Below, in pieces: positions 1 through 64,000 of a stretch of 64,000 nt of DNA. The notes beneath the pieces are model-generated. The model saw only the letters and a program-made list of their open reading frames with translations. It was not told the DNA's origin and searched no databases. Numbering within the stretch: the stretch's first letter is position 1; each line of letters opens with the position of its first letter. Position numbers and translations under genes: made by a program. This DNA is from a virus. The DNA lies in IMG/VR virus record IMGVR_UViG_3300045988_129927. One strand, 5' to 3'.

Positions 1-237
1 TTCACAGCGAGGGTCTTTGTAAAGACCATACGCACCTTCAATTTGACCATCAGATGAGCGCCAGTGCTGAATACGGCGAATAACGTTTAAAGCGTCTTTC
101 TCATCTTCTAACAAAGATTCTTTAACTACTTCATCTGGTACAGTAAATGTACCGAAGATAGTAGAAACAACAATATCGGTGATGTTGTCTAATTGTACAT
201 CATTGTGGTTATGGTTACATTGACATTGATTACACAT
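1..237 (-). CDS. hypothetical protein, N-terminal part only (gene runs off the window start); Cys/His-rich N-terminus MCNQCQCNHNHND
   Basis: ATG at 237-235 with AAAGGA 9 nt upstream. The frame is open for all 79 codons down to position 1. It is absent from the ORF track, presumably because it is truncated. Confidence 0.6.
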   Translation of the reverse strand, partial: MCNQCQCNHNHNDVQLDNITDIVVSTIFGTFTVPDEVVKESLLEDEKDALNVIRRIQHWRSSDGQIEGAYGLYKDPRCE

Positions 238-249
238 TTTAACATTCCT

Positions 250-804
250 TTATTCAAAAGCTTTCAAGAGTCCATTGATATTACAAGCAAAGATATCTTT
301 TATATTACTAAAGATACCTTCTGGAATATCTTCACCAATATTTGCTAATGGTTGTTTTGATGACTCGTTATCTTTGTAGTGGCTATACAGAGACGATTTA
401 ACATCATCCATAATCGTATTGTTAGTCACTTCGATATTATCTTCAAAGAAAGATAAGCGTCTTGCTTTATAGATGTTGATGGATTTTAACTGAACATTCT
501 CTTTGGTCAAGAGTTTAGATATTGTATTTAAATACTGATATCTTTTCAGATTACCTACATCGATTGCAGGTAATGTAATATCGACATTGTATTCACACAA
601 CAGTTCAGATAAATATAATGAGTTTCTGTCTACCATGTGTCTAACACCAGGGTCTACATGGTGGTCTCTGTTAATGAAGATATAGAAATCTTCTTTTTCC
701 ATAGTGACAGTGAAACATCTTCGATATAAGTCTAGAGTTTCTTTATCGAATCTATCCTTATGTATTACCATGGCTTCAACACCAATACTTAATAACTTAA
801 TCAC
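250..804 (-). CDS. hypothetical protein (184 aa)
   Basis: Track ORF. The GTG start overlaps the TGA stop of the upstream 35-aa ORF (GTGA), which suggests translational coupling. No recognisable motif. Confidence 0.7.
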   Translation of the reverse strand: MIKLLSIGVEAMVIHKDRFDKETLDLYRRCFTVTMEKEDFYIFINRDHHVDPGVRHMVDRNSLYLSELLCEYNVDITLPAIDVGNLKRYQYLNTISKLLTKENVQLKSINIYKARRLSFFEDNIEVTNNTIMDDVKSSLYSHYKDNESSKQPLANIGEDIPEGIFSNIKDIFACNINGLLKAFE

Positions 805-908
805 AATACTACTCCTTTACCATAATAGCCACAAGCTAAACCTAATAGAAATACAACAATTAAAATAATTGCTGATAGAATAGTATCAATACTGAATAAT
901 TGTTTCAT
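801..908 (-). CDS. small hydrophobic protein (35 aa), signal-peptide/lipobox-like ...LLGLAC
   Basis: ATG at 908 preceded by TATATAAAGGAAAC. Peptide: MKQLFSIDTILSAIILIVVFLLGLACGYYGKGVVL. Below the track length cut-off. It is the first ORF behind an early-type promoter motif. Confidence 0.5.
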   Translation of the reverse strand: MKQLFSIDTILSAIILIVVFLLGLACGYYGKGVVL

Positions 909-965
909 TTTTTGTTTCCTTTATATAAAAGACTAAGAGACAATTCTCAATTTAATAGTATATGG
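906..965 (-). repeat. promoter-leader module, copy 1 (near-identical to 23387..23444)
   Basis: Shared sequence GTTTCCTTTATATAAA-(A)GA(C/T)TAAGAGACAATTCTCAATTTAATAGTATA. Confidence 0.85.
948..965 (-). promoter_or_regulatory. early-type promoter motif
   Basis: Minus-strand reading CCATATACTATTAAATTG, 40 nt upstream of the ATG at 908. It is followed at once by the leader hairpin GAGA/TCTC (937-948). Confidence 0.5.
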
Positions 966-992
966 TTAAAAAAATATACACTACAATATACG

Positions 993-1024
993 CTACTAGT
1001 AGGAGTATAATCTCCTACTAGTAG
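993..1024 (-). terminator. hairpin terminator
   Basis: 13-bp perfect stem CTACTAGTAGGAG/CTCCTACTAGTAG with a 6-nt loop, 9 nt past the stop of 1033..1473. Confidence 0.6.
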
Positions 1025-1032
1025 TATCTTAA

Positions 1033-1473
1033 TTAAGATTTTGTAATAGCTATATAATACCCATCATCACCTAATACCAAAGAAACAACATTTCCAATAG
1101 GCGAACCTCCCAACGTGTTACTTAGATTATATAGAGGTAAATCTTCCAGCATGTCATTTAGTTTGTATACAAAATCGAATACTTCGTCTTTGATTTCATC
1201 AATACTACTAAATGTTAAATCTGCTTCACCCATTGACTTATAACAAGCATAGAGACAAGTAATATACATAAACATTAAATTACTTTTCTCACTGTTTTTA
1301 TCTAATAAAATATAGGTTTGTTCACCGTCATCTACAGCAATTCTTTCCAGAAATATAATGAAGAGATGATTCAATAGATTACGTTCTTCTTCATTGAATC
1401 CAAAGACATTATTAATAATAGTCTTTTTCTTTTCAATTTTAGTAATCACATCTGTTTCAACATTAACTTTCAT
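1033..1473 (-). CDS. hypothetical protein (146 aa)
   Basis: Track ORF with AAGGAG SD 6 nt upstream of the ATG. A terminator hairpin follows the stop. Confidence 0.75.
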   Translation of the reverse strand: MKVNVETDVITKIEKKKTIINNVFGFNEEERNLLNHLFIIFLERIAVDDGEQTYILLDKNSEKSNLMFMYITCLYACYKSMGEADLTFSSIDEIKDEVFDFVYKLNDMLEDLPLYNLSNTLGGSPIGNVVSLVLGDDGYYIAITKS

Positions 1474-1540
1474 TTTAAACTCCTTAAAAAAATAAATATC
1501 ACAAAAAAGTAAACAGTAAAAAATAAATGAAGAATTAAAG

Positions 1541-1570
1541 AGTAATAGGTAGGAAATCCTACCTATTACT
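1541..1570 (-). terminator. hairpin terminator
   Basis: 13-bp stem AGTAATAGGTAGG/CCTACCTATTACT with loop AAAT, downstream of 1607..1891. Confidence 0.6.
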
Positions 1571-1606
1571 CCATTCAGTGATTATTCGATGTCTATAAGC
1601 CATTGG

Positions 1607-1891
1607 TCATGCAATGCCTTTGTTAGTGCGTTTAGCATTATTCATCATATTGCTGGCGTTTTTAGATATCTTAACTCTAACTACCTCTTTAATTACTTCC
1701 GAAACGATAACTTTAAGTTCATTTGAATCAACCATCTTTAAACAAGTATTTATATCACCCATGTTTTCGGGAGTGATTTTTGCTTTGGATTCATTTGGGA
1801 GTTTATCCCAGATTTTGTTACGGATGGATACATGTGCTTCTTCCAGCATTTCGCCAGCAAAAGCTGTAATTTTTTCGTTAATGTTGGTCAT
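1607..1891 (-). CDS. hypothetical protein (94 aa)
   Basis: Track ORF preceded by ATTCTTATATAAAGGAAATCCAA-ATG. Preferred over the mirror plus-strand ORF 1614..1910, which has no SD. Confidence 0.7.
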   Translation of the reverse strand: MTNINEKITAFAGEMLEEAHVSIRNKIWDKLPNESKAKITPENMGDINTCLKMVDSNELKVIVSEVIKEVVRVKISKNASNMMNNAKRTNKGIA

Positions 1892-1920
1892 TTGGATTTC
1901 CTTTATATAAGAATAATTTA

Positions 1921-1948
1921 ATACCAGATAGGTTTTCCTATCTGGTAT
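1921..1948 (-). terminator. hairpin terminator
   Basis: 12-bp stem ATACCAGATAGG/CCTATCTGGTAT with loop TTTT, downstream of 1955..2266. Confidence 0.6.
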
Positions 1949-1954
1949 TAATAA

Positions 1955-2266
1955 TTAAAGAAAGTTAAAGCCATCAGAAATGACTCGTGTCATTTCTGGA
2001 ACTTCAGTATTTTGTTTGGTTTCAAGATACTGTTTAAACCGGCGTGCTTCACCGGATTTCTTTACTTTGTATTTTAACTCTTTAATGCGCTCTTTGATTT
2101 TTTCTTTAGAGTTAATTTCAATAACTTTAACTTCTGTTTCTACCAATTCTACAGTAGTTTCTGGAATACTTTCTACTACTGTTTCACCAGTGGCTTCGAT
2201 ATTATTTTTGGTAGCCATACCATGCAATAAATTTGCATACTTGTTTAAATTTTCTTTACGATTCAT
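1955..2266 (-). CDS. hypothetical Lys/Glu-rich protein (103 aa)
   Basis: Track ORF with AAAGGAAAC SD. The early-type promoter motif lies 52 nt upstream. The mirror plus-strand ORF 1980..2291 is rejected. Confidence 0.7.
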   Translation of the reverse strand: MNRKENLNKYANLLHGMATKNNIEATGETVVESIPETTVELVETEVKVIEINSKEKIKERIKELKYKVKKSGEARRFKQYLETKQNTEVPEMTRVISDGFNFL

Positions 2267-2317
2267 TTTTAGTTTCCTTTATTTAAGATGAAAAATAATA
2301 AGGAGATAATTCCTTTA

Positions 2318-2336
2318 CCAATTTAATAATATATAT
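2318..2336 (-). promoter_or_regulatory. early-type promoter motif
   Basis: ATATATATTATTAAATTGG, 52 nt upstream of the ATG at 2266. The leader hairpin AAGGA/TCCTT is at 2300-2315. Confidence 0.5.
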
Positions 2337-2384
2337 CTGAAATATTCTATATTTCAGACGACTTAGGTGTAGAACACCGTAAGT
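2337..2384. other. conserved double-hairpin element, copy A
   Basis: Hairpin 1 is 2337-2357 (CTGAAATAT/ATATTTCAG). ACG is the linker. Hairpin 2 is 2361-2384 (ACTTAGGTG/CACC-G-TAAGT with a bulged G). The architecture matches 23023..23073, with compensatory changes in the inner stems. Confidence 0.6.
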
Positions 2385-2440
2385 TATCTGAAATATTTTA
2401 TAATCTTTTTAAATATAAATTAAACTATAAATAATTAAAT

Positions 2441-2472
2441 ACTACTCTACCACATTATCGTGGTAGAGTAGT
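2441..2472 (-). terminator. hairpin terminator
   Basis: 12-bp stem ACTACTCTACCA/TGGTAGAGTAGT with an 8-nt loop, downstream of 2502..4076. Confidence 0.6.
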
Positions 2473-2501
2473 ATCCATTATTTAATACAAATCAATTAGT
2501 A

Positions 2502-4076
2502 TTAATCGTTTTTAGAAGGAGTCATCAGGTCAGCTTGTTTAGAGATAACATCCAACAAACCTTTAACTTCAAACAATACATAAGTAGAGAAAGAAGTACC
2601 TGGTTCACGCAGCAAACCAATTAAATCATTGATGTACAGAATAGAAACACGTGTAGCACGAATATTAGCCATGAAGCCACGACCTTCACGTGCTTTCTTA
2701 GAAATAGCAACGTATTTAGTACGCAATTTCCAAATCACGGTTTTCAGTTTACCAGCTACAGGTTTAGTAGCGTCGATAAGTTTCTTGATTTGTTGCATTT
2801 GACCCAACAGTTTTTCAATACCGGCAACAGCAGCTTGCAAGTCAGCACGTGATTGAACAGGGATTTGAACATCACCGCTTTTCTCTGCAACTTTATAGTT
2901 GGTGATACGAGAGTAGATACGGCCGCTGTGGCCTTTTTCACCAGCATCACCAGTACTAGTACCAACAACAGTCACACCTACTTTGTTGCGTGGCAGAGCA
3001 CGGGAAACAAAGCATTTCTCACTTTGTTTCAGTTTAACACCAGCACGTGCGGCTTCTTGAGAAGAAACAGGAGTACCACCAACGAATGGCAAGGTTTTCC
3101 AAACTTCTTCAGCTGAAGCACCAAGGGTACGGCGAACAACCATATCTGCACCGTTAACATGTTCGTCTTTAGAGGCACCAGATTTATAGCTGTTAGCTTC
3201 AGCGTATTTCAGACCACCGTCAACATCTTTTTCGATTTCTTCAACAGTTTGCAATGTAGCTTGACCAATTTTCTCACCAAAAGAACCGATTTTTTGTACA
3301 GTCCAGCGTTTAGCGATTTCGTCAGCTACAGCTTGCATAGCGGCTACACACTCGCTAGGAGTAGACAACTTACCATTGATGTAAAGAGACAGTGCGCCGC
3401 CGTGAGATTTATAAGATTTTTCTTTAGGGGCGGCAGTGGCTTTATCCAATTTTTCTTTAACTTTAGCAGCGTAAGATTTCATTTTTTCAAAGTTATTGAA
3501 AAGTTTAGAAACCAGTTGTGCGCCTTTATCCATAATCCAAGCGATACCTTTCAAGATACCATCCAAGATTTTCAAGAAGAAGTTCTTAACAGATTCAATG
3601 GCACCTTCGGTGTTCATTGATACACCACCTACAGTAGCGAAGGATTCAGTGCTATAGTCAAGAGCAGGTACGTGTTCAGCAGGAACACCAAGACGACCAG
3701 AGATGTAGTTAACATGTTCGTGAGCCAGTTCGCAGTGTACTTCAGTCAGACCACCGGTCATTTTAGCAGCAAACAAGTTAGCCAAGAAAGATTCAGTAGC
3801 TACAGCAGCTTCTTGAGCTTCTTCTACTTCTTCTTCTACGTCAGCTACTTCTTCAGCATCTTCTTGAGTATCCAGAAGTTCAGTGTTCAGTTCTTCAGAT
3901 TCAGTAACTGTTTCTTCACCAGCAGAGTTTTCAGTAGTTTCGATTACTTCTTCGCTAACACCTTCATCACCAACTACATCTTCGAAACCTTCAACAACAG
4001 TTTCAGTATTGGCTTCAGTAGCGTCCAGGTTAGTTACTTGTACTTGACCTGCAATAATTTTATCAAATAAAGACAT
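2502..4076 (-). CDS. MSLFD-family protein with a ~95-aa poly-acidic N-terminal region; candidate virion (head or inner-body type) protein
   Basis: Track ORF with AAGGA SD. Strong codon bias (G/C-ending codons), which produces long antisense pseudo-ORFs. N-terminus MSLFDKIIAG followed by an E/D-rich tract. It shares the motif STESF(A/S)T with 7243..8796. Confidence 0.85.
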   Translation of the reverse strand: MSLFDKIIAGQVQVTNLDATEANTETVVEGFEDVVGDEGVSEEVIETTENSAGEETVTESEELNTELLDTQEDAEEVADVEEEVEEAQEAAVATESFLANLFAAKMTGGLTEVHCELAHEHVNYISGRLGVPAEHVPALDYSTESFATVGGVSMNTEGAIESVKNFFLKILDGILKGIAWIMDKGAQLVSKLFNNFEKMKSYAAKVKEKLDKATAAPKEKSYKSHGGALSLYINGKLSTPSECVAAMQAVADEIAKRWTVQKIGSFGEKIGQATLQTVEEIEKDVDGGLKYAEANSYKSGASKDEHVNGADMVVRRTLGASAEEVWKTLPFVGGTPVSSQEAARAGVKLKQSEKCFVSRALPRNKVGVTVVGTSTGDAGEKGHSGRIYSRITNYKVAEKSGDVQIPVQSRADLQAAVAGIEKLLGQMQQIKKLIDATKPVAGKLKTVIWKLRTKYVAISKKAREGRGFMANIRATRVSILYINDLIGLLREPGTSFSTYVLFEVKGLLDVISKQADLMTPSKND

Positions 4077-4268
4077 AATAAATCCTTTTTTAACTAGTAA
4101 AATAAATTTGTTTGGAATTTGTTTTACTCAGAATCTTTTAAAGTACTACTAACATAAAGTTAAAATACGTTTCGGTATAACGTACTTAATAGAAAATAAT
4201 ACTTTAGCTATTTACCATATATAAGTAGTATTTTACTAACACTATTGTTTTTATAAAAGGAAATTGAA

Positions 4269-4772
4269 ATGGAAATAAATGAACTAGATGAAAAACTCAT
4301 TCCTGATTATTTAATAGATGAAAATAGCTATTTAGAATCTACAATCGCGGATTTGAAGAGAGAACTTAAAGAAAATGATAAAAAGATAGAATCTATATTG
4401 AATCTTAAGACTATTCAGTGGAATGGTATTAAATCAATTAAGGCATCAGTAAATTATACTAAAGTAGCTAGATTAATTGCTGACAGTAGAGTATCTGAAC
4501 CTAACAGTATCTTCTATTTTTACAACTTTCATGGTGAAGTACTGTCTATGGTAGATGCCATTAAATGTTCTGAATTACCTGATTACAAAGATAATTTTGA
4601 ACTATACGAGTTAGTATGTGATAAGATTAAAACTATGCTTAATAATTCTAATGGAAGTGCTCTTTATTACATTAAAGGATTTATTTCAAATAAAGAATTT
4701 AATGTAGATACAAGTCACATAACGTTTATTGGGTCTTTACAAGATTTACTTCAAATAAAGATTGTAGATTAA
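4269..4772 (+). CDS. hypothetical protein (167 aa), N-terminal coiled-coil; distant paralog of 4784..5263
   Basis: Track ORF with AAAAGGAAA SD. It shares ME..., a coiled-coil N-terminus and NNSNGS..YY with the next ORF. Confidence 0.75.
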   Translation: MEINELDEKLIPDYLIDENSYLESTIADLKRELKENDKKIESILNLKTIQWNGIKSIKASVNYTKVARLIADSRVSEPNSIFYFYNFHGEVLSMVDAIKCSELPDYKDNFELYELVCDKIKTMLNNSNGSALYYIKGFISNKEFNVDTSHITFIGSLQDLLQIKIVD

Positions 4773-4783
4773 GGATTAGGAAA

Positions 4784-5263
4784 ATGGAAACTAAAGATAA
4801 AATTAATGGTTTTTTAACTAAGATTCGTGATTTGGAAGAATCTATTAAAGATAAAACCAATGAATTAAATGAAGCAATTGTTGAATATCAAGATTATCTT
4901 ACTGAACTTTTTAAATCAAATAAGATAAGCCGTATTAATGCAGATTGGTTTGCTACTAATTTCTGTCGTTTTTCAGAAGAATATGGTGAATATATTACTG
5001 AGTATAATCACGATGACGTACTTACTTTCTTTATTGAACATAAAGACGGTAGGATTTCGCAATTGTTTGATTTTAAGATTTCTACCATGATAAAAGAAGA
5101 TGGTTATTGTAATTATAACTTTAAAGACTTCATGTTAAAACGTATTACTACTAATTTAGAAAATAATGGTAGTAATAGTAAAATTTATTATATGTCGGAT
5201 ATTGATGGTGATATTACCGAGATTGTTTTTAATGATAATCAGAGAAAATATTACGGTGTATAA
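4784..5263 (+). CDS. hypothetical protein (159 aa), distant paralog of 4269..4772
   Basis: Track ORF with AAGGATTAGGAAA upstream. It has the same domain layout as the previous ORF (coiled-coil, then NNGSNSKIYY). Confidence 0.75.
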   Translation: METKDKINGFLTKIRDLEESIKDKTNELNEAIVEYQDYLTELFKSNKISRINADWFATNFCRFSEEYGEYITEYNHDDVLTFFIEHKDGRISQLFDFKISTMIKEDGYCNYNFKDFMLKRITTNLENNGSNSKIYYMSDIDGDITEIVFNDNQRKYYGV

Positions 5264-5314
5264 CGATACATTAACTTATATTGAAAAATCAATTAAACTT
5301 AAGGAAAATTAAAA

Positions 5315-5890
5315 ATGGCAGGATTAGAATTATCTAATACCATTATTAAGCACAGCGTTGCTAAAACATACTCTCTTTATCTTTCTGGTGGTATTTACGA
5401 TGATACTCAGAAAGAATTCTTAAATGACTTACGTATTGTTACAGAACATCCTGTCAATACGACACTTAAGCTCTTTATTAATTCTCCTGGTGGTTATGTG
5501 CACATCATGAATGAAATCATTTACTATATCCAAGAGTATAGTAAAAAAGGTGGATGTCTGGAATTGTATATTACTGGTCAAGCTTGTTCAGCAGCTATTG
5601 TTATCTTTACACAATTGTTACCATTGGCTTGTAAGTACGATGTTAACCCAGATTCTACCATCATGATTCACACTGCATTCTCTGGTATGTTTGGTAAAGC
5701 CAGTGACATTAAAGATTATGCTAGTCATTTGGATAAATCTGAAATGATTAAATGTTTTAAAAATATCTTACCTAAAAAGCTTTATGAGAAAGCAGCAAAA
5801 CGAGATAAAGATGTTTGGCTGACTGGTAAGAAGTTTATGTCTTACTTGAAGAAGGCTACTGAAAAAGGTCATTTACCTAAATTAGATTAA
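5315..5890 (+). CDS. ClpP-like (S14-type) serine peptidase, 191 aa
   Basis: INSPGGYV (ClpP INSPGG box). GQACSAA is the catalytic Ser context and IMIHTA the His context. KRDKDVWLTG resembles the ClpP Asp region. A hairpin follows the stop. Confidence 0.7.
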   Translation: MAGLELSNTIIKHSVAKTYSLYLSGGIYDDTQKEFLNDLRIVTEHPVNTTLKLFINSPGGYVHIMNEIIYYIQEYSKKGGCLELYITGQACSAAIVIFTQLLPLACKYDVNPDSTIMIHTAFSGMFGKASDIKDYASHLDKSEMIKCFKNILPKKLYEKAAKRDKDVWLTGKKFMSYLKKATEKGHLPKLD

Positions 5891-5912
5891 AAAATAAATT
5901 AAAGTACTGTTT

Positions 5913-5944
5913 ATTAGAGAGACAGTAAATACTGTCTCTCTAAT
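5913..5944 (+). terminator. hairpin terminator
   Basis: 14-bp stem ATTAGAGAGACAGT/ACTGTCTCTCTAAT with loop AAAT, downstream of 5315..5890. Confidence 0.6.
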
Positions 5945-5971
5945 AGATTTACTATGTGTTTTAAAATAAAA

Positions 5972-6039
5972 AAATAAGATAGTTTAAATAAGTAAAGGTA
6001 GCACTGCCACTGCCGCCTTTACTTGTATCTATCTTATTT
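5972..6039. terminator. two-tier long hairpin between convergent genes
   Basis: The outer 11-bp stem is AAATAAGATAG/CTATCTTATTT. The inner 9-bp stem is AAGTAAAGG/CCTTTACTT around a G+C-rich 17-nt loop. It ends 9 nt before the stop of 6048..6434. Confidence 0.5.
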
Positions 6040-6047
6040 GCTGGTGA

Positions 6048-6434
6048 TTAATCTACATTAATCCCTTGTGCCAGCTCTTTCCATTGGTCAAGAGTGAAGT
6101 TTTCCTCTACTTCCTTCGACATTTCTTCCAATGAGTTGATGCGTTCTGCATCACCCATGAAGAAGCAGTGGAAAGATTTGCCGTTTTTGCGACATCCTAC
6201 GATATCGCCATTATCGGCGATATGTCGAACTTCGGCAACTTCTGACTCGAGAGCTGCACCCAACATCACATCCCACTCTTCCTCCAGTTCCATTTCTGGA
6301 GAAAGAGGTAATGGGTTGGATACAAACAGTTCCCATTTGTCTTCCCACACATCACACCCCAGTGAAGGCATGGCTGCTACCAACCATTTTTGGAAGACCT
6401 CTTGGGTTACCTTAATTTGTTTGATTGTCTTCAT
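6048..6434 (-). CDS. hypothetical protein (128 aa), paralog of 6525..7082
   Basis: Track ORF with AAAGGAAAG SD. It shares (T/S)(Q/K)EVF(Q/E)KW(L/V), ADN.D.V.C and FF.G...RI...EM with 6525..7082. The G+C content is higher than in the flanking DNA. Confidence 0.75.
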   Translation of the reverse strand: MKTIKQIKVTQEVFQKWLVAAMPSLGCDVWEDKWELFVSNPLPLSPEMELEEEWDVMLGAALESEVAEVRHIADNGDIVGCRKNGKSFHCFFMGDAERINSLEEMSKEVEENFTLDQWKELAQGINVD

Positions 6435-6476
6435 TCTCTTTCCTTTCGTTTTGTTTGGTAAATAGAATTAAGTAAG

Positions 6477-6505
6477 CTAGAGAGATAGTGGTAGTATCTC
6501 TCTAG
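6477..6505 (-). terminator. hairpin terminator
   Basis: 11-bp stem CTAGAGAGATA/TATCTCTCTAG with a 7-nt loop, downstream of 6525..7082. Confidence 0.55.
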
Positions 6506-6524
6506 ACCCTGTACTTAAATAATC

Positions 6525-7082
6525 CTATTTTGCTTTAATTCCTTTTAAAATAGAGAACGGGTTATTCTCTTTTGCGAACTTGCGGTCACTACGACGACGA
6601 CTCTCTTCAGAGCGGATTTTAGCTGCTTCTTTTTCCGCTGCACGACGTTCTTCGTATTCGTCTTTTATTTCCCACCAGTGCATGTCTGATGGAGCAGCTG
6701 ACTCGTGAACTGTGATGTCAGCACTTTCCTTCTTAAATGCTGGATCAGAGTCCTTCATCATTTCGATGAAGTCACGAATACGGCTCCGGCGACCTGAGAA
6801 GAAAGCAATATGTTCACCATCATGGTCAATCATGCCCCATGCGTTGCCGCCGCATGTAACATATTGGGCTACAGTATCCGATGTAGTCCAACCGCATTTA
6901 ACTTCGTCGTTATCGGCGTTGTAAAACTTAGTTACGCGCTTAACGATTGGTGGGAAGATGTTACCGTCAATTGTTCTACGACCATGCGGTGTGTCGTAGA
7001 AGTTGTCTGCTTCACGGGTTTCTTTTGCTACTTCAACCCATTTTTCAAATACTTCTTTAGATACATTTAATGTCAAAAACAT
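6525..7082 (-). CDS. hypothetical protein (185 aa), paralog of 6048..6434, basic/acidic C-terminal tail
   Basis: Track ORF with AAGGAG SD. The early-type promoter motif lies 59 nt upstream. The 64 nt ending at the start codon are identical to those of 22268..22945. Confidence 0.8.
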   Translation of the reverse strand: MFLTLNVSKEVFEKWVEVAKETREADNFYDTPHGRRTIDGNIFPPIVKRVTKFYNADNDEVKCGWTTSDTVAQYVTCGGNAWGMIDHDGEHIAFFSGRRSRIRDFIEMMKDSDPAFKKESADITVHESAAPSDMHWWEIKDEYEERRAAEKEAAKIRSEESRRRSDRKFAKENNPFSILKGIKAK

Positions 7083-7143
7083 AGTAAACTCCTTAAGTTT
7101 GTTGTTGAAAGAATTAAATTGGAAAGATTCCTCTCTCTTTCCA
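7080..7143 (-). repeat. 64-nt leader module, copy 1 (identical to 22943..23006)
   Basis: CATAGTAAACTCCTTAAGTTTGTTGTTGAAAGAATTAAATTGGAAAGATTCCTCTCTCTTTCCA on the plus strand. It spans the start codon, SD and leader hairpin, up to the promoter motif. Confidence 0.9.
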
Positions 7144-7158
7144 CTATAGTAGTATATG
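7141..7158 (-). promoter_or_regulatory. early-type promoter motif
   Basis: CATATACTACTATAGTGG, 59 nt upstream of the ATG at 7082. The leader hairpin GGAAAGA/TCTTTCC is at 7121-7142. Confidence 0.5.
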
Positions 7159-7197
7159 TTTGAAAAAATCTAGAATACATTAAAACATAGTAATAAA

Positions 7198-7229
7198 TAG
7201 ACACTATACGGATATCCGTATAGTGTCTA
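7198..7229 (-). terminator. hairpin terminator
   Basis: 32-nt perfect palindrome TAGACACTATACGGATATCCGTATAGTGTCTA, downstream of 7243..8796. Confidence 0.6.
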
Positions 7230-7242
7230 AATATATTAGTTA

Positions 7243-8796
7243 TTAGTGTTTATTGGATTTACCAATAGATGCATAACCATAACTCAACAAAGCATTAGCT
7301 GTTGATTTAATAACAGTATATAATTCTCGATAAGTACCAATAAAGAATAAAGTTACTTTATTCTCAAATGAGTTGGTATACTTTTTCAAGAACAAACCGT
7401 TAATAAGAGTATGTTCAATACCATGGATACCACCACGTACAAAACCACCCATTTCTTGAACACTATTTCGAGCAATATTATGTTTTGCACCATCAGACGC
7501 GACATGATTAATTAGGTTTGAGAGTGTGTTAATACCTTTACCAACAGACATACCTAAAATACCAGCTGGACCTAATAAGATAAAAACAATCGCTGGAATG
7601 GCTACACTACCTGCCAAAGCTTCCCAGTCATCACTGTTCCAATCAGTATCATCACGTTGATGGTTTTTCAATGCCATGTTCATTTTAACCAATTGCTCAA
7701 TACGTTTTTTCATATTGGTAGTCATTGTGTTAAATTGAGAAGCATTTGGTAAATCATTTAAACAGTTCAAGAAAGTATTTAAACTTTTCAATAACTGTTG
7801 TTTACCAATATAAGGTAATTGTCTATCAGCTGAACTTTTAGTAGCTGCATTACCTGAAATTTCCATGCGTGTTTTATTAGCATCAGCATAAGGGGAGCTA
7901 GGAATCAATGAATCGCTACCTTTAGGCATTGGAACAACCATAGAATTCAAATCAGAAATTTCCCATTCGTAATTATTGAACTTACGATCACCACGAGATA
8001 CTTCTTTAAAAGGACGACCTAATCTAAAGAAGTTTTTTCTTTCCATAGCGTTAGCAGCATTTTTACCATCACTCCAATTCATTGTGTTGAAGAACTGGCA
8101 AGACTTTTGAAGTTCAGAAAAATAATCTTCCATGAACTGGCCATTACCAAATTGGTTCTTAACACCTTCTGCTACATTGGCTACTACTTTATCTAGTGCT
8201 AATTTACCACCAATAGTCAAAGCAGAACCATTCTTAACAACTAGGCTACCAGTACCACTGAATTCGCCGTGTTGTTCAATCTCATTAATCAATGTACTAA
8301 TATCGTCTTTAATACGTTCAATACGATTAAACTCACGACCAAAGAATTCTTTAGTATTACGCCAGAAACGGGCAAAGAAATGGTTGGCTTCTGTGGATAA
8401 ACCAAGGATACGGCCATCTAATTCTTCTAGTGCTAATGTAATGGCATTACGTGAACCATGTAGTGTAGAGAAAGACTCTGTAGAAATATGTACAGGGAAT
8501 TCTTCTTTCAAACCGTTTGTCTGGTATGCTAATGTAACACGTTCAGAAAGAACTTTATTCAATTCACGCATACCTTCAATACCATACTCTGTTTCATTTC
8601 GTTTCATGTTCATGTAAGATACACGAGCAGATTCTAATGAATCAATGGTATTTAACACACGAGACAAATGTTCAATCTGTTCACCTTCGGCACCGGCTGC
8701 TTCTGGATGTACTTCTTCTGGTTCTTCATATTCGCCTTCTACACCAGAGGTTACCATGCTTTTATCTTCTTCCAAAGACAAATCAAATAAACTCAT
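7243..8796 (-). CDS. MSLFD-family protein with acidic N-terminus and one C-terminal transmembrane segment; candidate virion/ejected protein
   Basis: Track ORF with AAAAGGAA SD. N-terminus MSLFDLSLEE. It carries the STESFST motif shared with 2502..4076. The hydrophobic stretch is VAIPAIVFILLGPAGILGMSVG. Confidence 0.85.
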   Translation of the reverse strand: MSLFDLSLEEDKSMVTSGVEGEYEEPEEVHPEAAGAEGEQIEHLSRVLNTIDSLESARVSYMNMKRNETEYGIEGMRELNKVLSERVTLAYQTNGLKEEFPVHISTESFSTLHGSRNAITLALEELDGRILGLSTEANHFFARFWRNTKEFFGREFNRIERIKDDISTLINEIEQHGEFSGTGSLVVKNGSALTIGGKLALDKVVANVAEGVKNQFGNGQFMEDYFSELQKSCQFFNTMNWSDGKNAANAMERKNFFRLGRPFKEVSRGDRKFNNYEWEISDLNSMVVPMPKGSDSLIPSSPYADANKTRMEISGNAATKSSADRQLPYIGKQQLLKSLNTFLNCLNDLPNASQFNTMTTNMKKRIEQLVKMNMALKNHQRDDTDWNSDDWEALAGSVAIPAIVFILLGPAGILGMSVGKGINTLSNLINHVASDGAKHNIARNSVQEMGGFVRGGIHGIEHTLINGLFLKKYTNSFENKVTLFFIGTYRELYTVIKSTANALLSYGYASIGKSNKH

Positions 8797-8864
8797 CTTA
8801 TATTCCTTTTAACTTCATTTCTTAACAACTAGGCGAGTACCTAGCAACATGTAATCGTTTTCCA

Positions 8865-9641
8865 TTACTCTCTACCTTTACTTAATAGTAAATTATAAGG
8901 GCCAGAACCCACGATGGTTCGAGTACCATACAGTACTTTCAACAATTCTACCAAATAACCAATACCACCAAACCCGATACAATGACGAATCAGATTAGCA
9001 GTATTGATTTTATTCGGCTCACCAAATACAACGTCATCAAAGTTACCGTGTAGTTCTGGAACATATTTAATAATAGAACCCAGTTCAAAATGAGTAATTT
9101 GATGTTCAGTGTAGAAATCATCTTGACGACGAGAGTGTTGTTTCAATGTATATCTTGGTTTGTCTTTAGGTTGACGAACAATACCGATTTCTTTTAGTGC
9201 ATCAGCAAATGCCATAAATTCATTATAACCTAATTTTCCAGTAGAAGCATAACCTGATAATAAAGTATACCAGTCACTACTTAGTAGATTATAAGTAAGA
9301 TTATAAACAGTCTCACGGTTTTTCAGTGCTTCTAAAGAACTACCTTTAAACCAGTCTGGATGTCGAGTATAAGTTTGATAAACCATATCGACATCACCAA
9401 TACCATTTAAAAATACAATACCAGGTCCTTTACCATTACAAACAGTATTAGGTTGGTTATAACCATTGTATTTCTTAGTATCTTGCTCAATCTCGTAAAG
9501 AGCGTTATAAACCAAACCATAAGTGGAATGAATATTATCTACTGGGAAACAACGGATATTATCATCTTGATAAGTATCTCTTCTATCTAATGGTTTCTGT
9601 TTACGTGGAATATAAATGATTTTCTTTTCTTGAATATGCAT
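8865..9641 (-). CDS. hypothetical protein (258 aa)
   Basis: Track ORF with AAAGGAA SD 6 nt upstream. No recognisable motif. Confidence 0.8.
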   Translation of the reverse strand: MHIQEKKIIYIPRKQKPLDRRDTYQDDNIRCFPVDNIHSTYGLVYNALYEIEQDTKKYNGYNQPNTVCNGKGPGIVFLNGIGDVDMVYQTYTRHPDWFKGSSLEALKNRETVYNLTYNLLSSDWYTLLSGYASTGKLGYNEFMAFADALKEIGIVRQPKDKPRYTLKQHSRRQDDFYTEHQITHFELGSIIKYVPELHGNFDDVVFGEPNKINTANLIRHCIGFGGIGYLVELLKVLYGTRTIVGSGPYNLLLSKGRE

Positions 9642-9655
9642 TTGTTATTCCTTTC

Positions 9656-10570
9656 TTAGTACTTGGTATTTCGTGCTTTTTCTTCGTATTTAGAAATTTG
9701 ATACTCTAACTTCTGCATACGCTCAATAGCCAAGTCACGTTGGCGTTCAGTATAAGCATCTACTTGACCATTAGCCAATTGGCTATTCATGGCTTCTAAT
9801 TCAATCTTAATAGATTCTACTTCTTCTTTAGCCAGTTTATATTTGTTATGCTGATAATCAACAATGGCCATACCAATATAATAGAATGGATTAGTAGAAG
9901 CAGATAAGAAGTTATTCAAAGTACCAGATGGGTCTAACTTATGTTGTTTAAACATTTTTGTTTCAGCACCATCTTCGCTGATGACGACATCAGGAATCTC
10001 TTTTAACATCTTCTCAATTTCACCAATATTGATACTGGCTAGAGAAATCAGTGCTTTGTAGAATTCTACAGTGTTTTCTTTAATGTAGTTGATTTGACCA
10101 CGTGAGATGACTTTTTCAGCTTTTAAACCACCTGCTAATTCATTTTGTTTAACGATGACATAGCGGCAGTGTTTAGGAATGAACTCACCGACAAAATCAA
10201 TAGTCTTACCTAAAGCCATGATTTGTCCACGAGCATAAGTCATGGAGTCTTTATCTACAGTTTTAGTAAAGTATTTTGTTACTAAACCAATCAACTCATC
10301 CAAGTGTTTATCACAGTTATTCAGGATTAAACCATAGGCTTGAAACAAATCTAACTTAGCCGTACCACGTGGGTAGTTACGATGAATCGCTGCTAATGTA
10401 GATTTATATTCCATGTTTTTACTGAAGTCTACATTTTGAGTATCTTGGATACAGCTTTGTACCACTTCAAGAGCACCATCACGAATACGATTACGTGTAT
10501 CGATTAGCGTATCTGAAATATCATCAGATTTAAAGGTATTCATTAAACTACTTAAAATATTACCAAACAT
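9656..10570 (-). CDS. hypothetical protein (304 aa), C-terminal coiled-coil
   Basis: Track ORF with AAAAGGA SD. It is tightly packed with its neighbours (14-nt spacers). Confidence 0.8.
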   Translation of the reverse strand: MFGNILSSLMNTFKSDDISDTLIDTRNRIRDGALEVVQSCIQDTQNVDFSKNMEYKSTLAAIHRNYPRGTAKLDLFQAYGLILNNCDKHLDELIGLVTKYFTKTVDKDSMTYARGQIMALGKTIDFVGEFIPKHCRYVIVKQNELAGGLKAEKVISRGQINYIKENTVEFYKALISLASINIGEIEKMLKEIPDVVISEDGAETKMFKQHKLDPSGTLNNFLSASTNPFYYIGMAIVDYQHNKYKLAKEEVESIKIELEAMNSQLANGQVDAYTERQRDLAIERMQKLEYQISKYEEKARNTKY

Positions 10571-10584
10571 GTTAAATATCCTTT

Positions 10585-11838
10585 TTAAATAATAGGTGCA
10601 GAACCTTGAGAGAGCATTTTGAATACATCCATGTCAAATGAATCAGACTTAGTTTTCTTCTCAAGATAGTTCATAGAAATTTCAGATACATCGTCAATAC
10701 CGTGATTGTAAATGAAAATACGTTGGTAGTCTTGGTTATAGACAATCAGAGTCATGATACCTGATTCTTCGAAGAATTTATCACGAGCACGTTTGTTATC
10801 CAGTTTAGCACCAATAGTCGCTTGAATACGTGTGCGTGTCGCATCGGAAATAATCCAAGTATTCGCAACAGTACCTACAGAGAACTCACCTGTTAACATG
10901 GCAGCAGTTTTATTATTCACATTACGATTATGTGTTTTCTCGTAATAACCAGTGGTATCCTCTACTAGGTTACGACGGTGTGCTTCAACCAGGTCACGAC
11001 AAACAAATAAGTCAAAAGCAGAGTTAATGGTACCGCGATCAAAGTAAGCAATTAAGCGCTCACGCATGGATTTAGGTTTCTTAGTAATACCAGCAATCTC
11101 AACCAACATGTTAGAACGAATAGATTTCAATTCTGGTTTTAACAAGATGTTTACTTTGGCTTTAGCTTGCTCACGAGATACATCTACGGTGAGAATACGA
11201 CCAGCCGCTAGGTTAGCCAGTTTATTAATCTCATCAGTTACATCGTTGTTAGCGGAAGTAACTGCAGTTTCACGATAGTTAAATACATCTTCTGCAATAT
11301 CTTCTGCTTCGGCTTCTGGATTTACAGTGTAGTAAGTAGCTTCGGTAGATACCTCTAATTTAGCTAAGTATTTACTAGGTAAGTCTGGGATTCTGGCTGG
11401 TACACTAATTTTATTACTTAATGTAGATAATGTAGTGTTACCACTTACGATGACCGGTTTATATGAAGATGTGGAGACAGTAGCTACTGTTTGACCCATT
11501 AAACGAATAGCCTCACCTGTCGCATCGCGTGTAGGTGAGTATTTACCCAATGCTTTACCAATACTTACGCCATTGATAGTATTATCAATGGACAAAGCAA
11601 CAATATAATAACCGGCATAGTTTGCTAAACCTGTCTGAATTAATGTAGACATATTCGAGTCATTAAGTAACTCTGTCTCAATAGCAAACGTAGGTCGTAA
11701 TTGTAATTCTGTGGTGTATTGTGATAATGATTTTGAAGTAACACTGTTATAGTCAGATGCAATCATTTTAGCAGCATTAGCTTTAAGCTGGTTACCGATT
11801 GCGCCAACTGCAGTCATACCCATATTTGCAATATCCAT
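10585..11838 (-). CDS. hypothetical protein (417 aa), probable virion structural protein
   Basis: The track ORF extends to 12093, but the ATG at 11838 (MDIANMGMTAV...) has AAAGGA 8 nt upstream. The longer version would overlap the divergent gene 11876..13054. Confidence 0.75.
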   Translation of the reverse strand: MDIANMGMTAVGAIGNQLKANAAKMIASDYNSVTSKSLSQYTTELQLRPTFAIETELLNDSNMSTLIQTGLANYAGYYIVALSIDNTINGVSIGKALGKYSPTRDATGEAIRLMGQTVATVSTSSYKPVIVSGNTTLSTLSNKISVPARIPDLPSKYLAKLEVSTEATYYTVNPEAEAEDIAEDVFNYRETAVTSANNDVTDEINKLANLAAGRILTVDVSREQAKAKVNILLKPELKSIRSNMLVEIAGITKKPKSMRERLIAYFDRGTINSAFDLFVCRDLVEAHRRNLVEDTTGYYEKTHNRNVNNKTAAMLTGEFSVGTVANTWIISDATRTRIQATIGAKLDNKRARDKFFEESGIMTLIVYNQDYQRIFIYNHGIDDVSEISMNYLEKKTKSDSFDMDVFKMLSQGSAPII

Positions 11839-11875
11839 AACGAATTCCTTTTTAGATAGAAAGGTTAAAAATAAA

Positions 11876-13054
11876 ATGTCAGATTCTGTACATAGTGTCG
11901 AAAAGTTCTTAGAGCAAGAACTACGCGAGGGTAGGCTAACAGGACTTTCCGAAAAATTTCTTACCAATACCGTTGATTTTATAGACCATCTTGTAAAAAT
12001 GAAACATGGTTTTAGTGTGTCAAGTGCAATGGCAGATACCTTTAAAGGTCCTAATATTCTTGCTAACACACCCATGATTAAACCAAATACCAATCAACCA
12101 GGTTATATCTTTACTACTCGACCAGATTTAAACTTATCTTCTGCCAATATTAAAATTGAAAGAAAGATGATGCCATTATTAACAGAGAATAAGAATTCTT
12201 TGATGCACGCTATACGAATGATTTTATCACCTCGTTTAGCAAAAAGAATGGAACAAATAGAATATGGTGGTTCATTAGGTAAAAGTGATTTACCACGACA
12301 TCCTAATTCTAATCTGGTTGACCCGAATTACCCTTTTATTGCTGTTTCTGATAACTTAGTAAAATCATTAACAGGATGGCCTTCTAGTGGTCTAGGTATT
12401 CACAGTACACCTGCCGGTGTTCTAAAAGAAGTACACATCATGGCAGATGGGCCTAGTACCTATAATACAGAATATAGTTTAAACTTAAGTTTACATGCCA
12501 TGAAAGGCAGTGCTACTTTATATCTGTATTACTATTGGATTCAATATATTGGTTTTGTCTTATATCAAACATATGGCATGATGCCATGGCCTGAATATTT
12601 AGGTAACGGCAGAATGGACTACACTTGTAGAATCTATCGCCTCATAATGGATGAGACCCGAACGTTCGTAGAAGAAATGGCTGCTACAGGATACGCAATT
12701 CCAAGAAGTGTAGACATTGGCCCTTACTTCGATTATTCTAATCCAAGTGAGAATCCTAGACCTTATGTTGATAGGTCTGTAGATGTTGAATTTGCTTGTT
12801 CTGGTGCGATTTATTTGGATGAGATTTTAATTAAGCAATTTAATAATACTGTGATATTGTTTAATCCAAATATGGCAAATGGATTACGTGAAAGATTCTA
12901 CGTTAAAGTATCTAAGAAATACCAGCCAATATTTAATAACTATTGTTATCCTAGAATTAATCCTATTTCACGTGAACTAGAATGGTGGACAACTAAGGAT
13001 ATGGTTAAAGCTAAGAAAGATGTTATTCTGTTAAGTAATATTGGTCCTTATTAA
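11876..13054 (+). CDS. hypothetical protein (392 aa), probable virion structural protein
   Basis: Track ORF preceded by TTTTAGATAGAAAGGTTAAAAATAAA-ATG. The same block precedes the small ORF at 17818. Confidence 0.8.
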   Translation: MSDSVHSVEKFLEQELREGRLTGLSEKFLTNTVDFIDHLVKMKHGFSVSSAMADTFKGPNILANTPMIKPNTNQPGYIFTTRPDLNLSSANIKIERKMMPLLTENKNSLMHAIRMILSPRLAKRMEQIEYGGSLGKSDLPRHPNSNLVDPNYPFIAVSDNLVKSLTGWPSSGLGIHSTPAGVLKEVHIMADGPSTYNTEYSLNLSLHAMKGSATLYLYYYWIQYIGFVLYQTYGMMPWPEYLGNGRMDYTCRIYRLIMDETRTFVEEMAATGYAIPRSVDIGPYFDYSNPSENPRPYVDRSVDVEFACSGAIYLDEILIKQFNNTVILFNPNMANGLRERFYVKVSKKYQPIFNNYCYPRINPISRELEWWTTKDMVKAKKDVILLSNIGPY

Positions 13055-13073
13055 TTATTAGAGGAATTAAAAA

Positions 13074-16000
13074 ATGACTGAAGCTATACATGCCGATTTA
13101 ATTTCGGATATTGTAGAAAATGTATCTAGCTATTCTGCTTCTCCAGCACGATTACAACGAGACGCATTAAAGACAATTCAAAAAGTATTAGACAATGAAC
13201 TCGGTATTATCTCAGCAGAAAACCCTGTTGCTTTATGTCTTGAAATGTCTGCCATGCAAACAGCAGGTGCGGTAAATAAAGCATGGTTATTGAATCGTAG
13301 ACAATATCCAGTATCTGCTCAAACCCACGAAGACTTATATTACCACTTAAGTGATTTAGACTGGGTAGGTGTATTTGGTTTACCTGCTAAAGCTAAGTTT
13401 GCTGTTTCGTTTGACTATGGTGAAATCCTACAAGTATTAAAACCTTTACCAGATGGTAGTGGTAACCTATTACGTATTCCACGTGGTATGCGTATCACTG
13501 TAGGTGAAGTTGACTTTATGTTAGACTACCCTGTTAATATTTTACAATTAAAACATGGTGGTTTTAGGGTAACTTACGATACTACTGAAAAATCGCCTAT
13601 TCAAACTCTGTCTAGTAATATTGCTTATCACGAAGTATCTCAAGCAATGGCAGGTGCAAAACGACTCTCTATTGTATTAGAGATGATTCAAGTACGTGAG
13701 ATTACTGTAGAAGACAATATCACGGCTAACATGAATATTACTCTATCTAAAACATTTGATGATTTCTACCACTATGCTCGAGTGTTCCATGGGGATGGTG
13801 TTTCCAAATGGAAAGAAATGGCTACCACTCATTGTCCTGATATTTACGATTTATATAAACCTACTGCTGTATTAAAATTAGTAGAGAATACAGAAGACTT
13901 TACACTCTCTATGTCTATTCCTAAAGTATATAACCAATCGACTAATCCGGCAGCAAGTCCTGTGGTCTCTGGTTCATTAGGTGGTCGTGTTAAATTAAAT
14001 ATCTATACTACTTTAGGTAAGATAGACATGAATTTAGATGCGTATACACTAGACCAATATAGTTACGACTTCTTCCCTCAAGGTTCTAAGAATCGTGACT
14101 ACAGTGAGTTAGATGAATTCAGTAGTGCGCTCACTTCTTTACATAGCGTAATCATCTTCAGTAGGGACTATGTTAACCAAGGTCGTGACCCATTGACATT
14201 TGAGGAATTACGTAGCCGTGTAATTAATAATACAGTAGGACCTAATGAAGTTCCTGTTAGTCATGTGGCGTTAACCGACCACTCTTTAGATAGTAGCTTT
14301 AAGATTATTAAATCTGTAGACTATGTTACTAACCGTGCTTATTGGGCAGTACGTGGTATGCCAAAACCAGAGAACTCTGATTTGATTACACCTGCCGCTG
14401 CTTCTATTGAAACACTGACGACGACTATTTCTGGTCTAGTAGGTACAGGTACTGTAAAAGACAATGAGAAACGTGTAACGATTATGCCTAACTCTATCTA
14501 TACCATGTACAATGGTAGGATGTCCATGTTAGACCATACTGAAATCAAACGTATCTTAGACTTGAGTGCTGAAAATAGAGCTAAGGAAGTCAACAGTAAA
14601 GAGATGTTCTACTCGCCATTTCACTATGTTGTCGATAATGAAGACGATACAGTGAAGTTACGTGCTTACTACTTAGATTCACCTAAAGCCATTACTAAAT
14701 ACTATAATGAAAGCAATAATAAGATTCCTATCTCATTGACTGTTTCTGATAAGTATAGTATTCGTCGTTCTGAAAATGGTTATATCATTCGTGTAGAGAT
14801 GAAGTCTAATTCTGACTATAAGAATTTACCTGATGATAGACTCTGGGCACAGTTGTTGGTTAAACCTTACCAAGATAAAAATGATGTTTATCTAAATGGT
14901 AGGTTAGTAGGTAAGAACAGTGATGAAGAACCTATTTTCGAATTTGAATTAGTGACTAATTTCGATTTAGATGACAACCATTGTTTAATTGTTAATAACT
15001 TGTCTTTAAAAGGTTCTAGTGATTTAGATATTCCTATTGAATTAGATAATAATTTTGAATTGTTATTTGGTTTTTATGGTAATGTAAATGGTTGGAGTCG
15101 CGTTACTTTAGATGATAAAGTAGGTATCCATTTATTGGAGAATGACGCTAAGGTTATCTTGAGTGAAAGTATTCGTATTCGTTTAGGACATCATCTAAAA
15201 TGGTTATGGTCTCGTGCCAGAACCTATGCTGATGAGGTTATCTATAAACGTTATACTGAAAACGTACCTATGTTATACGAAGAAGATGTATATGCTAAAG
15301 ACGCTGTGACTGGTTCTATTATTAACATTGTAGATGGTAAAGTTAAATACAACCTAGTACACCGTAAGGGTGAACAAATGACGGATAACGATGGTCAGTT
15401 GGTTTGGAAACATCGTCAAGGCGATATCATGTTGGACAATAATGGTCAACCTATTATTGATAGGCCTCGTGATATTATTCGTCGTTTAGAACTGATGGTG
15501 GTTGATGCTACTTACTGGTTTGCTACTGACGATATTGCAACAGAATATCGTAATGAATTAGTAGACTTGTTTATTGATTGGATTGTTTCTGACTTAACAC
15601 CGATTAATGAGAAAACACTGGAACAAACTGGTATCTACTATTATCCTTCAGCGACTATGGGTCAGTTAAAAGTAATGTATAACGAAGGTATTGAGACTTA
15701 TATCAATGCTGCACAATCGTTACAAATTAACTTAACTGTATCTCGTCAAGTATACAATAACATCGATGTGATTAATAAGATTAAAGAAGCTACTATTCGT
15801 GTACTGAATGAAGAAATCAGTAAAGAAACAGTTTCTGTTTCTACTATTGTTTCTAAGTTAGTAAAAGAACACGGCGATGATGTTATTGGTTTAACATTAG
15901 GTAACTTAGGTGGTAGTGACCGTATTATTTCATTTACTGTATTGGATGAAGGTAAGCGTGCTACTATTCGTAAGAAACTGACTATTCAATCAGATGAAAC

Positions 16001-16076
16001 ATTGTCTGTTGATGAAGACGTTACTTTCAACTTCAAAGTACATAGCAGCGAAGAAGAAAGAATTAAATCTCTATAA
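13074..16076 (+). CDS. large hypothetical protein (1000 aa), probable virion structural protein
   Basis: Track ORF with GAGGA SD. It is a single uninterrupted 3-kb frame inside the block that lacks early-promoter motifs. Confidence 0.85.
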   Translation: MTEAIHADLISDIVENVSSYSASPARLQRDALKTIQKVLDNELGIISAENPVALCLEMSAMQTAGAVNKAWLLNRRQYPVSAQTHEDLYYHLSDLDWVGVFGLPAKAKFAVSFDYGEILQVLKPLPDGSGNLLRIPRGMRITVGEVDFMLDYPVNILQLKHGGFRVTYDTTEKSPIQTLSSNIAYHEVSQAMAGAKRLSIVLEMIQVREITVEDNITANMNITLSKTFDDFYHYARVFHGDGVSKWKEMATTHCPDIYDLYKPTAVLKLVENTEDFTLSMSIPKVYNQSTNPAASPVVSGSLGGRVKLNIYTTLGKIDMNLDAYTLDQYSYDFFPQGSKNRDYSELDEFSSALTSLHSVIIFSRDYVNQGRDPLTFEELRSRVINNTVGPNEVPVSHVALTDHSLDSSFKIIKSVDYVTNRAYWAVRGMPKPENSDLITPAAASIETLTTTISGLVGTGTVKDNEKRVTIMPNSIYTMYNGRMSMLDHTEIKRILDLSAENRAKEVNSKEMFYSPFHYVVDNEDDTVKLRAYYLDSPKAITKYYNESNNKIPISLTVSDKYSIRRSENGYIIRVEMKSNSDYKNLPDDRLWAQLLVKPYQDKNDVYLNGRLVGKNSDEEPIFEFELVTNFDLDDNHCLIVNNLSLKGSSDLDIPIELDNNFELLFGFYGNVNGWSRVTLDDKVGIHLLENDAKVILSESIRIRLGHHLKWLWSRARTYADEVIYKRYTENVPMLYEEDVYAKDAVTGSIINIVDGKVKYNLVHRKGEQMTDNDGQLVWKHRQGDIMLDNNGQPIIDRPRDIIRRLELMVVDATYWFATDDIATEYRNELVDLFIDWIVSDLTPINEKTLEQTGIYYYPSATMGQLKVMYNEGIETYINAAQSLQINLTVSRQVYNNIDVINKIKEATIRVLNEEISKETVSVSTIVSKLVKEHGDDVIGLTLGNLGGSDRIISFTVLDEGKRATIRKKLTIQSDETLSVDEDVTFNFKVHSSEEERIKSL

Positions 16077-16081
16077 GAAAT

Positions 16082-16117
16082 ATTACTCTACTACCCTTAA
16101 TTGGGTAGTAGAGTAAT
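16082..16117. terminator. bidirectional hairpin terminator
   Basis: 15-bp stem ATTACTCTACTACCC/GGGTAGTAGAGTAAT with loop TTAATT, between convergent 13074..16076 and 16123..17748. Confidence 0.65.
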
Positions 16118-16122
16118 TATCT

Positions 16123-17748
16123 TTATGCTCTAAATTCTTCAGCTACTGTTTTACATTGTAAACCAAATTGGCGTACTAAGTTATTAATTTCTTCAGAGTA
16201 CGTTTCATTTGGTTCTGATTCGCTGTATTGACCTAAGAAGTCTAATACCAAAGCCATAGCATCTTTACAACTATTGTAGAATGTAATCAGTTGATTATAA
16301 GCAATAGTTTTAGTTAAGAATGAATAGCTAATATGTCGAATCACTTCTTTAGTTAAGTTATTCAGAACAGACAATGCTGCATAAGTATCATCATCTTGTC
16401 CTTTAACCATATTGTCTTTAATGGATTTAGTTAAGATGTTGTTATACCAATCTAAATAAAGTTTAGTACTACTTACTTCACTAATTAACAAACTAGAAGC
16501 ACCAACGATGGTGTGTTCTAATCTATTGAAATTAGAATTTAAGACTTGTAAACATTGTTTACCAAATAAACTTTTACCATCAGTATCTTTTACGATTGGT
16601 TTGAGTACTTCATCAATAGACTTACGATTCCAGTATTGATTAAATAACAATTTATTTACTGCATTAACGGTAATACCCATTTGTTTTTTCATGAGTGTAT
16701 TGGATTCAGAATTTCTTGTTTCTACCCAATCTGCAATACTATTATACAAATCACTTAATGCATTACCGCATTCGTCTAATTTTTCATTAAAGCATGGTTC
16801 GAAGATATCACCATTTAAATAGATAACATCCAATAGGTTGCTAATGCGGTCACTATTTACCATATAAGCCAAATAGGTGAATGGTGAATTAATGGTTTTA
16901 AAATTAGACTCAATAAATTGTTCTAGTGTTACTTTATTGACTTTAGGATTATCGTATTCATTGAATAAGAATGAATAACCCGCTATTTCTGGGTCTTGTC
17001 TGGTATACTCAGCTACACAATCGTGTCTTCTCTCTACTGCTTCTAATACGTCTTTATCGTAAATAGCGAGATTAATATCTTCACGAGCTTGTCGTTTCTC
17101 TTCTACTAATTGTGTGTAAATTTTATCTAGGATAGAACGAACAGAAGTTAGACGAAGTGATAGGCTTTCACCTTTACCGTATACTTTGCCTAATTTATCA
17201 TTAATAACCATAATCGCTTGAGGCTCTAAACTATCGCTTTCCATGGCTCTGTTATCACCATAGGTTAATAAACGCATGGCTGTGTTATAGTAATCCTTAG
17301 CTAATTTTTCATTAATGGCACATTCATTTGTACAGATTTGTTCTTGAATGGTTTCTTCAGTTTCAGTCAACAAATGATGGGAAGGTGTAGAAGTATATTC
17401 ACTCTCTCCTTCTAGTGGAATATCGGGTTGAATCTCAACCAATGTAGAACGGTCTTCACGAGAGATACAACCTTTATCTTTAATAAAGGCTAACATATTT
17501 TGTAAAGATTCGTTAGAAGATTCTATTTTAGCTACTTCATCTTCAGTATGTTCTACTTCTTTTAATTGTTCTACAGTATTGTTAATTGCTTCTGTAGGAG
17601 CATTTAGAATCTCTTCAATAGAAGTATTACTTTGATTAGTAGTAGGTTCAGTATCAGAAGATTGACCTGATGGTTCACTACTTTCTTTGTGTTGTTCAAC
17701 TGGGGTGGTGGTATCTACATCATCCCAAGAATACTTATTAATAGACAT
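16123..17748 (-). CDS. hypothetical protein (541 aa) with acidic, S/T/E-rich N-terminal ~90 aa
   Basis: Track ORF with AAAAGGAAAC SD. The N-terminus MSINKYSWDD... is followed by several S-x-E/A-x-E triplets. Confidence 0.85.
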   Translation of the reverse strand: MSINKYSWDDVDTTTPVEQHKESSEPSGQSSDTEPTTNQSNTSIEEILNAPTEAINNTVEQLKEVEHTEDEVAKIESSNESLQNMLAFIKDKGCISREDRSTLVEIQPDIPLEGESEYTSTPSHHLLTETEETIQEQICTNECAINEKLAKDYYNTAMRLLTYGDNRAMESDSLEPQAIMVINDKLGKVYGKGESLSLRLTSVRSILDKIYTQLVEEKRQAREDINLAIYDKDVLEAVERRHDCVAEYTRQDPEIAGYSFLFNEYDNPKVNKVTLEQFIESNFKTINSPFTYLAYMVNSDRISNLLDVIYLNGDIFEPCFNEKLDECGNALSDLYNSIADWVETRNSESNTLMKKQMGITVNAVNKLLFNQYWNRKSIDEVLKPIVKDTDGKSLFGKQCLQVLNSNFNRLEHTIVGASSLLISEVSSTKLYLDWYNNILTKSIKDNMVKGQDDDTYAALSVLNNLTKEVIRHISYSFLTKTIAYNQLITFYNSCKDAMALVLDFLGQYSESEPNETYSEEINNLVRQFGLQCKTVAEEFRA

Positions 17749-17817
17749 AACAGTTTCCTTTTTATTTCTATGAAAATGGTTTTACACTCATAGGTTTTAG
17801 ATAGAAAGGTTAATAAA

Positions 17818-17970
17818 ATGAATTTATTTGAAAATACAACCGAAGATGATTTTAAAACAGGTCCTCATTTTATTCCTAAACATAATGGTTTAAGTGAAGA
17901 AGAGCAGGCAAAGTTGGAAGAACTTCGTAAAAATTATATTGCTAGAAAATTAGCAGAAGCGAAAAAATAA
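17818..17970 (+). CDS. small acidic protein (50 aa), MNLFENTTEDDF...
   Basis: Not in the track (below cut-off). The ATG is preceded by TTTTAGATAGAAAGGTTAATAAA, nearly identical to the block upstream of 11876. A convergent hairpin follows the stop. Confidence 0.5.
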   Translation: MNLFENTTEDDFKTGPHFIPKHNGLSEEEQAKLEELRKNYIARKLAEAKK

Positions 17971-17983
17971 AATTATTTACTAT

Positions 17984-18019
17984 AATTAGATACTCCTACA
18001 AGAGTAGGAGTATCTAATT
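17984..18019. terminator. bidirectional hairpin terminator
   Basis: 16-bp stem AATTAGATACTCCTAC/GTAGGAGTATCTAATT with loop AAGA, between 17818..17970 and 18029..18517. Confidence 0.65.
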
Positions 18020-18028
18020 TATTTAACG

Positions 18029-18517
18029 TTACTTACTAGAACCAGTAGCAAGGTTATAAGCAATACGTGCTACTTCTTTAACACCTTTACCTGTAGCTTT
18101 TGCTGCTTCTACTAAATCAGAACCTAAATCTCTCAATGCTTGTTTGCGATTTTCTTTACGTTCTTCTTTTTTAGCCTGTTTTTCTTGCTCTTTAGCTTCT
18201 TTATCAGCATGACGTTGTTCAATCTCTTCATCTGTTTCTTTGTTTAATGCTCTAGAATATTGAGCATTTTCAGCCTGCTCTTGATAAGCATTTTTAGCTT
18301 TAGCAAATTCAAAGAGACCTTCTACAGAAACTTCAGAAGAAAATAGTCCAGAACCTATATCTACATTAACTTCAATCTCAGAAGTATCTTCTCCTTCGAT
18401 TTCTATTTCATCAGAATCGACATAGGAATCGTCGGTGAATAAATCTAGGGGTATTTCACTGACGTTATTCTCTAAAGATAGAACAGGTGTTTCTAAATCA
18501 TCGTCAAAAATACTCAT
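18029..18517 (-). CDS. MSIFD-type acidic protein (162 aa) with Lys/Glu-rich C-terminal half
   Basis: Track ORF with GAGGG SD. N-terminus MSIFDDDLETPVLSLE. Confidence 0.8.
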   Translation of the reverse strand: MSIFDDDLETPVLSLENNVSEIPLDLFTDDSYVDSDEIEIEGEDTSEIEVNVDIGSGLFSSEVSVEGLFEFAKAKNAYQEQAENAQYSRALNKETDEEIEQRHADKEAKEQEKQAKKEERKENRKQALRDLGSDLVEAAKATGKGVKEVARIAYNLATGSSK

Positions 18518-18530
18518 GCAGATACCCTCA

Positions 18531-18953
18531 TCATTCTTGGTTTAAACGATTAAAGATATTAACGATACCTGTTTTATTTTGTTTGAAAAATTCCAAAGTA
18601 TCTGCTGGGAAATAGCTTTCCGCATCAAACAGTACTGACAATAGAGAAGAACCATCATTGTTAATAGAGATAGGTCTATATTTAACATTGTACATCATGA
18701 TAAATAATTTCTTAGTCAAATCTACGCAATAACGGATATCTGTTAAAACGTTTTCATTAATTAAAGAAATTGTTTCAGAAACTGGTTTATAGACATATTG
18801 TAGATATGTATTTTCAGCAGTATCGTTGCCATCTACTGTATTAATATATTTTACAGATAGTGCCAAAGCCACAGCGAACGCTACGCCTTGTAATCTATTC
18901 TCTTGTTGAAAGTTAGAATCAGCAAGAGCACGAATATCTGAATATAAAGACAT
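18531..18953 (-). CDS. hypothetical protein (140 aa)
   Basis: Track ORF with AAAAGGAA SD. N-terminus MSLYSDIRAL. Confidence 0.8.
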   Translation of the reverse strand: MSLYSDIRALADSNFQQENRLQGVAFAVALALSVKYINTVDGNDTAENTYLQYVYKPVSETISLINENVLTDIRYCVDLTKKLFIMMYNVKYRPISINNDGSSLLSVLFDAESYFPADTLEFFKQNKTGIVNIFNRLNQE

Positions 18954-18966
18954 AATTAATTCCTTT

Positions 18967-20295
18967 TTATTTTAAATTTCTTAAATCATAAGCTGCAACA
19001 AATAAATTGTTAGAACTTAACTTTTCTAATTCTTTATAGAATTCTGTTTGAGACAATAGTCTACGTTTACTAGGTATAATCATATCTGCAAACGAACCAA
19101 TTAAAGATTTATATTCTTTATAGTTAGTTAAAACTTTATCAATGCGACTAATATCATCGCGGATACGTTTACCTATCGCCTTATCAATATTCTTATCCTT
19201 AAGCATGGTGACCATATCATTACGCATACGACCAAAACGATTGACTTCCGTGTCGTAGGTACCATCACCTGCATTAGATGTTGATTTAAAGATTTCAATG
19301 GTAATGATTAACCCAATAATACCAGGAAGAATCATTGCCATGCCAACGACAGTAAAAGCACTCATCATAAGCAAAACCATACCAGTGATGATTTCATTAA
19401 TAACAAAACCAGTCATTGTCATTGCAGACCTAACACCATATAACTGTAGGATTTTATTTAAACCAGATGATAGGTCGCCGCCTGCGCCACATCGTACTGC
19501 AAATTTGTCAGCTAAATGTTCTGCATTAATTTCTTCATACTCTCGTTGAGACATAAGTGTTTTTGTATCTTGAACATGGTTGGATACAATAGCTGTAACA
19601 ATAATTTCTTTTCGTTTACCAGATAGTTCTTTTGTATCTACTTTAGTAAGTGTGGTTTCATTACTATTCCATTGTTTTAAGATGATTTCTATCTTATCAG
19701 CATCTTCTGTTTTTGCAATTCGATTTAAAGTCCCTAGCATAGGTAGATTAATAGAATAAGTATGTGCAACCAATGCAAAGTAAGAGAACATATGTCCAAC
19801 TTCATGTAGGATAACTGCTGAAATTTCAGCAGGTGTCATTAACGCATTACTTTCGTAATAACCTGGCCACATCATGTCTGGACCAATAAATAAATCAACA
19901 ACAACATTCTTAAAGTCACCGCCGATTTTAAAATTCTTAATGTCTACAGAACCCCTAATGCTTCCTTGTTGTCTCTTTAATTCTTCATTATCGAAAAATA
20001 TTCTTTGATCAAAATCAATTAAAGTATGGTTTTTATTTAAATCAGGTGGCATCATTGCAAAACACCTGTGTTCTGCAGAAATATTTACACTAATACCTGT
20101 ATGCTTAGCAATCACATCTGTAATTCTTTTTTGTGCTTCTTTATTACGATAAAAAGTACGAGGTGTTTCTGTATCAATAATTATCTTTATTGCTTTTGTC
20201 AATTCTTCATGAAAACCTGATTTTATCATTGACCAGTTGTTTTCATTGACCATCATCTCGTTAGATAACTCTAACGACCCATCAAATAAACTCAT
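18967..20295 (-). CDS. membrane-anchored HExxH zinc metallopeptidase candidate (M48/M56-like) carrying the MSLFD N-terminal signature
   Basis: Track ORF with AAAAGGA SD. N-terminus MSLFDGSLEL. VILHEVGHMF supplies the HExxH motif. The hydrophobic block is GFVINEIITGMVLLMMSAFTVVGMAMILPGIIGLIITIEIF. Confidence 0.8.
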   Translation of the reverse strand: MSLFDGSLELSNEMMVNENNWSMIKSGFHEELTKAIKIIIDTETPRTFYRNKEAQKRITDVIAKHTGISVNISAEHRCFAMMPPDLNKNHTLIDFDQRIFFDNEELKRQQGSIRGSVDIKNFKIGGDFKNVVVDLFIGPDMMWPGYYESNALMTPAEISAVILHEVGHMFSYFALVAHTYSINLPMLGTLNRIAKTEDADKIEIILKQWNSNETTLTKVDTKELSGKRKEIIVTAIVSNHVQDTKTLMSQREYEEINAEHLADKFAVRCGAGGDLSSGLNKILQLYGVRSAMTMTGFVINEIITGMVLLMMSAFTVVGMAMILPGIIGLIITIEIFKSTSNAGDGTYDTEVNRFGRMRNDMVTMLKDKNIDKAIGKRIRDDISRIDKVLTNYKEYKSLIGSFADMIIPSKRRLLSQTEFYKELEKLSSNNLFVAAYDLRNLK

Positions 20296-20418
20296 TTTAA
20301 CTATCCTTTTAGTATAACGTTATACGGTGTTCTCATATTATCTTTCGTTTTATTTGGCTAATATATATTTTTGCATTTAAAAAAATATGAATAGACTTGA
20401 CTTTTAAAGGAAAAGAAA

Positions 20419-22215
20419 ATGGCTGAAATAGTCGGTACTCAATGTCGTAACGTTATTTACTTAGCAAATCAAGCTGCTAAGAATGCAGTCTTAAGTGAAA
20501 AGATTGGCAATAGAGAAACAGACGTACATTTAGTTAAGATTACGGATTATCTTGACGATGGTACAGTAGATAGAAAAATTAAACTAATTAAAGACTTTAA
20601 AAAGACTTTTTGGGTATGTACACCTAAGAATAGAAACCATAAACAAAAGAAAGAACGTTTTCCTATTTCAGAGTGTGAAGAGATTCGTGTACCTAGAAAA
20701 GAGATGTTAACTGCAGCAATGAATTCTTTAGGTATTAAGAACTTTGGTCAACGTATCTCTCCTTCTGATATTCTAAGAGGCCCTTATGTTTACGGTACTG
20801 ATTTAAGTTCATCTGCTGAACTAAAGTATAAATACAATCATGGTGAGTTAGCCAGTAAGACTGAAAAATTAGCTGACGTTGCAGCATTTGACGTGGAAAC
20901 CAATATCCGTAATAAAGATAAATACGAGCATATTGAAATGGCTACATTGTCCATGAAAGATACTGTGGTTACTGTCGTAGATATTAACTTTATTCGTGGT
21001 AAATTTCCTAATATCTCTAAAGAAAAAGCATTGGAGACTTTATATAAGTACGATGAGATTTACTTAGGAGAAGTGAATAAAGAAAGAAATATTAAACAAG
21101 AGTTTTATGTAGTCGATTCTGAAATCGAGGTTGTTAAGAAAATCTTTGAAAGAGCGCATGAGTTAAAGCCTGATTTCATTAGTGCTTGGAACATGGATTA
21201 CGATGTACGCAGAACTATTGAAGCTTGTGAGAGAGCTGATGTAAAAGTGTCTGATATATTATCCGACCCATCTGTACCTCCTGCTTTTAGATTCTTTGAT
21301 TATAATCCTGGTAAAGAATCTGCATTAAGTAAAAAAGGTGTATGGAAAAACTTAGCTAACTTTGAGAAGTGGCCACAAGTCAATGTACCTGCTAGTTTTA
21401 CTTTTATTGATAGCATGTGTTATTACTATAACTCTCGTAAACATAAAGGTAAATTACCTAAGTATTCATTAGACTATATTTTGTCTATTGAATTTCCTGA
21501 TGAAATTAAACCTGGTATGTCTGAAAAAGAAATTGCTAGAGCTAATCGAAACAGTAAGATTCGTAAATTAAAGTTTGACGAAAGTAGTCACTTGATTGGT
21601 ACTGTGGATTGGCATATCTTCATGCAAAGTAATTATCCATTTGAATATATCATCTATAATAAGTTTGACTGCATTGCATTAGAATATTTAGATGAACAAA
21701 CCATGGATATTTCACACAGTGTTGTATCAGCATGTGAATCTAGTGATTATAAAGACTTTGATTCAGAACCTAAACGATTAGCAGATGATATGCACTGGTT
21801 TAATCTAGAGAGAGGTTATGCTTACGGTACAGGTGGTGCAAATAATGAAATACCATTAGACAGTGAGTTGATTGGGCGTGATGATTGGATTATTACATTA
21901 CGTGCTGATTTATTAATTGCTGAAGGTAATAATTTATTTGAAGATGCTCGCGGTTTAAAAACATTAGTATTTAGAGACAATGCTGACATTGACGTAACAT
22001 CTAGTTATCCAAATGGCAATAGTGCTTTAAATACTTCTCGTGAAACCATGACTAAAGAGTTAATCAGTATTGACCATGTAGATGAAAGATGGAGAAGACA
22101 AAGTGGTATTAACATGAGTGGTGGATTTGTTAATGCTGTAGAAATATCATGTCAACTATTTAATGCACCTACTATGGTAAATATGTTAGAAGAATACAGA
22201 AGACAAAAAAAATAA
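20419..22215 (+). CDS. family-B DNA polymerase, N-terminal piece: 3'-5' exonuclease domain plus polymerase motif A
   Basis: AAFDVETN is Exo I. AWNMDYDV is Exo II. YNKFDCIALEYLD is Exo III. DIDVTSSYPNG is motif A (DxxSLYPS). The ORF ends about 70 aa later, with no motif B or C. Confidence 0.75.
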   Translation: MAEIVGTQCRNVIYLANQAAKNAVLSEKIGNRETDVHLVKITDYLDDGTVDRKIKLIKDFKKTFWVCTPKNRNHKQKKERFPISECEEIRVPRKEMLTAAMNSLGIKNFGQRISPSDILRGPYVYGTDLSSSAELKYKYNHGELASKTEKLADVAAFDVETNIRNKDKYEHIEMATLSMKDTVVTVVDINFIRGKFPNISKEKALETLYKYDEIYLGEVNKERNIKQEFYVVDSEIEVVKKIFERAHELKPDFISAWNMDYDVRRTIEACERADVKVSDILSDPSVPPAFRFFDYNPGKESALSKKGVWKNLANFEKWPQVNVPASFTFIDSMCYYYNSRKHKGKLPKYSLDYILSIEFPDEIKPGMSEKEIARANRNSKIRKLKFDESSHLIGTVDWHIFMQSNYPFEYIIYNKFDCIALEYLDEQTMDISHSVVSACESSDYKDFDSEPKRLADDMHWFNLERGYAYGTGGANNEIPLDSELIGRDDWIITLRADLLIAEGNNLFEDARGLKTLVFRDNADIDVTSSYPNGNSALNTSRETMTKELISIDHVDERWRRQSGINMSGGFVNAVEISCQLFNAPTMVNMLEEYRRQKK

Positions 22216-22223
22216 CTAAAAAA

Positions 22224-22253
22224 ATAGACTAGGGGGTGTTCTCCCTAGTCTAT
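22224..22253. terminator. bidirectional hairpin terminator; arms identical to those of 23107..23142
   Basis: Stem ATAGACTAGGG/CCCTAGTCTAT between convergent 20419..22215 and 22268..22945. Confidence 0.6.
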
Positions 22254-22267
22254 TTACTTTCCTTATG

Positions 22268-22945
22268 TTAACCCATAATAGGTTTGAACATATGGAAGTT
22301 TTCACGAATGTACTCCATGCGAGCTTCAGCATCGGCTTTTATTTCAGCAGCGTCTTTGCAGACTTTCAGAGCCACTGGGTACATTGTCGATAATACATTT
22401 GCAATATCGTCAGCTGTACCAGTACCGAGGCGCACACAGTCGAAGCAATAGGCATCAATCTCTGCTTCGTATTGAACCTGTTCTAGCTCTTTAAGGAGTG
22501 CTTGCATCTTCGGTGTTGCAAAGTAAAGACCAGACAATTCCGTATTAACTTCACGAATGGTACGACCATCCAGATAGAAGTTTCTGAATTGTACTGCGTG
22601 TAGAAGTTCGTGAGGCAAGATGTTTTTATCAACATTCAACATTGCCTTGAGCTGTTTACGCAAGTTCTTAGAGAAAATACTACAGAAAGCAAAGAATGCT
22701 TTCAGAGTAGGGTTAAGGAACTTAATAATTACCTTATCCTTATCTGCAAGGTACGCACCTTGCATATTATAATTTCTCATGAATTCACGTTCAGAATCTC
22801 TTAAGAAGTTCATGCTTCCTAGATTATCTGCGGTTACGATTGTCTTACCACCATATCTCTTTTGAAACCATTTTTGACGGTCTACTTTTACATCAAGGTT
22901 AGTGAACATGGATTCGTTGTATTGAAAGTTAAATTTGATAGCCAT
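22268..22945 (-). CDS. HExxH-motif protein (225 aa), possible metallopeptidase
   Basis: Track ORF with AAGGAG SD. LPHELLHAVQF supplies the HExxH motif. The early-type promoter motif lies 59 nt upstream. The G+C content is higher than in the flanking DNA. Confidence 0.75.
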   Translation of the reverse strand: MAIKFNFQYNESMFTNLDVKVDRQKWFQKRYGGKTIVTADNLGSMNFLRDSEREFMRNYNMQGAYLADKDKVIIKFLNPTLKAFFAFCSIFSKNLRKQLKAMLNVDKNILPHELLHAVQFRNFYLDGRTIREVNTELSGLYFATPKMQALLKELEQVQYEAEIDAYCFDCVRLGTGTADDIANVLSTMYPVALKVCKDAAEIKADAEARMEYIRENFHMFKPIMG

Positions 22946-23006
22946 AGTAAACTCCTTAAGTTTGTTGTTGAAAGAATTAAATTGGAAAGATTCCTCTCTC
23001 TTTCCA
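22943..23006 (-). repeat. 64-nt leader module, copy 2 (identical to 7080..7143)
   Basis: Checked letter by letter against copy 1. Identity ends at the ATG on one side and at the promoter motif on the other. Confidence 0.9.
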
Positions 23007-23022
23007 TTTTAATAGTATATAT
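23004..23022 (-). promoter_or_regulatory. early-type promoter motif
   Basis: ATATATACTATTAAAATGG, 59 nt upstream of the ATG at 22945. The leader hairpin GGAAAGA/TCTTTCC is at 22984-23005. Confidence 0.5.
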
Positions 23023-23073
23023 CTGAATTAATCTAAATTAATTCAGACGACTTAGATACTTTGTATCGTAAGT
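23023..23073. other. conserved double-hairpin element, copy B
   Basis: Hairpin 1 is 23023-23046 (CTGAATTAAT/ATTAATTCAG). ACG is the linker. Hairpin 2 is 23050-23073 (ACTTAGATAC/GTATC-G-TAAGT with the same bulged G). Confidence 0.6.
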
Positions 23074-23106
23074 TATTTGAAATAAAATAAAATGTATTAG
23101 AGTATA

Positions 23107-23142
23107 TTAATAGACTAGGGTAATGTTACCCTAGTCTATTAA
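23107..23142 (-). terminator. hairpin terminator; arms identical to those of 22224..22253
   Basis: Stem TTAATAGACTAGGGT/ACCCTAGTCTATTAA, downstream of 23153..23389. Confidence 0.6.
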
Positions 23143-23152
23143 TATTTATTCT

Positions 23153-23389
23153 TTAGTCATTCAACATTCTGTTAAGCTTAAGCATATTTTCATTGATGAA
23201 TTTCAAACGAACTTTATCAGTAATCATTTTATCACCTTGCTCTTTCAGTTCATTGTGGCGTTTTTCAGCTGCACGATATACACTACCATCATCAGTATAA
23301 GCGTACCAGAAATCAAACCCATCGTACTTCTTAACGTATTCTTTTTCTACGTCAGTTAATACGAAGTTTTCTAAAGTATAATTTTCCAT
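23153..23389 (-). CDS. hypothetical protein (78 aa)
   Basis: The track ORF starts at 23422. The ATG at 23389 (MENYTLENF...) has TATATAAAGGAAAC upstream and lies downstream of the promoter motif, so the shorter form is preferred. Confidence 0.7.
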   Translation of the reverse strand: MENYTLENFVLTDVEKEYVKKYDGFDFWYAYTDDGSVYRAAEKRHNELKEQGDKMITDKVRLKFINENMLKLNRMLND

Positions 23390-23444
23390 TTTAGTTTCCT
23401 TTATATAAAGATTAAGAGACAATTCTCAATTTAATAGTATAGAT
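23387..23444 (-). repeat. promoter-leader module, copy 2 (near-identical to 906..965)
   Basis: Same block with one indel and one substitution. The downstream coding sequences are unrelated. Confidence 0.85.
23427..23442 (-). promoter_or_regulatory. early-type promoter motif
   Basis: CTATACTATTAAATTG, 38 nt upstream of the ATG at 23389. The leader hairpin GAGA/TCTC is at 23416-23427. Confidence 0.5.
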
Positions 23445-23461
23445 TTAAAAATAAACATAAT

Positions 23462-23506
23462 ACTATTACTACTAGACTACCCAATAGGTAGTCTAGTAGT
23501 AATAGT
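23462..23506 (-). terminator. hairpin terminator
   Basis: 20-bp perfect stem ACTATTACTACTAGACTACC/GGTAGTCTAGTAGTAATAGT with a 5-nt loop, 5 nt past the stop of 23511..23993. Confidence 0.65.
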
Positions 23507-23510
23507 CTTT

Positions 23511-23993
23511 TTAACGAAGTGCTTTTTGTAATTTATCTACTAATACAGAAACTGTATCTTTAATTCTTTGGTTAGAGCAATTGTTGATTTTCAAAATCTG
23601 GTTAATTTGTTTTGCACAAACACCAATCATTTTGCCCATTGCCATGTAATCGACATAGGTATTACTACGTGCAATATAGATATCTGTAAACTCAATACCT
23701 TTTTCATGGTCTTCGTAAATATCTACCACTGAATTAAAATGCTTAAATGAAGTACGAATAGGAATAGGTGTCATTGCCAGACTATGGTAAACATAAATAC
23801 GGATTTGTTTATCATAAGGCATTTTGTTTCCACGATAAGATTTACCGGTTACAAAAAGTTCACCATTTTCACTAATTTGGTATAGCATATCAATTGTAGG
23901 AGAGATACGTTTATCAATATTGCGAAAAACTGGAATTTCTTTTTTAGGTTGTTTCACTTTAAATTTCCCTATAGTTTTTTGAGTAAGTAACAT
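23511..23993 (-). CDS. hypothetical protein (160 aa)
   Basis: Track ORF with AAGGGA SD. A 20-bp-stem hairpin follows the stop. Confidence 0.8.
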   Translation of the reverse strand: MLLTQKTIGKFKVKQPKKEIPVFRNIDKRISPTIDMLYQISENGELFVTGKSYRGNKMPYDKQIRIYVYHSLAMTPIPIRTSFKHFNSVVDIYEDHEKGIEFTDIYIARSNTYVDYMAMGKMIGVCAKQINQILKINNCSNQRIKDTVSVLVDKLQKALR

Positions 23994-24020
23994 TTGTCGA
24001 TTCCCTTGGTTAGAAGTAAG

Positions 24021-25586
24021 TTATGTTAAAATGTTGTCATAACTTATATCTTTCACAGGGTGCATTTTGCCTTTAAAGATACGGGTTCTTTTGGCTATAT
24101 CATAATTACGGTGGGGTGGAATATTATCACAGACTAAATAAACGAAACTATGCTCTACATCTTCTGGTAGTTTACGTAAACGACCGGCAATCTGTAGATT
24201 AGTTTGTGTAGAGTTAATAGCGTTAGTCATGATAACGGTAGCCAGTTCCGGAATATCGTGTCCAGTGCCAGCACCCAATACTGTAGATACGCAAATATCA
24301 CTGGTATATAAGTTATCTACTGTATCATCTTCAACGTAACTGGTTACTTTCTTATTAGGGTATAATTCAGCTAGATACTTAGATAAGTCTTTTGCCATCT
24401 TAATCGTACCTACTGTAATCAGTAATTTAAAATTTGGATTAATTTCGTATTTAGGAAAATGAATGTCTTCAATAATTGAAACAATCATGTTATAATATTG
24501 CTTCAATAATGTTTTCTTTTTCATGAGTGATTTCTCAAAAGCAGTTTGAGAATATCCTCTAAAACCTTCGGTACGAATACCATTTAAACTACCTAGTTTA
24601 TACTTAAATGCTAATGGTTGAATATAAGATACATGTACTTTTTGTACATAACGTCTTTCTATTGGAAAGAGTAGTTTTGACATTCTGTCTACAAATTTAT
24701 CATCTGCCACTGGTGTGGCTGATAAACCAAATACTCTTTTAGCACCTAAATAAGAAACAAACTTACAGTTTAAGTGATGGTCAAAGTGAGCCTCGTCAAT
24801 TACTAAATCATTTACACCTAGTAGTCTAGGAAATTCCTGTGGTGTACAGTTAAACCCTAAGTCTTTAAATTCTTCTAAACTATATTCCTCGTAATATTTA
24901 ATAAAATTCATTAGAGTCTTAGAAGAAATCAAAATAGCTTTATAAGGGTTTCTATTTTCAGCCAAACAGATATTGATAAATGATTTCAATTCATCTGAAC
25001 CTTGAATACGGATTAAATCTTTCTTTAAATCAATATTATAAGTTTTATAAAAGTCTTTAATCCAACCACTGTCTTGGTTTTTACCTAAGTATTGTGGTCT
25101 CATGATACCGACAAATCTTTCTTTCATCTTTTCAATAACAAACATTGAGATAAGACTTTTACCTTGTCCTGTTTGCAGGTGTCCTAATACACAACCTGAA
25201 TCAAAACTTAACAAAAAATCAATCACGTCTTGCTGTTCACCACGTGGAGACCATCCTTCTTTAATAGTAGGATAGTAATCATCCACAATATTGTCAATAT
25301 CTTTATACTCCAATTGAAAATCTATTCCTTCTTTATACCGGAACATTTTCAAGTGACCAATTAAATCATTTAACATAGTACGCATGATTCTTACTTCACG
25401 TCTATCGTTAGTAAAAAATACATACCCAGCCATGGGCACACGCACTTTCTTTCTTTGTCTTTTATCGTAATATTCGCTCCAGCGCAAGTAGTTTCTTGCA
25501 AATGCGCGAACTTGGTTATTGTCATCCTGATTACGAGGATATATAATAACCTGTAATGGATAGACTTCAATCTTCATTGCTGTCAT
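24021..25586 (-). CDS. superfamily-2 DEAD/DEAH-box helicase
   Basis: LQTGQGKS is Walker A. LVIDEAHF is the DEAH box. GLSATP is motif III. GAGTGHDIP is motif V. QIAGRLRK is motif VI. Confidence 0.8.
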   Translation of the reverse strand: MTAMKIEVYPLQVIIYPRNQDDNNQVRAFARNYLRWSEYYDKRQRKKVRVPMAGYVFFTNDRREVRIMRTMLNDLIGHLKMFRYKEGIDFQLEYKDIDNIVDDYYPTIKEGWSPRGEQQDVIDFLLSFDSGCVLGHLQTGQGKSLISMFVIEKMKERFVGIMRPQYLGKNQDSGWIKDFYKTYNIDLKKDLIRIQGSDELKSFINICLAENRNPYKAILISSKTLMNFIKYYEEYSLEEFKDLGFNCTPQEFPRLLGVNDLVIDEAHFDHHLNCKFVSYLGAKRVFGLSATPVADDKFVDRMSKLLFPIERRYVQKVHVSYIQPLAFKYKLGSLNGIRTEGFRGYSQTAFEKSLMKKKTLLKQYYNMIVSIIEDIHFPKYEINPNFKLLITVGTIKMAKDLSKYLAELYPNKKVTSYVEDDTVDNLYTSDICVSTVLGAGTGHDIPELATVIMTNAINSTQTNLQIAGRLRKLPEDVEHSFVYLVCDNIPPHRNYDIAKRTRIFKGKMHPVKDISYDNILT

Positions 25587-25608
25587 GTGTTATTCTCCAT
25601 AAGGGTGT

Positions 25609-25645
25609 ATAACCACCACCCCTATGGAGGAAGGGGTGGTGTTAT
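25609..25645 (-). terminator. hairpin terminator
   Basis: G+C-rich stem ATAACCACCACCCC/GGGGTGGTGTTAT with one bulge, directly after the stop of 25647..27737. Confidence 0.6.
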
Positions 25646-25646
25646 C

Positions 25647-27737
25647 TTAACGTTTATTTATTAAATCACTATAGGTATATTCAGGTTGCTCTAATAGATT
25701 AAAGTATTCTAAGTTCATTTGTTCTGGAACAAAGAATTCATCCATAGGACAATCTGACCTATTGGTATAGATATAGGAATTAGGACTTGCCAGTGTTCTA
25801 CCTTGTTTTTCATAAGAAAGAGCACCAGATAAACTACGACCCCAAATCAATTGGTCCATCGTACCCACGCCGTGACCTGTGTGTGGCTTAGGCAGTGAGA
25901 AGTCTTTATTCACAATATCCGTACCTAGCATAGTATATGCTAATACCTGAAGAATGGATAGATTAATTCCTAACTTACTATTTACTGCATCTGATAACTC
26001 CATTAAGAACATCTCTGGTGTTACTGATACAGCACGTTGTTTGATTTCCTTAACTGAAGACTTAATCATCTTTTCCAATCCTTTTGCATATTTATACATA
26101 TCGGATTGTTTCGGAGTAATTTCAACAATAGGTCGATTGGTATCAAAATCAATCATCTCAATTTCTACCATACCATCATCTGTAATTGTCCAACCATTGT
26201 CTTTCATGTACTTCAGTGTTTCCATAGACAGATAACCTACATCTGTAATAGGAACAACATCGACAATTTCTTCAGTTACAGAACCATCCTTTGCAGTAAA
26301 TAGAAGTTTAATACGATTGATGTGTGAAGTACGTCTTGCTGACAATACACCTACATCACGTACATTGCTGATATCTGAAATACCATCAATAGCTTCTTCG
26401 GAAATGATCAACTTAATAGAAGTAAAGTTCTTCTTGATATCGTCTTTCAGACCAGTAGCTAAACCGTCTTTCATTAACTTCATGAATTTTTGTACATGGT
26501 CAGTCAATTCAATCAAAGCACCAATAGCTGATGAAGTATGGTGTTTTGTAGACAATACCAACTGCGTGATAATTTGTGTAAACGAAATAATGGCAAAGTG
26601 TCCTACATTACGATATTTTGGTACACTGCGGGACGCTTGACCAAAACAAGTAGAACATACACCTTGTGGGTCAGAATGCTGACAACCAAAGATGGTTCTT
26701 ACTTTAATTCGTTTACCAATTAAATGGTGGTCTGTTTTCTTAATAGGTTTTAAGATAGGTTCTAATTTACCGTTTACTTCTACTTCATCAGCAACATAAT
26801 ACATACCTTCTAGGAATTCCAAATCTGAAATCACATAGCCATCTCGATTGTCTCGTACCTGGAATTCAAAATAATATTCAGAACCACAGTCACCAAAGTG
26901 TAGATTTCTCAATTCCATGCCAATGAATTGTACACGTCGAGAAAAATACTCTGTAAACTTCAATGGAGCAGATTGGTTATTCAGAGACATTGCTGCTGTA
27001 CGTGATTCAATTAATCTATCGTACATTCTGTGGAAGCCGTCCATATAACCATCCTGAATAGGTTCGTTAAAGATATCAGAGTTAATATCCGTTACAGAAC
27101 CACGGGGGCCAAAACATTGCATCAATTGTGGAATCTTAATCACACTTGAACGCATCATGATGGAAATGTTATTGTATTTGTGTTTTTCTGAAGTCATTAC
27201 CTTTTGTTTGCGCTTATAAATACTGGCAATGTAATGTGGATCTTTTACCGTATTTGCGTTAACTGGATAATCCTTCTTAATCTTAATAATCTCAGGGTCA
27301 AATTCGATATCTAAGATGTCTTCAATGTTCATCGACATATGGTATTTTGCACGATGAATTTGTACATCATTAAAGATATCGTTAAATGCCCTCATGTATT
27401 CTTCCCATACTTCAGATTGCAAAGCCCATGCTTGTTCATTGGTATCCATTGGATAGATATCAAATACACTGTTTACAATCTTAGAAAGAAATAAACGAAA
27501 CGACGTAGGTGTAAAAGAGAGTTCGTCTTTCATGTAAGATGAAATAAAATGCTCTTTAGTGATTGGGACATTGGGAAACTTTTTAATGATTTCCCATCCG
27601 TATCGTGAGATTGCAACTTGTGTCCCTGTTGTATCGATTACTTCGCCGTCGTCAAACTGTAGTTTAAACTTACCGACAAAGTTCTCCAATACATCGATAG
27701 GACTTGCATCTAGTATTTTCCTTGCAGCTAATTGCAT
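25647..27737 (-). CDS. multisubunit RNA polymerase beta-prime-like subunit, C-terminal fragment
   Basis: RTIFGCQHSDPQGVCSTCFG matches the beta-prime ...C...GVCxxCYG segment. IESRTAAMS...EYFSRRV is bridge-helix-like. The early-type promoter motif lies 32 nt upstream. Confidence 0.65.
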   Translation of the reverse strand: MQLAARKILDASPIDVLENFVGKFKLQFDDGEVIDTTGTQVAISRYGWEIIKKFPNVPITKEHFISSYMKDELSFTPTSFRLFLSKIVNSVFDIYPMDTNEQAWALQSEVWEEYMRAFNDIFNDVQIHRAKYHMSMNIEDILDIEFDPEIIKIKKDYPVNANTVKDPHYIASIYKRKQKVMTSEKHKYNNISIMMRSSVIKIPQLMQCFGPRGSVTDINSDIFNEPIQDGYMDGFHRMYDRLIESRTAAMSLNNQSAPLKFTEYFSRRVQFIGMELRNLHFGDCGSEYYFEFQVRDNRDGYVISDLEFLEGMYYVADEVEVNGKLEPILKPIKKTDHHLIGKRIKVRTIFGCQHSDPQGVCSTCFGQASRSVPKYRNVGHFAIISFTQIITQLVLSTKHHTSSAIGALIELTDHVQKFMKLMKDGLATGLKDDIKKNFTSIKLIISEEAIDGISDISNVRDVGVLSARRTSHINRIKLLFTAKDGSVTEEIVDVVPITDVGYLSMETLKYMKDNGWTITDDGMVEIEMIDFDTNRPIVEITPKQSDMYKYAKGLEKMIKSSVKEIKQRAVSVTPEMFLMELSDAVNSKLGINLSILQVLAYTMLGTDIVNKDFSLPKPHTGHGVGTMDQLIWGRSLSGALSYEKQGRTLASPNSYIYTNRSDCPMDEFFVPEQMNLEYFNLLEQPEYTYSDLINKR

Positions 27738-27757
27738 GTTGTTTTCCTTTATAAAAC

Positions 27758-27796
27758 AATAGGTCCAACATATTAATAGTATATATCAGACCTATT
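27758..27796 (-). terminator. hairpin after the beta C-terminal gene, with a promoter motif in its 23-nt loop
   Basis: 8-bp stem AATAGGTC/GACCTATT, 10 nt past the stop of 27806..30181. Confidence 0.4.
27769..27787 (-). promoter_or_regulatory. early-type promoter motif lying in the loop of hairpin 27758..27796
   Basis: GATATATACTATTAATATG, 32 nt upstream of the ATG at 27737. Confidence 0.45.
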
Positions 27797-27805
27797 ATTC
27801 ATTTT

Positions 27806-30181
27806 TTAGTCATTGTCGTTGTCGTTGTTTTCCTCATCATTAGAACCAGATTCATCTTGCTCATCTGGATTGTCTGATGATTCATCCAAGTCTACTTCTT
27901 TATCATCGTCATCGTTTTGTTGATTGTTCTGATTTCTACCAGTCTTAACTTTAGGCTGTTCATCTTCACTCTCATCAATTTCCATACAGATTGCACCTGT
28001 AATAGGATCGATTTTAGACAATACTTGTTGACTTGGGTCAAACTCAGCATACACCATCTTCGTACCATTTGTTTGGATAAAATGTCGAAGAATTTGTAAT
28101 GGTCTATTTGCACCAATATTAATCTCATTAGGATTAATTACATCGTCGATGTCTGTTGGTCTGTCTGTCGTATAAATCGTTGTTAAGATTTTATCAACAG
28201 TTTCTGGGTTATTAGAACGGTCATGTAGGACTGCTGCTAAACCAGAAGGACCACTACCTACTAACAAACGACCTTCAGACTCACCTGGGAATTTAGTAGC
28301 CTGTTTACGGATTTGTTGAGTAGTCTTATCTTTAGAGGTTAATGGGACAATAATACCATTAGGTTGTGTTGCTGCTGTGGATACTGCTGCGGCATCATCA
28401 CCAATCTTTTCAAGACAGATATAGTATTGTGGACCAATACGCTGTGGTGTTGCAGTATCTTCAAAACATTGTTTATAAGGATTCCAGAATCTTAAGCAGT
28501 TTGGATCTGATAAGAAACCTTCTTCTTTTAATGCTTTAAATACATGTAACATACGACGATTATTACCATGAGGCATCCAGATAATTGGTGTCTCGTGAAT
28601 CATGTGGTACAAATCTACTGTCTTTTCTTGGAAGGACATTGATTTATAGAAATCGTAATGTTTGTTTGAACAGATTTCGTAAAATCTTTCCAGACGTGCA
28701 AAGATAGGTTCAAGTACATCACGTGGTAATCGAATCACTTTATCACGTAGATTAGGTGTAGACTCATTTAGATTAACTGTATTACATACCCATTGTTTCA
28801 ATTCCAACATGGCAGCTTTTAAGCTAACCTCGTAAGTTTGACCTTGGTTCATTCGGTTAAATGTAGAGTTTACACCAATACAAATATCCGCACGAATACC
28901 TGTAATAGGATCGTAAGGCATTTGAGAGGGTTCTACTGTCACCACATCGGCGATTACACCTTTGTTACCATGTAAACCTGTGATTTTAAAACCTGGGCCT
29001 ACTTCTTTAGTATACTCGGTTGTTACGATAATAGTGATATCATCTAACTTACGATTGAAGTTTGAAACTTTCTGGATAGGTACATTACGAGTACGTTCAT
29101 CACTTGTTGGTTCATTGGTAATAGCCATACAGTGTTTAATCAGTTGGTCAAAATCATCTGTAAACTCTGCATTACCATTGGTCTTAGCCATGATTTTACG
29201 ATATTCATTAACAATACGTTCGCAAAAATCACGATAAGCATTTGCATACTTATCTAATTGTTCCATGACTTTAGGTGCTACTGCTGTATTGGTTTTAGGT
29301 TGTTTGTATACAATGATATCAATTACACGAGCTTCTTGACCATTACCATCTAGTGGTACATCTGTTACTGAATCAAAAATCCGTGTAGATTTCTTCGTAA
29401 ACATGATAGGTAAAAGGTCAGGACGATATTCACGTTTTGCCATGACAATACCAGAATAGGCTTGACCTGTAGGAATACAGTATTCACCGATATCTGGCAT
29501 GACTTTATAGTTGTCATCATCACCATACAAATTCAATGGGAATTCTTTTTCACCTAATTCAAATACACGTGTGGTAAATGTTTTAGTTTTAAGTAATGGT
29601 GCAACATCTTTGGCAATCAGAATCGAGTCTTCAATCGTACCTTCTAAAGAAGAATACAAAGTATTTAAATCAATACCTGGTGAATACAAACCATGCTTAT
29701 CTTTTGCAGGTGTATCGTATAGTACTGTTCCTTTTGGAATACTGTTACCGACACGAATCTGTTGTGCTTCTTCAGTTGGTTTATATTCAAAACCAAACTT
29801 AGGATGTGATGAACTAAAACGATTAATGTCAATAATACCAAATAATGGACGAGAACCTTCATCGAATGTTTGGTAGATAACAATCTGTTGTGGGTTCAAT
29901 TGAATGCCGTTATGTTGGGACGGAATATAACGGTTTACAATCGAAAATACTACCATGTTATGGGGTGTGGTAATGGAATTAGAGAATCTACCGTACTCTA
30001 TATCCGCACCAGTTTGAATCATATTCGGCTTACACCCACTAATCACATAGTGTTGTGAAATGGCATTTGCCTGCATTTGACCACGTGATGAAGACGTGTA
30101 TTCACTAAACGGATTAAAGGCGGTCGCACCAATTAACCGTATATCGTTTTCGTTATAGACTGTTTCAATTTGTTCAGTCAT
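27806..30181 (-). CDS. multisubunit RNA polymerase beta-like subunit, C-terminal fragment, with ~70-aa poly-acidic C-terminal tail
   Basis: SSSRGQMQANAISQ resembles NRALMGANMQRQAVP. GLHGNKGVIADVV resembles GRHGNKGV. MPYDPITGIRADICIGVNSTFNRMNQGQ resembles MPY..G...DI.LNPL..PSRMN.GQ. The tail reads ...DDDDKEVDLDESSDNPDEQDESGSNDEENNDNDND. Confidence 0.8.
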   Translation of the reverse strand: MTEQIETVYNENDIRLIGATAFNPFSEYTSSSRGQMQANAISQHYVISGCKPNMIQTGADIEYGRFSNSITTPHNMVVFSIVNRYIPSQHNGIQLNPQQIVIYQTFDEGSRPLFGIIDINRFSSSHPKFGFEYKPTEEAQQIRVGNSIPKGTVLYDTPAKDKHGLYSPGIDLNTLYSSLEGTIEDSILIAKDVAPLLKTKTFTTRVFELGEKEFPLNLYGDDDNYKVMPDIGEYCIPTGQAYSGIVMAKREYRPDLLPIMFTKKSTRIFDSVTDVPLDGNGQEARVIDIIVYKQPKTNTAVAPKVMEQLDKYANAYRDFCERIVNEYRKIMAKTNGNAEFTDDFDQLIKHCMAITNEPTSDERTRNVPIQKVSNFNRKLDDITIIVTTEYTKEVGPGFKITGLHGNKGVIADVVTVEPSQMPYDPITGIRADICIGVNSTFNRMNQGQTYEVSLKAAMLELKQWVCNTVNLNESTPNLRDKVIRLPRDVLEPIFARLERFYEICSNKHYDFYKSMSFQEKTVDLYHMIHETPIIWMPHGNNRRMLHVFKALKEEGFLSDPNCLRFWNPYKQCFEDTATPQRIGPQYYICLEKIGDDAAAVSTAATQPNGIIVPLTSKDKTTQQIRKQATKFPGESEGRLLVGSGPSGLAAVLHDRSNNPETVDKILTTIYTTDRPTDIDDVINPNEINIGANRPLQILRHFIQTNGTKMVYAEFDPSQQVLSKIDPITGAICMEIDESEDEQPKVKTGRNQNNQQNDDDDKEVDLDESSDNPDEQDESGSNDEENNDNDND

Positions 30182-30244
30182 TTTGGTTTCCTTTTATAAG
30201 TGCTTCACTATACTAAAAGATAGAATAATACTATTCTATTTCTT

Positions 30245-30263
30245 CCAATTTAATAATATATAC
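30245..30263 (-). promoter_or_regulatory. early-type promoter motif
   Basis: GTATATATTATTAAATTGG, 64 nt upstream of the ATG at 30181. The leader hairpin ATAGAATA/TATTCTAT is at 30220-30239. Confidence 0.5.
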
Positions 30264-30279
30264 CTGAAAGGTTTTACAA

Positions 30280-30627
30280 ATGGCATCATCATTACTTGAT
30301 TCTACATTCGATGATGGCGATTACGTATCTGAAAGTTTTAAAACAGTATTAGAGGACCACTTATCTATCTTAAGTGACCCTAAAAATATTGAGGAATTTA
30401 AAACAATCTCTCCTATTGACGCAAATCGCTTTGAATACGATTTCTATGGTTTGTTAAGAAACTTAGCTGTACCAGTACAACACCATTGGATTACAATGAG
30501 AATTAATGGTTATTCTTCACCTAGTGAATATAAAAAAGATAAGCTAACAATTAAGATTCCTCGTTCTGAATTAATTAATAGTTTACTTTCTTACCATAAT
30601 CAAATTGTAAAACGGACAGCTAGTTAA
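30280..30627 (+). CDS. hypothetical protein (115 aa)
   Basis: Track ORF with AAAGG SD. A convergent hairpin follows. Confidence 0.7.
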   Translation: MASSLLDSTFDDGDYVSESFKTVLEDHLSILSDPKNIEEFKTISPIDANRFEYDFYGLLRNLAVPVQHHWITMRINGYSSPSEYKKDKLTIKIPRSELINSLLSYHNQIVKRTAS

Positions 30628-30674
30628 GTAGAACTACTCCTAGATAATATCATGTTAAAAAAATATATAGTAAT

Positions 30675-30706
30675 CTAGATACACTACCATTTGGTAGTGT
30701 ATCTAG
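30675..30706. terminator. bidirectional hairpin terminator
   Basis: 14-bp stem CTAGATACACTACC/GGTAGTGTATCTAG with loop ATTT, between convergent 30280..30627 and 30717..32204. Confidence 0.65.
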
Positions 30707-30716
30707 TTATTACTAT

Positions 30717-32204
30717 TTATCGTTTACGAGTACTAAACAATGAAGCAGAACCATTACGAGCGAAGAAGTTATTGTTACCACCATTATAACCACCGTAACC
30801 GAAACCCGCATTTCTTGGTACATTCACTGAATGTGATTGGCCAGGAACATAACCATTAACTGCTGCAGGAGGTGTAAACATACGATGATGATTGTTAATC
30901 ATGTTCTGACGATGTGCTTGGAAACCATTGTATTGACCATTGTTTGGTTGATACTGTTGTACGGTATCTTGACGACGTAAGAATTGATTACCACCTGCTT
31001 GTTGTACTGGTTGAGCTTGTTGGTATACAGGTTGTACGTATTGTACTGGCTCTTGACGTGCCAAGAACTGATTACCTGCTTGCACTGGCTGTGCTACTGG
31101 TGCTGTTTGAGTAGTTTGTACATTAGCTGGATGTACTATAGCAGGGTGTCCAGCTACCTGTTCTGTTACTGCACCATATTTACTACGAGAAGGAGCTTCT
31201 TGTTTTACTTCTTCTTGAGTAATAGCTGCTACACCTTCATTACCATCTTGCAAAGGAATCAACAAATACTCTTTACGCCAATCACGTACTGTAAAGGTAC
31301 CTGTTTCTGATTCTTTTACCAACTCTTCCAACCAATCGATATCGATATGGGTGGTTTCATGACATTCTTTCGATACTTCTTTAGCATGAACCATACCTTT
31401 ACCAGTATAGAACATATCAGAAATAGCATTCAGTCGTTTAGGTAATGTCAACAATGAGCGAACAAATGATTCGCAATATGGTGCATCAGTAGCGTCAGAT
31501 GAACTATAGAACTCATGGTTCTTTTCATCGATGTTACCGAAGAATGCACGACAAAGGTTTTCGTATGTTTTCAAATCACCTTTACGAACAGATACACCTA
31601 GAATTTTAGGAGTAGCTTGTGTGCCTTTGTTTACTTGTTCAATACAAGTCATGACTTCTTCCAATAATGGTGAAGACCAAATGGCTGCACGTGAGTGTGT
31701 TTTACCGGCCCAGTTTACACCTTTACGCAATGAAAGATATACTGGAGTATTACGAGATTTACGACTAGCTAGATTATTAATAATCTTATCAAAGTCTTTT
31801 ACAAATCTCTCGTCTACTTTACCGATAGAACTGATAAACTTACGTTGTTCTACAGTTAAATCACTGTGGTTTACTGTACCAGATGAAATAGCGACAATAT
31901 CACACATCAGTGCAGAAACTGATGCACCATAGAAATGGTTCAACTCACGACGTACTGCTGACATCACACGTGATTCACCACGCACCAAGTTTTCTTGGAA
32001 TGGATGGAAGAATACGAAATTCATGACATCAGGTGAAGTCATGTTTTCACGTGTAGGCAATACTAAGTATCGAGTTTCACCTTCAATTTCCATAGACACT
32101 GGGTGTGCTTTACCAAATTTCTTACGAACACGACCATTTTCATCTACAACATAGCCACAAGTTGTCAAAAGTGCGTCGTAGACATCTAACATATTAAGTT
32201 TCAT
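30717..32204 (-). CDS. hypothetical protein (495 aa) with ~150-aa Q/P/N/G/Y-rich low-complexity C-terminal tail
   Basis: Track ORF with AAAAGGAA SD. GVNWAGKT fits GxxxxGK[ST] but in a weak context. The tail carries two copies of AG(G)NQFL(A/R)RQ(E/D)(P/T)VQ and ends ...AGFGYGGYNGGNNNFFARNGS.... Confidence 0.8.
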   Translation of the reverse strand: MKLNMLDVYDALLTTCGYVVDENGRVRKKFGKAHPVSMEIEGETRYLVLPTRENMTSPDVMNFVFFHPFQENLVRGESRVMSAVRRELNHFYGASVSALMCDIVAISSGTVNHSDLTVEQRKFISSIGKVDERFVKDFDKIINNLASRKSRNTPVYLSLRKGVNWAGKTHSRAAIWSSPLLEEVMTCIEQVNKGTQATPKILGVSVRKGDLKTYENLCRAFFGNIDEKNHEFYSSSDATDAPYCESFVRSLLTLPKRLNAISDMFYTGKGMVHAKEVSKECHETTHIDIDWLEELVKESETGTFTVRDWRKEYLLIPLQDGNEGVAAITQEEVKQEAPSRSKYGAVTEQVAGHPAIVHPANVQTTQTAPVAQPVQAGNQFLARQEPVQYVQPVYQQAQPVQQAGGNQFLRRQDTVQQYQPNNGQYNGFQAHRQNMINNHHRMFTPPAAVNGYVPGQSHSVNVPRNAGFGYGGYNGGNNNFFARNGSASLFSTRKR

Positions 32205-32224
32205 TTGAATTCCTTTTATAGAAA

Positions 32225-32248
32225 AAGAGGTAGTGTTAGCTACCTCTT
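32225..32248 (-). terminator. hairpin terminator
   Basis: 9-bp stem AAGAGGTAG/CTACCTCTT with a 6-nt loop, downstream of 32254..33828. Confidence 0.5.
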
Positions 32249-32253
32249 ACAGA

Positions 32254-33828
32254 TTAATAGACATTACCTGGGTTATGTCCGCTTTGCATATGGTCAAACA
32301 CATCACCCATACCACCAGTATAACCAGTGATACCACTAGAACTGATTACTGTTTCTTCAACCAAATCCATTACCGCACCAATATCACGTGAATTGTTACG
32401 ATAGGTTTTAGTATTAGTGGTAATCATTGGGGAAAGTGCAGAGTCTGCGAATGAAGGGAAGATGTAGATTTCTTCTGGTTTACCTTCAAACGAGATGGTG
32501 ATACTAATATCGGCATTCATTTCAGCAGATACATGAATAGAATAACCAAGTTCACCACCTTGAGATAACACCATACCCAACTCTTCACCAATGATATTCT
32601 CAAGAGAACCAATGATGTTATTGAAGTTGATGTTTTCTACAAAGCCTGCAATATTAGAAATCATTGTAGAATTTGATGTAGCACCAAATCCACCATGTAC
32701 CACCATGTTTGTTGATGAGAATTCCAACATACGCAACGAATAGTTCAACATCAGTGTGGTTACCATATTAGAAGCAACCAATGCCATTTGGGTTTCCAAT
32801 GTCGGCGCATCCCAAGGGGCACTGTATTCTGTAGTATGATAACCACCATCGAATACATCAGTTTTCTCGTCGATATGTGGATCAATCGCTTGCAACCATT
32901 TGTAATCAAATGTAGAGCTAGAACCACCCATAGTGGAAATAGAAGTCAGAATCTTGGTTTGTGTAATGCTAGGGTCAGCACACGCACCACGTGCTTGGTT
33001 ATACACATCATCAGAACTATACGAACCTGAATTAGCAAATAACTTTGCTTGGTCTGTATAAGATTCAATGATTTTTGAAGTCAATGCTGTAGGTGAATTA
33101 AACTTACGATAAGACAGTGTAGGATAATTACTTACTGATTTATAGTCACTGCGAATGGTCGTTACACCACTGTTATCAGGAACATCAGTAATACCGTCTA
33201 CTGAATTAATCTTACCTGATTGAATCAAATTCATTGGCGTCATTTTCAACGCATTTTGACTATTGTAAGTTCCAGCACCTAAACCACCACCAAATACAGC
33301 AAATGAATCTTTAATGACTGGGACAGCAAGGTTATTCAAATAACGTGTACCGATGGTTGATACAGAGTTAATGTAAAACGTAGTATCTGGTGCAATGATG
33401 ACATCTTCAGTATTTTGCACATAGCGATTAGTGTGCGCTACGTCAAATCGGTCAGTATAACCTGTAACCAATTCTGTTGTTTCGATATTACCAGATGTTG
33501 TACGGATTTGCATCATGAACACAAAACGATCTTCATTCCAACCAAATGGAATAGATACTGAATTAGGTACTACATTGTCTGCAAACGCCAGTGTTTCTGG
33601 ACGAGATGAAGGCAAGATAAAGTTAGCGGTTGTTTTGGCAATCACTGAACCTGGAATCTTGCCGTTAAAATCACGAATCATGTTACCAATTTCTGCAGCA
33701 GCCACACCTGTCATTGTAGTGACATTAGGACGCAGAAACTGGTCTTGATACCCTGCTACCTTAATAAGATTAAGATAGTCTACAATTATTGGTGAATTAC
33801 GGTGTGAACCAATAAACGTATTAGCCAT
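32254..33828 (-). CDS. hypothetical protein (524 aa), codon-biased (probably abundant)
   Basis: Track ORF with GGAG SD. It has elevated G/C-ending codon use, and a hairpin follows the stop. Confidence 0.8.
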   Translation of the reverse strand: MANTFIGSHRNSPIIVDYLNLIKVAGYQDQFLRPNVTTMTGVAAAEIGNMIRDFNGKIPGSVIAKTTANFILPSSRPETLAFADNVVPNSVSIPFGWNEDRFVFMMQIRTTSGNIETTELVTGYTDRFDVAHTNRYVQNTEDVIIAPDTTFYINSVSTIGTRYLNNLAVPVIKDSFAVFGGGLGAGTYNSQNALKMTPMNLIQSGKINSVDGITDVPDNSGVTTIRSDYKSVSNYPTLSYRKFNSPTALTSKIIESYTDQAKLFANSGSYSSDDVYNQARGACADPSITQTKILTSISTMGGSSSTFDYKWLQAIDPHIDEKTDVFDGGYHTTEYSAPWDAPTLETQMALVASNMVTTLMLNYSLRMLEFSSTNMVVHGGFGATSNSTMISNIAGFVENINFNNIIGSLENIIGEELGMVLSQGGELGYSIHVSAEMNADISITISFEGKPEEIYIFPSFADSALSPMITTNTKTYRNNSRDIGAVMDLVEETVISSSGITGYTGGMGDVFDHMQSGHNPGNVY

Positions 33829-33849
33829 TTTGAAACTCCATTATATAAA

Positions 33850-35451
33850 TTAATTAAATTCGTCTTGAACAAACTCTTGTTCAGACTCTACTACCAACAT
33901 CAATTCACCGATTTTATTACGAATGTCAGAAGGTAGAATCAAGCGTTTATCACGTGTGACTAAATTGGATTCTTCTAACCATTTTTCTGGCAATGTCAAT
34001 AACCAATTATATTCAAACAATCCTTTATGGATTAATTCAATACAACCAATATACGACATATTGCGTTTTTCTGATTTAGTAATCCCACCTAAATCATAGG
34101 TTTTTGCCAGGCGTTCAGATAAACCTGCTTCCAGATTTTTACGATAACTTGGTTGAACAAATGTAGAATCACGATTGGGTTGTAAAGCAATCGCTGAAAT
34201 CACTGCTGCAAATTCATGAAATCCTTTATGCCAAAGAATAGCACGAACCAAACCAATTAAGTTAATCAACTCATTTAATTCCAAATGGTCGAAAATCACT
34301 GTATTAACAGAACGATGTACTATCCATTTGGTAATGGTTAATTGTACATCTTGAATTGGTTTCATGTACTGTCTATCTTCTGACAAGTAGCTATAGTTGG
34401 TATTCATTTGCATGATATTATCCATGGATTCCAAGTATAAATCTTCAGGCAAATCTGGACACAATGATTGAATCAAACGTTGATGGTCTGAAATAGCTAA
34501 CTTCAAGAACATCTTTTCATCAGCCAATAAACGTGAACGAACAAAGCCAACATCTAATACAGACTGTGAGTTAGATTCATTACCTTTCTTATCTTCTACA
34601 GGATTCTTCTTCATTTGGATTTGAGTAGAATCAGCACCATAAGATTTTGAAGCCTGTTTGATTTTATTAGACAAGAAGAAATAAGTTTGTGCAATCAAAT
34701 GATACGAATCATCATTACCTGAAATATCACCTTGAGCAATCTTCTTCAAGATAATAACAGAATACAGGTAATTATAGAAATCGTCTTCTGATAAACCAGA
34801 TACCAATACAGCATTAGTCTCTAACTTCAGTTTAGTATTTGCAATAAACTCACGTAAGCGATTCTCGGCTGTACAGATATAGTTCTTCTCTGGATTAGAT
34901 ACCATGCATGTATCGTATAAGATTTCCATCGAATACACTTCTTTAGCATCTTTACCAAATTCACTATTTAATCGATTATGTATATCACCCCAAATAGGAG
35001 CGACAAATCGTAATGCGAGTGAGTATGTTACCAAATCTAAATAGTCTTGATAGACATAAGTCGTTTGTGGGTCGTAGTTAGTTTCCTTTTTATTGGAAAC
35101 ATACACTGGCGTATTAGGGAGGGTAATCCAGTGTTTCATTTCATCTAGATTCACTTTAGCGTAAATCTTAATAAAATGTTTATTCAATACTCCAATCAAA
35201 CGATTAACATCATTGATTTCAAGAATAGATTTTTTGATATCTTTATAGATTTCAAAAATTTCTTTGTGCCATTGTGCTGGCTTGGTCTTTAACCATTCAT
35301 TAAATTCTAAGAATGGAGAAGCTGCTGCCATGACATCATGGTTATCTCGACCTTTCTTATAATAGGTCATTGAGAATGACACAGACTCATTCTGATAACA
35401 GACGAGTACATTGGCCTTTGTACTGTCCATTTCAAAAGTTATGTAGTTCAT
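33850..35451 (-). CDS. hypothetical protein (533 aa)
   Basis: Track ORF with AAAAGGAAA SD. The early-type promoter motif lies 50 nt upstream. Confidence 0.8.
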   Translation of the reverse strand: MNYITFEMDSTKANVLVCYQNESVSFSMTYYKKGRDNHDVMAAASPFLEFNEWLKTKPAQWHKEIFEIYKDIKKSILEINDVNRLIGVLNKHFIKIYAKVNLDEMKHWITLPNTPVYVSNKKETNYDPQTTYVYQDYLDLVTYSLALRFVAPIWGDIHNRLNSEFGKDAKEVYSMEILYDTCMVSNPEKNYICTAENRLREFIANTKLKLETNAVLVSGLSEDDFYNYLYSVIILKKIAQGDISGNDDSYHLIAQTYFFLSNKIKQASKSYGADSTQIQMKKNPVEDKKGNESNSQSVLDVGFVRSRLLADEKMFLKLAISDHQRLIQSLCPDLPEDLYLESMDNIMQMNTNYSYLSEDRQYMKPIQDVQLTITKWIVHRSVNTVIFDHLELNELINLIGLVRAILWHKGFHEFAAVISAIALQPNRDSTFVQPSYRKNLEAGLSERLAKTYDLGGITKSEKRNMSYIGCIELIHKGLFEYNWLLTLPEKWLEESNLVTRDKRLILPSDIRNKIGELMLVVESEQEFVQDEFN

Positions 35452-35500
35452 TTTGATTTCCTTTTAATTAAAAGAAGTGGAATATTATCACTAACATCCA

Positions 35501-35519
35501 CCATTATAATATTATATAC
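35501..35519 (-). promoter_or_regulatory. early-type promoter motif
   Basis: GTATATAATATTATAATGG, 50 nt upstream of the ATG at 35451. Confidence 0.4.
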
Positions 35520-35537
35520 TAGAAATAATATATAATA

Positions 35538-35565
35538 CTAGAGACTCTTAGGAAAGAGTCTCTAG
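35538..35565 (-). terminator. hairpin terminator
   Basis: 12-bp stem CTAGAGACTCTT/AAGAGTCTCTAG with loop AGGA, downstream of 35583..36302. Confidence 0.6.
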
Positions 35566-35582
35566 TTTAGCTTTTAAATTAA

Positions 35583-36302
35583 TTAAGGCAGGAAGTCATC
35601 TTCAAAATCATCGAAATTATTATTACCACCACTATTAGAATTAGATTGACTATTGTTACCACCAGATTGATAGCTACGATTACCATTTGATTGGTTACTG
35701 TCTTTCTTAACGTCTGGGTCTACGAACTCTTGAACCAAAGTAGAAACAATCAGTTTCTTCATGGTTTCTACCCAAGAGAGCATATAGCAACGAGATTTCC
35801 AGCCAGCGTCAGCAGGTTCACCTGTATTAACATTATAAACTTCAATATCACGTTCAAATGTCAGAGGGAACATTACTTTGCCATGATAACCATCAAATGC
35901 TGTGAAGTAGTAAATACCTTTGTCAGTACGACCTACTTGAATAGTACCAATTTGTTTGCGTTCTGCTTTTTGCATTTCACGGGTTTTAATATAACCGTAA
36001 ACAGGACATTGTACTGTTTTCTTTTCACCATCATCTTGATGAAGTGCTAAGTCACGAAGAATATCCAAGATAGCTAAGAAAGAAGGGATTTGACCGTCTT
36101 TAAATTCCATACGGATATTTGGTTGACGTTTTGCTTTATCTTCAGTCAAACCAGTACCGATGTTCAGACGCAGTTTATTGCCAGAAACATACATTTTGCA
36201 ATAAGCTACACTTTTCTCTTCATTACGGCCCCAAAGAGTAGTCAGGTTAACGCTGGTAATATTAGGGCGATACATTGGGTTAAATTGTTGCTTTTCAGCC
36301 AT
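35583..36302 (-). CDS. candidate single-stranded nucleic-acid-binding protein: globular N-domain, S/N/G-rich linker, SSB-type acidic C-terminal tip
   Basis: The C-terminus ...SNQSNGNRSYQSGGNNSQSNSNSGGNNNFDDFEDDFLP mimics the bacterial and phage SSB disordered linker plus the DDDIPF-type tip. Codon-biased. Confidence 0.5.
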   Translation of the reverse strand: MAEKQQFNPMYRPNITSVNLTTLWGRNEEKSVAYCKMYVSGNKLRLNIGTGLTEDKAKRQPNIRMEFKDGQIPSFLAILDILRDLALHQDDGEKKTVQCPVYGYIKTREMQKAERKQIGTIQVGRTDKGIYYFTAFDGYHGKVMFPLTFERDIEVYNVNTGEPADAGWKSRCYMLSWVETMKKLIVSTLVQEFVDPDVKKDSNQSNGNRSYQSGGNNSQSNSNSGGNNNFDDFEDDFLP

Positions 36303-36366
36303 TTTCTTTTTCCTTTAAACTAAGGTTTAAATAATTGTATTCATGAATAAGTAAGTGATAAAACTA

Positions 36367-37230
36367 TTAACAGTAATCGTTTTTAATACAAGCTAATAGT
36401 CTCATTCTTAACTGATGGTCTTTAATATCAGAAATATTGTGTCTAATCTTATCCGTAGTAGTAATACTAGACCAATGATAGTCTTTAGCCATTCTGATAA
36501 TTTCTTTTTTAAACTTAGGTACTTTGGTTCTAAATAATGTACCGTCACCTAATAAAGTTAATAAGTCTAACCTAAATGGTAACTCAGGTAAATCTTTACC
36601 ATTGTAATATTTCGTATACCATAACTCTCTACCTTTGGCTTTACCTGTGTGGGTTTCGAGTAAAGTTAAATTCTTAAACTTTCTAAAAGACAATAAATCA
36701 AAAGCATAATGAGTAATCATTAGTGTATTTTGATTTTCTATATCTTCTATAAAATTATCATATATTCGTATTCTATTCGGATTGGTTAACTCTTTTGACT
36801 TATTAAACTCTGGTAAAACAATCTTTAAACAGTTTGTCATTCGTTTGGTATAAGTCTGTTGTAGTGAGGTATTATCTAATCTTAATAAAGTTTCATTATT
36901 AAAATTATCTAATTTCACATAGTTAGGACAATAGAATACAGGCTCAATACCATTTGCTTCTTCACTACAGATATCTTTAATTAAATCAATCTCACTAAAC
37001 ATAGCGTCTGCAAATTGAGCATCTGATGTTCTATCAATGTTTTCTCTATGTACTGAACCGTATATATTACGGTAGAGTGTTTTAATGTTTATCCACACTC
37101 TACCATTTCCTACATACAGTGGTTTATCGTGTTTGATAATCTCACTGGTGTTTAACATAGATTCAAATGCAAGTGATGTACCAATAGATAAAGGGAGTTG
37201 TCCTCTTTCTCTTTCATTCACATAGTTCAT
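36367..37230 (-). CDS. hypothetical protein (287 aa), translationally coupled to the upstream phosphoesterase gene
   Basis: Track ORF. The ATG lies 1 nt after the TGA stop of 37232..38368. No Walker A motif, so it is not an SbcC/Rad50-type partner. Confidence 0.75.
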   Translation of the reverse strand: MNYVNERERGQLPLSIGTSLAFESMLNTSEIIKHDKPLYVGNGRVWINIKTLYRNIYGSVHRENIDRTSDAQFADAMFSEIDLIKDICSEEANGIEPVFYCPNYVKLDNFNNETLLRLDNTSLQQTYTKRMTNCLKIVLPEFNKSKELTNPNRIRIYDNFIEDIENQNTLMITHYAFDLLSFRKFKNLTLLETHTGKAKGRELWYTKYYNGKDLPELPFRLDLLTLLGDGTLFRTKVPKFKKEIIRMAKDYHWSSITTTDKIRHNISDIKDHQLRMRLLACIKNDYC

Positions 37231-37231
37231 T

Positions 37232-38368
37232 TCAATCTTCTTTCAGAATTTCATTTAAGTAATTTGGAATGGTTTTAATCACTTGTGGTGAATATCCTTT
37301 TTGTTCAGCTTTTAAGAGAATCAACTCTTCGATATTATCAGGATTAATAACCAATGGAACATAATCATTTTCAATACTAAATACTTCTTCTTGATTAGCA
37401 ATGATAGATTTATCCGTATTGACTTTAATCGACCAATAAATATCAATGTTTTCCATTTTTAAAACCATGAATGTTTTATCTAAAGAAATAGGGTGTCCTT
37501 GTTCACATTCTATCCTGACTCTAGATAGTGGTGACAATGATTCCACATTTCTTTTGATTTTATCAAAGGAATCTTGTAATGAAAGCCCAGTAATATTAAT
37601 GGTCTTATAAATAGTTGCTGTTTTATTCTCAATGAATTTTGCTTTAAATTCACCTGATGGTTGTAGAATAATTTCTATATAGCCCTTGGGCTCTTCTTCA
37701 CCATGTGTTAATCTAGAAAAACTACCTGGGGCAATAATCTTACCCTTAGAGGAATGTTTGTGGATATGACCAATAATAATTGGACCTTTTACGATATTCT
37801 CGTAATCTTCCTCATTGTGTTTGTGGTCTGGAGCTAATTCTGGTAATTGATATTGAAAACAACCATGCATAATTGCAAAGTCTACTTGTTCAATATTGTG
37901 TTGTTTTAATTTCTCTTGTACAATACTGAATGTTTCTTGAGGAGTTGTTCTTGGTCTATCTGGTACAAATAATACATTGACATCGTATTTAGAAATATAC
38001 ACGATATCAATGGTATCTACCAAAATAACTTCAGCATCGATCTTAGCTTCTTTGTTAATATGTAAAAACTTCTGAATCTGTCCTGCATCATGTAGCGGTG
38101 TACCATCTACAATACAAAATACAATATCATGGTCTTTACAATATCGTAACAAGTAATACATAGTGACTTCTGTATCAATAGCGTCTTGATGGTTATTGGG
38201 TAATAACTTATCATACCAGTCGCCATCTAATACCAGAATATCTGTACCTGCTGCATCTTTACCATAGGGGAAACACTCACGTATCTCTTCTGAAATTTTA
38301 ATAGTAGGCGTAGAAGAGTGTCCATTGTGGACATCACCGAATGCTTTAATTTTAAGTGGTCTTAACAT
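37232..38368 (-). CDS. SbcD/Mre11-type calcineurin-like metallophosphoesterase (nuclease candidate)
   Basis: GDVHNGH is motif I. LDGDWYD is motif II (GDxxD). DGTPLHD is motif III-like. AIMHG is motif IV. IGHIHKH is motif V (GHxH). Confidence 0.7.
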   Translation of the reverse strand: MLRPLKIKAFGDVHNGHSSTPTIKISEEIRECFPYGKDAAGTDILVLDGDWYDKLLPNNHQDAIDTEVTMYYLLRYCKDHDIVFCIVDGTPLHDAGQIQKFLHINKEAKIDAEVILVDTIDIVYISKYDVNVLFVPDRPRTTPQETFSIVQEKLKQHNIEQVDFAIMHGCFQYQLPELAPDHKHNEEDYENIVKGPIIIGHIHKHSSKGKIIAPGSFSRLTHGEEEPKGYIEIILQPSGEFKAKFIENKTATIYKTINITGLSLQDSFDKIKRNVESLSPLSRVRIECEQGHPISLDKTFMVLKMENIDIYWSIKVNTDKSIIANQEEVFSIENDYVPLVINPDNIEELILLKAEQKGYSPQVIKTIPNYLNEILKED

Positions 38369-38406
38369 TGGACACTTCCTTTTAAACTAATATTCAGAAA
38401 TGGTTT

Positions 38407-39051
38407 TTAGTAAGAAATAAATGGATTAGATTCACCATTTACCACATCATCTTCACTATTAGTTTGTTTCTCGTTGGTTTCACCTGTAGGTTTAAATAAG
38501 CCCATTTTCACAAAGAATGCATTCCATTTTGCTCGATGTGCGTCAATGACATTTTCATCAAATCTCTCTAACATACTTTCGTATAAATCTGTACGAGATT
38601 TACGTGAGATAGTTCGATAATTATCACCTGTATTATTAATGATTTCAAACTTACGACCTAATGAAGTAGTATTATCATCAATCTCTTCTACTTCTTCGTT
38701 TAACAATACATAACTGTTATTAGGATACATAGACGGTACAGTAGCAACAATGTTTCCGTTTTTATCTACTAAGTCTACTTCATTAAACGGACCACCGGCA
38801 AAGTCTAACCAGTCTTCAATACTGTATCGGTCTTCGTCAGTAACATAACCACAATGCATGGGTAAGAAGTTATCAATGTATTCTAAAACATTAATGATAG
38901 AACGAGATTCGTTTTTAAGTTTTGCTTCATTGTTTAATGCATCGACTACTGGTTTAACGCTGTTTACCATAATAGCTTGTTCATTAAACTCTTCGCCAGG
39001 ACGGACAACTGATAAGTCATTAGCTGATTCTACTAAGCTATATTCTGCCAT
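38407..39051 (-). CDS. hypothetical protein (214 aa)
   Basis: Track ORF with AAAAGGAAA SD. Confidence 0.8.
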   Translation of the reverse strand: MAEYSLVESANDLSVVRPGEEFNEQAIMVNSVKPVVDALNNEAKLKNESRSIINVLEYIDNFLPMHCGYVTDEDRYSIEDWLDFAGGPFNEVDLVDKNGNIVATVPSMYPNNSYVLLNEEVEEIDDNTTSLGRKFEIINNTGDNYRTISRKSRTDLYESMLERFDENVIDAHRAKWNAFFVKMGLFKPTGETNEKQTNSEDDVVNGESNPFISY

Positions 39052-39072
39052 TTTAATTTCCTTTTTTACTAA

Positions 39073-39561
39073 TTAACGTGGATCACGGTAATCTTCCGAG
39101 ATAGAAAAACCTGTGTTGAATTTATCCAATACATAATTGAAGATACCTTCTTTATAGATTACATTCTTCTCAAAAACAACGAATTTATCGTTATCGTAAT
39201 ATTGGACATTCATTTTAATACCCACTGCATTTTCTGCTTCTAATTCGTGGATATCTTTAATTACACCATCTACTGTAGTAACATAGACTTCAACATTCAC
39301 ACTCTCTAAATACTTTCTTAAGTATTCAGTAACACTTGTTTCTAGTTGTTCCCTAAGAGTAGAAATGTCTTCTATATTATTAGCTGCAATAGATTGATAG
39401 GTGGGTATGCTACCATAGTATAATGTAGATTGAGACGCTTCAGATGTAAAAAAATAAGCTAACAATCTATCTAGTTTATTCTTTTCACCATATTGTAACC
39501 ATCCTTCTTTATCCAAAGTAGGAACCAGTTTTAATTTTGGATTATTGCTTCTAGGTTTCAT
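39073..39561 (-). CDS. hypothetical protein (162 aa)
   Basis: Track ORF with a weak SD (AGGG). The frame is clean and packs tightly with its neighbours. Confidence 0.7.
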   Translation of the reverse strand: MKPRSNNPKLKLVPTLDKEGWLQYGEKNKLDRLLAYFFTSEASQSTLYYGSIPTYQSIAANNIEDISTLREQLETSVTEYLRKYLESVNVEVYVTTVDGVIKDIHELEAENAVGIKMNVQYYDNDKFVVFEKNVIYKEGIFNYVLDKFNTGFSISEDYRDPR

Positions 39562-39594
39562 GATTTACCCTAAAAAATAAAAGTTATAGGAAGG

Positions 39595-39622
39595 CTACTA
39601 CCACTAGTAATAGTGGTAGTAG
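39595..39622 (-). terminator. hairpin terminator
   Basis: 12-bp stem CTACTACCACTA/TAGTGGTAGTAG with loop GTAA, downstream of 39636..40262. Confidence 0.6.
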
Positions 39623-39635
39623 TCTGTATCAGATA

Positions 39636-40262
39636 TTAAAGGTATGCACCATGTAAACTAGATGGATCTTCTTCACCCTCTGAAATCATGCCATAGAATC
39701 TATTCCAGTTATTACGCACCATAACTTTCTGATTCATTAAGAGTTCAGGAAGTTCATCTAATGCGTCATTGGAATAAATGACAAATTTCTCATCGTGTTC
39801 TTCACCATCGTAATGCTCATCAGCATACTGAACCATACCATCCACCACTTGTTGATAATATGGATTGTTTTCACCTGTGAGTTTAGGGAATCTGTCTTCT
39901 TCAAATCCCCAACCTTCGATACGTCCACTACTATATTCTTTCTGGAAGTAAGGATTAGAGAGAATGTATCGTTGGTTATTACGAGATGCCACCCTAAAGT
40001 CATCAATGCTAAACATTTGGCGGATACCATCATCGAATACACCACCACTATAACGCATATTGTTTTGAGCAATATTGATAGAACGAATAGCACTGTCGTT
40101 AAATCTTTGCTGTAGTTTATCTTGAAACCACGCCGCCCCTTCACCGTATAGGTTAGTAATGTTATCAATTCTATTTTGAATAAAATTGACTGTATCCATG
40201 TTCATGGTACCGTACATATGTACACGAGCTGTATCTCTACCGCCCAAGTGTAATCTAGCCAT
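39636..40262 (-). CDS. hypothetical protein (208 aa)
   Basis: The track ORF starts at 40268, but AAAGGA abuts that ATG. The in-frame ATG at 40262 has 6-nt spacing, so it is preferred. A hairpin follows the stop. Confidence 0.75.
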   Translation of the reverse strand: MARLHLGGRDTARVHMYGTMNMDTVNFIQNRIDNITNLYGEGAAWFQDKLQQRFNDSAIRSINIAQNNMRYSGGVFDDGIRQMFSIDDFRVASRNNQRYILSNPYFQKEYSSGRIEGWGFEEDRFPKLTGENNPYYQQVVDGMVQYADEHYDGEEHDEKFVIYSNDALDELPELLMNQKVMVRNNWNRFYGMISEGEEDPSSLHGAYL

Positions 40263-40276
40263 ACTCATTCCTTTCT

Positions 40277-41812
40277 TTATGCTACAAATCTAGACATAAA
40301 GTCAGCTTGTGCTTTGGTTGGTTGTTGCTCATCGTGTAGCAATAACGTATTCGCTAAAGCCATTGCTGTTTGTTTAGAAATGGAAGTCACACCGTCTGCT
40401 TCGTAAACATTGATTAAATCACCTACTGAATACTTAGCGTCAAATGGTTCAAATGCTTTTGACATACGTTTATCCAGTACAGCTAAGAAAGTTTCTTGGT
40501 CACCATCAAAGTCACCATTATACCATGCTGCAATTTTACCAGAGGTTGAAGCAGACATATCACGCACATCTGTCTTAACACCTACTACTGGAGGAATACG
40601 TAATCGTACAATCGAACCATGTTTCAACGATGGGTTGCGGTTAATGATAATAGTAATGCCTACATTACCTTCGGAGTCTGTAGATTCACTAATCAACTCT
40701 AACATGATTTCATGTATCTTAGGGTGATAAACCTTTTGATACTTAGTCATGATTTCATTTACTCTAGCTGAAGATAAACCATACTTGTGGTATAGTTTGG
40801 CACGAATTTGTGGAGCAAACATACCCATAAACCCAATCCATGGTAAACGCACTTCTGAATAGTGGTGTGGGCCATTGATGGCAGTTACTACAAAACGACC
40901 TGTAAAGTTAGAACGTGTAGCAATAACGTGTTTACGGATTTCACCTGGTTTAGAACCCAAGAACTTAGGGTTAATTTCCATAGATTGATATTCACTAAAA
41001 TAGCTCAAGAACTTAGAAGCTCTGGCTAATTTGGTTTTAGTAGAAATACCACCACGGACATTATCCTCATTGTCAATACCTACCATTAAACGAATAGCTC
41101 GCAATAGTTTTGGTGTACTTGGGTCAATCCACTTTTTACCATTTGAGTTTTCAATAATGGTAACAGCTTTATTTGGGATTTGAATATATTGCTGCCAAAC
41201 AATATCTCGATTTTCTTTGAAAAGTTTTAGCAATGCTTCACCAGATACTGAAGTCGTATCGGAACTGCGTCTAAATTCTTTTTCTGTTAAAAGTAAATGA
41301 ATATAAGTATCGAAGTTATCGTAAAAGTGCTGATAATCTCGAACATTTAAACCTAATTCATCTAGTCTTTGTAACATCATCGAAATAGATTTGGTGAACT
41401 TTGTTACCTTAGGTTTATACGTAGGGTCAGTTAACCATTGCAACAAATTAAACTTATAGGTCGAACGTTCCAAATACGTTTGTAATTGAAACCACAACAT
41501 TGGATTCATCAATGCAGGAACACCAATTGGCGCACGTACCCACATTTTATTATCTAAGTCGGTAGATACGACCTCTTCTGCGACCGAATCACATTTACTA
41601 CATCGTACACCTTTGTAGATGTTCATTGAAAGTGCACCACATTGACAACTAGGGATATTGTCAAATGCTTCACCTACTTCCAACATCAATAAACTATTTA
41701 CAATCGCTTTGTCACGTATCGTGCGATTAGATAATTCATTGATGACGATTTTAGTGTGATGGGTTCTATTAAATAGCTCATCTGAGCTAATGTATTTTAA
41801 ATGTACACCCAT
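40277..41812 (-). CDS. multisubunit RNA polymerase beta-prime-like subunit, N-terminal fragment with the catalytic Asp triad
   Basis: CQCGALSMNIYKGVRCSKCDSV matches the beta-prime N-terminal Zn finger (CxCG...CxxC). YNGDFDGDQETF matches NADFDGDQM. GAGAGG SD. Confidence 0.85.
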   Translation of the reverse strand: MGVHLKYISSDELFNRTHHTKIVINELSNRTIRDKAIVNSLLMLEVGEAFDNIPSCQCGALSMNIYKGVRCSKCDSVAEEVVSTDLDNKMWVRAPIGVPALMNPMLWFQLQTYLERSTYKFNLLQWLTDPTYKPKVTKFTKSISMMLQRLDELGLNVRDYQHFYDNFDTYIHLLLTEKEFRRSSDTTSVSGEALLKLFKENRDIVWQQYIQIPNKAVTIIENSNGKKWIDPSTPKLLRAIRLMVGIDNEDNVRGGISTKTKLARASKFLSYFSEYQSMEINPKFLGSKPGEIRKHVIATRSNFTGRFVVTAINGPHHYSEVRLPWIGFMGMFAPQIRAKLYHKYGLSSARVNEIMTKYQKVYHPKIHEIMLELISESTDSEGNVGITIIINRNPSLKHGSIVRLRIPPVVGVKTDVRDMSASTSGKIAAWYNGDFDGDQETFLAVLDKRMSKAFEPFDAKYSVGDLINVYEADGVTSISKQTAMALANTLLLHDEQQPTKAQADFMSRFVA

Positions 41813-41912
41813 TGAATTACCTCTCTTTAAATTCCTAGTTTCCTTATATAAAAGCAGTATAAACTACTCAAATATATCGAATCTTGAAAAATTATACAAA
41901 ATAAAAATAAAA

Positions 41913-41944
41913 TACTACCGAAGGGTTTTATCCCCTCGGCAGTA
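41913..41944 (-). terminator. hairpin terminator after the chimallin candidate
   Basis: 13-bp stem. Two positions are A.C on the plus strand but G.U on the minus strand, so it folds completely only as minus-strand RNA. Confidence 0.6.
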
Positions 41945-41967
41945 TCTACTTCTATTTCAGAAGGTAA

Positions 41968-43953
41968 TTAGTAGTTGTTACCACTAGCGTTTACGGCACT
42001 ACTCCAGCGTGCACCAAACAGAGAGCTACGTTGTGTGTTGCTTGAAGTTTGGTTAGACAGGATAGAACGACCCAAAGATTCAATCATTGCTGCGCCAATG
42101 TAGTTTGCAAACATGGTTTGACCGAAGTTAGCCACAGCGTTGCGGTTAATCAGACGTGGGCCTACTTCCAACATACATTGATGTACAGCGCGAGCGTAGA
42201 TGTTTTCAATTTCCAAACGTACACCGTAACCTACGATACGAGCGTGTGGCAACAGAGTACCTACGATTTCTTGTTGAATACCAATGCCTTGTTGTACTTC
42301 CAGTCGCACGTCAGATTGAGCACCTACCAATGCACGAGTGAATTCCAGGTTTTCTTTAATGCCGTTAACGTTATTGTCCAAGAACAAACGGTCAACGTCT
42401 TGCAGAGAACGCAATTCGTTAGTTTGTGCATTGTGGTATTGACCTACCAGGTAACGACGATTTGGCAGAGTAAACACCACACGACCAGTACCACCCAAAG
42501 AAGAGTAAACTTCTTTAAAGCGACCGCCGAACAAGTGGTTAGTTACAGCCAAGATTTTAGCATTTTCAGAATCAGGTTGTACTGCAACATGGTCTTCTTC
42601 AAACGCTGCGTTTACAAAGTCAGCCATCATCCATTCAGTAGGAGTACCCAAACCTACATCGATTGCAAATGATGTAGAATCCAAGAAGTAACGACCAATG
42701 ATGTCCAAGTAATCATTTTCAGATACATTTGGGTCAGTGGCTGGAGTTGGGAATGGGGCGAACTCAGGCAGACGGAACATTTCAGAGGCTTCGTAACCCA
42801 AACCTGCGATTGAATGCTGCCAATCGTTAGGATGTTTCAGTGGGTTCAATGCTTCGTAGATGTACCAGTAGTCTGCAAATGTAGCGCCAATACCTACACC
42901 CAATGCATAGATGATATTACCCAAAGATTGTGCGCGAGTTGGCATCAAGCTGGTAAATACATTTACTGGCAAGAAGATTTGCTCGTCAGTAGATTGAGCC
43001 AATTTCTTACGTGCCCATGGAGAGTCAACGTGAGTAGTGTTGGCTGGGTTTACCATTACTACGTCAGTGTAACCACAGATAGAGAATACTTCTTTAGCTA
43101 CAGAGCCACCTACAAAACCTACATTGTTTTGTTGTACTTGGCGAGCATTTACAACATGTTGCCAATCAGCACGAACTGGGTTACCGTGGAAGTCTTTAAT
43201 CACACCACCAAGCAGCTTGCGTTCTACTTCGAGGGTTTCTTTCTTGTTGTCGTATTCCAACAAGTTAATATCCTCAAGCTTACCTTGTGCTTCGTTAAAT
43301 GCAGCGAATGCTTTCAGGGTACATGCGTTAATTGCATTCAGAAGAGCTGGTTGAATTTCTTTCTTGTCTTCGAAGTTTACGAAGTCAGTGAAGATTGGGC
43401 AACCACCAGCGAATACAACATCATTAGTACCCAAGCAATCACGAGCAGCTTGCAACAAGAATTGTACAATGTTGTCAGCTTCGAAGATTTGAGATGGGAA
43501 TGTATTGATTGTGTACGCACGTTGGCCTGGTGCATTTTGAGTGGTTTCAGTAGTCAGAGTAGAATCTGATGTACAGATTACCAGTGCATAAACGCCATGA
43601 GGGCCTTTCAGTTCTGTGTCACGGGTAGTAACCAAGAGGATGTCCATACCAAGGTCATGGTTGTTTCGGTCGAGTGGGTAGAAACCCAGTTCCAGTCGGT
43701 TAGATTGGGTGCTCTCTTTGATGATGGTTTTCATTTGTTCAACCATCTTCATCAAGCCATCGTTTACGACGGTGAAGGTAGAACCGAACAAACCTTCTTG
43801 AGAAGCGAATGTAAAGCCAGTGCGTTTAGGTTGTTGGCTTTGTGTGTTGTTGCTGGTAGTGTTACCAGAGTTGCTGTTACCGGCGATTTTGCCGATGTCT
43901 TCCATGCTATTAACGGAAGGTTGTTGTGGTTGGCGTTTGTCATTAATTGCCAT
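41968..43953 (-). CDS. candidate phage-nucleus shell protein (chimallin/ChmA-like), 661 aa
   Basis: It sits immediately upstream of, and co-oriented with, the beta-prime N-terminal gene, as for gp54/gp55 in phiKZ. The size is about 70 kDa. It has the strongest codon bias in the window. It has a low-complexity N-terminal ~45 aa and a C-terminal tail. A promoter motif lies upstream. No direct homology check was possible. Confidence 0.5.
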   Translation of the reverse strand: MAINDKRQPQQPSVNSMEDIGKIAGNSNSGNTTSNNTQSQQPKRTGFTFASQEGLFGSTFTVVNDGLMKMVEQMKTIIKESTQSNRLELGFYPLDRNNHDLGMDILLVTTRDTELKGPHGVYALVICTSDSTLTTETTQNAPGQRAYTINTFPSQIFEADNIVQFLLQAARDCLGTNDVVFAGGCPIFTDFVNFEDKKEIQPALLNAINACTLKAFAAFNEAQGKLEDINLLEYDNKKETLEVERKLLGGVIKDFHGNPVRADWQHVVNARQVQQNNVGFVGGSVAKEVFSICGYTDVVMVNPANTTHVDSPWARKKLAQSTDEQIFLPVNVFTSLMPTRAQSLGNIIYALGVGIGATFADYWYIYEALNPLKHPNDWQHSIAGLGYEASEMFRLPEFAPFPTPATDPNVSENDYLDIIGRYFLDSTSFAIDVGLGTPTEWMMADFVNAAFEEDHVAVQPDSENAKILAVTNHLFGGRFKEVYSSLGGTGRVVFTLPNRRYLVGQYHNAQTNELRSLQDVDRLFLDNNVNGIKENLEFTRALVGAQSDVRLEVQQGIGIQQEIVGTLLPHARIVGYGVRLEIENIYARAVHQCMLEVGPRLINRNAVANFGQTMFANYIGAAMIESLGRSILSNQTSSNTQRSSLFGARWSSAVNASGNNY

Positions 43954-44054
43954 TTTGATTTCCTTTTCTTAAGAATGTTAAATTAAGCTTAATTAAACAC
44001 GGCTGTATTAGCCTTGTTTGTAATATGTAATATTGACATCAATACTACCTACTA

Positions 44055-44072
44055 CACTTTAATGATATATTA
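44055..44072 (-). promoter_or_regulatory. early-type promoter motif (divergent copy)
   Basis: TAATATATCATTAAAGTG, 102 nt upstream of the ATG at 43953. The leader hairpin at 44027-44048 is complete only as minus-strand RNA (one G.U pair). Confidence 0.4.
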
Positions 44073-44285
44073 CCATAATTTTTTTAAATACATTAAAAAT
44101 TAATGTTTTCTCATGTATATAATAAAATAGATATTATATCTCCTAGGGTCGATACTCTCATGAGTATCTAATTCGTACATATTCATATATAGGTATATTC
44201 AAGTTTTATCTTAGTATAATAAATAATAAAATCTTATGATGATACTTTTATTCTATTACCTATTTAAATAAGAAAGACTATAAAT

Positions 44286-45380
44286 ATGTTTAATCTAGTC
44301 GGATTTCCTACACGGTTTCGTAAAGAGGATGTGTGGCACCTAAAATTCGCTAATCGAGTTATTGATAACCGACTAGCTAAAGCCATTAACTGGTATCGTA
44401 ATAACTACTATTACGTAGGTGGTTACCATATTCTTCACCGTATTATTGAATCATTTGCCATGCCTAAAAATATACCAGATAAATTCGTATCTGCCTATGT
44501 TTATAATAACGATAAGGCATGGTATCATGCAAATGCATTAGGTTTATCTTCAGACCGAAGTATTGGTAAATTACACTATGGTAACTTCTACGGTCCCACT
44601 ACTACAGAAATCATTACACAAGTAGATAACTATTGGGATTGGGAATATGTAAAAGAAAACTGGCAAGACTTAGTGCCTGTTACTGTTTTACGTCATGACC
44701 AAAACCATATCAGTTATAACTTAATGACCAGTAAAAACTATGTAGATAGACCTGGATTTGCTATTATTCAAATTGACATCAATTTATTGCATTTACAGTA
44801 TGCTGCGTGGTTAAGACACCATAGAGAAATAAAGTTGGTTAATCCTGACCATAAATTACCTAATACAGGATATTTCTTAGGAATGTGTGTTTTACCTAAT
44901 ATGTTACCTAGCCACATTAACCAAGTAATTATCAATAAGAATATCTTATTGACAGATGACTCTATGGCTAAGACTATTGATTATGCTGGTACTTCTTTTT
45001 ACATAAACAATAATAGTAAAGAGTTAGATAAAGATATTGAAGATATTTGGATAATGGCTAGAAAGGGTAACTACCCTATTGAGAAGATAGCTGCTAATAT
45101 TCATGGTGTAGGTGATATAAGGGCATTAGAGTTTATGGATACACCTAAGATATTGTTAACCAGACAAAATAAATGGATATATGTATTGGCTATGAGTAGG
45201 TTCTTAAAGCATTGTCTATTAACACCTGCTATTACTGATAAAAACGTTAATAGTGGTTATTTAACACGCTTAAGACAGGAATTGATTTCTCTTAATGGTG
45301 GGCGTGTATTTAAGGACAGTAGGATTTCTGATTTACATGATTTATATGTTGAAGAAATTGAATGGTTATTTAAACTATAA
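44286..45380 (+). CDS. hypothetical protein (364 aa)
   Basis: Track ORF with a weak SD (AAGAAAG). A convergent hairpin follows the stop. Confidence 0.7.
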   Translation: MFNLVGFPTRFRKEDVWHLKFANRVIDNRLAKAINWYRNNYYYVGGYHILHRIIESFAMPKNIPDKFVSAYVYNNDKAWYHANALGLSSDRSIGKLHYGNFYGPTTTEIITQVDNYWDWEYVKENWQDLVPVTVLRHDQNHISYNLMTSKNYVDRPGFAIIQIDINLLHLQYAAWLRHHREIKLVNPDHKLPNTGYFLGMCVLPNMLPSHINQVIINKNILLTDDSMAKTIDYAGTSFYINNNSKELDKDIEDIWIMARKGNYPIEKIAANIHGVGDIRALEFMDTPKILLTRQNKWIYVLAMSRFLKHCLLTPAITDKNVNSGYLTRLRQELISLNGGRVFKDSRISDLHDLYVEEIEWLFKL

Positions 45381-45403
45381 AAAATAAGATATAGATAAGT
45401 ATA

Positions 45404-45433
45404 CTCTACTCTACCTTAATAGGTAGAGTAGAG
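45404..45433. terminator. bidirectional hairpin terminator
   Basis: 12-bp stem CTCTACTCTACC/GGTAGAGTAGAG with a 6-nt loop, between convergent 44286..45380 and 45440..45829. Confidence 0.6.
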
Positions 45434-45439
45434 ATATAT

Positions 45440-45829
45440 TTACTTACTTTCTTTAAGTTTGTAATCTTTATCGATTGAATGAATGGCTTTATTAACAGTA
45501 TCAGAATCAAGAGCATGACCTACAGCTTCTGAAGCAACCATAGCGTACATGGTTTCTTTATTTGGAATAACGATATTGAGAAGAATAGTGAATACTACAA
45601 ATCCACCTAATACACCCCAAAATTTCTTATTTAGGTTTTTCCAAAACTCATTGATTTCTTCTTTATTAAGATATTCGTTTTCTTTAACGTATCCATCTTT
45701 ATCGATGTAAATAAAGTATAATACCTTAACAGCAAATGCTATAGCAATAGCTACAGTAATACCACCAAATACTTCACGTATTCTATTTACTACATAGACA
45801 ATATAAATCCATAAAGTCAAATCATTCAT
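45440..45829 (-). CDS. small membrane protein (129 aa), paralog of 45822..46172
   Basis: Track ORF with two or three hydrophobic segments. Its start overlaps the upstream stop (ATGAATGA). It shares I(V/I)(V/I)P(S/N)K(Q/E)T(I/M)Y.M with its neighbour. Confidence 0.75.
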   Translation of the reverse strand: MNDLTLWIYIVYVVNRIREVFGGITVAIAIAFAVKVLYFIYIDKDGYVKENEYLNKEEINEFWKNLNKKFWGVLGGFVVFTILLNIVIPNKETMYAMVASEAVGHALDSDTVNKAIHSIDKDYKLKESK

Positions 45830-46172
45830 TTTTGGTTTCCTTTTTAATATCTTTTAACTCTTTATCAATCTTCAATTCTAGAAGTTCGATGGTTTTTTGA
45901 GCAATAGGTTGGTCTAAGATAACATCAGTGGTTTTAACACCTAACATGATATAAATCGTTTGTTTACTAGGTACAACGATATTAATAATAACAGAAACTA
46001 CCAATACGATACTAGCTGTTATAAATTGCCATCTAGGTGCATGTATGTTATCTGTCTTCAAACCTATTAATAGCCACAGAATAAGTGTAGATACACATAT
46101 CAATACAAAAGCGGTAACTTTTATTGTACCTACGATATCTGCTAGGTATACACCCCAGAATATACTATTCAT
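45822..46172 (-). CDS. small membrane protein (116 aa), paralog of 45440..45829
   Basis: Track ORF with hydrophobic segments VTAFVLICVSTLILWLLIGL and FITASIVLVVSVIINIVV. It starts 12 nt after the polymerase gene stop. Confidence 0.75.
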   Translation of the reverse strand: MNSIFWGVYLADIVGTIKVTAFVLICVSTLILWLLIGLKTDNIHAPRWQFITASIVLVVSVIINIVVPSKQTIYIMLGVKTTDVILDQPIAQKTIELLELKIDKELKDIKKETKNE

Positions 46173-46184
46173 TTTGATTTCCTA

Positions 46185-48371
46185 TTAATAATAATCAGAA
46201 ATTAGTTTAGTTACATTCTTATCCAAGAAGAACATACCTACTGCTTCTAATGCGATATAGTAAGGGCTACAAATATTTGCTACCAATTCTCGCTTAGCTA
46301 CATAAGGGATAATCTCTTTTGGAATAGACTTACCTACGAATACTTCATACGGGATATTGATGGTACCTAATACATCTTTACCACGTCTTTGCATATTCTT
46401 CCTAATCTTATCTGCTAATTCTTGATTTTCAAATGAGTCTAAGAACTCTTTCATTTTAGTCTTATTGTTAATACTTAGTTTTACATCAAATGCACTATAA
46501 GGTGGAGGTGCTGTAAAACCGTAATAATGACCAAATGTTTCATTCCAGAAGGTATAGTGAGCATAAGGTGAATTCTCACCATCATTCTTATACGCTTCCT
46601 CGTCTTTAATCTGTTTAGACCGATAATATTCTACATCACCTTGGTCTACAATTCTGAAAATCTTTCTTTCTTCATCAGCAATTTCTTTAAGAATGCTGGT
46701 TAATTTAATAGAATAATTGTCTAGCTTTCTTTCTGCTCTCTCTTTAATACTATAAAGACGAAGCATAATATCTTCAGCATGGTTAATAATTTCTTGAGGT
46801 GAGTTAGAGTTCTTTAAGTGAACACCTTTCTTCTCAATAGAAATCTTACTATATACGTTGCCTTCTTGATAGTTAATCGAAGCAATATAGTGTTTGGTTT
46901 TACCCATGGAAGCGAATGTATCAAAACTAAACTCATTCTTCATGGAGATTAAAGACCATTTCTTCTTAGAGACACCTAAGTTAAAAGACATAATAGCCAA
47001 ATGATGTTTTAAAGTAGCATCTACTAAACCTACAATATTTGCAAATACAGGGAAACGCAAGGTTTCGTCATTGGTTTCATCTACAATCCAGTTTGTCCAA
47101 CCTTGTGTGGTAAACATAGAGGAATCTGTATCTGACATCAATACTACTTTCCTTAAGCTATTTGGGAACATAGCAAGAGATGGTGGGATATGATTACTTC
47201 TTAAGAATGTCGTAATATAATCACTGTATAATTCAAAAGTTTGGTAGATATTAACAATACAGCTACTGATTTTTAAAATAGTATCTGTATCTACGTATTG
47301 GTCTTCTTTCAAACCTTTTACTAAATCAGCATTAATCTGGATACCAATATTACGAATAGATTCTTTTGCTTTACTGAAGATGGTTTTAGCATCAGCAATA
47401 GTCATGTCAGAATCAGGTACTTTATTGGTCGCTAAACGAATAATAAACTTTTTCATGAATTCTGGATTATACTTACGCATTAAATACATGTCGTAAGTAA
47501 ATGCAATAGAAGCTCTTTGTTCTCGATTACATTTCTTTAAGAATTCTAAAATTATTTGTTCTTTTTCAGACCATCTCCAATATAGACGTGTAGAGTTTAA
47601 TATGTCTTCAAATAACTCTTCAGCTGTAGGGACATAAAGGTTATTATCATTAAGAAACTTCTCAATCTTATCTTCATCAATTCGATAAGTTAGTACACAA
47701 AGGTTATTAATGGTAATGTCTGGATTATGATAATGGCGATTACCACCCAATAGCTTCTCATTATTGGCATTAGCGTAACCTGAAGTCATCCGACAAGTAG
47801 AAGTAAGGATAGGGTGCATAGAGGCCATGTAGATAGGCGTAGAAACGATAGAAGAAGCACCAGAGATGGAGTTAATAGAACGTTTAATATTGTTCTGCCC
47901 GTTATTAGCAAATGCTTCACCTACTTTATCACCTTCTTGTTTCTTTTGAAACTGGAGTTTCTTTAATTTTTTACGCTTAGGGATTTGGTGGTCTACATAT
48001 TCCGAAATATAAGATAATTTTTTATCTTGACTAACAAATGTCGTAAATGTCGCTGTTAATACTTCATTCTCTTTTAAAGTAGAGTTAATATAAGTTAATA
48101 AACTAGTTCTGTCTTTAACTCGGTCACCATATTCATCTTTACGAACATAAGTTACCATTGGGTTTCTAATAGGATATTTACCTTCTTTACCAATGGTTTT
48201 CTTAACAAATGTTTCTGCTTCTTCTATAGAGATATCTTCCATGATGTGTAAGAATTGAACTTGTTGCTCGATATACTGACCAATTGGGTCAATATCTCGT
48301 TTATATTCATCTACTGGAAGAATGAATAAATCTCTATCAAAATCTATATTTATTCTATCTAGATAAGACAT
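46185..48371 (-). CDS. family-B DNA polymerase, C-terminal piece: fingers (motif B), palm motif C, thumb
   Basis: KRSINSISG is motif B (KxxxNSxYG). VVLMSDTDSSMF is motif C (DTDS). GKTKHYIA is KKRY-like. There are no exonuclease motifs and no motif A. AGGAG SD. Confidence 0.75.
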   Translation of the reverse strand: MSYLDRINIDFDRDLFILPVDEYKRDIDPIGQYIEQQVQFLHIMEDISIEEAETFVKKTIGKEGKYPIRNPMVTYVRKDEYGDRVKDRTSLLTYINSTLKENEVLTATFTTFVSQDKKLSYISEYVDHQIPKRKKLKKLQFQKKQEGDKVGEAFANNGQNNIKRSINSISGASSIVSTPIYMASMHPILTSTCRMTSGYANANNEKLLGGNRHYHNPDITINNLCVLTYRIDEDKIEKFLNDNNLYVPTAEELFEDILNSTRLYWRWSEKEQIILEFLKKCNREQRASIAFTYDMYLMRKYNPEFMKKFIIRLATNKVPDSDMTIADAKTIFSKAKESIRNIGIQINADLVKGLKEDQYVDTDTILKISSCIVNIYQTFELYSDYITTFLRSNHIPPSLAMFPNSLRKVVLMSDTDSSMFTTQGWTNWIVDETNDETLRFPVFANIVGLVDATLKHHLAIMSFNLGVSKKKWSLISMKNEFSFDTFASMGKTKHYIASINYQEGNVYSKISIEKKGVHLKNSNSPQEIINHAEDIMLRLYSIKERAERKLDNYSIKLTSILKEIADEERKIFRIVDQGDVEYYRSKQIKDEEAYKNDGENSPYAHYTFWNETFGHYYGFTAPPPYSAFDVKLSINNKTKMKEFLDSFENQELADKIRKNMQRRGKDVLGTINIPYEVFVGKSIPKEIIPYVAKRELVANICSPYYIALEAVGMFFLDKNVTKLISDYY

Positions 48372-48430
48372 AGTTAGAACTCCTGTTAATATTAATCACT
48401 ATCAAAAAAGATAAGATACCAATAATATTT

Positions 48431-48462
48431 ACTATACACCAACCATAAGGTCGGCGTATAGT
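48431..48462 (-). terminator. hairpin terminator
   Basis: 14-bp stem. Its two plus-strand A.C mismatches become G.U pairs in minus-strand RNA. It lies downstream of 48476..48841. Confidence 0.6.
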
Positions 48463-48475
48463 AAGTTAGTTTAAA

Positions 48476-48841
48476 TTAAACTTCAGTGGCACTACCTGAG
48501 CGAGCATTACGGCGAGATTCCTCACCAGTTACAGCATCACCGGCACCTGCGCGACCTGCTTCGGCATTTACTGGAGGTACGAAGTTAGCGCGGTTGGTAG
48601 CTGCATCACTACCAGTTTCTTCTTTACCAGCTTTACCATCAGCTTTTTCTTCTTTAGCTGGTGGTAATTCACCACGATACATTGCTTTACGGTTTTTCAC
48701 CAATTGGTCATTGTGTTCGTCTTTAGGCAAAGTCTCATCATTGTAAACAACTTTCAGACCAGCAATCAAAGTAGAATCAGATTCCAAAGGTTTCTCAGTA
48801 GGTTCTAGCTCAATAGGGAGCTTAGGGAATTTTTTAGACAT
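48476..48841 (-). CDS. hypothetical charged, probably disordered protein (121 aa)
   Basis: Track ORF with AAAAAAGGA SD and G+C-rich codon use. The terminator at 48431..48462 is perfect only as minus-strand RNA. Confidence 0.75.
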   Translation of the reverse strand: MSKKFPKLPIELEPTEKPLESDSTLIAGLKVVYNDETLPKDEHNDQLVKNRKAMYRGELPPAKEEKADGKAGKEETGSDAATNRANFVPPVNAEAGRAGAGDAVTGEESRRNARSGSATEV

Positions 48842-48920
48842 TATAATATCCTTTTTTCAATTTAAAGATTAACATTAATCGAGTATCCATCGACCTCATA
48901 AAAACATAATAAACTATTTC

Positions 48921-48950
48921 CCTCTAGAGTAGGATATCCTACTCTAGAGG
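48921..48950 (-). terminator. hairpin terminator closing the ORF-free unit
   Basis: 30-nt perfect palindrome CCTCTAGAGTAGGATATCCTACTCTAGAGG. Confidence 0.55.
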
Positions 48951-49318
48951 TACTATAGCTTTTCTTTTCATCAACTTCTCTTAAAAGGAAACCAAAACGA
49001 TTCAGTGATTACCGTCCCTGTTTAATACACTGATTGAGGTGGTCGTTAGGTCATTATCCACCTATGGAAATTTTCGGTACTTGTATTCGCTTCCATGTGT
49101 AGCCTAATTCCAGCGGAGAGTGAACGAGGAGTGGCCGGATGTGACTAGTTATAGAATTTCTATCTATCGTAAAACTTTGTTTAGAAGTGTACCGAGGGAT
49201 TACCCTTACAATAGATATTCAGCCTTATTGTTTCTTCAACTATCAAAGGCAAACGAATAAAATCAACTTTAAATAAACAAACTAGGAAAATACGAACGAA
49301 GCAATTAGTCTTAAAAAT
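48921..49318 (-). ncRNA. candidate ~0.4-kb structured non-coding RNA (novel, unclassified)
   Basis: A promoter motif at 49336-49319 and a terminator hairpin at 48921-48950 bracket a stretch with no SD-led ORF. The core is relatively G+C-rich. Several helices can be paired by eye, and one contains a G.U pair only in the minus-strand sense. Confidence 0.35.
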
Positions 49319-49336
49319 CACTTTATTCATATATAG
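49319..49336 (-). promoter_or_regulatory. early-type promoter motif heading the ORF-free unit
   Basis: CTATATATGAATAAAGTG. It is closest to the 44055-44072 copy and begins 6 nt after the stop codon of 49343..49786. Confidence 0.35.
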
Positions 49337-49342
49337 TGTAAA

Positions 49343-49786
49343 TTAACGTTCTGATAATACGATTGAAATATCAGTATATCCTTGCATGGTTAATGCCTTA
49401 CGAATAATTTCAACGTCATTATTAGACACACCATTAATAGTCACTGTAATCTTATTAGGAGACGTTTCTTGAATAGTAGAACGATTAATCCAATCCATTG
49501 CATAGATTGTTTCTTTACCGTCTACACTCACTAGCTTGACATAAGTCATGTCAAATGGATTATTATTATAACCTGGTGGTAGGTGTGGTTTCATTCTTTC
49601 ATGGAATGACTTAATGTCTAGACCTGAAGAAATGGCTGTTTGTGCATTCATTACTGCTAGACACTCTACGTTAATTAAGCGAGTACCTAGTACTTCTGGT
49701 GAATAGGTATCAAATGAATAGACTTTACCTACTTCTAGTTGTCGAATAGTCTTAGTTGTATTTGTCGGATTTGCTGTATTTGTCAT
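49343..49786 (-). CDS. hypothetical protein (147 aa)
   Basis: Track ORF, starting 4 nt after the upstream stop. Confidence 0.75.
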   Translation of the reverse strand: MTNTANPTNTTKTIRQLEVGKVYSFDTYSPEVLGTRLINVECLAVMNAQTAISSGLDIKSFHERMKPHLPPGYNNNPFDMTYVKLVSVDGKETIYAMDWINRSTIQETSPNKITVTINGVSNNDVEIIRKALTMQGYTDISIVLSER

Positions 49787-49790
49787 GATT

Positions 49791-50312
49791 TTATATCCAT
49801 GGGTTATATTTAATTAAAGTAATTGAAAATTGATCCCAGTTACGAATGCGATAACACATTATTAACTGGCCATTAATTTCAATATAGAGCTTTTCATTAA
49901 TAATGGTGTTAATAATGGTAATAAAAATATTGACACTGATTTCTTTCAATGTTTCTACTTCACCGCTGTTTTTACTAAATTCAAACATTTTATCGTAAGG
50001 TGCTTCGTATATAGTACGATAGATGTTTTCTTTATTGTAGAAATATTGAAAAGGGAAGCTATTAAGTAGAGTATTAAAATACATCATGTAATCAAAAAAC
50101 TCTTGAACATTAAATCTGATTTGCTGATTTATCATTCTAAAGCATTTTAAAATAGCATTCCCATCAGTTAGGATAAACTCATCTGGTAAATTAATAAATC
50201 TATCTACTATTTCACTTTCGAGTTTTTGGTTCCTTTTTTCAATTTCATTATTAATTAAATTGCCAAGATTATTACTTCTAAAGTGATTGATGTCGTAGGT
50301 TCGATTACTCAT
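49791..50312 (-). CDS. hypothetical protein (173 aa)
   Basis: Track ORF. Its start overlaps the upstream stop (ATGAGTAA). Confidence 0.75.
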   Translation of the reverse strand: MSNRTYDINHFRSNNLGNLINNEIEKRNQKLESEIVDRFINLPDEFILTDGNAILKCFRMINQQIRFNVQEFFDYMMYFNTLLNSFPFQYFYNKENIYRTIYEAPYDKMFEFSKNSGEVETLKEISVNIFITIINTIINEKLYIEINGQLIMCYRIRNWDQFSITLIKYNPWI

Positions 50313-50715
50313 GGATTATCTCTAGTATAGTTAAGTCAAACACTGATACGACTTTATTATCTTCTAGATAACTGCTTCGATAATGACTCTTTTCTAAATA
50401 CTCAAATAAACAACTAACAATATCTATTAAACAAGATTTTATTCGTAGGTAAGCAGATGATACTATTGGTGTGTTTTGATAAAGAGGTAAACTTACTGAG
50501 AATGCTTCTGTAAACAAAATAACTTCAGCGATTTCTGCAGCGATTTGTTTAATATCTAAATCTTCATGTAATTTAGAAATTGCTTGGCGTATGATGAAAT
50601 CAATAACTGCCAGTTTGTTAATAGATTCCTGTACAATGTTTTCAATAATATTGCACACTGTATCTAGACTATCTGGAATTTCTACTTTATTGATTTTAAA
50701 ACTTCCTAATGACAT
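50305..50715 (-). CDS. hypothetical protein (136 aa)
   Basis: Track ORF with GAGG upstream. Confidence 0.75.
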   Translation of the reverse strand: MSLGSFKINKVEIPDSLDTVCNIIENIVQESINKLAVIDFIIRQAISKLHEDLDIKQIAAEIAEVILFTEAFSVSLPLYQNTPIVSSAYLRIKSCLIDIVSCLFEYLEKSHYRSSYLEDNKVVSVFDLTILEIIHE

Positions 50716-50753
50716 AATGGTTTACCTCTTATAATGAATAAAAGTTAAGTTGG

Positions 50754-51191
50754 TTAAGTGGTGTTCAAGTAACTGATTCGCATAGTCGGGATTAAATCTT
50801 TCTCATTTGACGAAATAGAAGCAAAGAACTTTGTCTTATCGTCAAAAATTACTTGGTTAAAAATAGGTGTAGTTACGCCAATTAAAATATCTACAGCCGT
50901 ATCGATTTCAGATAGTGAGAGACCCATATTGACTAACACATCTGCAAAGTCAGTATAAGCATTACTATCTTTATCTAAAAAAACTTCATCGAATAATCTA
51001 GGTACAAACTCTCTAATTAAACTATCTAAAGATTCGTACCCTAATTCTCTTAAAAAAAAAGAACCTTGCTTAAGTTCTCTATTAGAAAGAGAACGGTGTA
51101 AGTGTAAGTATAAGTCCATTACAGAGACGTCTACTACACCTACTACCGTATTCTTTTCAAATGAATCCAGATAAGGGATATCGGTTTTCAT
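50754..51191 (-). CDS. hypothetical protein (145 aa)
   Basis: Track ORF with GAGAAGGAA directly upstream of the ATG. Confidence 0.7.
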   Translation of the reverse strand: MKTDIPYLDSFEKNTVVGVVDVSVMDLYLHLHRSLSNRELKQGSFFLRELGYESLDSLIREFVPRLFDEVFLDKDSNAYTDFADVLVNMGLSLSEIDTAVDILIGVTTPIFNQVIFDDKTKFFASISSNEKDLIPTMRISYLNTT

Positions 51192-51212
51192 TTCCTTCTC
51201 GTTTTGAAATAG

Positions 51213-52133
51213 TTACATTAAAGTTAAAAGTAAGCTCTCGTATTTAACTAAGCATTCTTTCTTTGTCATCTCTAAATAACTATCCAAAATATTTAAAGTA
51301 ATCGGTTGTGGCATGGCTGAAATCATACTAGTATTAGAAGCATTAAATGAATCATCTTGACCGACGCTAGTCGCTCTGTCTACATTCATCATCTTCATGA
51401 GTTCCCATTCCACAATACGGAAGTCACCGTAATTAATTACCAAAAGATACCCACGATAGTGCATACACTGACACAATAAACGTGGTGTCTTATCTTTAAG
51501 AATGGCGACGAAATCATTAATATCATCAATAATTTCCATAAGTAATCTATATACAGGATGTGTATTTAAACCAACTGGAATATTTAGACTAGAAATGATT
51601 TCTTTGACTTTAGAGAATTCAGCCATTACGGGTTGGAAATATTCTCGAATAATGTCTGTAATTAAACGATACTTGTTTGTCCCACCGTATTGTTCTGGTA
51701 GATGAGATGTTGTAACATGTTGACAAATCTTATTGATAATAGAAATACTACAATACCGATGGTTTGTAGCAATCGTAATATTACGGTTGTCTTTTTTACG
51801 ATGAATCAACTTATCTTTAATTCTACCATCAGTCAATTGGTAGACATTATTACGATAGAATTGATTAATCATTTGTTCATTTTGTTCAAAGACAACGACT
51901 TCATTATCTGATTCTAAATAATAAGATTTGCCTTCTTCTATTAGTTTCTCACCTGTAATAGGATTATAGAAACCATATCCACCATATGCTGTTCCACTGT
52001 GGATTTCATTACCATGATTAATCAGTAAAATATCCAATGCATCTAGGATATGGGAAATATTGTGTACTGAAACAGTAGGACTAACATCAATGTAATGCCC
52101 ATTTTCTTCCAGTAATTGTTTTTCAAAATCCAT
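51213..52133 (-). CDS. hypothetical protein (306 aa)
   Basis: Track ORF with GAGAG SD. Confidence 0.75.
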   Translation of the reverse strand: MDFEKQLLEENGHYIDVSPTVSVHNISHILDALDILLINHGNEIHSGTAYGGYGFYNPITGEKLIEEGKSYYLESDNEVVVFEQNEQMINQFYRNNVYQLTDGRIKDKLIHRKKDNRNITIATNHRYCSISIINKICQHVTTSHLPEQYGGTNKYRLITDIIREYFQPVMAEFSKVKEIISSLNIPVGLNTHPVYRLLMEIIDDINDFVAILKDKTPRLLCQCMHYRGYLLVINYGDFRIVEWELMKMMNVDRATSVGQDDSFNASNTSMISAMPQPITLNILDSYLEMTKKECLVKYESLLLTLM

Positions 52134-52144
52134 TGTTCTCTCGC

Positions 52145-52822
52145 TTAGTGAGCAAATATAATACTAAGATAGATTGGGTCTATCACGAAGGTAATAGGAA
52201 TAACCAATCCGTTTTTATCGATGTTTCTTTCATCTAAGAAATACGTAGATGTATCAGACATTTCATAAGCATCATTCAGTGCTTTAATGGTTTCTGGAAA
52301 TACTTCTTCCAGAGTATTGGTGAGTGCCAATTCTTCTAAACCACCTAATGTAACTTTATAGCTGATTTCATCTTTTTCATCTTCTTGATAATGCTTAATC
52401 TCATCCATTAGTTTATTGGCATTAAGTGGATATCGACCTAAGTTATTAAATACCCACATTTGGCGGTATTTAGTTAACCAATAACCAACAATCATTTCCA
52501 AAACTTTAAGATAATTCCACCGACTAAGGTAGATATCTAGTTTCAATAATTCTTCATGGTAAACATGATTAATACCCAGATTAGTAAACCAATTAACAGA
52601 AGTTAGTTTATATTGGTGGTCTTTAATATTAGAAGCAATAGCAGCAATAACTTCATTCTTTCTTGCTTCTTTAGGTTCAGTATTAAGTCCTGCTTTTTTC
52701 AAATCTTCTTCAAATCCTTCTGGATAATCTAATAGTACAGTAGCATATTGCATAATACGTTTGACTTCTTCCAATGGATTTGGCCATTTAATAATTTCTT
52801 GGGAGGGTAAAATATCGGACAT
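52145..52822 (-). CDS. hypothetical protein (225 aa), first gene of a six-gene ORFan operon
   Basis: Track ORF with AAAAGGAAA SD. The early-type promoter motif lies 76 nt upstream. Confidence 0.8.
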   Translation of the reverse strand: MSDILPSQEIIKWPNPLEEVKRIMQYATVLLDYPEGFEEDLKKAGLNTEPKEARKNEVIAAIASNIKDHQYKLTSVNWFTNLGINHVYHEELLKLDIYLSRWNYLKVLEMIVGYWLTKYRQMWVFNNLGRYPLNANKLMDEIKHYQEDEKDEISYKVTLGGLEELALTNTLEEVFPETIKALNDAYEMSDTSTYFLDERNIDKNGLVIPITFVIDPIYLSIIFAH

Positions 52823-52897
52823 TCTATTTCCTTTTTATAAATAATTACTCTTCATAATTTTCTTTTCCCGTAAATATTTCTACGAAAAAACCGTCTT

Positions 52898-52916
52898 CAA
52901 GTTAATAATATATACG
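52898..52916 (-). promoter_or_regulatory. early-type promoter motif
   Basis: CGTATATATTATTAACTTG, 76 nt upstream of the ATG at 52822. Confidence 0.45.
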
Positions 52917-52970
52917 AGAATAAAAATAGAGTAACGTATGAATATTACACAGTTTTATAAGGAGTTTGTG

Positions 52971-53786
52971 ATGAGTATGTTATCACTTTCAATTAACAAT
53001 ATCTATAATGAAATACCTGATGAGATTATCGAAGAGGCATTTGTTATTCCTTTTCGTAAAAATAGATTTGCACCTGTTAGTGCAGATGCAATGATTATAC
53101 AGGAAGTTATCAATAAACGAGTTATGCCTGACTTGAATATTGAGTATGCTACCAAACTTAATGTCCCTATGCGTGACTGTAAAGTAGAAATGGTCACACC
53201 TACAGACTGGATTGTTACTGTTCCTGATGAAGTAACCAATAATCGAAAAATCATTACTGTTTTGGGTGTTAACCTATTAGACTTATATGCAGAAACAGGC
53301 GGTATTGGTACAGGTGGTTTAAGTATGCCTACTTCTAGTGGTGGTGCTATCTTAACAGGTGCACAAAAGATGGCAAACAATACTGCTGGTATACCTCTGA
53401 ACTACGAAGTTAAAGTAGACATGATTTCAGGTAACTCTTTTAGAATCAGACGTACCAGTTATATTACTACAAACTGTTATATTGAGTTAATTATTGAAAA
53501 TGACCCTCAGTTAAATAATATTCCTATTACTGCTGCTGACTATATTAAGAAATTAGTATTGTTAGCTACTAAGGCTTATATTTACCGTAAGTTAAAAATC
53601 AGAATTGGTCAAGCTAAACTAGACGGTGGTGCAGAACTGGGTGAATTTATGCAATTTATTGATAGCTATGCTGACGCTAATGAATTGTATTTGGAAGAAT
53701 TAAAATATGCTTCTCGTATCCAGTGGTTGGGTAATGAGGAAATGAAATATGACTTCATGCAAATGTTAGTCCCTAATAATATTTAA
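52971..53786 (+). CDS. hypothetical protein (271 aa)
   Basis: The track ORF starts at 52938. The in-frame ATG at 52971 has AAGGAG with a 6-nt spacer, so it is preferred. Confidence 0.75.
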   Translation: MSMLSLSINNIYNEIPDEIIEEAFVIPFRKNRFAPVSADAMIIQEVINKRVMPDLNIEYATKLNVPMRDCKVEMVTPTDWIVTVPDEVTNNRKIITVLGVNLLDLYAETGGIGTGGLSMPTSSGGAILTGAQKMANNTAGIPLNYEVKVDMISGNSFRIRRTSYITTNCYIELIIENDPQLNNIPITAADYIKKLVLLATKAYIYRKLKIRIGQAKLDGGAELGEFMQFIDSYADANELYLEELKYASRIQWLGNEEMKYDFMQMLVPNNI

Positions 53787-53798
53787 AAGGAATTTGAA

Positions 53799-54395
53799 AT
53801 GTCCATTCATGTATTTGGTAAAATGAAATATATCGGTGATTTGAGTTTAGAAAGCATTAACTCCGATATTGAAAAAAATAATTACGATGTACCTGTCTAC
53901 GGTGATTTTGCAACATCTGTGGCTAAGAAGCTAAATGACATGTATGCAAAAGACGGTAAAGAGGAAATGGTAGAATCATTAGGTCGTGATTTAGATGGTA
54001 GTTCTGCTGATTTTAACTATAAACTAGGTCGCAATGATGTAGTTACTGGTATTGCTGATACACCTGCTTTTGTACAAGATACGCATTTGTCTGTTGAGAG
54101 TGTCAATCCAATGGGTATCGGTATTTACAACATTATCCACGAAGTAGCTGGTTTAGCTAAAGGCGTACCACATCCTGTTATCTTTACCATGGAACACCAT
54201 TTGGTAAAAGATGAAGATATAGAATTAATTAAAGACTTGATTGTACGTGGTAATAAACATGTTATTTTGATTCTGTTTATTCATGGTAATCTTGGTGTAG
54301 ACCAAGTGAAGATTAATGCACCTGCTCTTTACGAACTTATGGAATCTACCAACCATCTAACTGTATTCTTAACTTACAAAGTAGATAAAAAATAA
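53799..54395 (+). CDS. hypothetical protein (198 aa)
   Basis: Track ORF with AAAAGGAA SD. A convergent hairpin follows. Confidence 0.8.
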   Translation: MSIHVFGKMKYIGDLSLESINSDIEKNNYDVPVYGDFATSVAKKLNDMYAKDGKEEMVESLGRDLDGSSADFNYKLGRNDVVTGIADTPAFVQDTHLSVESVNPMGIGIYNIIHEVAGLAKGVPHPVIFTMEHHLVKDEDIELIKDLIVRGNKHVILILFIHGNLGVDQVKINAPALYELMESTNHLTVFLTYKVDKK

Positions 54396-54410
54396 AAGAT
54401 TAAAAGATAG

Positions 54411-54442
54411 CTATAGTAGAGAGGATATCCTCTCTACTATAG
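54411..54442. terminator. bidirectional hairpin terminator
   Basis: 32-nt perfect palindrome CTATAGTAGAGAGGATATCCTCTCTACTATAG, between convergent 53799..54395 and 54449..55225. Confidence 0.65.
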
Positions 54443-54448
54443 TGTCTA

Positions 54449-55225
54449 TCAATTAACATACTTTTTATCTTTTCCGTTATATAGTTTATCTTTAACGTAT
54501 GTTTGCCAGTGTACAATTTCAAAATCAATGAATGTTTGATTATACAGTTTATATCCTGGATTATCTATACATTCTTCATCTGAAACTTCAGGTACGTTAA
54601 GATAGTTGTCTATAACTATATTGTGTTCTTCATTTTCTTCACATATCCATTGAACAGGTTCTTGTGGTAACATGTAGAAATACGTATTAGATGCTGTTGC
54701 TAACAATGATTTATCGTAAGCCAATGGTAAAGTAAGGAATACAAAGCCATATCTTGTATTACGTTCCTCGTCTTTAACAACGATTACACGTCTACAAAAG
54801 TCTAAGACTTTTAATTCCTTACCATTACTGTACTCTTCAGATAGGTGATAGAAATTGGATTTAACAGAATGCATCCATCTAGCATACGTTATATTGACGT
54901 GTTCTGTTTTCCAATTAATGGTTTCACCACCTGATAATTTGTTTAACAATGTATCTATTGTTTGTTTTTCAAATGAAAACAACGTGCGTGAATAAGCTAT
55001 AGACATCATTCCTAATGGGAAGTAATACTTAGTAATATTAAGCTTACCTTCATTTTCGTAGTCTATCACTCGAACATCTTTTCCTCTTTTGGTAAAAGCT
55101 TCAAGTGATTCGACCATTACGTTTTCAATATCGATAAGATGTCTATCTAGTTTGATGACTTCTTCTACTTCTTGGTTTTCACTAGATGTAAAAGTATATT
55201 TCTCCGTTTTATTCATCATAAGCAC
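54449..55225 (-). CDS. hypothetical protein (about 255-258 aa)
   Basis: Track ORF. The track start is a GTG inside TAAGGTG. The in-frame ATGs at 55219 and 55216 are equally plausible starts. Confidence 0.75.
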   Translation of the reverse strand: MLMMNKTEKYTFTSSENQEVEEVIKLDRHLIDIENVMVESLEAFTKRGKDVRVIDYENEGKLNITKYYFPLGMMSIAYSRTLFSFEKQTIDTLLNKLSGGETINWKTEHVNITYARWMHSVKSNFYHLSEEYSNGKELKVLDFCRRVIVVKDEERNTRYGFVFLTLPLAYDKSLLATASNTYFYMLPQEPVQWICEENEEHNIVIDNYLNVPEVSDEECIDNPGYKLYNQTFIDFEIVHWQTYVKDKLYNGKDKKYVN

Positions 55226-55226
55226 C

Positions 55227-55934
55227 TTATAGGATGTATTCTGAAATTGAAGAAATCGATACCTTATTTAACAATCGTTTCATTTTATTACCTAAGCGTT
55301 TACCACATTTGCTGGTAATAAACTCAATTGATTCTTTGGTAAGATAACAATTACTAAAACAATGATTGATTGCTTCTTTAAATGCTAGGTTTACCTCACG
55401 TTGTCCCAATGGTGAATCCAAGCCCTCAGCTACGCAGTAAACACTGATAGAGGAAATAATAATCAAGAGATTTTCTTCATCTTCATTCAGTGGTTTCTTA
55501 CGTGCGTTAAGATTATTAATCTCACGGTCAAGGGTTTCATTCAAAAGACCTTGGAAGATATCCAGAATCTTAGAGTCTTGCCAAGAAGAGGAACTGGATT
55601 CTTCTTTCAAGAAAATACGGATAATAAACAAAGTAGAAACTACCCAGTCTTTGGTAGTTACTTTGATTTTATCATCGCTAATTAATTCTGAGTAATCTGT
55701 ATCTAACAAAAAAGTAGGAAGATATTCCTTATTTTTGTATTCTTCTACAAATTTACTGAATCGATTGGACAACTCGTCTAATCGGTTATGGTATAATACG
55801 TAAAATGATGTATTCATCACTTTAATAATATCGGTGATGACACTATTTTCAATGTAAATATCTCGATAAAGTGTATCACTGGTTTTAGCAATGTACTCTT
55901 TAAACAAAGACATTAACTCTTGCTGCTTATTCAT
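55227..55934 (-). CDS. hypothetical protein (235 aa)
   Basis: Track ORF with AAAAGGAAAC SD. Confidence 0.8.
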   Translation of the reverse strand: MNKQQELMSLFKEYIAKTSDTLYRDIYIENSVITDIIKVMNTSFYVLYHNRLDELSNRFSKFVEEYKNKEYLPTFLLDTDYSELISDDKIKVTTKDWVVSTLFIIRIFLKEESSSSSWQDSKILDIFQGLLNETLDREINNLNARKKPLNEDEENLLIIISSISVYCVAEGLDSPLGQREVNLAFKEAINHCFSNCYLTKESIEFITSKCGKRLGNKMKRLLNKVSISSISEYIL

Positions 55935-55952
55935 GTTAGTTTCCTTTTATAA

Positions 55953-55978
55953 AAAAGAGAGGATCGCTCCTCTCTTTT
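55953..55978 (-). terminator. hairpin terminator
   Basis: 11-bp stem AAAAGAGAGGA/TCCTCTCTTTT with loop TCGC, 3 nt past the stop of 55981..56799. Confidence 0.6.
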
Positions 55979-55980
55979 AA

Positions 55981-56799
55981 TTAAGACTTAGATTCTTCCA
56001 ACTCTTCAATAGCTTTAAGAAGAGAAGTAAGTTTATCTTTAATCTTTTCTAAGTTAGTTACTTTAGCTTCAGCTTTAGTCAGTTTAACAGATTGAGTATC
56101 AAACTGGTTTTTGGTTTGAGTGAGAAGGAAATTTAATTTAACATTTTCTTCTTGCAACTCATTCACTTTGTCATTGACATCGGTTTTTGATTTGTAAATT
56201 GGATTTACAATTTCAGCTTCTGGGAGTACAGAACTGATGTTAACACCAATTACGCTACAAACAGCGTATGCGATATCAAGTACAACAACTGCATCGTTAC
56301 CACCTTCTGCTTTCTTGTTCATTTTTAATACATTGAACAAGTAGTGTGGAAGAACACCCATTTCACGTGCAACTTTAGCGATTGTATAACCTTTATCGTA
56401 AATCAAATTACGCAGGTTAATGCGAAGCTCATTGTTGTATTTACGGAACTTAGAAGTATCCGTTTTGAATGAACGTGGTTTACGTTGCTTTTTAGGTTTA
56501 GCTTCTACTGGTTTTGCTTTCACTTCTGTTTTAACAGGTGCTTTTACAGGAGTTTTAGCTACTGCTTTACTAACTGTTTTAGCAGTAGCCTTAACAGTAG
56601 GAGTACTTGCAGGTTTTGTAGCTGGTTTTACTGCTTTTGGTTTAGCAGTACGTGGTGTACGTGTAGTTTTAGCTGGAGTTTTAACAGCAGGCTTAGTAGT
56701 TACTTTAGCTGTTGTTTTAGGGGTAGTTTTAGGTTTAGCTACAGGTTCTTTTTTGCCTTTAGTTACTGCAGCTACAGTAGATTTAGTGAGTTTAGCCAT
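55981..56799 (-). CDS. DNA-binding protein candidate: histone-H1-like K/P/T/A-rich N-terminal half, HTH-like segment, C-terminal coiled-coil
   Basis: The ATG at 56799 (MAKLTKST...) has TATATAAAGGAAAC upstream, while the track start at 56832 lacks an SD. About 110 aa consist of KP.xK/TPK repeats. YTIAKVAREMGVLPHYLFNVLK is HTH-like. The last ~70 aa show heptad periodicity. Confidence 0.75.
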   Translation of the reverse strand: MAKLTKSTVAAVTKGKKEPVAKPKTTPKTTAKVTTKPAVKTPAKTTRTPRTAKPKAVKPATKPASTPTVKATAKTVSKAVAKTPVKAPVKTEVKAKPVEAKPKKQRKPRSFKTDTSKFRKYNNELRINLRNLIYDKGYTIAKVAREMGVLPHYLFNVLKMNKKAEGGNDAVVVLDIAYAVCSVIGVNISSVLPEAEIVNPIYKSKTDVNDKVNELQEENVKLNFLLTQTKNQFDTQSVKLTKAEAKVTNLEKIKDKLTSLLKAIEELEESKS

Positions 56800-56846
56800 T
56801 TTAAAGTTTCCTTTATATAAGAATGCAAACATTTTAATTAAAAAAT

Positions 56847-56878
56847 ATTCTAGGTAGGGTTTGCTTCCTACCTAGAAT
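56847..56878 (-). terminator. hairpin terminator
   Basis: 12-bp stem ATTCTAGGTAGG/CCTACCTAGAAT with an 8-nt loop, downstream of 56899..57396. Confidence 0.6.
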
Positions 56879-56898
56879 ACAAGACAGATAAGTAATGA

Positions 56899-57396
56899 TT
56901 ACTTACCCAGTTTCTCTTCACCTTGGGCATACAGATGATCGCGAACTGCTGCCAGGTTAGCAGAAGAACGAGCTTTTACAGAACCTACTTCCAGCTTGGT
57001 ATCAAGACGACCATGTTTGGTAACAGGTTCAGCTTTCTCACCATTACGTGGAATAGGTGTGATTTCATAATCACGTGACACAGTGTGTTTCACTTTCACT
57101 TGCTTGGTCACACCGAATTCAGCAGTCAGGGCATCCAGAGATTTATCTTTCTTCATCTCTTTGATACCAGCTTCACCGGTAGCCAAGCCAGTACCTGCAG
57201 TAAACAGGCTCAAGGCGGTGAAGGTATTCTTGATTTGTTTTTCATCCAAACCAAGTTTTTCTTCTTCATTGATTACTGCCAGTGCACTTTCCATTGCATT
57301 GCCAGTGGTTTTCAATGTGCGAGTCTCTGCGTCGAATGAGAGGTGTTTTTCCGCTACTACGTCAGCGATTTTCTTTACAGTTTCATTAATAGCCAT
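56899..57396 (-). CDS. hypothetical protein (165 aa), strongly codon-biased, probably abundant early protein
   Basis: Track ORF with AAAAAGGAAAC SD. The early-type promoter motif lies 67 nt upstream. The antisense pseudo-ORFs are typical of biased genes. Confidence 0.8.
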   Translation of the reverse strand: MAINETVKKIADVVAEKHLSFDAETRTLKTTGNAMESALAVINEEEKLGLDEKQIKNTFTALSLFTAGTGLATGEAGIKEMKKDKSLDALTAEFGVTKQVKVKHTVSRDYEITPIPRNGEKAEPVTKHGRLDTKLEVGSVKARSSANLAAVRDHLYAQGEEKLGK

Positions 57397-57434
57397 TTTA
57401 AGGTTTCCTTTTTAAAGATTAAGTTTAAATAAAA

Positions 57435-57467
57435 TACTGAAGGAAACAGGATTAGTCCCCTTCAGTA
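57435..57467 (-). promoter_or_regulatory. leader hairpin, possibly an attenuator or terminator, between promoter motif and gene 56899..57396
   Basis: TACTGAAGG/CCTTCAGTA stem with a 15-nt loop. In the minus-strand sense it is followed by AUUUUAUUU. It lies downstream of the promoter motif. Confidence 0.4.
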
Positions 57468-57479
57468 AAATAGTATAGG
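57463..57479 (-). promoter_or_regulatory. early-type promoter motif
   Basis: CCTATACTATTTTACTG, 67 nt upstream of the ATG at 57396. It overlaps the 5' arm of hairpin 57435-57467. Confidence 0.45.
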
Positions 57480-57494
57480 TTTGAAAATATTTTA
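57469..57494 (-). repeat. 26-nt promoter-upstream block, copy 1 (identical to 59619..59644)
   Basis: AATAGTATAGGTTTGAAAATATTTTA on the plus strand. Confidence 0.85.
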
Positions 57495-57510
57495 TCTACT
57501 GCTTGATGGT

Positions 57511-59355
57511 TTAAGAAATATACTTAATAAAGTTTTTCTCACCATTTTGGTCAAAAGCGTAGTCTAAATAGTTGTGATTGTACTCCATATAGAGTTTACC
57601 ATTGACTTCTACCACATTACTAAAGCTAATCACATCTTCTACAATGCAATAGTGTAATGGGTTTTTAGTAGCATCAACAAATGCTTGCGCTTCTTCTTCT
57701 GTTTTGAATGCAATCACATAGAGTGAATCAAAACTCTGCGTAGCATTAAGGTCACGAATCACATTACTGTTATCAATACCATATTTTACAGCAGTTACTG
57801 GGTTAATAGTATAAACACAATAAAGACTAGTATCACGTTGGGTATCAGAAGGTTCAGTGTTATGTAATTCTACCGCTGGTACACTTTCCAAATAGAGGTC
57901 AGTTAAGATACTACCACCAAAACCTACGTACTCTTCGTGTAGTGAATCATGGAAGCGATACATTAAGTCTTCTCTGATGTCAGTTAACTTAGTACCTGGT
58001 TTCAATACTGGCAACATACGAATCAAATCAATGATTTTATCACTGTTTTGTTCTACCAGATTTTCAATCAGACAATGACAATGGATTGGTTCAAGAATAC
58101 CTGATACCATATCGTGTGTCATGCTGATATGTGGGACGAATTCTTTAACATATGGTTGGATAATATAGAATACATTACCACCACCTACTGGGTTAAGAAT
58201 TTCAGATTTAACCAAACCTTTTTCTTTTGGAAGCATTTTATAGACATGCTCTGTAACTCTACTAAATGCATCTGCAAAGTTACCTGGATTCATCTTGACA
58301 ATATCATTACCTTCTGTATCAGTTACTTCAACGACAAATACATCGTAGTCGGTATGGGTGTCATGTTTGACAGTGGATTTAAGAGATAGTTTCTTAGCGA
58401 CTTTGGCAGTCACATTACCTTCTGTAAATAAAACATCTTCTAAATCTTCACCTTCTAGATTTTCCATACCTACAGTGATGTAATTATCACCATTTGGGAA
58501 ATGACGCAAACTATCTGCTTCAACAGAGAAGATTTTAATTTCGTCGTTATACCAATAATTAGATTCCAATGTATCGATGTCTACTGGTACAATTGCCCAA
58601 TCTGGTTGAATCACTTCACCAGAAGCATTAACTTTTTCCATTAATTTCTGGAGATATTTGATAATACCAAAAGCATAATTGATGTCAGTATACAAAGACA
58701 CCATACCAGTATATTCAACCAAACTGATATCTTTTGCTTTACGCGTTGGATAGAAATCATAATCGCCTTTCATGAGTACGTAATCTGTTAAATCGTATTT
58801 AATAGGTTCCCATTCAGCTTTGTCATTGGTTAAGAAAATAGCATAAGCCAATGGGTGAGCAGACTTATAATCTACTGGACGGTCATACGTTTTTTGGTCA
58901 CGGAAGAGCGCTACTGGACGCAATGTTTTCGCATCAGCCAAATAATAGCTACTACGATCTTCTGAAAGCAAAGTAGTATAACCATTATCACTTACTACTT
59001 TGAATACTTTCTTCAAAATAGCATCGATAAACACATTTGGTTGATAGAGAGCATAAAGTTCTTTATACTTGTCTTTCAACTCTGTGTCTTTAGGATTAGC
59101 AATAGCCGCATTAATGGCACTGAAGATTGTAGAAATATCTACTTTAGCCACATCTTTATTTGTTTCTGCCAAATGACGGATGTTCTCTTCGTAGGTTTTA
59201 TTAACACCAGAACTATTAACGATATCAGTAGTAATGGTTTCTACGATTTCATTAAAGAGTTTTTCATGAACTGGATTAGGAGTTACTTTGGGTTGCTTTT
59301 GTTTATTTCCGTATTGCTCGATTTGTTTCATTTTAGATGGGTTAATTTGTTTCAT
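57511..59355 (-). CDS. hypothetical protein (614 aa)
   Basis: Track ORF with AAAGGAAA SD. Confidence 0.85.
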   Translation of the reverse strand: MKQINPSKMKQIEQYGNKQKQPKVTPNPVHEKLFNEIVETITTDIVNSSGVNKTYEENIRHLAETNKDVAKVDISTIFSAINAAIANPKDTELKDKYKELYALYQPNVFIDAILKKVFKVVSDNGYTTLLSEDRSSYYLADAKTLRPVALFRDQKTYDRPVDYKSAHPLAYAIFLTNDKAEWEPIKYDLTDYVLMKGDYDFYPTRKAKDISLVEYTGMVSLYTDINYAFGIIKYLQKLMEKVNASGEVIQPDWAIVPVDIDTLESNYWYNDEIKIFSVEADSLRHFPNGDNYITVGMENLEGEDLEDVLFTEGNVTAKVAKKLSLKSTVKHDTHTDYDVFVVEVTDTEGNDIVKMNPGNFADAFSRVTEHVYKMLPKEKGLVKSEILNPVGGGNVFYIIQPYVKEFVPHISMTHDMVSGILEPIHCHCLIENLVEQNSDKIIDLIRMLPVLKPGTKLTDIREDLMYRFHDSLHEEYVGFGGSILTDLYLESVPAVELHNTEPSDTQRDTSLYCVYTINPVTAVKYGIDNSNVIRDLNATQSFDSLYVIAFKTEEEAQAFVDATKNPLHYCIVEDVISFSNVVEVNGKLYMEYNHNYLDYAFDQNGEKNFIKYIS

Positions 59356-59387
59356 TTTGATTTCCTTTATTTAAAAAATAAGATTAA

Positions 59388-59418
59388 GATTACCCTATGG
59401 TTTTTCCATAGGGTAATC
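59388..59418 (-). terminator. hairpin terminator
   Basis: 13-bp stem GATTACCCTATGG/CCATAGGGTAATC with loop TTTTT. A U-rich run follows in the minus-strand sense. It lies downstream of the small ORF 59430..59558. Confidence 0.6.
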
Positions 59419-59429
59419 AGATAGCTAAA

Positions 59430-59558
59430 TTACTTTTTGTTTTGTTCAAAGAACTTTTTGTATTTCTCGTAATTTGTTGATACTTTATAAATACCAATAC
59501 ATGCGAGAAGTGAGAAAATAAATAATGCGATAACGATTGCAAAAATCAGTTTAATCAT
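59430..59558 (-). CDS. small hydrophobic protein (42 aa), signal-peptide/lipobox-like ...LSLLAC
   Basis: Not in the track. The ATG at 59558 is preceded by TTTATAAAGGAAA. Peptide: MIKLIFAIVIALFILSLLACIGIYKVSTNYEKYKKFFEQNKK. It is the first ORF behind an early-type promoter motif, and a hairpin follows the stop. Confidence 0.5.
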   Translation of the reverse strand: MIKLIFAIVIALFIFSLLACIGIYKVSTNYEKYKKFFEQNKK

Positions 59559-59612
59559 TTTTAATTTCCTTTATAAAAAGTTAATAAATAAGGTAGAAAG
59601 ATTCGACTCTTT

Positions 59613-59629
59613 CATGTGAATAGTATAGG
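59613..59629 (-). promoter_or_regulatory. early-type promoter motif
   Basis: CCTATACTATTCACATG, 55 nt upstream of the ATG at 59558. The leader hairpin GAAAGA/TCTTTC is at 59596-59613. Confidence 0.45.
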
Positions 59630-59644
59630 TTTGAAAATATTTTA
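59619..59644 (-). repeat. 26-nt promoter-upstream block, copy 2 (identical to 57469..57494)
   Basis: AATAGTATAGGTTTGAAAATATTTTA on the plus strand. A related version, GTAGTATATGTTTGAAAAAATC, occurs at 7149-7170. Confidence 0.85.
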
Positions 59645-59704
59645 AAAAGTTATGAATGACTAATTTATTTTACTATTTAATACATTTAACATAAAGGACA
59701 GAAA

Positions 59705-60955
59705 ATGGATAAACATGTAAAAGATGTATTTAATGATTTGTGCGGGGAATTGTCCTTCGATAACAAATTAGGTGATAAAATTATTCGTTACATGAATAGT
59801 TTTATTTCCAAGAATGTAGAACATGCTTCTTTCTTTGGTGGTAATTTAACAGGTGTTTATGTGGTTAAATTTACTAATTCAGACCGAAGTGTTTGGTTTG
59901 ATGAAATTCTTAATATTAACGAAGAAGAACTCTTACCTAGACTCAATGAGATTATTAATCCAGTTTACTACGTAGTAGCGGGTGATGCATTTAATCTGAG
60001 TTGTGTCTGGTTAAGCCATATGTTCTACAAATCTTCTAAAATCAATGAAAAGCGTAAAAATGAGATAATGTCGGCTATTTATAATGTCTTACAATTTCGT
60101 TTTATCACTTCTCGTCTACAGAGACACTGGCCTTATCCTTGCTCTAAAGAAGTTGCCGAAGCAACATTAGCTGCGATGAGTAATAAATACGCCATTAAAC
60201 AAAAAGGCACTTGGATAAAAGTAGTACAAGACAGAAGTGACGATATTATTGACATGAAACACTCTATTCATCGACTAACGATTCAACGAATGGAACACGA
60301 TATTCGTAATACGGGTGAATCAGTAGGTTATTTGTTAACAGATACACAAGGTCGGAATAAGGCATTACTTAAAAACATTTACGGTTTACAAAAACAAGTC
60401 CAAGAGTCTGGGATGAGGGTGAACAGTACTTCTTCTACATTTATCGAGATGGATGGTGAAGCTGTTCTTAAGGATAAGGCAAATGCTTTGGAAACTTATC
60501 GTAATTACCTAGCTGGTGTTATACCTGATAAACCGAGTTTTATTAAACTGGATTTGATTTCTATTATTGAAAGTTCTAATAAGACAATGCCTGTTTCTAT
60601 GTTCAGAAGTACACTAAGTTGGATTAGTGATTCGTATGGTAAAGGTGATAAAGGTAAATTAGAGATTGATGAAGTGGTTAATAAAATCATGACACATCTA
60701 TTAACTTACTTAAACCAAAATAGAAATGCGATGAAAAATAAATCTGACATTAGTGGTTTAATCAGTAAAATGAAAGGTGTTTATACATCTTCTCGTAGTA
60801 CTGATGAGTTGTTATTATCCATCCGTGATGATGTGGAAGATATCGTTAAGAAAGCGACTAAGATTAAATCTGGTCCATCAATAGCAGCCACACGCACAGG
60901 GGTAATGTTATATATAGTACTGAGAGCCTTTACAATGCGTTATTATTCCAGCTAA
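59705..60955 (+). CDS. hypothetical protein (416 aa)
   Basis: Track ORF with AAAGGA SD. Confidence 0.8.
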   Translation: MDKHVKDVFNDLCGELSFDNKLGDKIIRYMNSFISKNVEHASFFGGNLTGVYVVKFTNSDRSVWFDEILNINEEELLPRLNEIINPVYYVVAGDAFNLSCVWLSHMFYKSSKINEKRKNEIMSAIYNVLQFRFITSRLQRHWPYPCSKEVAEATLAAMSNKYAIKQKGTWIKVVQDRSDDIIDMKHSIHRLTIQRMEHDIRNTGESVGYLLTDTQGRNKALLKNIYGLQKQVQESGMRVNSTSSTFIEMDGEAVLKDKANALETYRNYLAGVIPDKPSFIKLDLISIIESSNKTMPVSMFRSTLSWISDSYGKGDKGKLEIDEVVNKIMTHLLTYLNQNRNAMKNKSDISGLISKMKGVYTSSRSTDELLLSIRDDVEDIVKKATKIKSGPSIAATRTGVMLYIVLRAFTMRYYSS

Positions 60956-60979
60956 GGGAACACATTCGAAAGGCGAATT

Positions 60980-61369
60980 ATGTGTCTAATAGAAAAACTA
61001 CTCTCAAAAAGTTTTAGTATAATGGATTACTTCTCTGGTAATAAAATATACTCAGAGGTAGATGAGCCTAATTGTGAAACCAATGTAAGAATTATTAATT
61101 ACGAAGGTTTTCCTTTAGAGATTCATGTTACTAAGAAACATTTTGTATTAGAGAGAACTGGTTGGTGGTTCTTTAAAAAGAAACATCTTATTCTTTATAG
61201 AGTTGATTGTGTTAAATCTTGGGATTTACCTATTACTTCTACTGTCTTAAAACAACCTGTCTATATACCTCGTTTGTTATCAAGACTATTAGGTGAAGAA
61301 AAACAAATTAATGCGGTAATTTCAGCTTATTTAGATATTCAAATAACCAGAATCAAAAACAATAAATAA
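60980..61369 (+). CDS. hypothetical protein (129 aa)
   Basis: Track ORF with AAAGG SD. The terminator that follows contains a G.U pair only as plus-strand RNA. Confidence 0.75.
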   Translation: MCLIEKLLSKSFSIMDYFSGNKIYSEVDEPNCETNVRIINYEGFPLEIHVTKKHFVLERTGWWFFKKKHLILYRVDCVKSWDLPITSTVLKQPVYIPRLLSRLLGEEKQINAVISAYLDIQITRIKNNK

Positions 61370-61378
61370 AAAAAAAAT

Positions 61379-61416
61379 AATAATACTATCGGGGTCAACA
61401 CCTCGATAGTATTATT
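61379..61416 (+). terminator. hairpin terminator
   Basis: 16-bp stem AATAATACTATCGGGG/CCTCGATAGTATTATT with one G.U pair possible only in plus-strand RNA. It lies downstream of 60980..61369. Confidence 0.6.
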
Positions 61417-61488
61417 CCTATTTTATACGTAAATACGACGATTTGGTTATATTTTTGAAATGTGCTTTTATACTTAAAGGATAATATC

Positions 61489-63825
61489 ATGATATTATTT
61501 TTACAAGACTGGATTAAATATCCTAATGCTATTGTCCATACTTCGACTAAAAACCAGTCGTTTATTGATTTAGCAAACATTTATAAAAAGATGGGGATTA
61601 AGAACTACTACTTCCATTTACAATTACACGATAGACGTTTAGAGTTTGTAGACCCTTACGACCCTAATTTAACACAAGAACAAAAGATTTGGATTGCTGC
61701 TGAATGTGCGATTAATCCATTTTATTATTTTAGAGAAATTGCGCCTACTCCTGAGGGTAATCTTAAAAATAGATTTAGGGCTAATAGGGCGAATATCTCT
61801 TTATTTTGGTCATTCTTTAATAACTGCCAATATCTATTAATTCAACCACGTCAGACTGGTAAGTCTTATTCGACAGACGTACTCATGACTTATCTTCTAA
61901 ACTTCAGTACTGGTTTACGTATGTTACTGTATACAAAAGATAGACCTCTGGCTGTTAAGAACGTGATTCGTTTACGTAAGCTATTTGAGCGTATGCCTAA
62001 ATGGTTAAATCGAATGACTAAAAAAGACAGTAATAACCAAGAAACCATTACTGTATTAGATAGACGTAATTACTACAATACTATTGTGGCACAAGACTCT
62101 GTAGAAGATGCGGATAAAAAAGGTCGTGGTGATACTGTAGAAATTCGACATTGTGACGAGATTGCGTATTGTAAGAATAACTTTATTACCATTCCTACCA
62201 TGGGTTCTGCGATGAACGCGGCAAAAGATGATGCGATGCGCGAAGGTAAGTTTACTGGTTCTATCTTTACTACAACTGCTGGTAAGAAGGACTCACCTGA
62301 AGGTAAATGGGCATATGAACTATTCATGGAATCTGCACAATGGGATGAAAAATATCTTGATTGTAAAGATGTGGTTGAATTTGAGAAAATGGTTCGTAAA
62401 GACTCTAACCCACAATCTGAAATTGCTAAGATTACAGGTACGTTCAGTATCCAAGGAACATTCTCTCATCGTCAAATGGGTTATACGGATGAATGGTTGA
62501 TTAATAAGATTGTAGAGAACAGGGTTTCTCCTGAAGCAGCTCTTCGAGATTATTATAACGTTTGGACTTCTGGTAACGAAGTTTCTCCATTTACCACAAA
62601 ACAATTACAAATGATGACCAACAGTAAGATGGAACCTGTATATCGTGATATTGGTACCAATGGCTTAACTGTTAAATGGTATTATAGTCAAGATGAAATT
62701 AGCCATATGATGAATACTGTTCCTGTTATTGTAGGTATGGATAGTAGTTCTAATGTAGGTAGAGACTCTACGACATTGACTTTCGTTAATGCGATTAATC
62801 TTGAAATTATTGGATGTGCTGATTGTAATAATGTTAACTTATATAATTACGCTCAATGGTTAGCTGACTTAATGATACGTTATCCTAAGATACTTATTGT
62901 TCCAGAGAATAAGTCTTCAGCACAAGGTATTATCGATTACTTAATCGAGGTGTTACCTAGTTACAATATTGACCCATTTAAACGTGTGTTTAATATTGTG
63001 GTCAATGAACGTGATTCTAATCCACGTCGATTTGATACCATGGATTCACATCCTAGCCGTATGTCTATTGCTAACCAATACAGACCTTTATTTGGTTACA
63101 TGACTACAGGTACAGGTCGTTATACTCGTAATAACTTGTATAATGAAACATTGTATCGTGCTGTCGATATTGTTGCAGATAAGATTAAAGATGCTAGATT
63201 GGTAGATGAACTATTAGGTCTTGTCGTAATGGATGGTCGCATTGACCACTTGAAAGGTAAACATGATGACCAAGTAATTAGTTGGTTATTGGCTTGTTGG
63301 TTTATCTTCAATGCTCGTAATGTATTCTATTACGATATCATCAAGCAAAGATTCTTATCTGATGTAGTTGAAGCAGGTACTGCTGTAGACCCAGCTAAAC
63401 TAGCATACAATCGTGAACAAGAAAATATTCGTAATAAGATTGAATCTCTTTATAATGATTTAAATAACACTGATGATTATTTTGAATTTAGTAAGATTGA
63501 GAAATCTATTCGATTATTGGAACAACGATTAAATCCAGAAGAACGTAATAAGATTATTGGTATGTCCGATATGATTAACGAATTGAAAGAAAACCGTAAG
63601 ATTAACATGATGAAACAATCACCTGTTATTGTGGATAATATCTTAGGTAGTTTAGATTCTATTCGTACTGAAGCGATGTTAAGCAATAAAGCCAATTACT
63701 TTGGTAGAAATGATATGTTCGGATTTGGTAGTTATAATGGTAATATTAATACTACTTATAATGCCAATGTTAACACTACGTATTCTTCTGATATCGATAG
63801 CTTAGATTATTGGAATTCTTTATAA
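61489..63825 (+). CDS. terL: terminase large subunit
   Basis: IQPRQTGKSYS is Walker A. VEIRHCDEIAY is Walker B. The nuclease half contains VGMDSSSNVG and GKHDDQVISWLLA. The ATG at 61489 has AAAGGA upstream, so it is preferred over the track GTG at 61462. Confidence 0.8.
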   Translation: MILFLQDWIKYPNAIVHTSTKNQSFIDLANIYKKMGIKNYYFHLQLHDRRLEFVDPYDPNLTQEQKIWIAAECAINPFYYFREIAPTPEGNLKNRFRANRANISLFWSFFNNCQYLLIQPRQTGKSYSTDVLMTYLLNFSTGLRMLLYTKDRPLAVKNVIRLRKLFERMPKWLNRMTKKDSNNQETITVLDRRNYYNTIVAQDSVEDADKKGRGDTVEIRHCDEIAYCKNNFITIPTMGSAMNAAKDDAMREGKFTGSIFTTTAGKKDSPEGKWAYELFMESAQWDEKYLDCKDVVEFEKMVRKDSNPQSEIAKITGTFSIQGTFSHRQMGYTDEWLINKIVENRVSPEAALRDYYNVWTSGNEVSPFTTKQLQMMTNSKMEPVYRDIGTNGLTVKWYYSQDEISHMMNTVPVIVGMDSSSNVGRDSTTLTFVNAINLEIIGCADCNNVNLYNYAQWLADLMIRYPKILIVPENKSSAQGIIDYLIEVLPSYNIDPFKRVFNIVVNERDSNPRRFDTMDSHPSRMSIANQYRPLFGYMTTGTGRYTRNNLYNETLYRAVDIVADKIKDARLVDELLGLVVMDGRIDHLKGKHDDQVISWLLACWFIFNARNVFYYDIIKQRFLSDVVEAGTAVDPAKLAYNREQENIRNKIESLYNDLNNTDDYFEFSKIEKSIRLLEQRLNPEERNKIIGMSDMINELKENRKINMMKQSPVIVDNILGSLDSIRTEAMLSNKANYFGRNDMFGFGSYNGNINTTYNANVNTTYSSDIDSLDYWNSL

Positions 63826-63842
63826 AACATAAAACCCTAGTC

Positions 63843-63870
63843 CCTCTAGTACTCTTAGGAGTACTAGAGG
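63843..63870 (+). terminator. hairpin terminator after terL
   Basis: 12-bp stem CCTCTAGTACTC/GAGTACTAGAGG with loop TTAG, 18 nt past the terL stop. Confidence 0.6.
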
Positions 63871-64000
63871 CTATAGGCTTGGAGAGAAATCATGTATTTC
63901 AAACGATAAGTGGATCAAGTTTATTCAAATTGACCCGCGCCATCTTAACTAGCACGATGCTTTCTCAACCCCACACTTATCCCGAAGTTACGTGTAAGAT

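Follow-up and report, generated by a model that had tools for sequence, protein, structure and literature searches.

The 501-nt ORF-free gap at positions 48842-49342 of the 64-kb stretch of viral DNA analyzed here (the window) is most likely the gene of a folded and conserved non-coding RNA about 410 nt long, for which we propose an action by base pairing with phage messages; taken as a whole, this is our foremost interpretation and one that we advance tentatively. That the gap contains a genuine non-coding RNA gene appears probable, and the pairing mechanism considered separately is no more than possible. The case is built on position, promoter and terminator motifs, purifying selection, strand-specific structure and complementarity to translation-initiation regions, each of which could be demonstrated computationally. 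A discrete non-coding RNA gene had been suggested here in the initial annotation of this DNA, and all of its checks that could be run on a computer support that reading. As no RNA data are available, a discrete transcript is unproven, and its start, end and abundance are predictions.

The source phage is a chimallin-encoding, nucleus-forming jumbo phage from human oral metagenomes, recognizable by its divergent PolB (PF20286), SH3DP (PF20287), chimallin (phrog_4795) and RNA polymerase beta subunit. The gap is the largest ORF-free interval separating co-oriented genes in the window, which agrees with the earlier remark that an unusually wide space of about 500 nt is found here, and it is flanked at both ends by minus-strand genes: on one side that for SH3DP and on the other that for a small disordered protein (121 aa, no family match in Pfam or PHROG), followed by the PolB gene. 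Its core (48951-49180), rightly described as richer in G+C, has a G+C content of 39%, as against mostly 18-34% in other intergenic spacers and 34% in the whole window. BLASTN searches with the interval and its flanks recovered no match among GenBank phages. The closest relatives of the PolB protein are only ~35% identical, so that no annotated genome is usable for comparison; in phiKZ and PhiPA3 merely ~190 nt lie between the equivalent genes.

More closely related loci show the same arrangement, and the contigs near to that of the window include IMGVR_UViG_3300045988_124455 and ERZ773213 NODE-7. Every SH3DP homolog that we fetched with enough downstream sequence is followed by an ORF-free gap of 450-1100 nt, and then by a small protein gene and PolB wherever the contig reaches far enough. 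The SH3DP proteins of these loci are 60-100% identical to that of the window, and their gaps form six sequence clusters, between which BLASTN detects no similarity except the promoter; a scan of metagenomes with the SH3DP alignment yielded extra members and not a single new cluster. In all six clusters the layout is alike: TATGA marks the 5' end, a perfect hairpin marks the 3' end, and another TATGA follows it. Thus the syntenic interval, whose inspection had been proposed as a check, is ORF-free in all relatives and is bounded in each of the clusters by the expected motif and hairpin. Outside the TATGA promoter motifs, (C)GUUUUGGUUUCCUU(UU), at 48999-48983 in the window, is the only sequence that as many as five of the six clusters have in common. 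Among close relatives the gap is 92-95% identical, as against 76-90% at third-codon positions of the neighboring genes; the neighboring spacer is 87-91% identical in four of five such comparisons. As judged computationally from these alignments, the gap changes less rapidly than the third-codon positions of the flanking genes and is under purifying selection. Evidence for common descent of the clusters themselves is weak, resting on position, short motifs and weak covariance-model matches. An nhmmer profile of the window cluster found nothing significant in the other clusters. A covariance model of the 3' domain (R1) gave full-length matches at the orthologous places in L021, L031, L034 and L023, which at 11-14 bits (E of 0.2-0.4 for 12-14 bits over 85 kb) are suggestive only, given that unrelated terminator palindromes score higher.

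The interval contains no ORF of 60 aa or more on either strand, as had been stated initially. Its longest ORF has 49 codons (49330 to 49181, minus strand), and was rejected as a gene since no Shine-Dalgarno sequence precedes it and its ATG coincides in part with the TATG start site; furthermore, it is lost in L003 and L078 through +1 and other indels, has no match in Pfam or PHROG, and finds no counterpart in the other clusters. Similarly, the small ORFs of the gap have no credible Pfam or PHROG match, the longest of them are found at different places and on different strands, both between clusters and within one, and the indels are not multiples of three. The search for a decayed gene that had been recommended uncovered neither a protein-family remnant nor a conserved ORF, and the absence of long ORFs and family matches together with the instability of the small ORFs speaks against a protein-coding gene or pseudogene. 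Known RNA classes fared no better. As the initial annotation had anticipated in placing the element in no known class, Rfam 15 at the gathering threshold gave no family match in the 64-kb window or in eight related loci, and permissive Rfam scans of the gap and of a ~1-kb version recovered at best unrelated miRNA and snoRNA models (14-20 bits, E of 0.5-8). No tRNA or tmRNA was found. A group I or group II intron is not supported, as the genes on both sides of the element are complete and each retains its stop or start codon; the sole intron-model match was to a plastid group II D1 model at 19.7 bits, compared with a gathering score of 140. With no match in Rfam, Pfam or PHROG, the RNA would represent a previously undescribed family, located between SH3DP and the small disordered-protein gene and PolB in an oral clade of chimallin-encoding jumbo phages.

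The late promoters of phiKZ have the sequence 5'-TATG-3' with the G as +1, and TATG by itself is insufficient, downstream determinants also being required (PMC4666361). The motif that opens the gap, 6 nt past the upstream stop codon, meets the sequence criterion for such a late promoter of the phiKZ-type nvRNAP (Table 1). Its TATGA core precedes seven other genes of the window, at 33-59 nt from their starts, and is also found once upstream of the chimallin gene, at a distance of 234 nt; its density in the window is 1.77 per kb in intergenic as against 0.63 per kb in coding DNA, and each of the six clusters has it where the gap begins. The initial annotation had placed the promoter motif correctly with respect to the stop codon. 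It had also described an 18-mer heading 12 genes, which does not hold: allowing up to three mismatches, no second copy of the 18-mer CTATATATGAATAAAGTG exists in the window, so that it cannot head these genes, only the TATGA core being recurrent, and a different motif, TATA[CT]TATTAAATTG, heads about ten other genes. The second TATG(A), past the hairpin, is likewise kept in all six clusters and is likely to be a separate promoter for the downstream genes. A scan for sigma-70 promoters and canonical terminators returned nothing in the gap. We predict from these motifs that the minus strand would be transcribed from a phiKZ-type TATG promoter, with a start near 49328, by the phage's own non-virion RNA polymerase.

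The predicted RNA would end at the 13-bp hairpin 48950-48921, a 30-nt perfect palindrome that had been accurately reported. This G+C-rich hairpin, with its perfect stem and 4-nt loop, meets the hairpin criterion for an intrinsic terminator. There is no U-run after the stem, the tail being GAAAUAGUUUAUU, and the consensus terminator scan makes no call. Similar palindromes follow most stop codons in the window, and most of these gene-end palindromes likewise lack a T-run; on these grounds the hairpin looks like the phage's own type of terminator or 3' end, and not like a canonical bacterial one. In each cluster a hairpin of different sequence occupies the same relative position. We note that the palindrome could act on either strand.

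Table 1. Features of the predicted RNA gene and its surroundings (positions in the window)
Feature	Position	Strand	Remarks
Promoter motif CACTATATATG	49328..49338	-	TATG at 49331-49328; predicted start is the G at 49328
Predicted non-coding RNA, ~410 nt	48918..49328	-	From start site to just past terminator hairpin; ORF-free, conserved, structured
5'-terminal hairpin GAAUAAAGUGAUU / AAUUGCUUCGUUC	49294..49328	-	Begins at +1; consensus helix 1
Long-range helix UAUUCGU (49253-49259) / GCGAAUA (49084-49090)	49084..49259	-	Consensus helix 3; closes 5' domain
11-bp stem 49207-49217 / 49161-49171	49161..49217	-	One G-U pair; carries two small hairpins; invariant
Variable stem UAGUC (49143-49147) / GGCUA (49100-49104)	49100..49147	-	Consensus
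Hairpin H1 AGGUGG...CCACCU (49058-49063 / 49037-49042)	49037..49063	-	Invariant within window cluster
Hairpin H2 UCAGUG...CACUGA (49028-49033 / 49002-49007)	49002..49033	-	Consensus
Conserved motif CGUUUUGGUUUCCUUUU	48983..48999	-	Reverse complement of phage consensus translation-initiation region AAAAGGAAACCAAAA(C/U)G
Terminator-like perfect palindrome	48921..48950	-	13-bp stem, AUAU loop; 15-nt arms, 100% complementary
Second TATG(A) motif	48897..48900	-	59 nt upstream of start of 121-aa gene

A consensus structure computed with RNAalifold for the window cluster, represented by 18 distinct relatives, comprises 100 pairs with 99.8% of cells paired. Compensatory double changes occur at four of these pairs, compared with 1.4 +/- 0.8 in shuffles (two of 500 reach four) and with none in slid controls. 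In the cluster with an ~800-nt version of the gap, exemplified by positions 5458-6276 of L025 and carrying hairpin modules that may be present or absent, there are 14 such pairs compared with 5.8 +/- 1.4 in shuffles (0/500); the consensus folds at -204.6 kcal/mol on the gene strand as against -160.4 on the opposite strand, where the mirrored structure leaves just 84% of cells paired, a sign that the structure depends on G-U pairs. Compensatory changes and G-U pairs in these two clusters thus support a structure, predicted from the alignments, on the gene (minus) strand, and both covariation, a check that had been named in advance, and strand-specific wobble pairing, which had been remarked on, point to this strand. 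Folding of the single sequence is unexceptional and not discriminating (z-score of -1.55 for the minus and -1.34 for the plus strand). The L055-type cluster presents no compensatory double changes among 13 distinct sequences; these are almost identical and hence offer no real covariation test.

Individual helices differ in how much they contribute to this evidence. Helix 1 has 12 pairs, and all three one-sided changes in it preserve pairing; by eye, a hairpin lies at or just past the TATG in several other clusters too. Helix 3, both strands of which (TTATTCGTTTG and AAGCGAATA) are present in cluster L021, is conserved in sequence and accordingly shows no covariation. A motif pairing with AAGCGAAUA as the closing helix was considered and dropped, because the consensus pairs GCGAAUA with UAUUCGU. 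Helices 6-8, in the region of the 11-bp stem, are 100% paired and never vary, and therefore provide no covariation test either. In the variable stem the pair 49144/49103 is U-A in 12 sequences, U-G in four and C-G in two. The covariance-model alignment places AGGUAG...CUACCU of L021 at the position of hairpin H1, which amounts to a G-C to A-U exchange, and hairpin H2 reads CAACG...CGUUG in L076, with two adjacent compensatory double changes and a third pair that alternates between G-U and G-C. Three of the four helices proposed by eye in the initial annotation are part of the consensus of the 18 relatives: 49162-49169/49209-49216, together with its G-U pair, forms part of the 11-bp stem, GGTGG/CCACC is contained in the slightly longer AGGTGG/CCACCT of H1, and 49002-49007/49028-49033 is the covarying H2. 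The fourth, ATGGAA/TTCCAT (49091-49096/49064-49069), is absent, since ATGGAA pairs with 49151-49156 in the consensus. By eye, a pseudoknot also seems possible between GUUUUGG and the CCAAAAC present in the H1 loops of L021 and L031.

The complementarity of the motif at 48983-48999 to the consensus initiation region of the phage extends from the Shine-Dalgarno sequence across the spacer to the position of the start codon. This match to ribosome-binding sites is not mentioned in the initial annotation. The sequence TGGTTTCCTT has 19 matches in the window where 5.2 are expected; the motif is the only copy in sense orientation, the other 18 lying on the plus strand, where most are the antisense of ribosome-binding sites of minus-strand genes. 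Five of the six clusters, which share no other sequence, retain either GGTTTCCTT or GTTTCCTT. The mean predicted duplex energy of the motif with 58 gene starts is -12.0 kcal/mol, whereas control 20-mers of this RNA average -4.9 +/- 1.2 and shuffling the motif gives -6.5 +/- 0.8; duplexes of -8 kcal/mol or better are predicted at 44 of the 58 starts; in the initiation region of the RNA polymerase beta subunit 15 contiguous nucleotides are complementary (-25.3 kcal/mol). The motif meets the criterion of seed complementarity for a trans-acting antisense regulator, and is the top 20-mer against initiation regions in the window RNA (z ~ -6), in L021 (z -3.6) and in L031 (z -2.8). In the L055 cluster it is not the best such segment and is predicted to pair in cis with GAGGUAACC, and in the ~800-nt cluster it is degenerate (GGUUCCUUUGG). 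Its inferred accessibility is only moderate: in the consensus structure UUUUGGU of the motif is paired to ACCGAAA, and CUUUU belongs to a 5-bp hairpin that is weak and variable, the unpaired probability in the ensemble being 0.1-0.7 for the window RNA and up to 0.9 in L021. In an exact 15-mer scan of IMG/VR for the motif, unrelated matches predominate among the matches listed.

Being complementary to the consensus initiation region, the motif could allow the RNA to bind many phage ribosome-binding sites. We suggest that base pairing through this conserved, weakly structured 3' motif would be the likeliest mode of action of the RNA, by which it may damp or time the translation of many phage mRNAs, with those for the RNA polymerase beta subunit and chimallin among the best predicted partners. 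In nucleus-forming jumbo phages transcription takes place in the phage nucleus and translation in the cytoplasm. Translational repression by pairing is inferred, and both transcription and function of the element are untested; moreover, an RNA matching nearly all of its own phage's ribosome-binding sites would need tight control of dosage or timing, which weighs against the proposal. In its strongest form, which is speculative and which we consider rather unlikely, a large folded RNA would be a global "anti-ribosome-binding-site" regulator that masks or times much of the proteome with a conserved 17-nt seed, around which a body of 0.4-0.8 kb evolves freely, and would form the RNA counterpart, of an unrelated family, to T4 RegA-like repressors. 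If the pairing is real, it would provide a new viral route for steering the phage's own translation program via one RNA, as well as a natural design for broad masking of ribosome-binding sites. In either case, the element adds a position-conserved, constrained and structured RNA gene of 0.4-0.8 kb and of no known family beside the replication genes of an uncultured oral clade, and offers a concrete candidate for Rfam and a testable entry to the RNA biology of chimalliviruses. Knock-down by antisense oligomers has recently been shown to be effective for phiKZ-type phages (PMC12571901).

Among nucleus-forming jumbo phages, ONT-cappable-seq has revealed sRNAs of chimalliviruses, namely one upstream of gp182 in phiKZ and sRNA005 with ten others in 201phi2-1; they were selected as units shorter than 250 bp, eight of 11 derive from 5'UTRs via premature termination, and at least one, situated at a tail-protein gene, is conserved by genomic position across genera (PMC11512511, PMC10914365). 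The element described here resembles them as a non-coding RNA of such a phage bounded by a phage promoter and a hairpin terminator, which in our case are predicted, and differs in its size of 410-820 nt, in standing alone with a promoter of its own for the downstream genes, and in lying between SH3DP and PolB. In the literature searched, non-coding RNAs of nucleus-forming jumbo phages are short, mostly 5'UTR-derived sRNAs, known from transcript mapping in Pseudomonas phages. Antisense RNAs of the type of P22 Sar, P1/P7 c4 and IS10 RNA-OUT block initiation with a seed on the Shine-Dalgarno and start region; they are ~70-80 nt long, act on one specific mRNA and are usually encoded opposite or adjacent to it. 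The proposed seed site is the same in our case, whereas the seed fits the initiation region of most genes and belongs to a large, multi-helix RNA. In host sRNAs such as the UCCC motifs of S. aureus RNAIII and Rsa RNAs, the C-rich regions of RoxS/RsaE, and Listeria LhrC, C/U-rich motifs pair with the Shine-Dalgarno sequences of many mRNAs, with the seeds located in hairpin loops and often repeated. In contrast, the element has a single linear motif of 17 nt that runs through the spacer to the start codon, and no Rfam match. The 3' tail of 16S rRNA in low-G+C bacteria carries the anti-Shine-Dalgarno sequence ...CCUCCUUUCU; the motif likewise contains UCCUUU, which would pair with AAAGGA of phage ribosome-binding sites, whereas its match of 15-17 nt to the initiation region is far longer, CCUCC is missing, and there is no other resemblance to rRNA.

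In overall build the element is closer to GOLLD, ROOL, HEARO and OLE, with which it shares a large size, many helices, variable expansion hairpins, an origin in phages or metagenomes and an unknown biochemical role; it is smaller than these (0.4-0.8 kb), and their covariance models do not match the gap even at E<=10. This raises the possibility, which we regard as rather unlikely, that the RNA is a protein-binding scaffold or a component of a ribonucleoprotein, the U/C-rich motif being a contact for protein or rRNA and the partners being the 121-aa protein, replication proteins, the ribosome or S1. The many helices and the optional hairpin modules of the ~800-nt version indeed recall large structured RNAs over short antisense regulators, the bulk of the conserved sequence lies outside the motif, which is itself partly paired in cis in some clusters, and the linkage to SH3DP, the small disordered-protein gene and PolB is invariable where contigs extend far enough. 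However, the motif matches the entire consensus initiation region of 15-17 nt and not merely its pyrimidine tract, which a protein-binding site would not predict, and no protein partner can be identified, the 121-aa protein being without a family match.

Apart from a discrete RNA, the order of promoter, folded leader, hairpin and genes on one strand, at a conserved position directly upstream of replication genes, is also that of a long cis-acting 5' leader or attenuator, wherein the transcript from 49328 would enter the 121-aa gene and PolB unless terminated at hairpin 48950-48921, and the folded leader would set replication-gene expression. We consider this improbable. The TATGA conserved past the hairpin in all clusters, at the customary distance of 33-59 nt before the start codon, implies that the downstream genes probably have their own promoter, and the hairpin, with its perfect 13-bp stem, resembles those found at the ends of ordinary genes. 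Nor did we see a conserved anti-terminator pairing with the hairpin arm, which differs in each cluster whereas the upstream motif stays constant, or a match to any riboswitch or T-box family.

The same proximity to replication genes, with PolB directly downstream and the polymerase-associated SH3DP gene upstream, along with a promoter and the lack of an ORF, might by analogy suggest a replication-origin transcript. ColE1 RNA II and the origin transcripts of T4 and T7 form R-loops and prime DNA synthesis, as the RNA would do here beside the polymerase gene. This is even less plausible than a leader, since a strong hairpin closes the RNA, no iterons or AT-rich unwinding element were seen in a core that is relatively G+C-rich, and the space between the equivalent genes of phiKZ and PhiPA3 is so short. 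There is also no inflection of GC skew at the locus (49 kb), though skew tracks gene orientation and is a weak indicator for such phages.

Read on the plus strand, the motif looks like a textbook initiation region with a Shine-Dalgarno sequence and a spacer of 7-8 nt, and it is conceivable that it serves a tiny or decayed gene on the opposite strand, of which the gap would be the remnant. The codon that follows the spacer is ACG in the window and L021, AUG in L055, UUG in L056 and L023, and ACA or AUU in L031, and L023 has a 52-codon ORF on the opposite strand in that part of the gap. Yet the ORFs behind the motif range from 2 to 52 codons, bear no relation to one another across clusters and are unstable within a cluster (L076, for example, has lost the stop of the window's 3-codon ORF), and by eye no plus-strand promoter motif was found upstream. 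Moreover, the minus strand accommodates the G-U pairs and one-sided changes, which the plus strand would turn into A-C mismatches, and the start of a dead gene would not persist while the remainder diverged past detection, all of which leaves this reading very improbable. Least credible, and already disfavored, is a spacer without function or a scar left by a hotspot of deletion or insertion, with helices and motifs arising by chance in AT-rich DNA: a folding energy not significantly better than that of shuffles, the lack of alignable sequence between clusters and the variable gap length of 450-1100 nt would fit it, whereas the gap is more conserved than the third-codon positions of its flanking genes, promoter, terminator and motif are kept in position across clusters, and covariation exceeds both shuffle and slide controls in two clusters.

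The 501-nt gap that follows the gene for the SH3-fold protein associated with phage DNA polymerases (SH3DP) is the largest without an ORF among the gaps separating co-oriented genes in the window. The evidence supports the proposal of the initial annotation that it is a discrete non-coding RNA gene, as a prediction for which there are no transcript data. Several features noted there were borne out: no ORF on either strand reaches 60 aa (the maximum being 49 codons), the 30-nt palindrome is perfect, and the core at 48951-49180 has 39% G+C versus roughly 18-34% in most other spacers. Single-sequence folding energy is unexceptional on both strands, so thermodynamics alone is uninformative on the gap. 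As the window also codes for chimallin, a nuclear-shell protein (phrog_4795), and for a beta subunit of RNA polymerase, the phage is a distant chimallivirus. The identity of its divergent family-B DNA polymerase (PolB) to any GenBank phage is about 35% at most, and BLASTN of the interval against GenBank phages gave no match. Only about 190 nt separate the equivalent genes of phiKZ and PhiPA3.

Features of the gap, its neighborhood and the related signals
Feature	Coordinates	Strand	Remarks
SH3DP gene	49343-49786	minus	PF20287; upstream of gap
ORF-free gap	48842-49342	minus	between two minus-strand genes
Longest ORF in gap	49330->49181	minus	49 codons
Perfect palindrome	48921-48950		30 nt
Conserved motif	48999-48983	minus	(C)GUUUUGGUUUCCUU(UU)
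121-aa low-complexity protein gene	48476-48841	minus	no family match; downstream of gap
PolB gene	after 121-aa gene		PF20286
TATA[CT]TATTAAATTG sites, intergenic	805-1032, 2267-2501, 7083-7242, 22946-23510, 27738-27805, 30182-30279, 35452-35582, 52823-52937, 57397-57510, 59356-59704		
Initiation-consensus examples	30182-30206, 35452-35476, 43954-43978		
Gene-end palindromes, examples	1540-1571, 5912-5945, 7193-7234, 23104-23145, 30675-30706, 54411-54442		
Chimallin gene	41968-43953		
Chimallin upstream region	43954-44285	minus	TATG at 44187-44184
Variable hairpin modules, ~800-nt version	L025 5458-6276 and relatives		alignment A3 columns 149-186, 320-347, 535-569

SH3DP homologues of 60-100% identity were drawn from IMG/VR, ENA, Logan and NCBI assemblies; their genome-size contigs are about 230-265 kb, and the sources include sample records from human oral metagenomes and of HMP style. 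In all homologues with sufficient sequence beyond the SH3DP stop, an ORF-free gap of 450-1100 nt comes next, after which, wherever the contig is long enough, lie a small protein gene and then PolB. Six gap clusters, designated by related loci on other phage contigs, could be distinguished: the window type (~500 nt), L021 (546 nt), L023 (612 nt), the L031 type (~456 nt), the L055 type (~455 nt) and the L025 type (~950-1100 nt, 43% G+C). BLASTN and nhmmer found no similarity between clusters except for about 30 nt around the promoter that the window type and L021 have in common. All six share a layout with TATGA standing at the gap start or close to it, a perfect hairpin of cluster-specific sequence near its end, and a second TATGA after the hairpin and before the next gene. 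Homology between the clusters is supported by position, by common short elements and by a hairpin whose arms are AGGUGG/CCACCU in the window sequence and AGGUAG/CUACCU in that of L021. A covariance model built from the window 3' domain located the orthologous places in L021, L031, L034 and L023 at only 11-14 bits and is matched better by unrelated terminator palindromes; its matches are only suggestive of homology across clusters. The small gene after the gap, of 94-163 codons and present there in every contig that reaches so far, shows many non-synonymous changes and indels between close relatives, and both products read (window and L025) are of low complexity. The window version is Lys/Glu/Gly/Ala-rich, without Pfam or PHROG match, and the G+C content of its gene rises to 48-57%, against 34% for the genome.

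Compared with five relatives the gap is 92-95% identical, more than the third-codon positions of six flanking genes (76-90%; PolB 83-86%) and the neighboring 104-nt spacer (87-91% in four of the five comparisons). From these identities we infer that it is under purifying selection though it encodes no protein. In L003 and L078 the 49-codon ORF is broken, and it was rejected as a gene; no ORF is conserved in the gap, the longest ORFs of the other clusters differing in place and strand. A decayed gene, which the initial annotation had allowed for, gained no support, there being no credible Pfam or PHROG match for any small ORF in the gaps. Elsewhere in the window, the longer gaps 805-1032, 22946-23510 and 59356-59704 hold short Shine-Dalgarno-led ORFs that escape length-cut-off annotation, such as a hydrophobic ~40-aa peptide in the last (MIKLIFAIVIALFIFSLLACIGIYK...).

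An RNAalifold consensus of 18 distinct sequences of the window cluster has 100 pairs with 99.8% of cells paired, and compensatory double changes at 4 pairs versus 1.4 +/- 0.8 in shuffles (2/500 reach 4); slid controls gave zero such pairs. Covariation is clearest in the hairpin 49028-49033/49002-49007, where L076 has CAACG/CGUUG instead of CAGUG/CACUG. Three of the four helices initially paired by eye are present in this consensus and one is absent. The L025-type cluster, whose predicted RNA is of ~800 nt, yields 229 pairs from 11 sequences (98.3% of cells paired), with double changes at 14 pairs versus 5.8 +/- 1.4 in shuffles (0/500). Its consensus folds with an energy of -204.6 kcal/mol on the gene strand versus -160.4 on the opposite strand, and the structure mirrored onto the other strand has only 84% of cells paired, so many pairs depend on G-U; the RNA strand is thus, by inference from the alignment, the gene strand. 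Variable hairpins are present or absent between its conserved blocks, as in large structured RNAs. These modules, for example AAUACGAGUAAUGAAUAUUACGAGUAAA in L036, L050, L053 and L069, look like expansion segments between invariant blocks.

The 18-mer first taken for a recurrent promoter has no other window copy at up to three mismatches; what does recur is its core TATGA, found intergenic and correctly oriented 33-59 nt before seven other start codons. As late promoters of the phiKZ non-virion RNA polymerase are defined by 5'-TATG-3' with G as +1 (PMC4666361), the RNA would, by analogy, start at G 49328. Such a start would cut the ATG of the 49-codon ORF and would put a 12-bp hairpin exactly at the RNA 5' end. 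The phage's own polymerase would transcribe the RNA from the TATG promoter, and the terminator hairpin would end it; its predicted length is about 410 nt here and, in the longer cluster, where it could be delimited, about 800 nt.

Besides the TATGA motifs, the only sequence kept between clusters (five of the six) is (C)GUUUUGGUUUCCUU(UU), which the terminator hairpin follows at a distance of 4-40 nt. At up to one mismatch TGGTTTCCTT has 19 window matches versus 5.2 expected; 18 are on the plus strand, mostly antisense to ribosome-binding sites of minus-strand genes, and the sole sense-strand copy is the gap motif. Initiation regions of this phage have an unusually long consensus, AAAAGGAAA(C/U)CAAAAUG, of which the gap motif is the reverse complement, reaching the start-codon position. 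The consensus, AAAAGGAAA(C/T)CAAA-ATG in DNA, occurs within 25 nt before most start codons and extends well past what pairing with the 16S rRNA tail explains. In duplex-energy predictions for 20-mers against positions -25 to +6 of 58 gene starts, the motif averaged -12.0 kcal/mol, with 44 starts at -8 or better, versus -4.9 +/- 1.2 (best -8.1) for other 20-mers from the same RNA and -6.5 +/- 0.8 for the shuffled motif. The best predicted partners are a gene for the beta subunit of RNA polymerase, with 15 contiguous nt and -25.3 kcal/mol, then gene 33850-35451 (-23.4) and chimallin (-20.8). The motif is likewise the top anti-initiation segment in L021 and L031, and is weaker in L055 and the ~800-nt cluster.

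Because one conserved, weakly paired segment suits such pairing, the most likely mode of action, an inference in which accessibility of the motif is uncertain, is that the RNA would pair with phage translation-initiation regions. A scaffold or ribonucleoprotein RNA is the first-ranked rival. Next comes a leader or attenuator acting in cis on the replication genes, a reading weakened by the conserved second promoter motif, and then an origin transcript, for which GC skew shows no signal. Fourth is a plus-strand mini-gene or gene remnant: read on that strand the motif resembles a ribosome-binding site, but its 'start codon' is ACG, AUG, UUG or ACA by cluster and the ORFs behind it have 2-52 codons and are not conserved. 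A neutral spacer ranks last. Rfam, in agreement with the initial failure to place the RNA in a known class, has no family matching the window or any cluster, and no tRNA or tmRNA was found in the window. Published chimallivirus sRNAs were chosen as units <250 bp and are mostly 5'UTR-derived, the position-conserved one sitting at a tail-protein gene (PMC11512511). The literature searched described neither an RNA at the SH3DP-PolB locus nor any phage RNA with complementarity to a consensus ribosome-binding site. On these grounds we assign the gap RNA to a new RNA family; by kind it belongs with the regulatory or structured non-coding RNAs encoded by phages, and its consensus-directed seed is unusual.

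About ten genes are headed by another promoter-like motif, TATA[CT]TATTAAATTG[AG], usually behind a terminator palindrome; it is distinct from the TATGA class and may represent early promoters, the type used by the virion polymerase. CCTATATATGAATATG, which nearly repeats the gap promoter, stands 234 nt ahead of the chimallin gene and is followed by the hairpin GATACTCATGAGAGTATC, and a different promoter-like motif, TAATATATCATTAAAGTG, lies closer to the gene; chimallin may therefore have two promoters, or another short RNA may be encoded there. Long perfect palindromes without a T-run stand behind many gene ends window-wide, and phage transcript ends would thus be unlike canonical bacterial intrinsic terminators.
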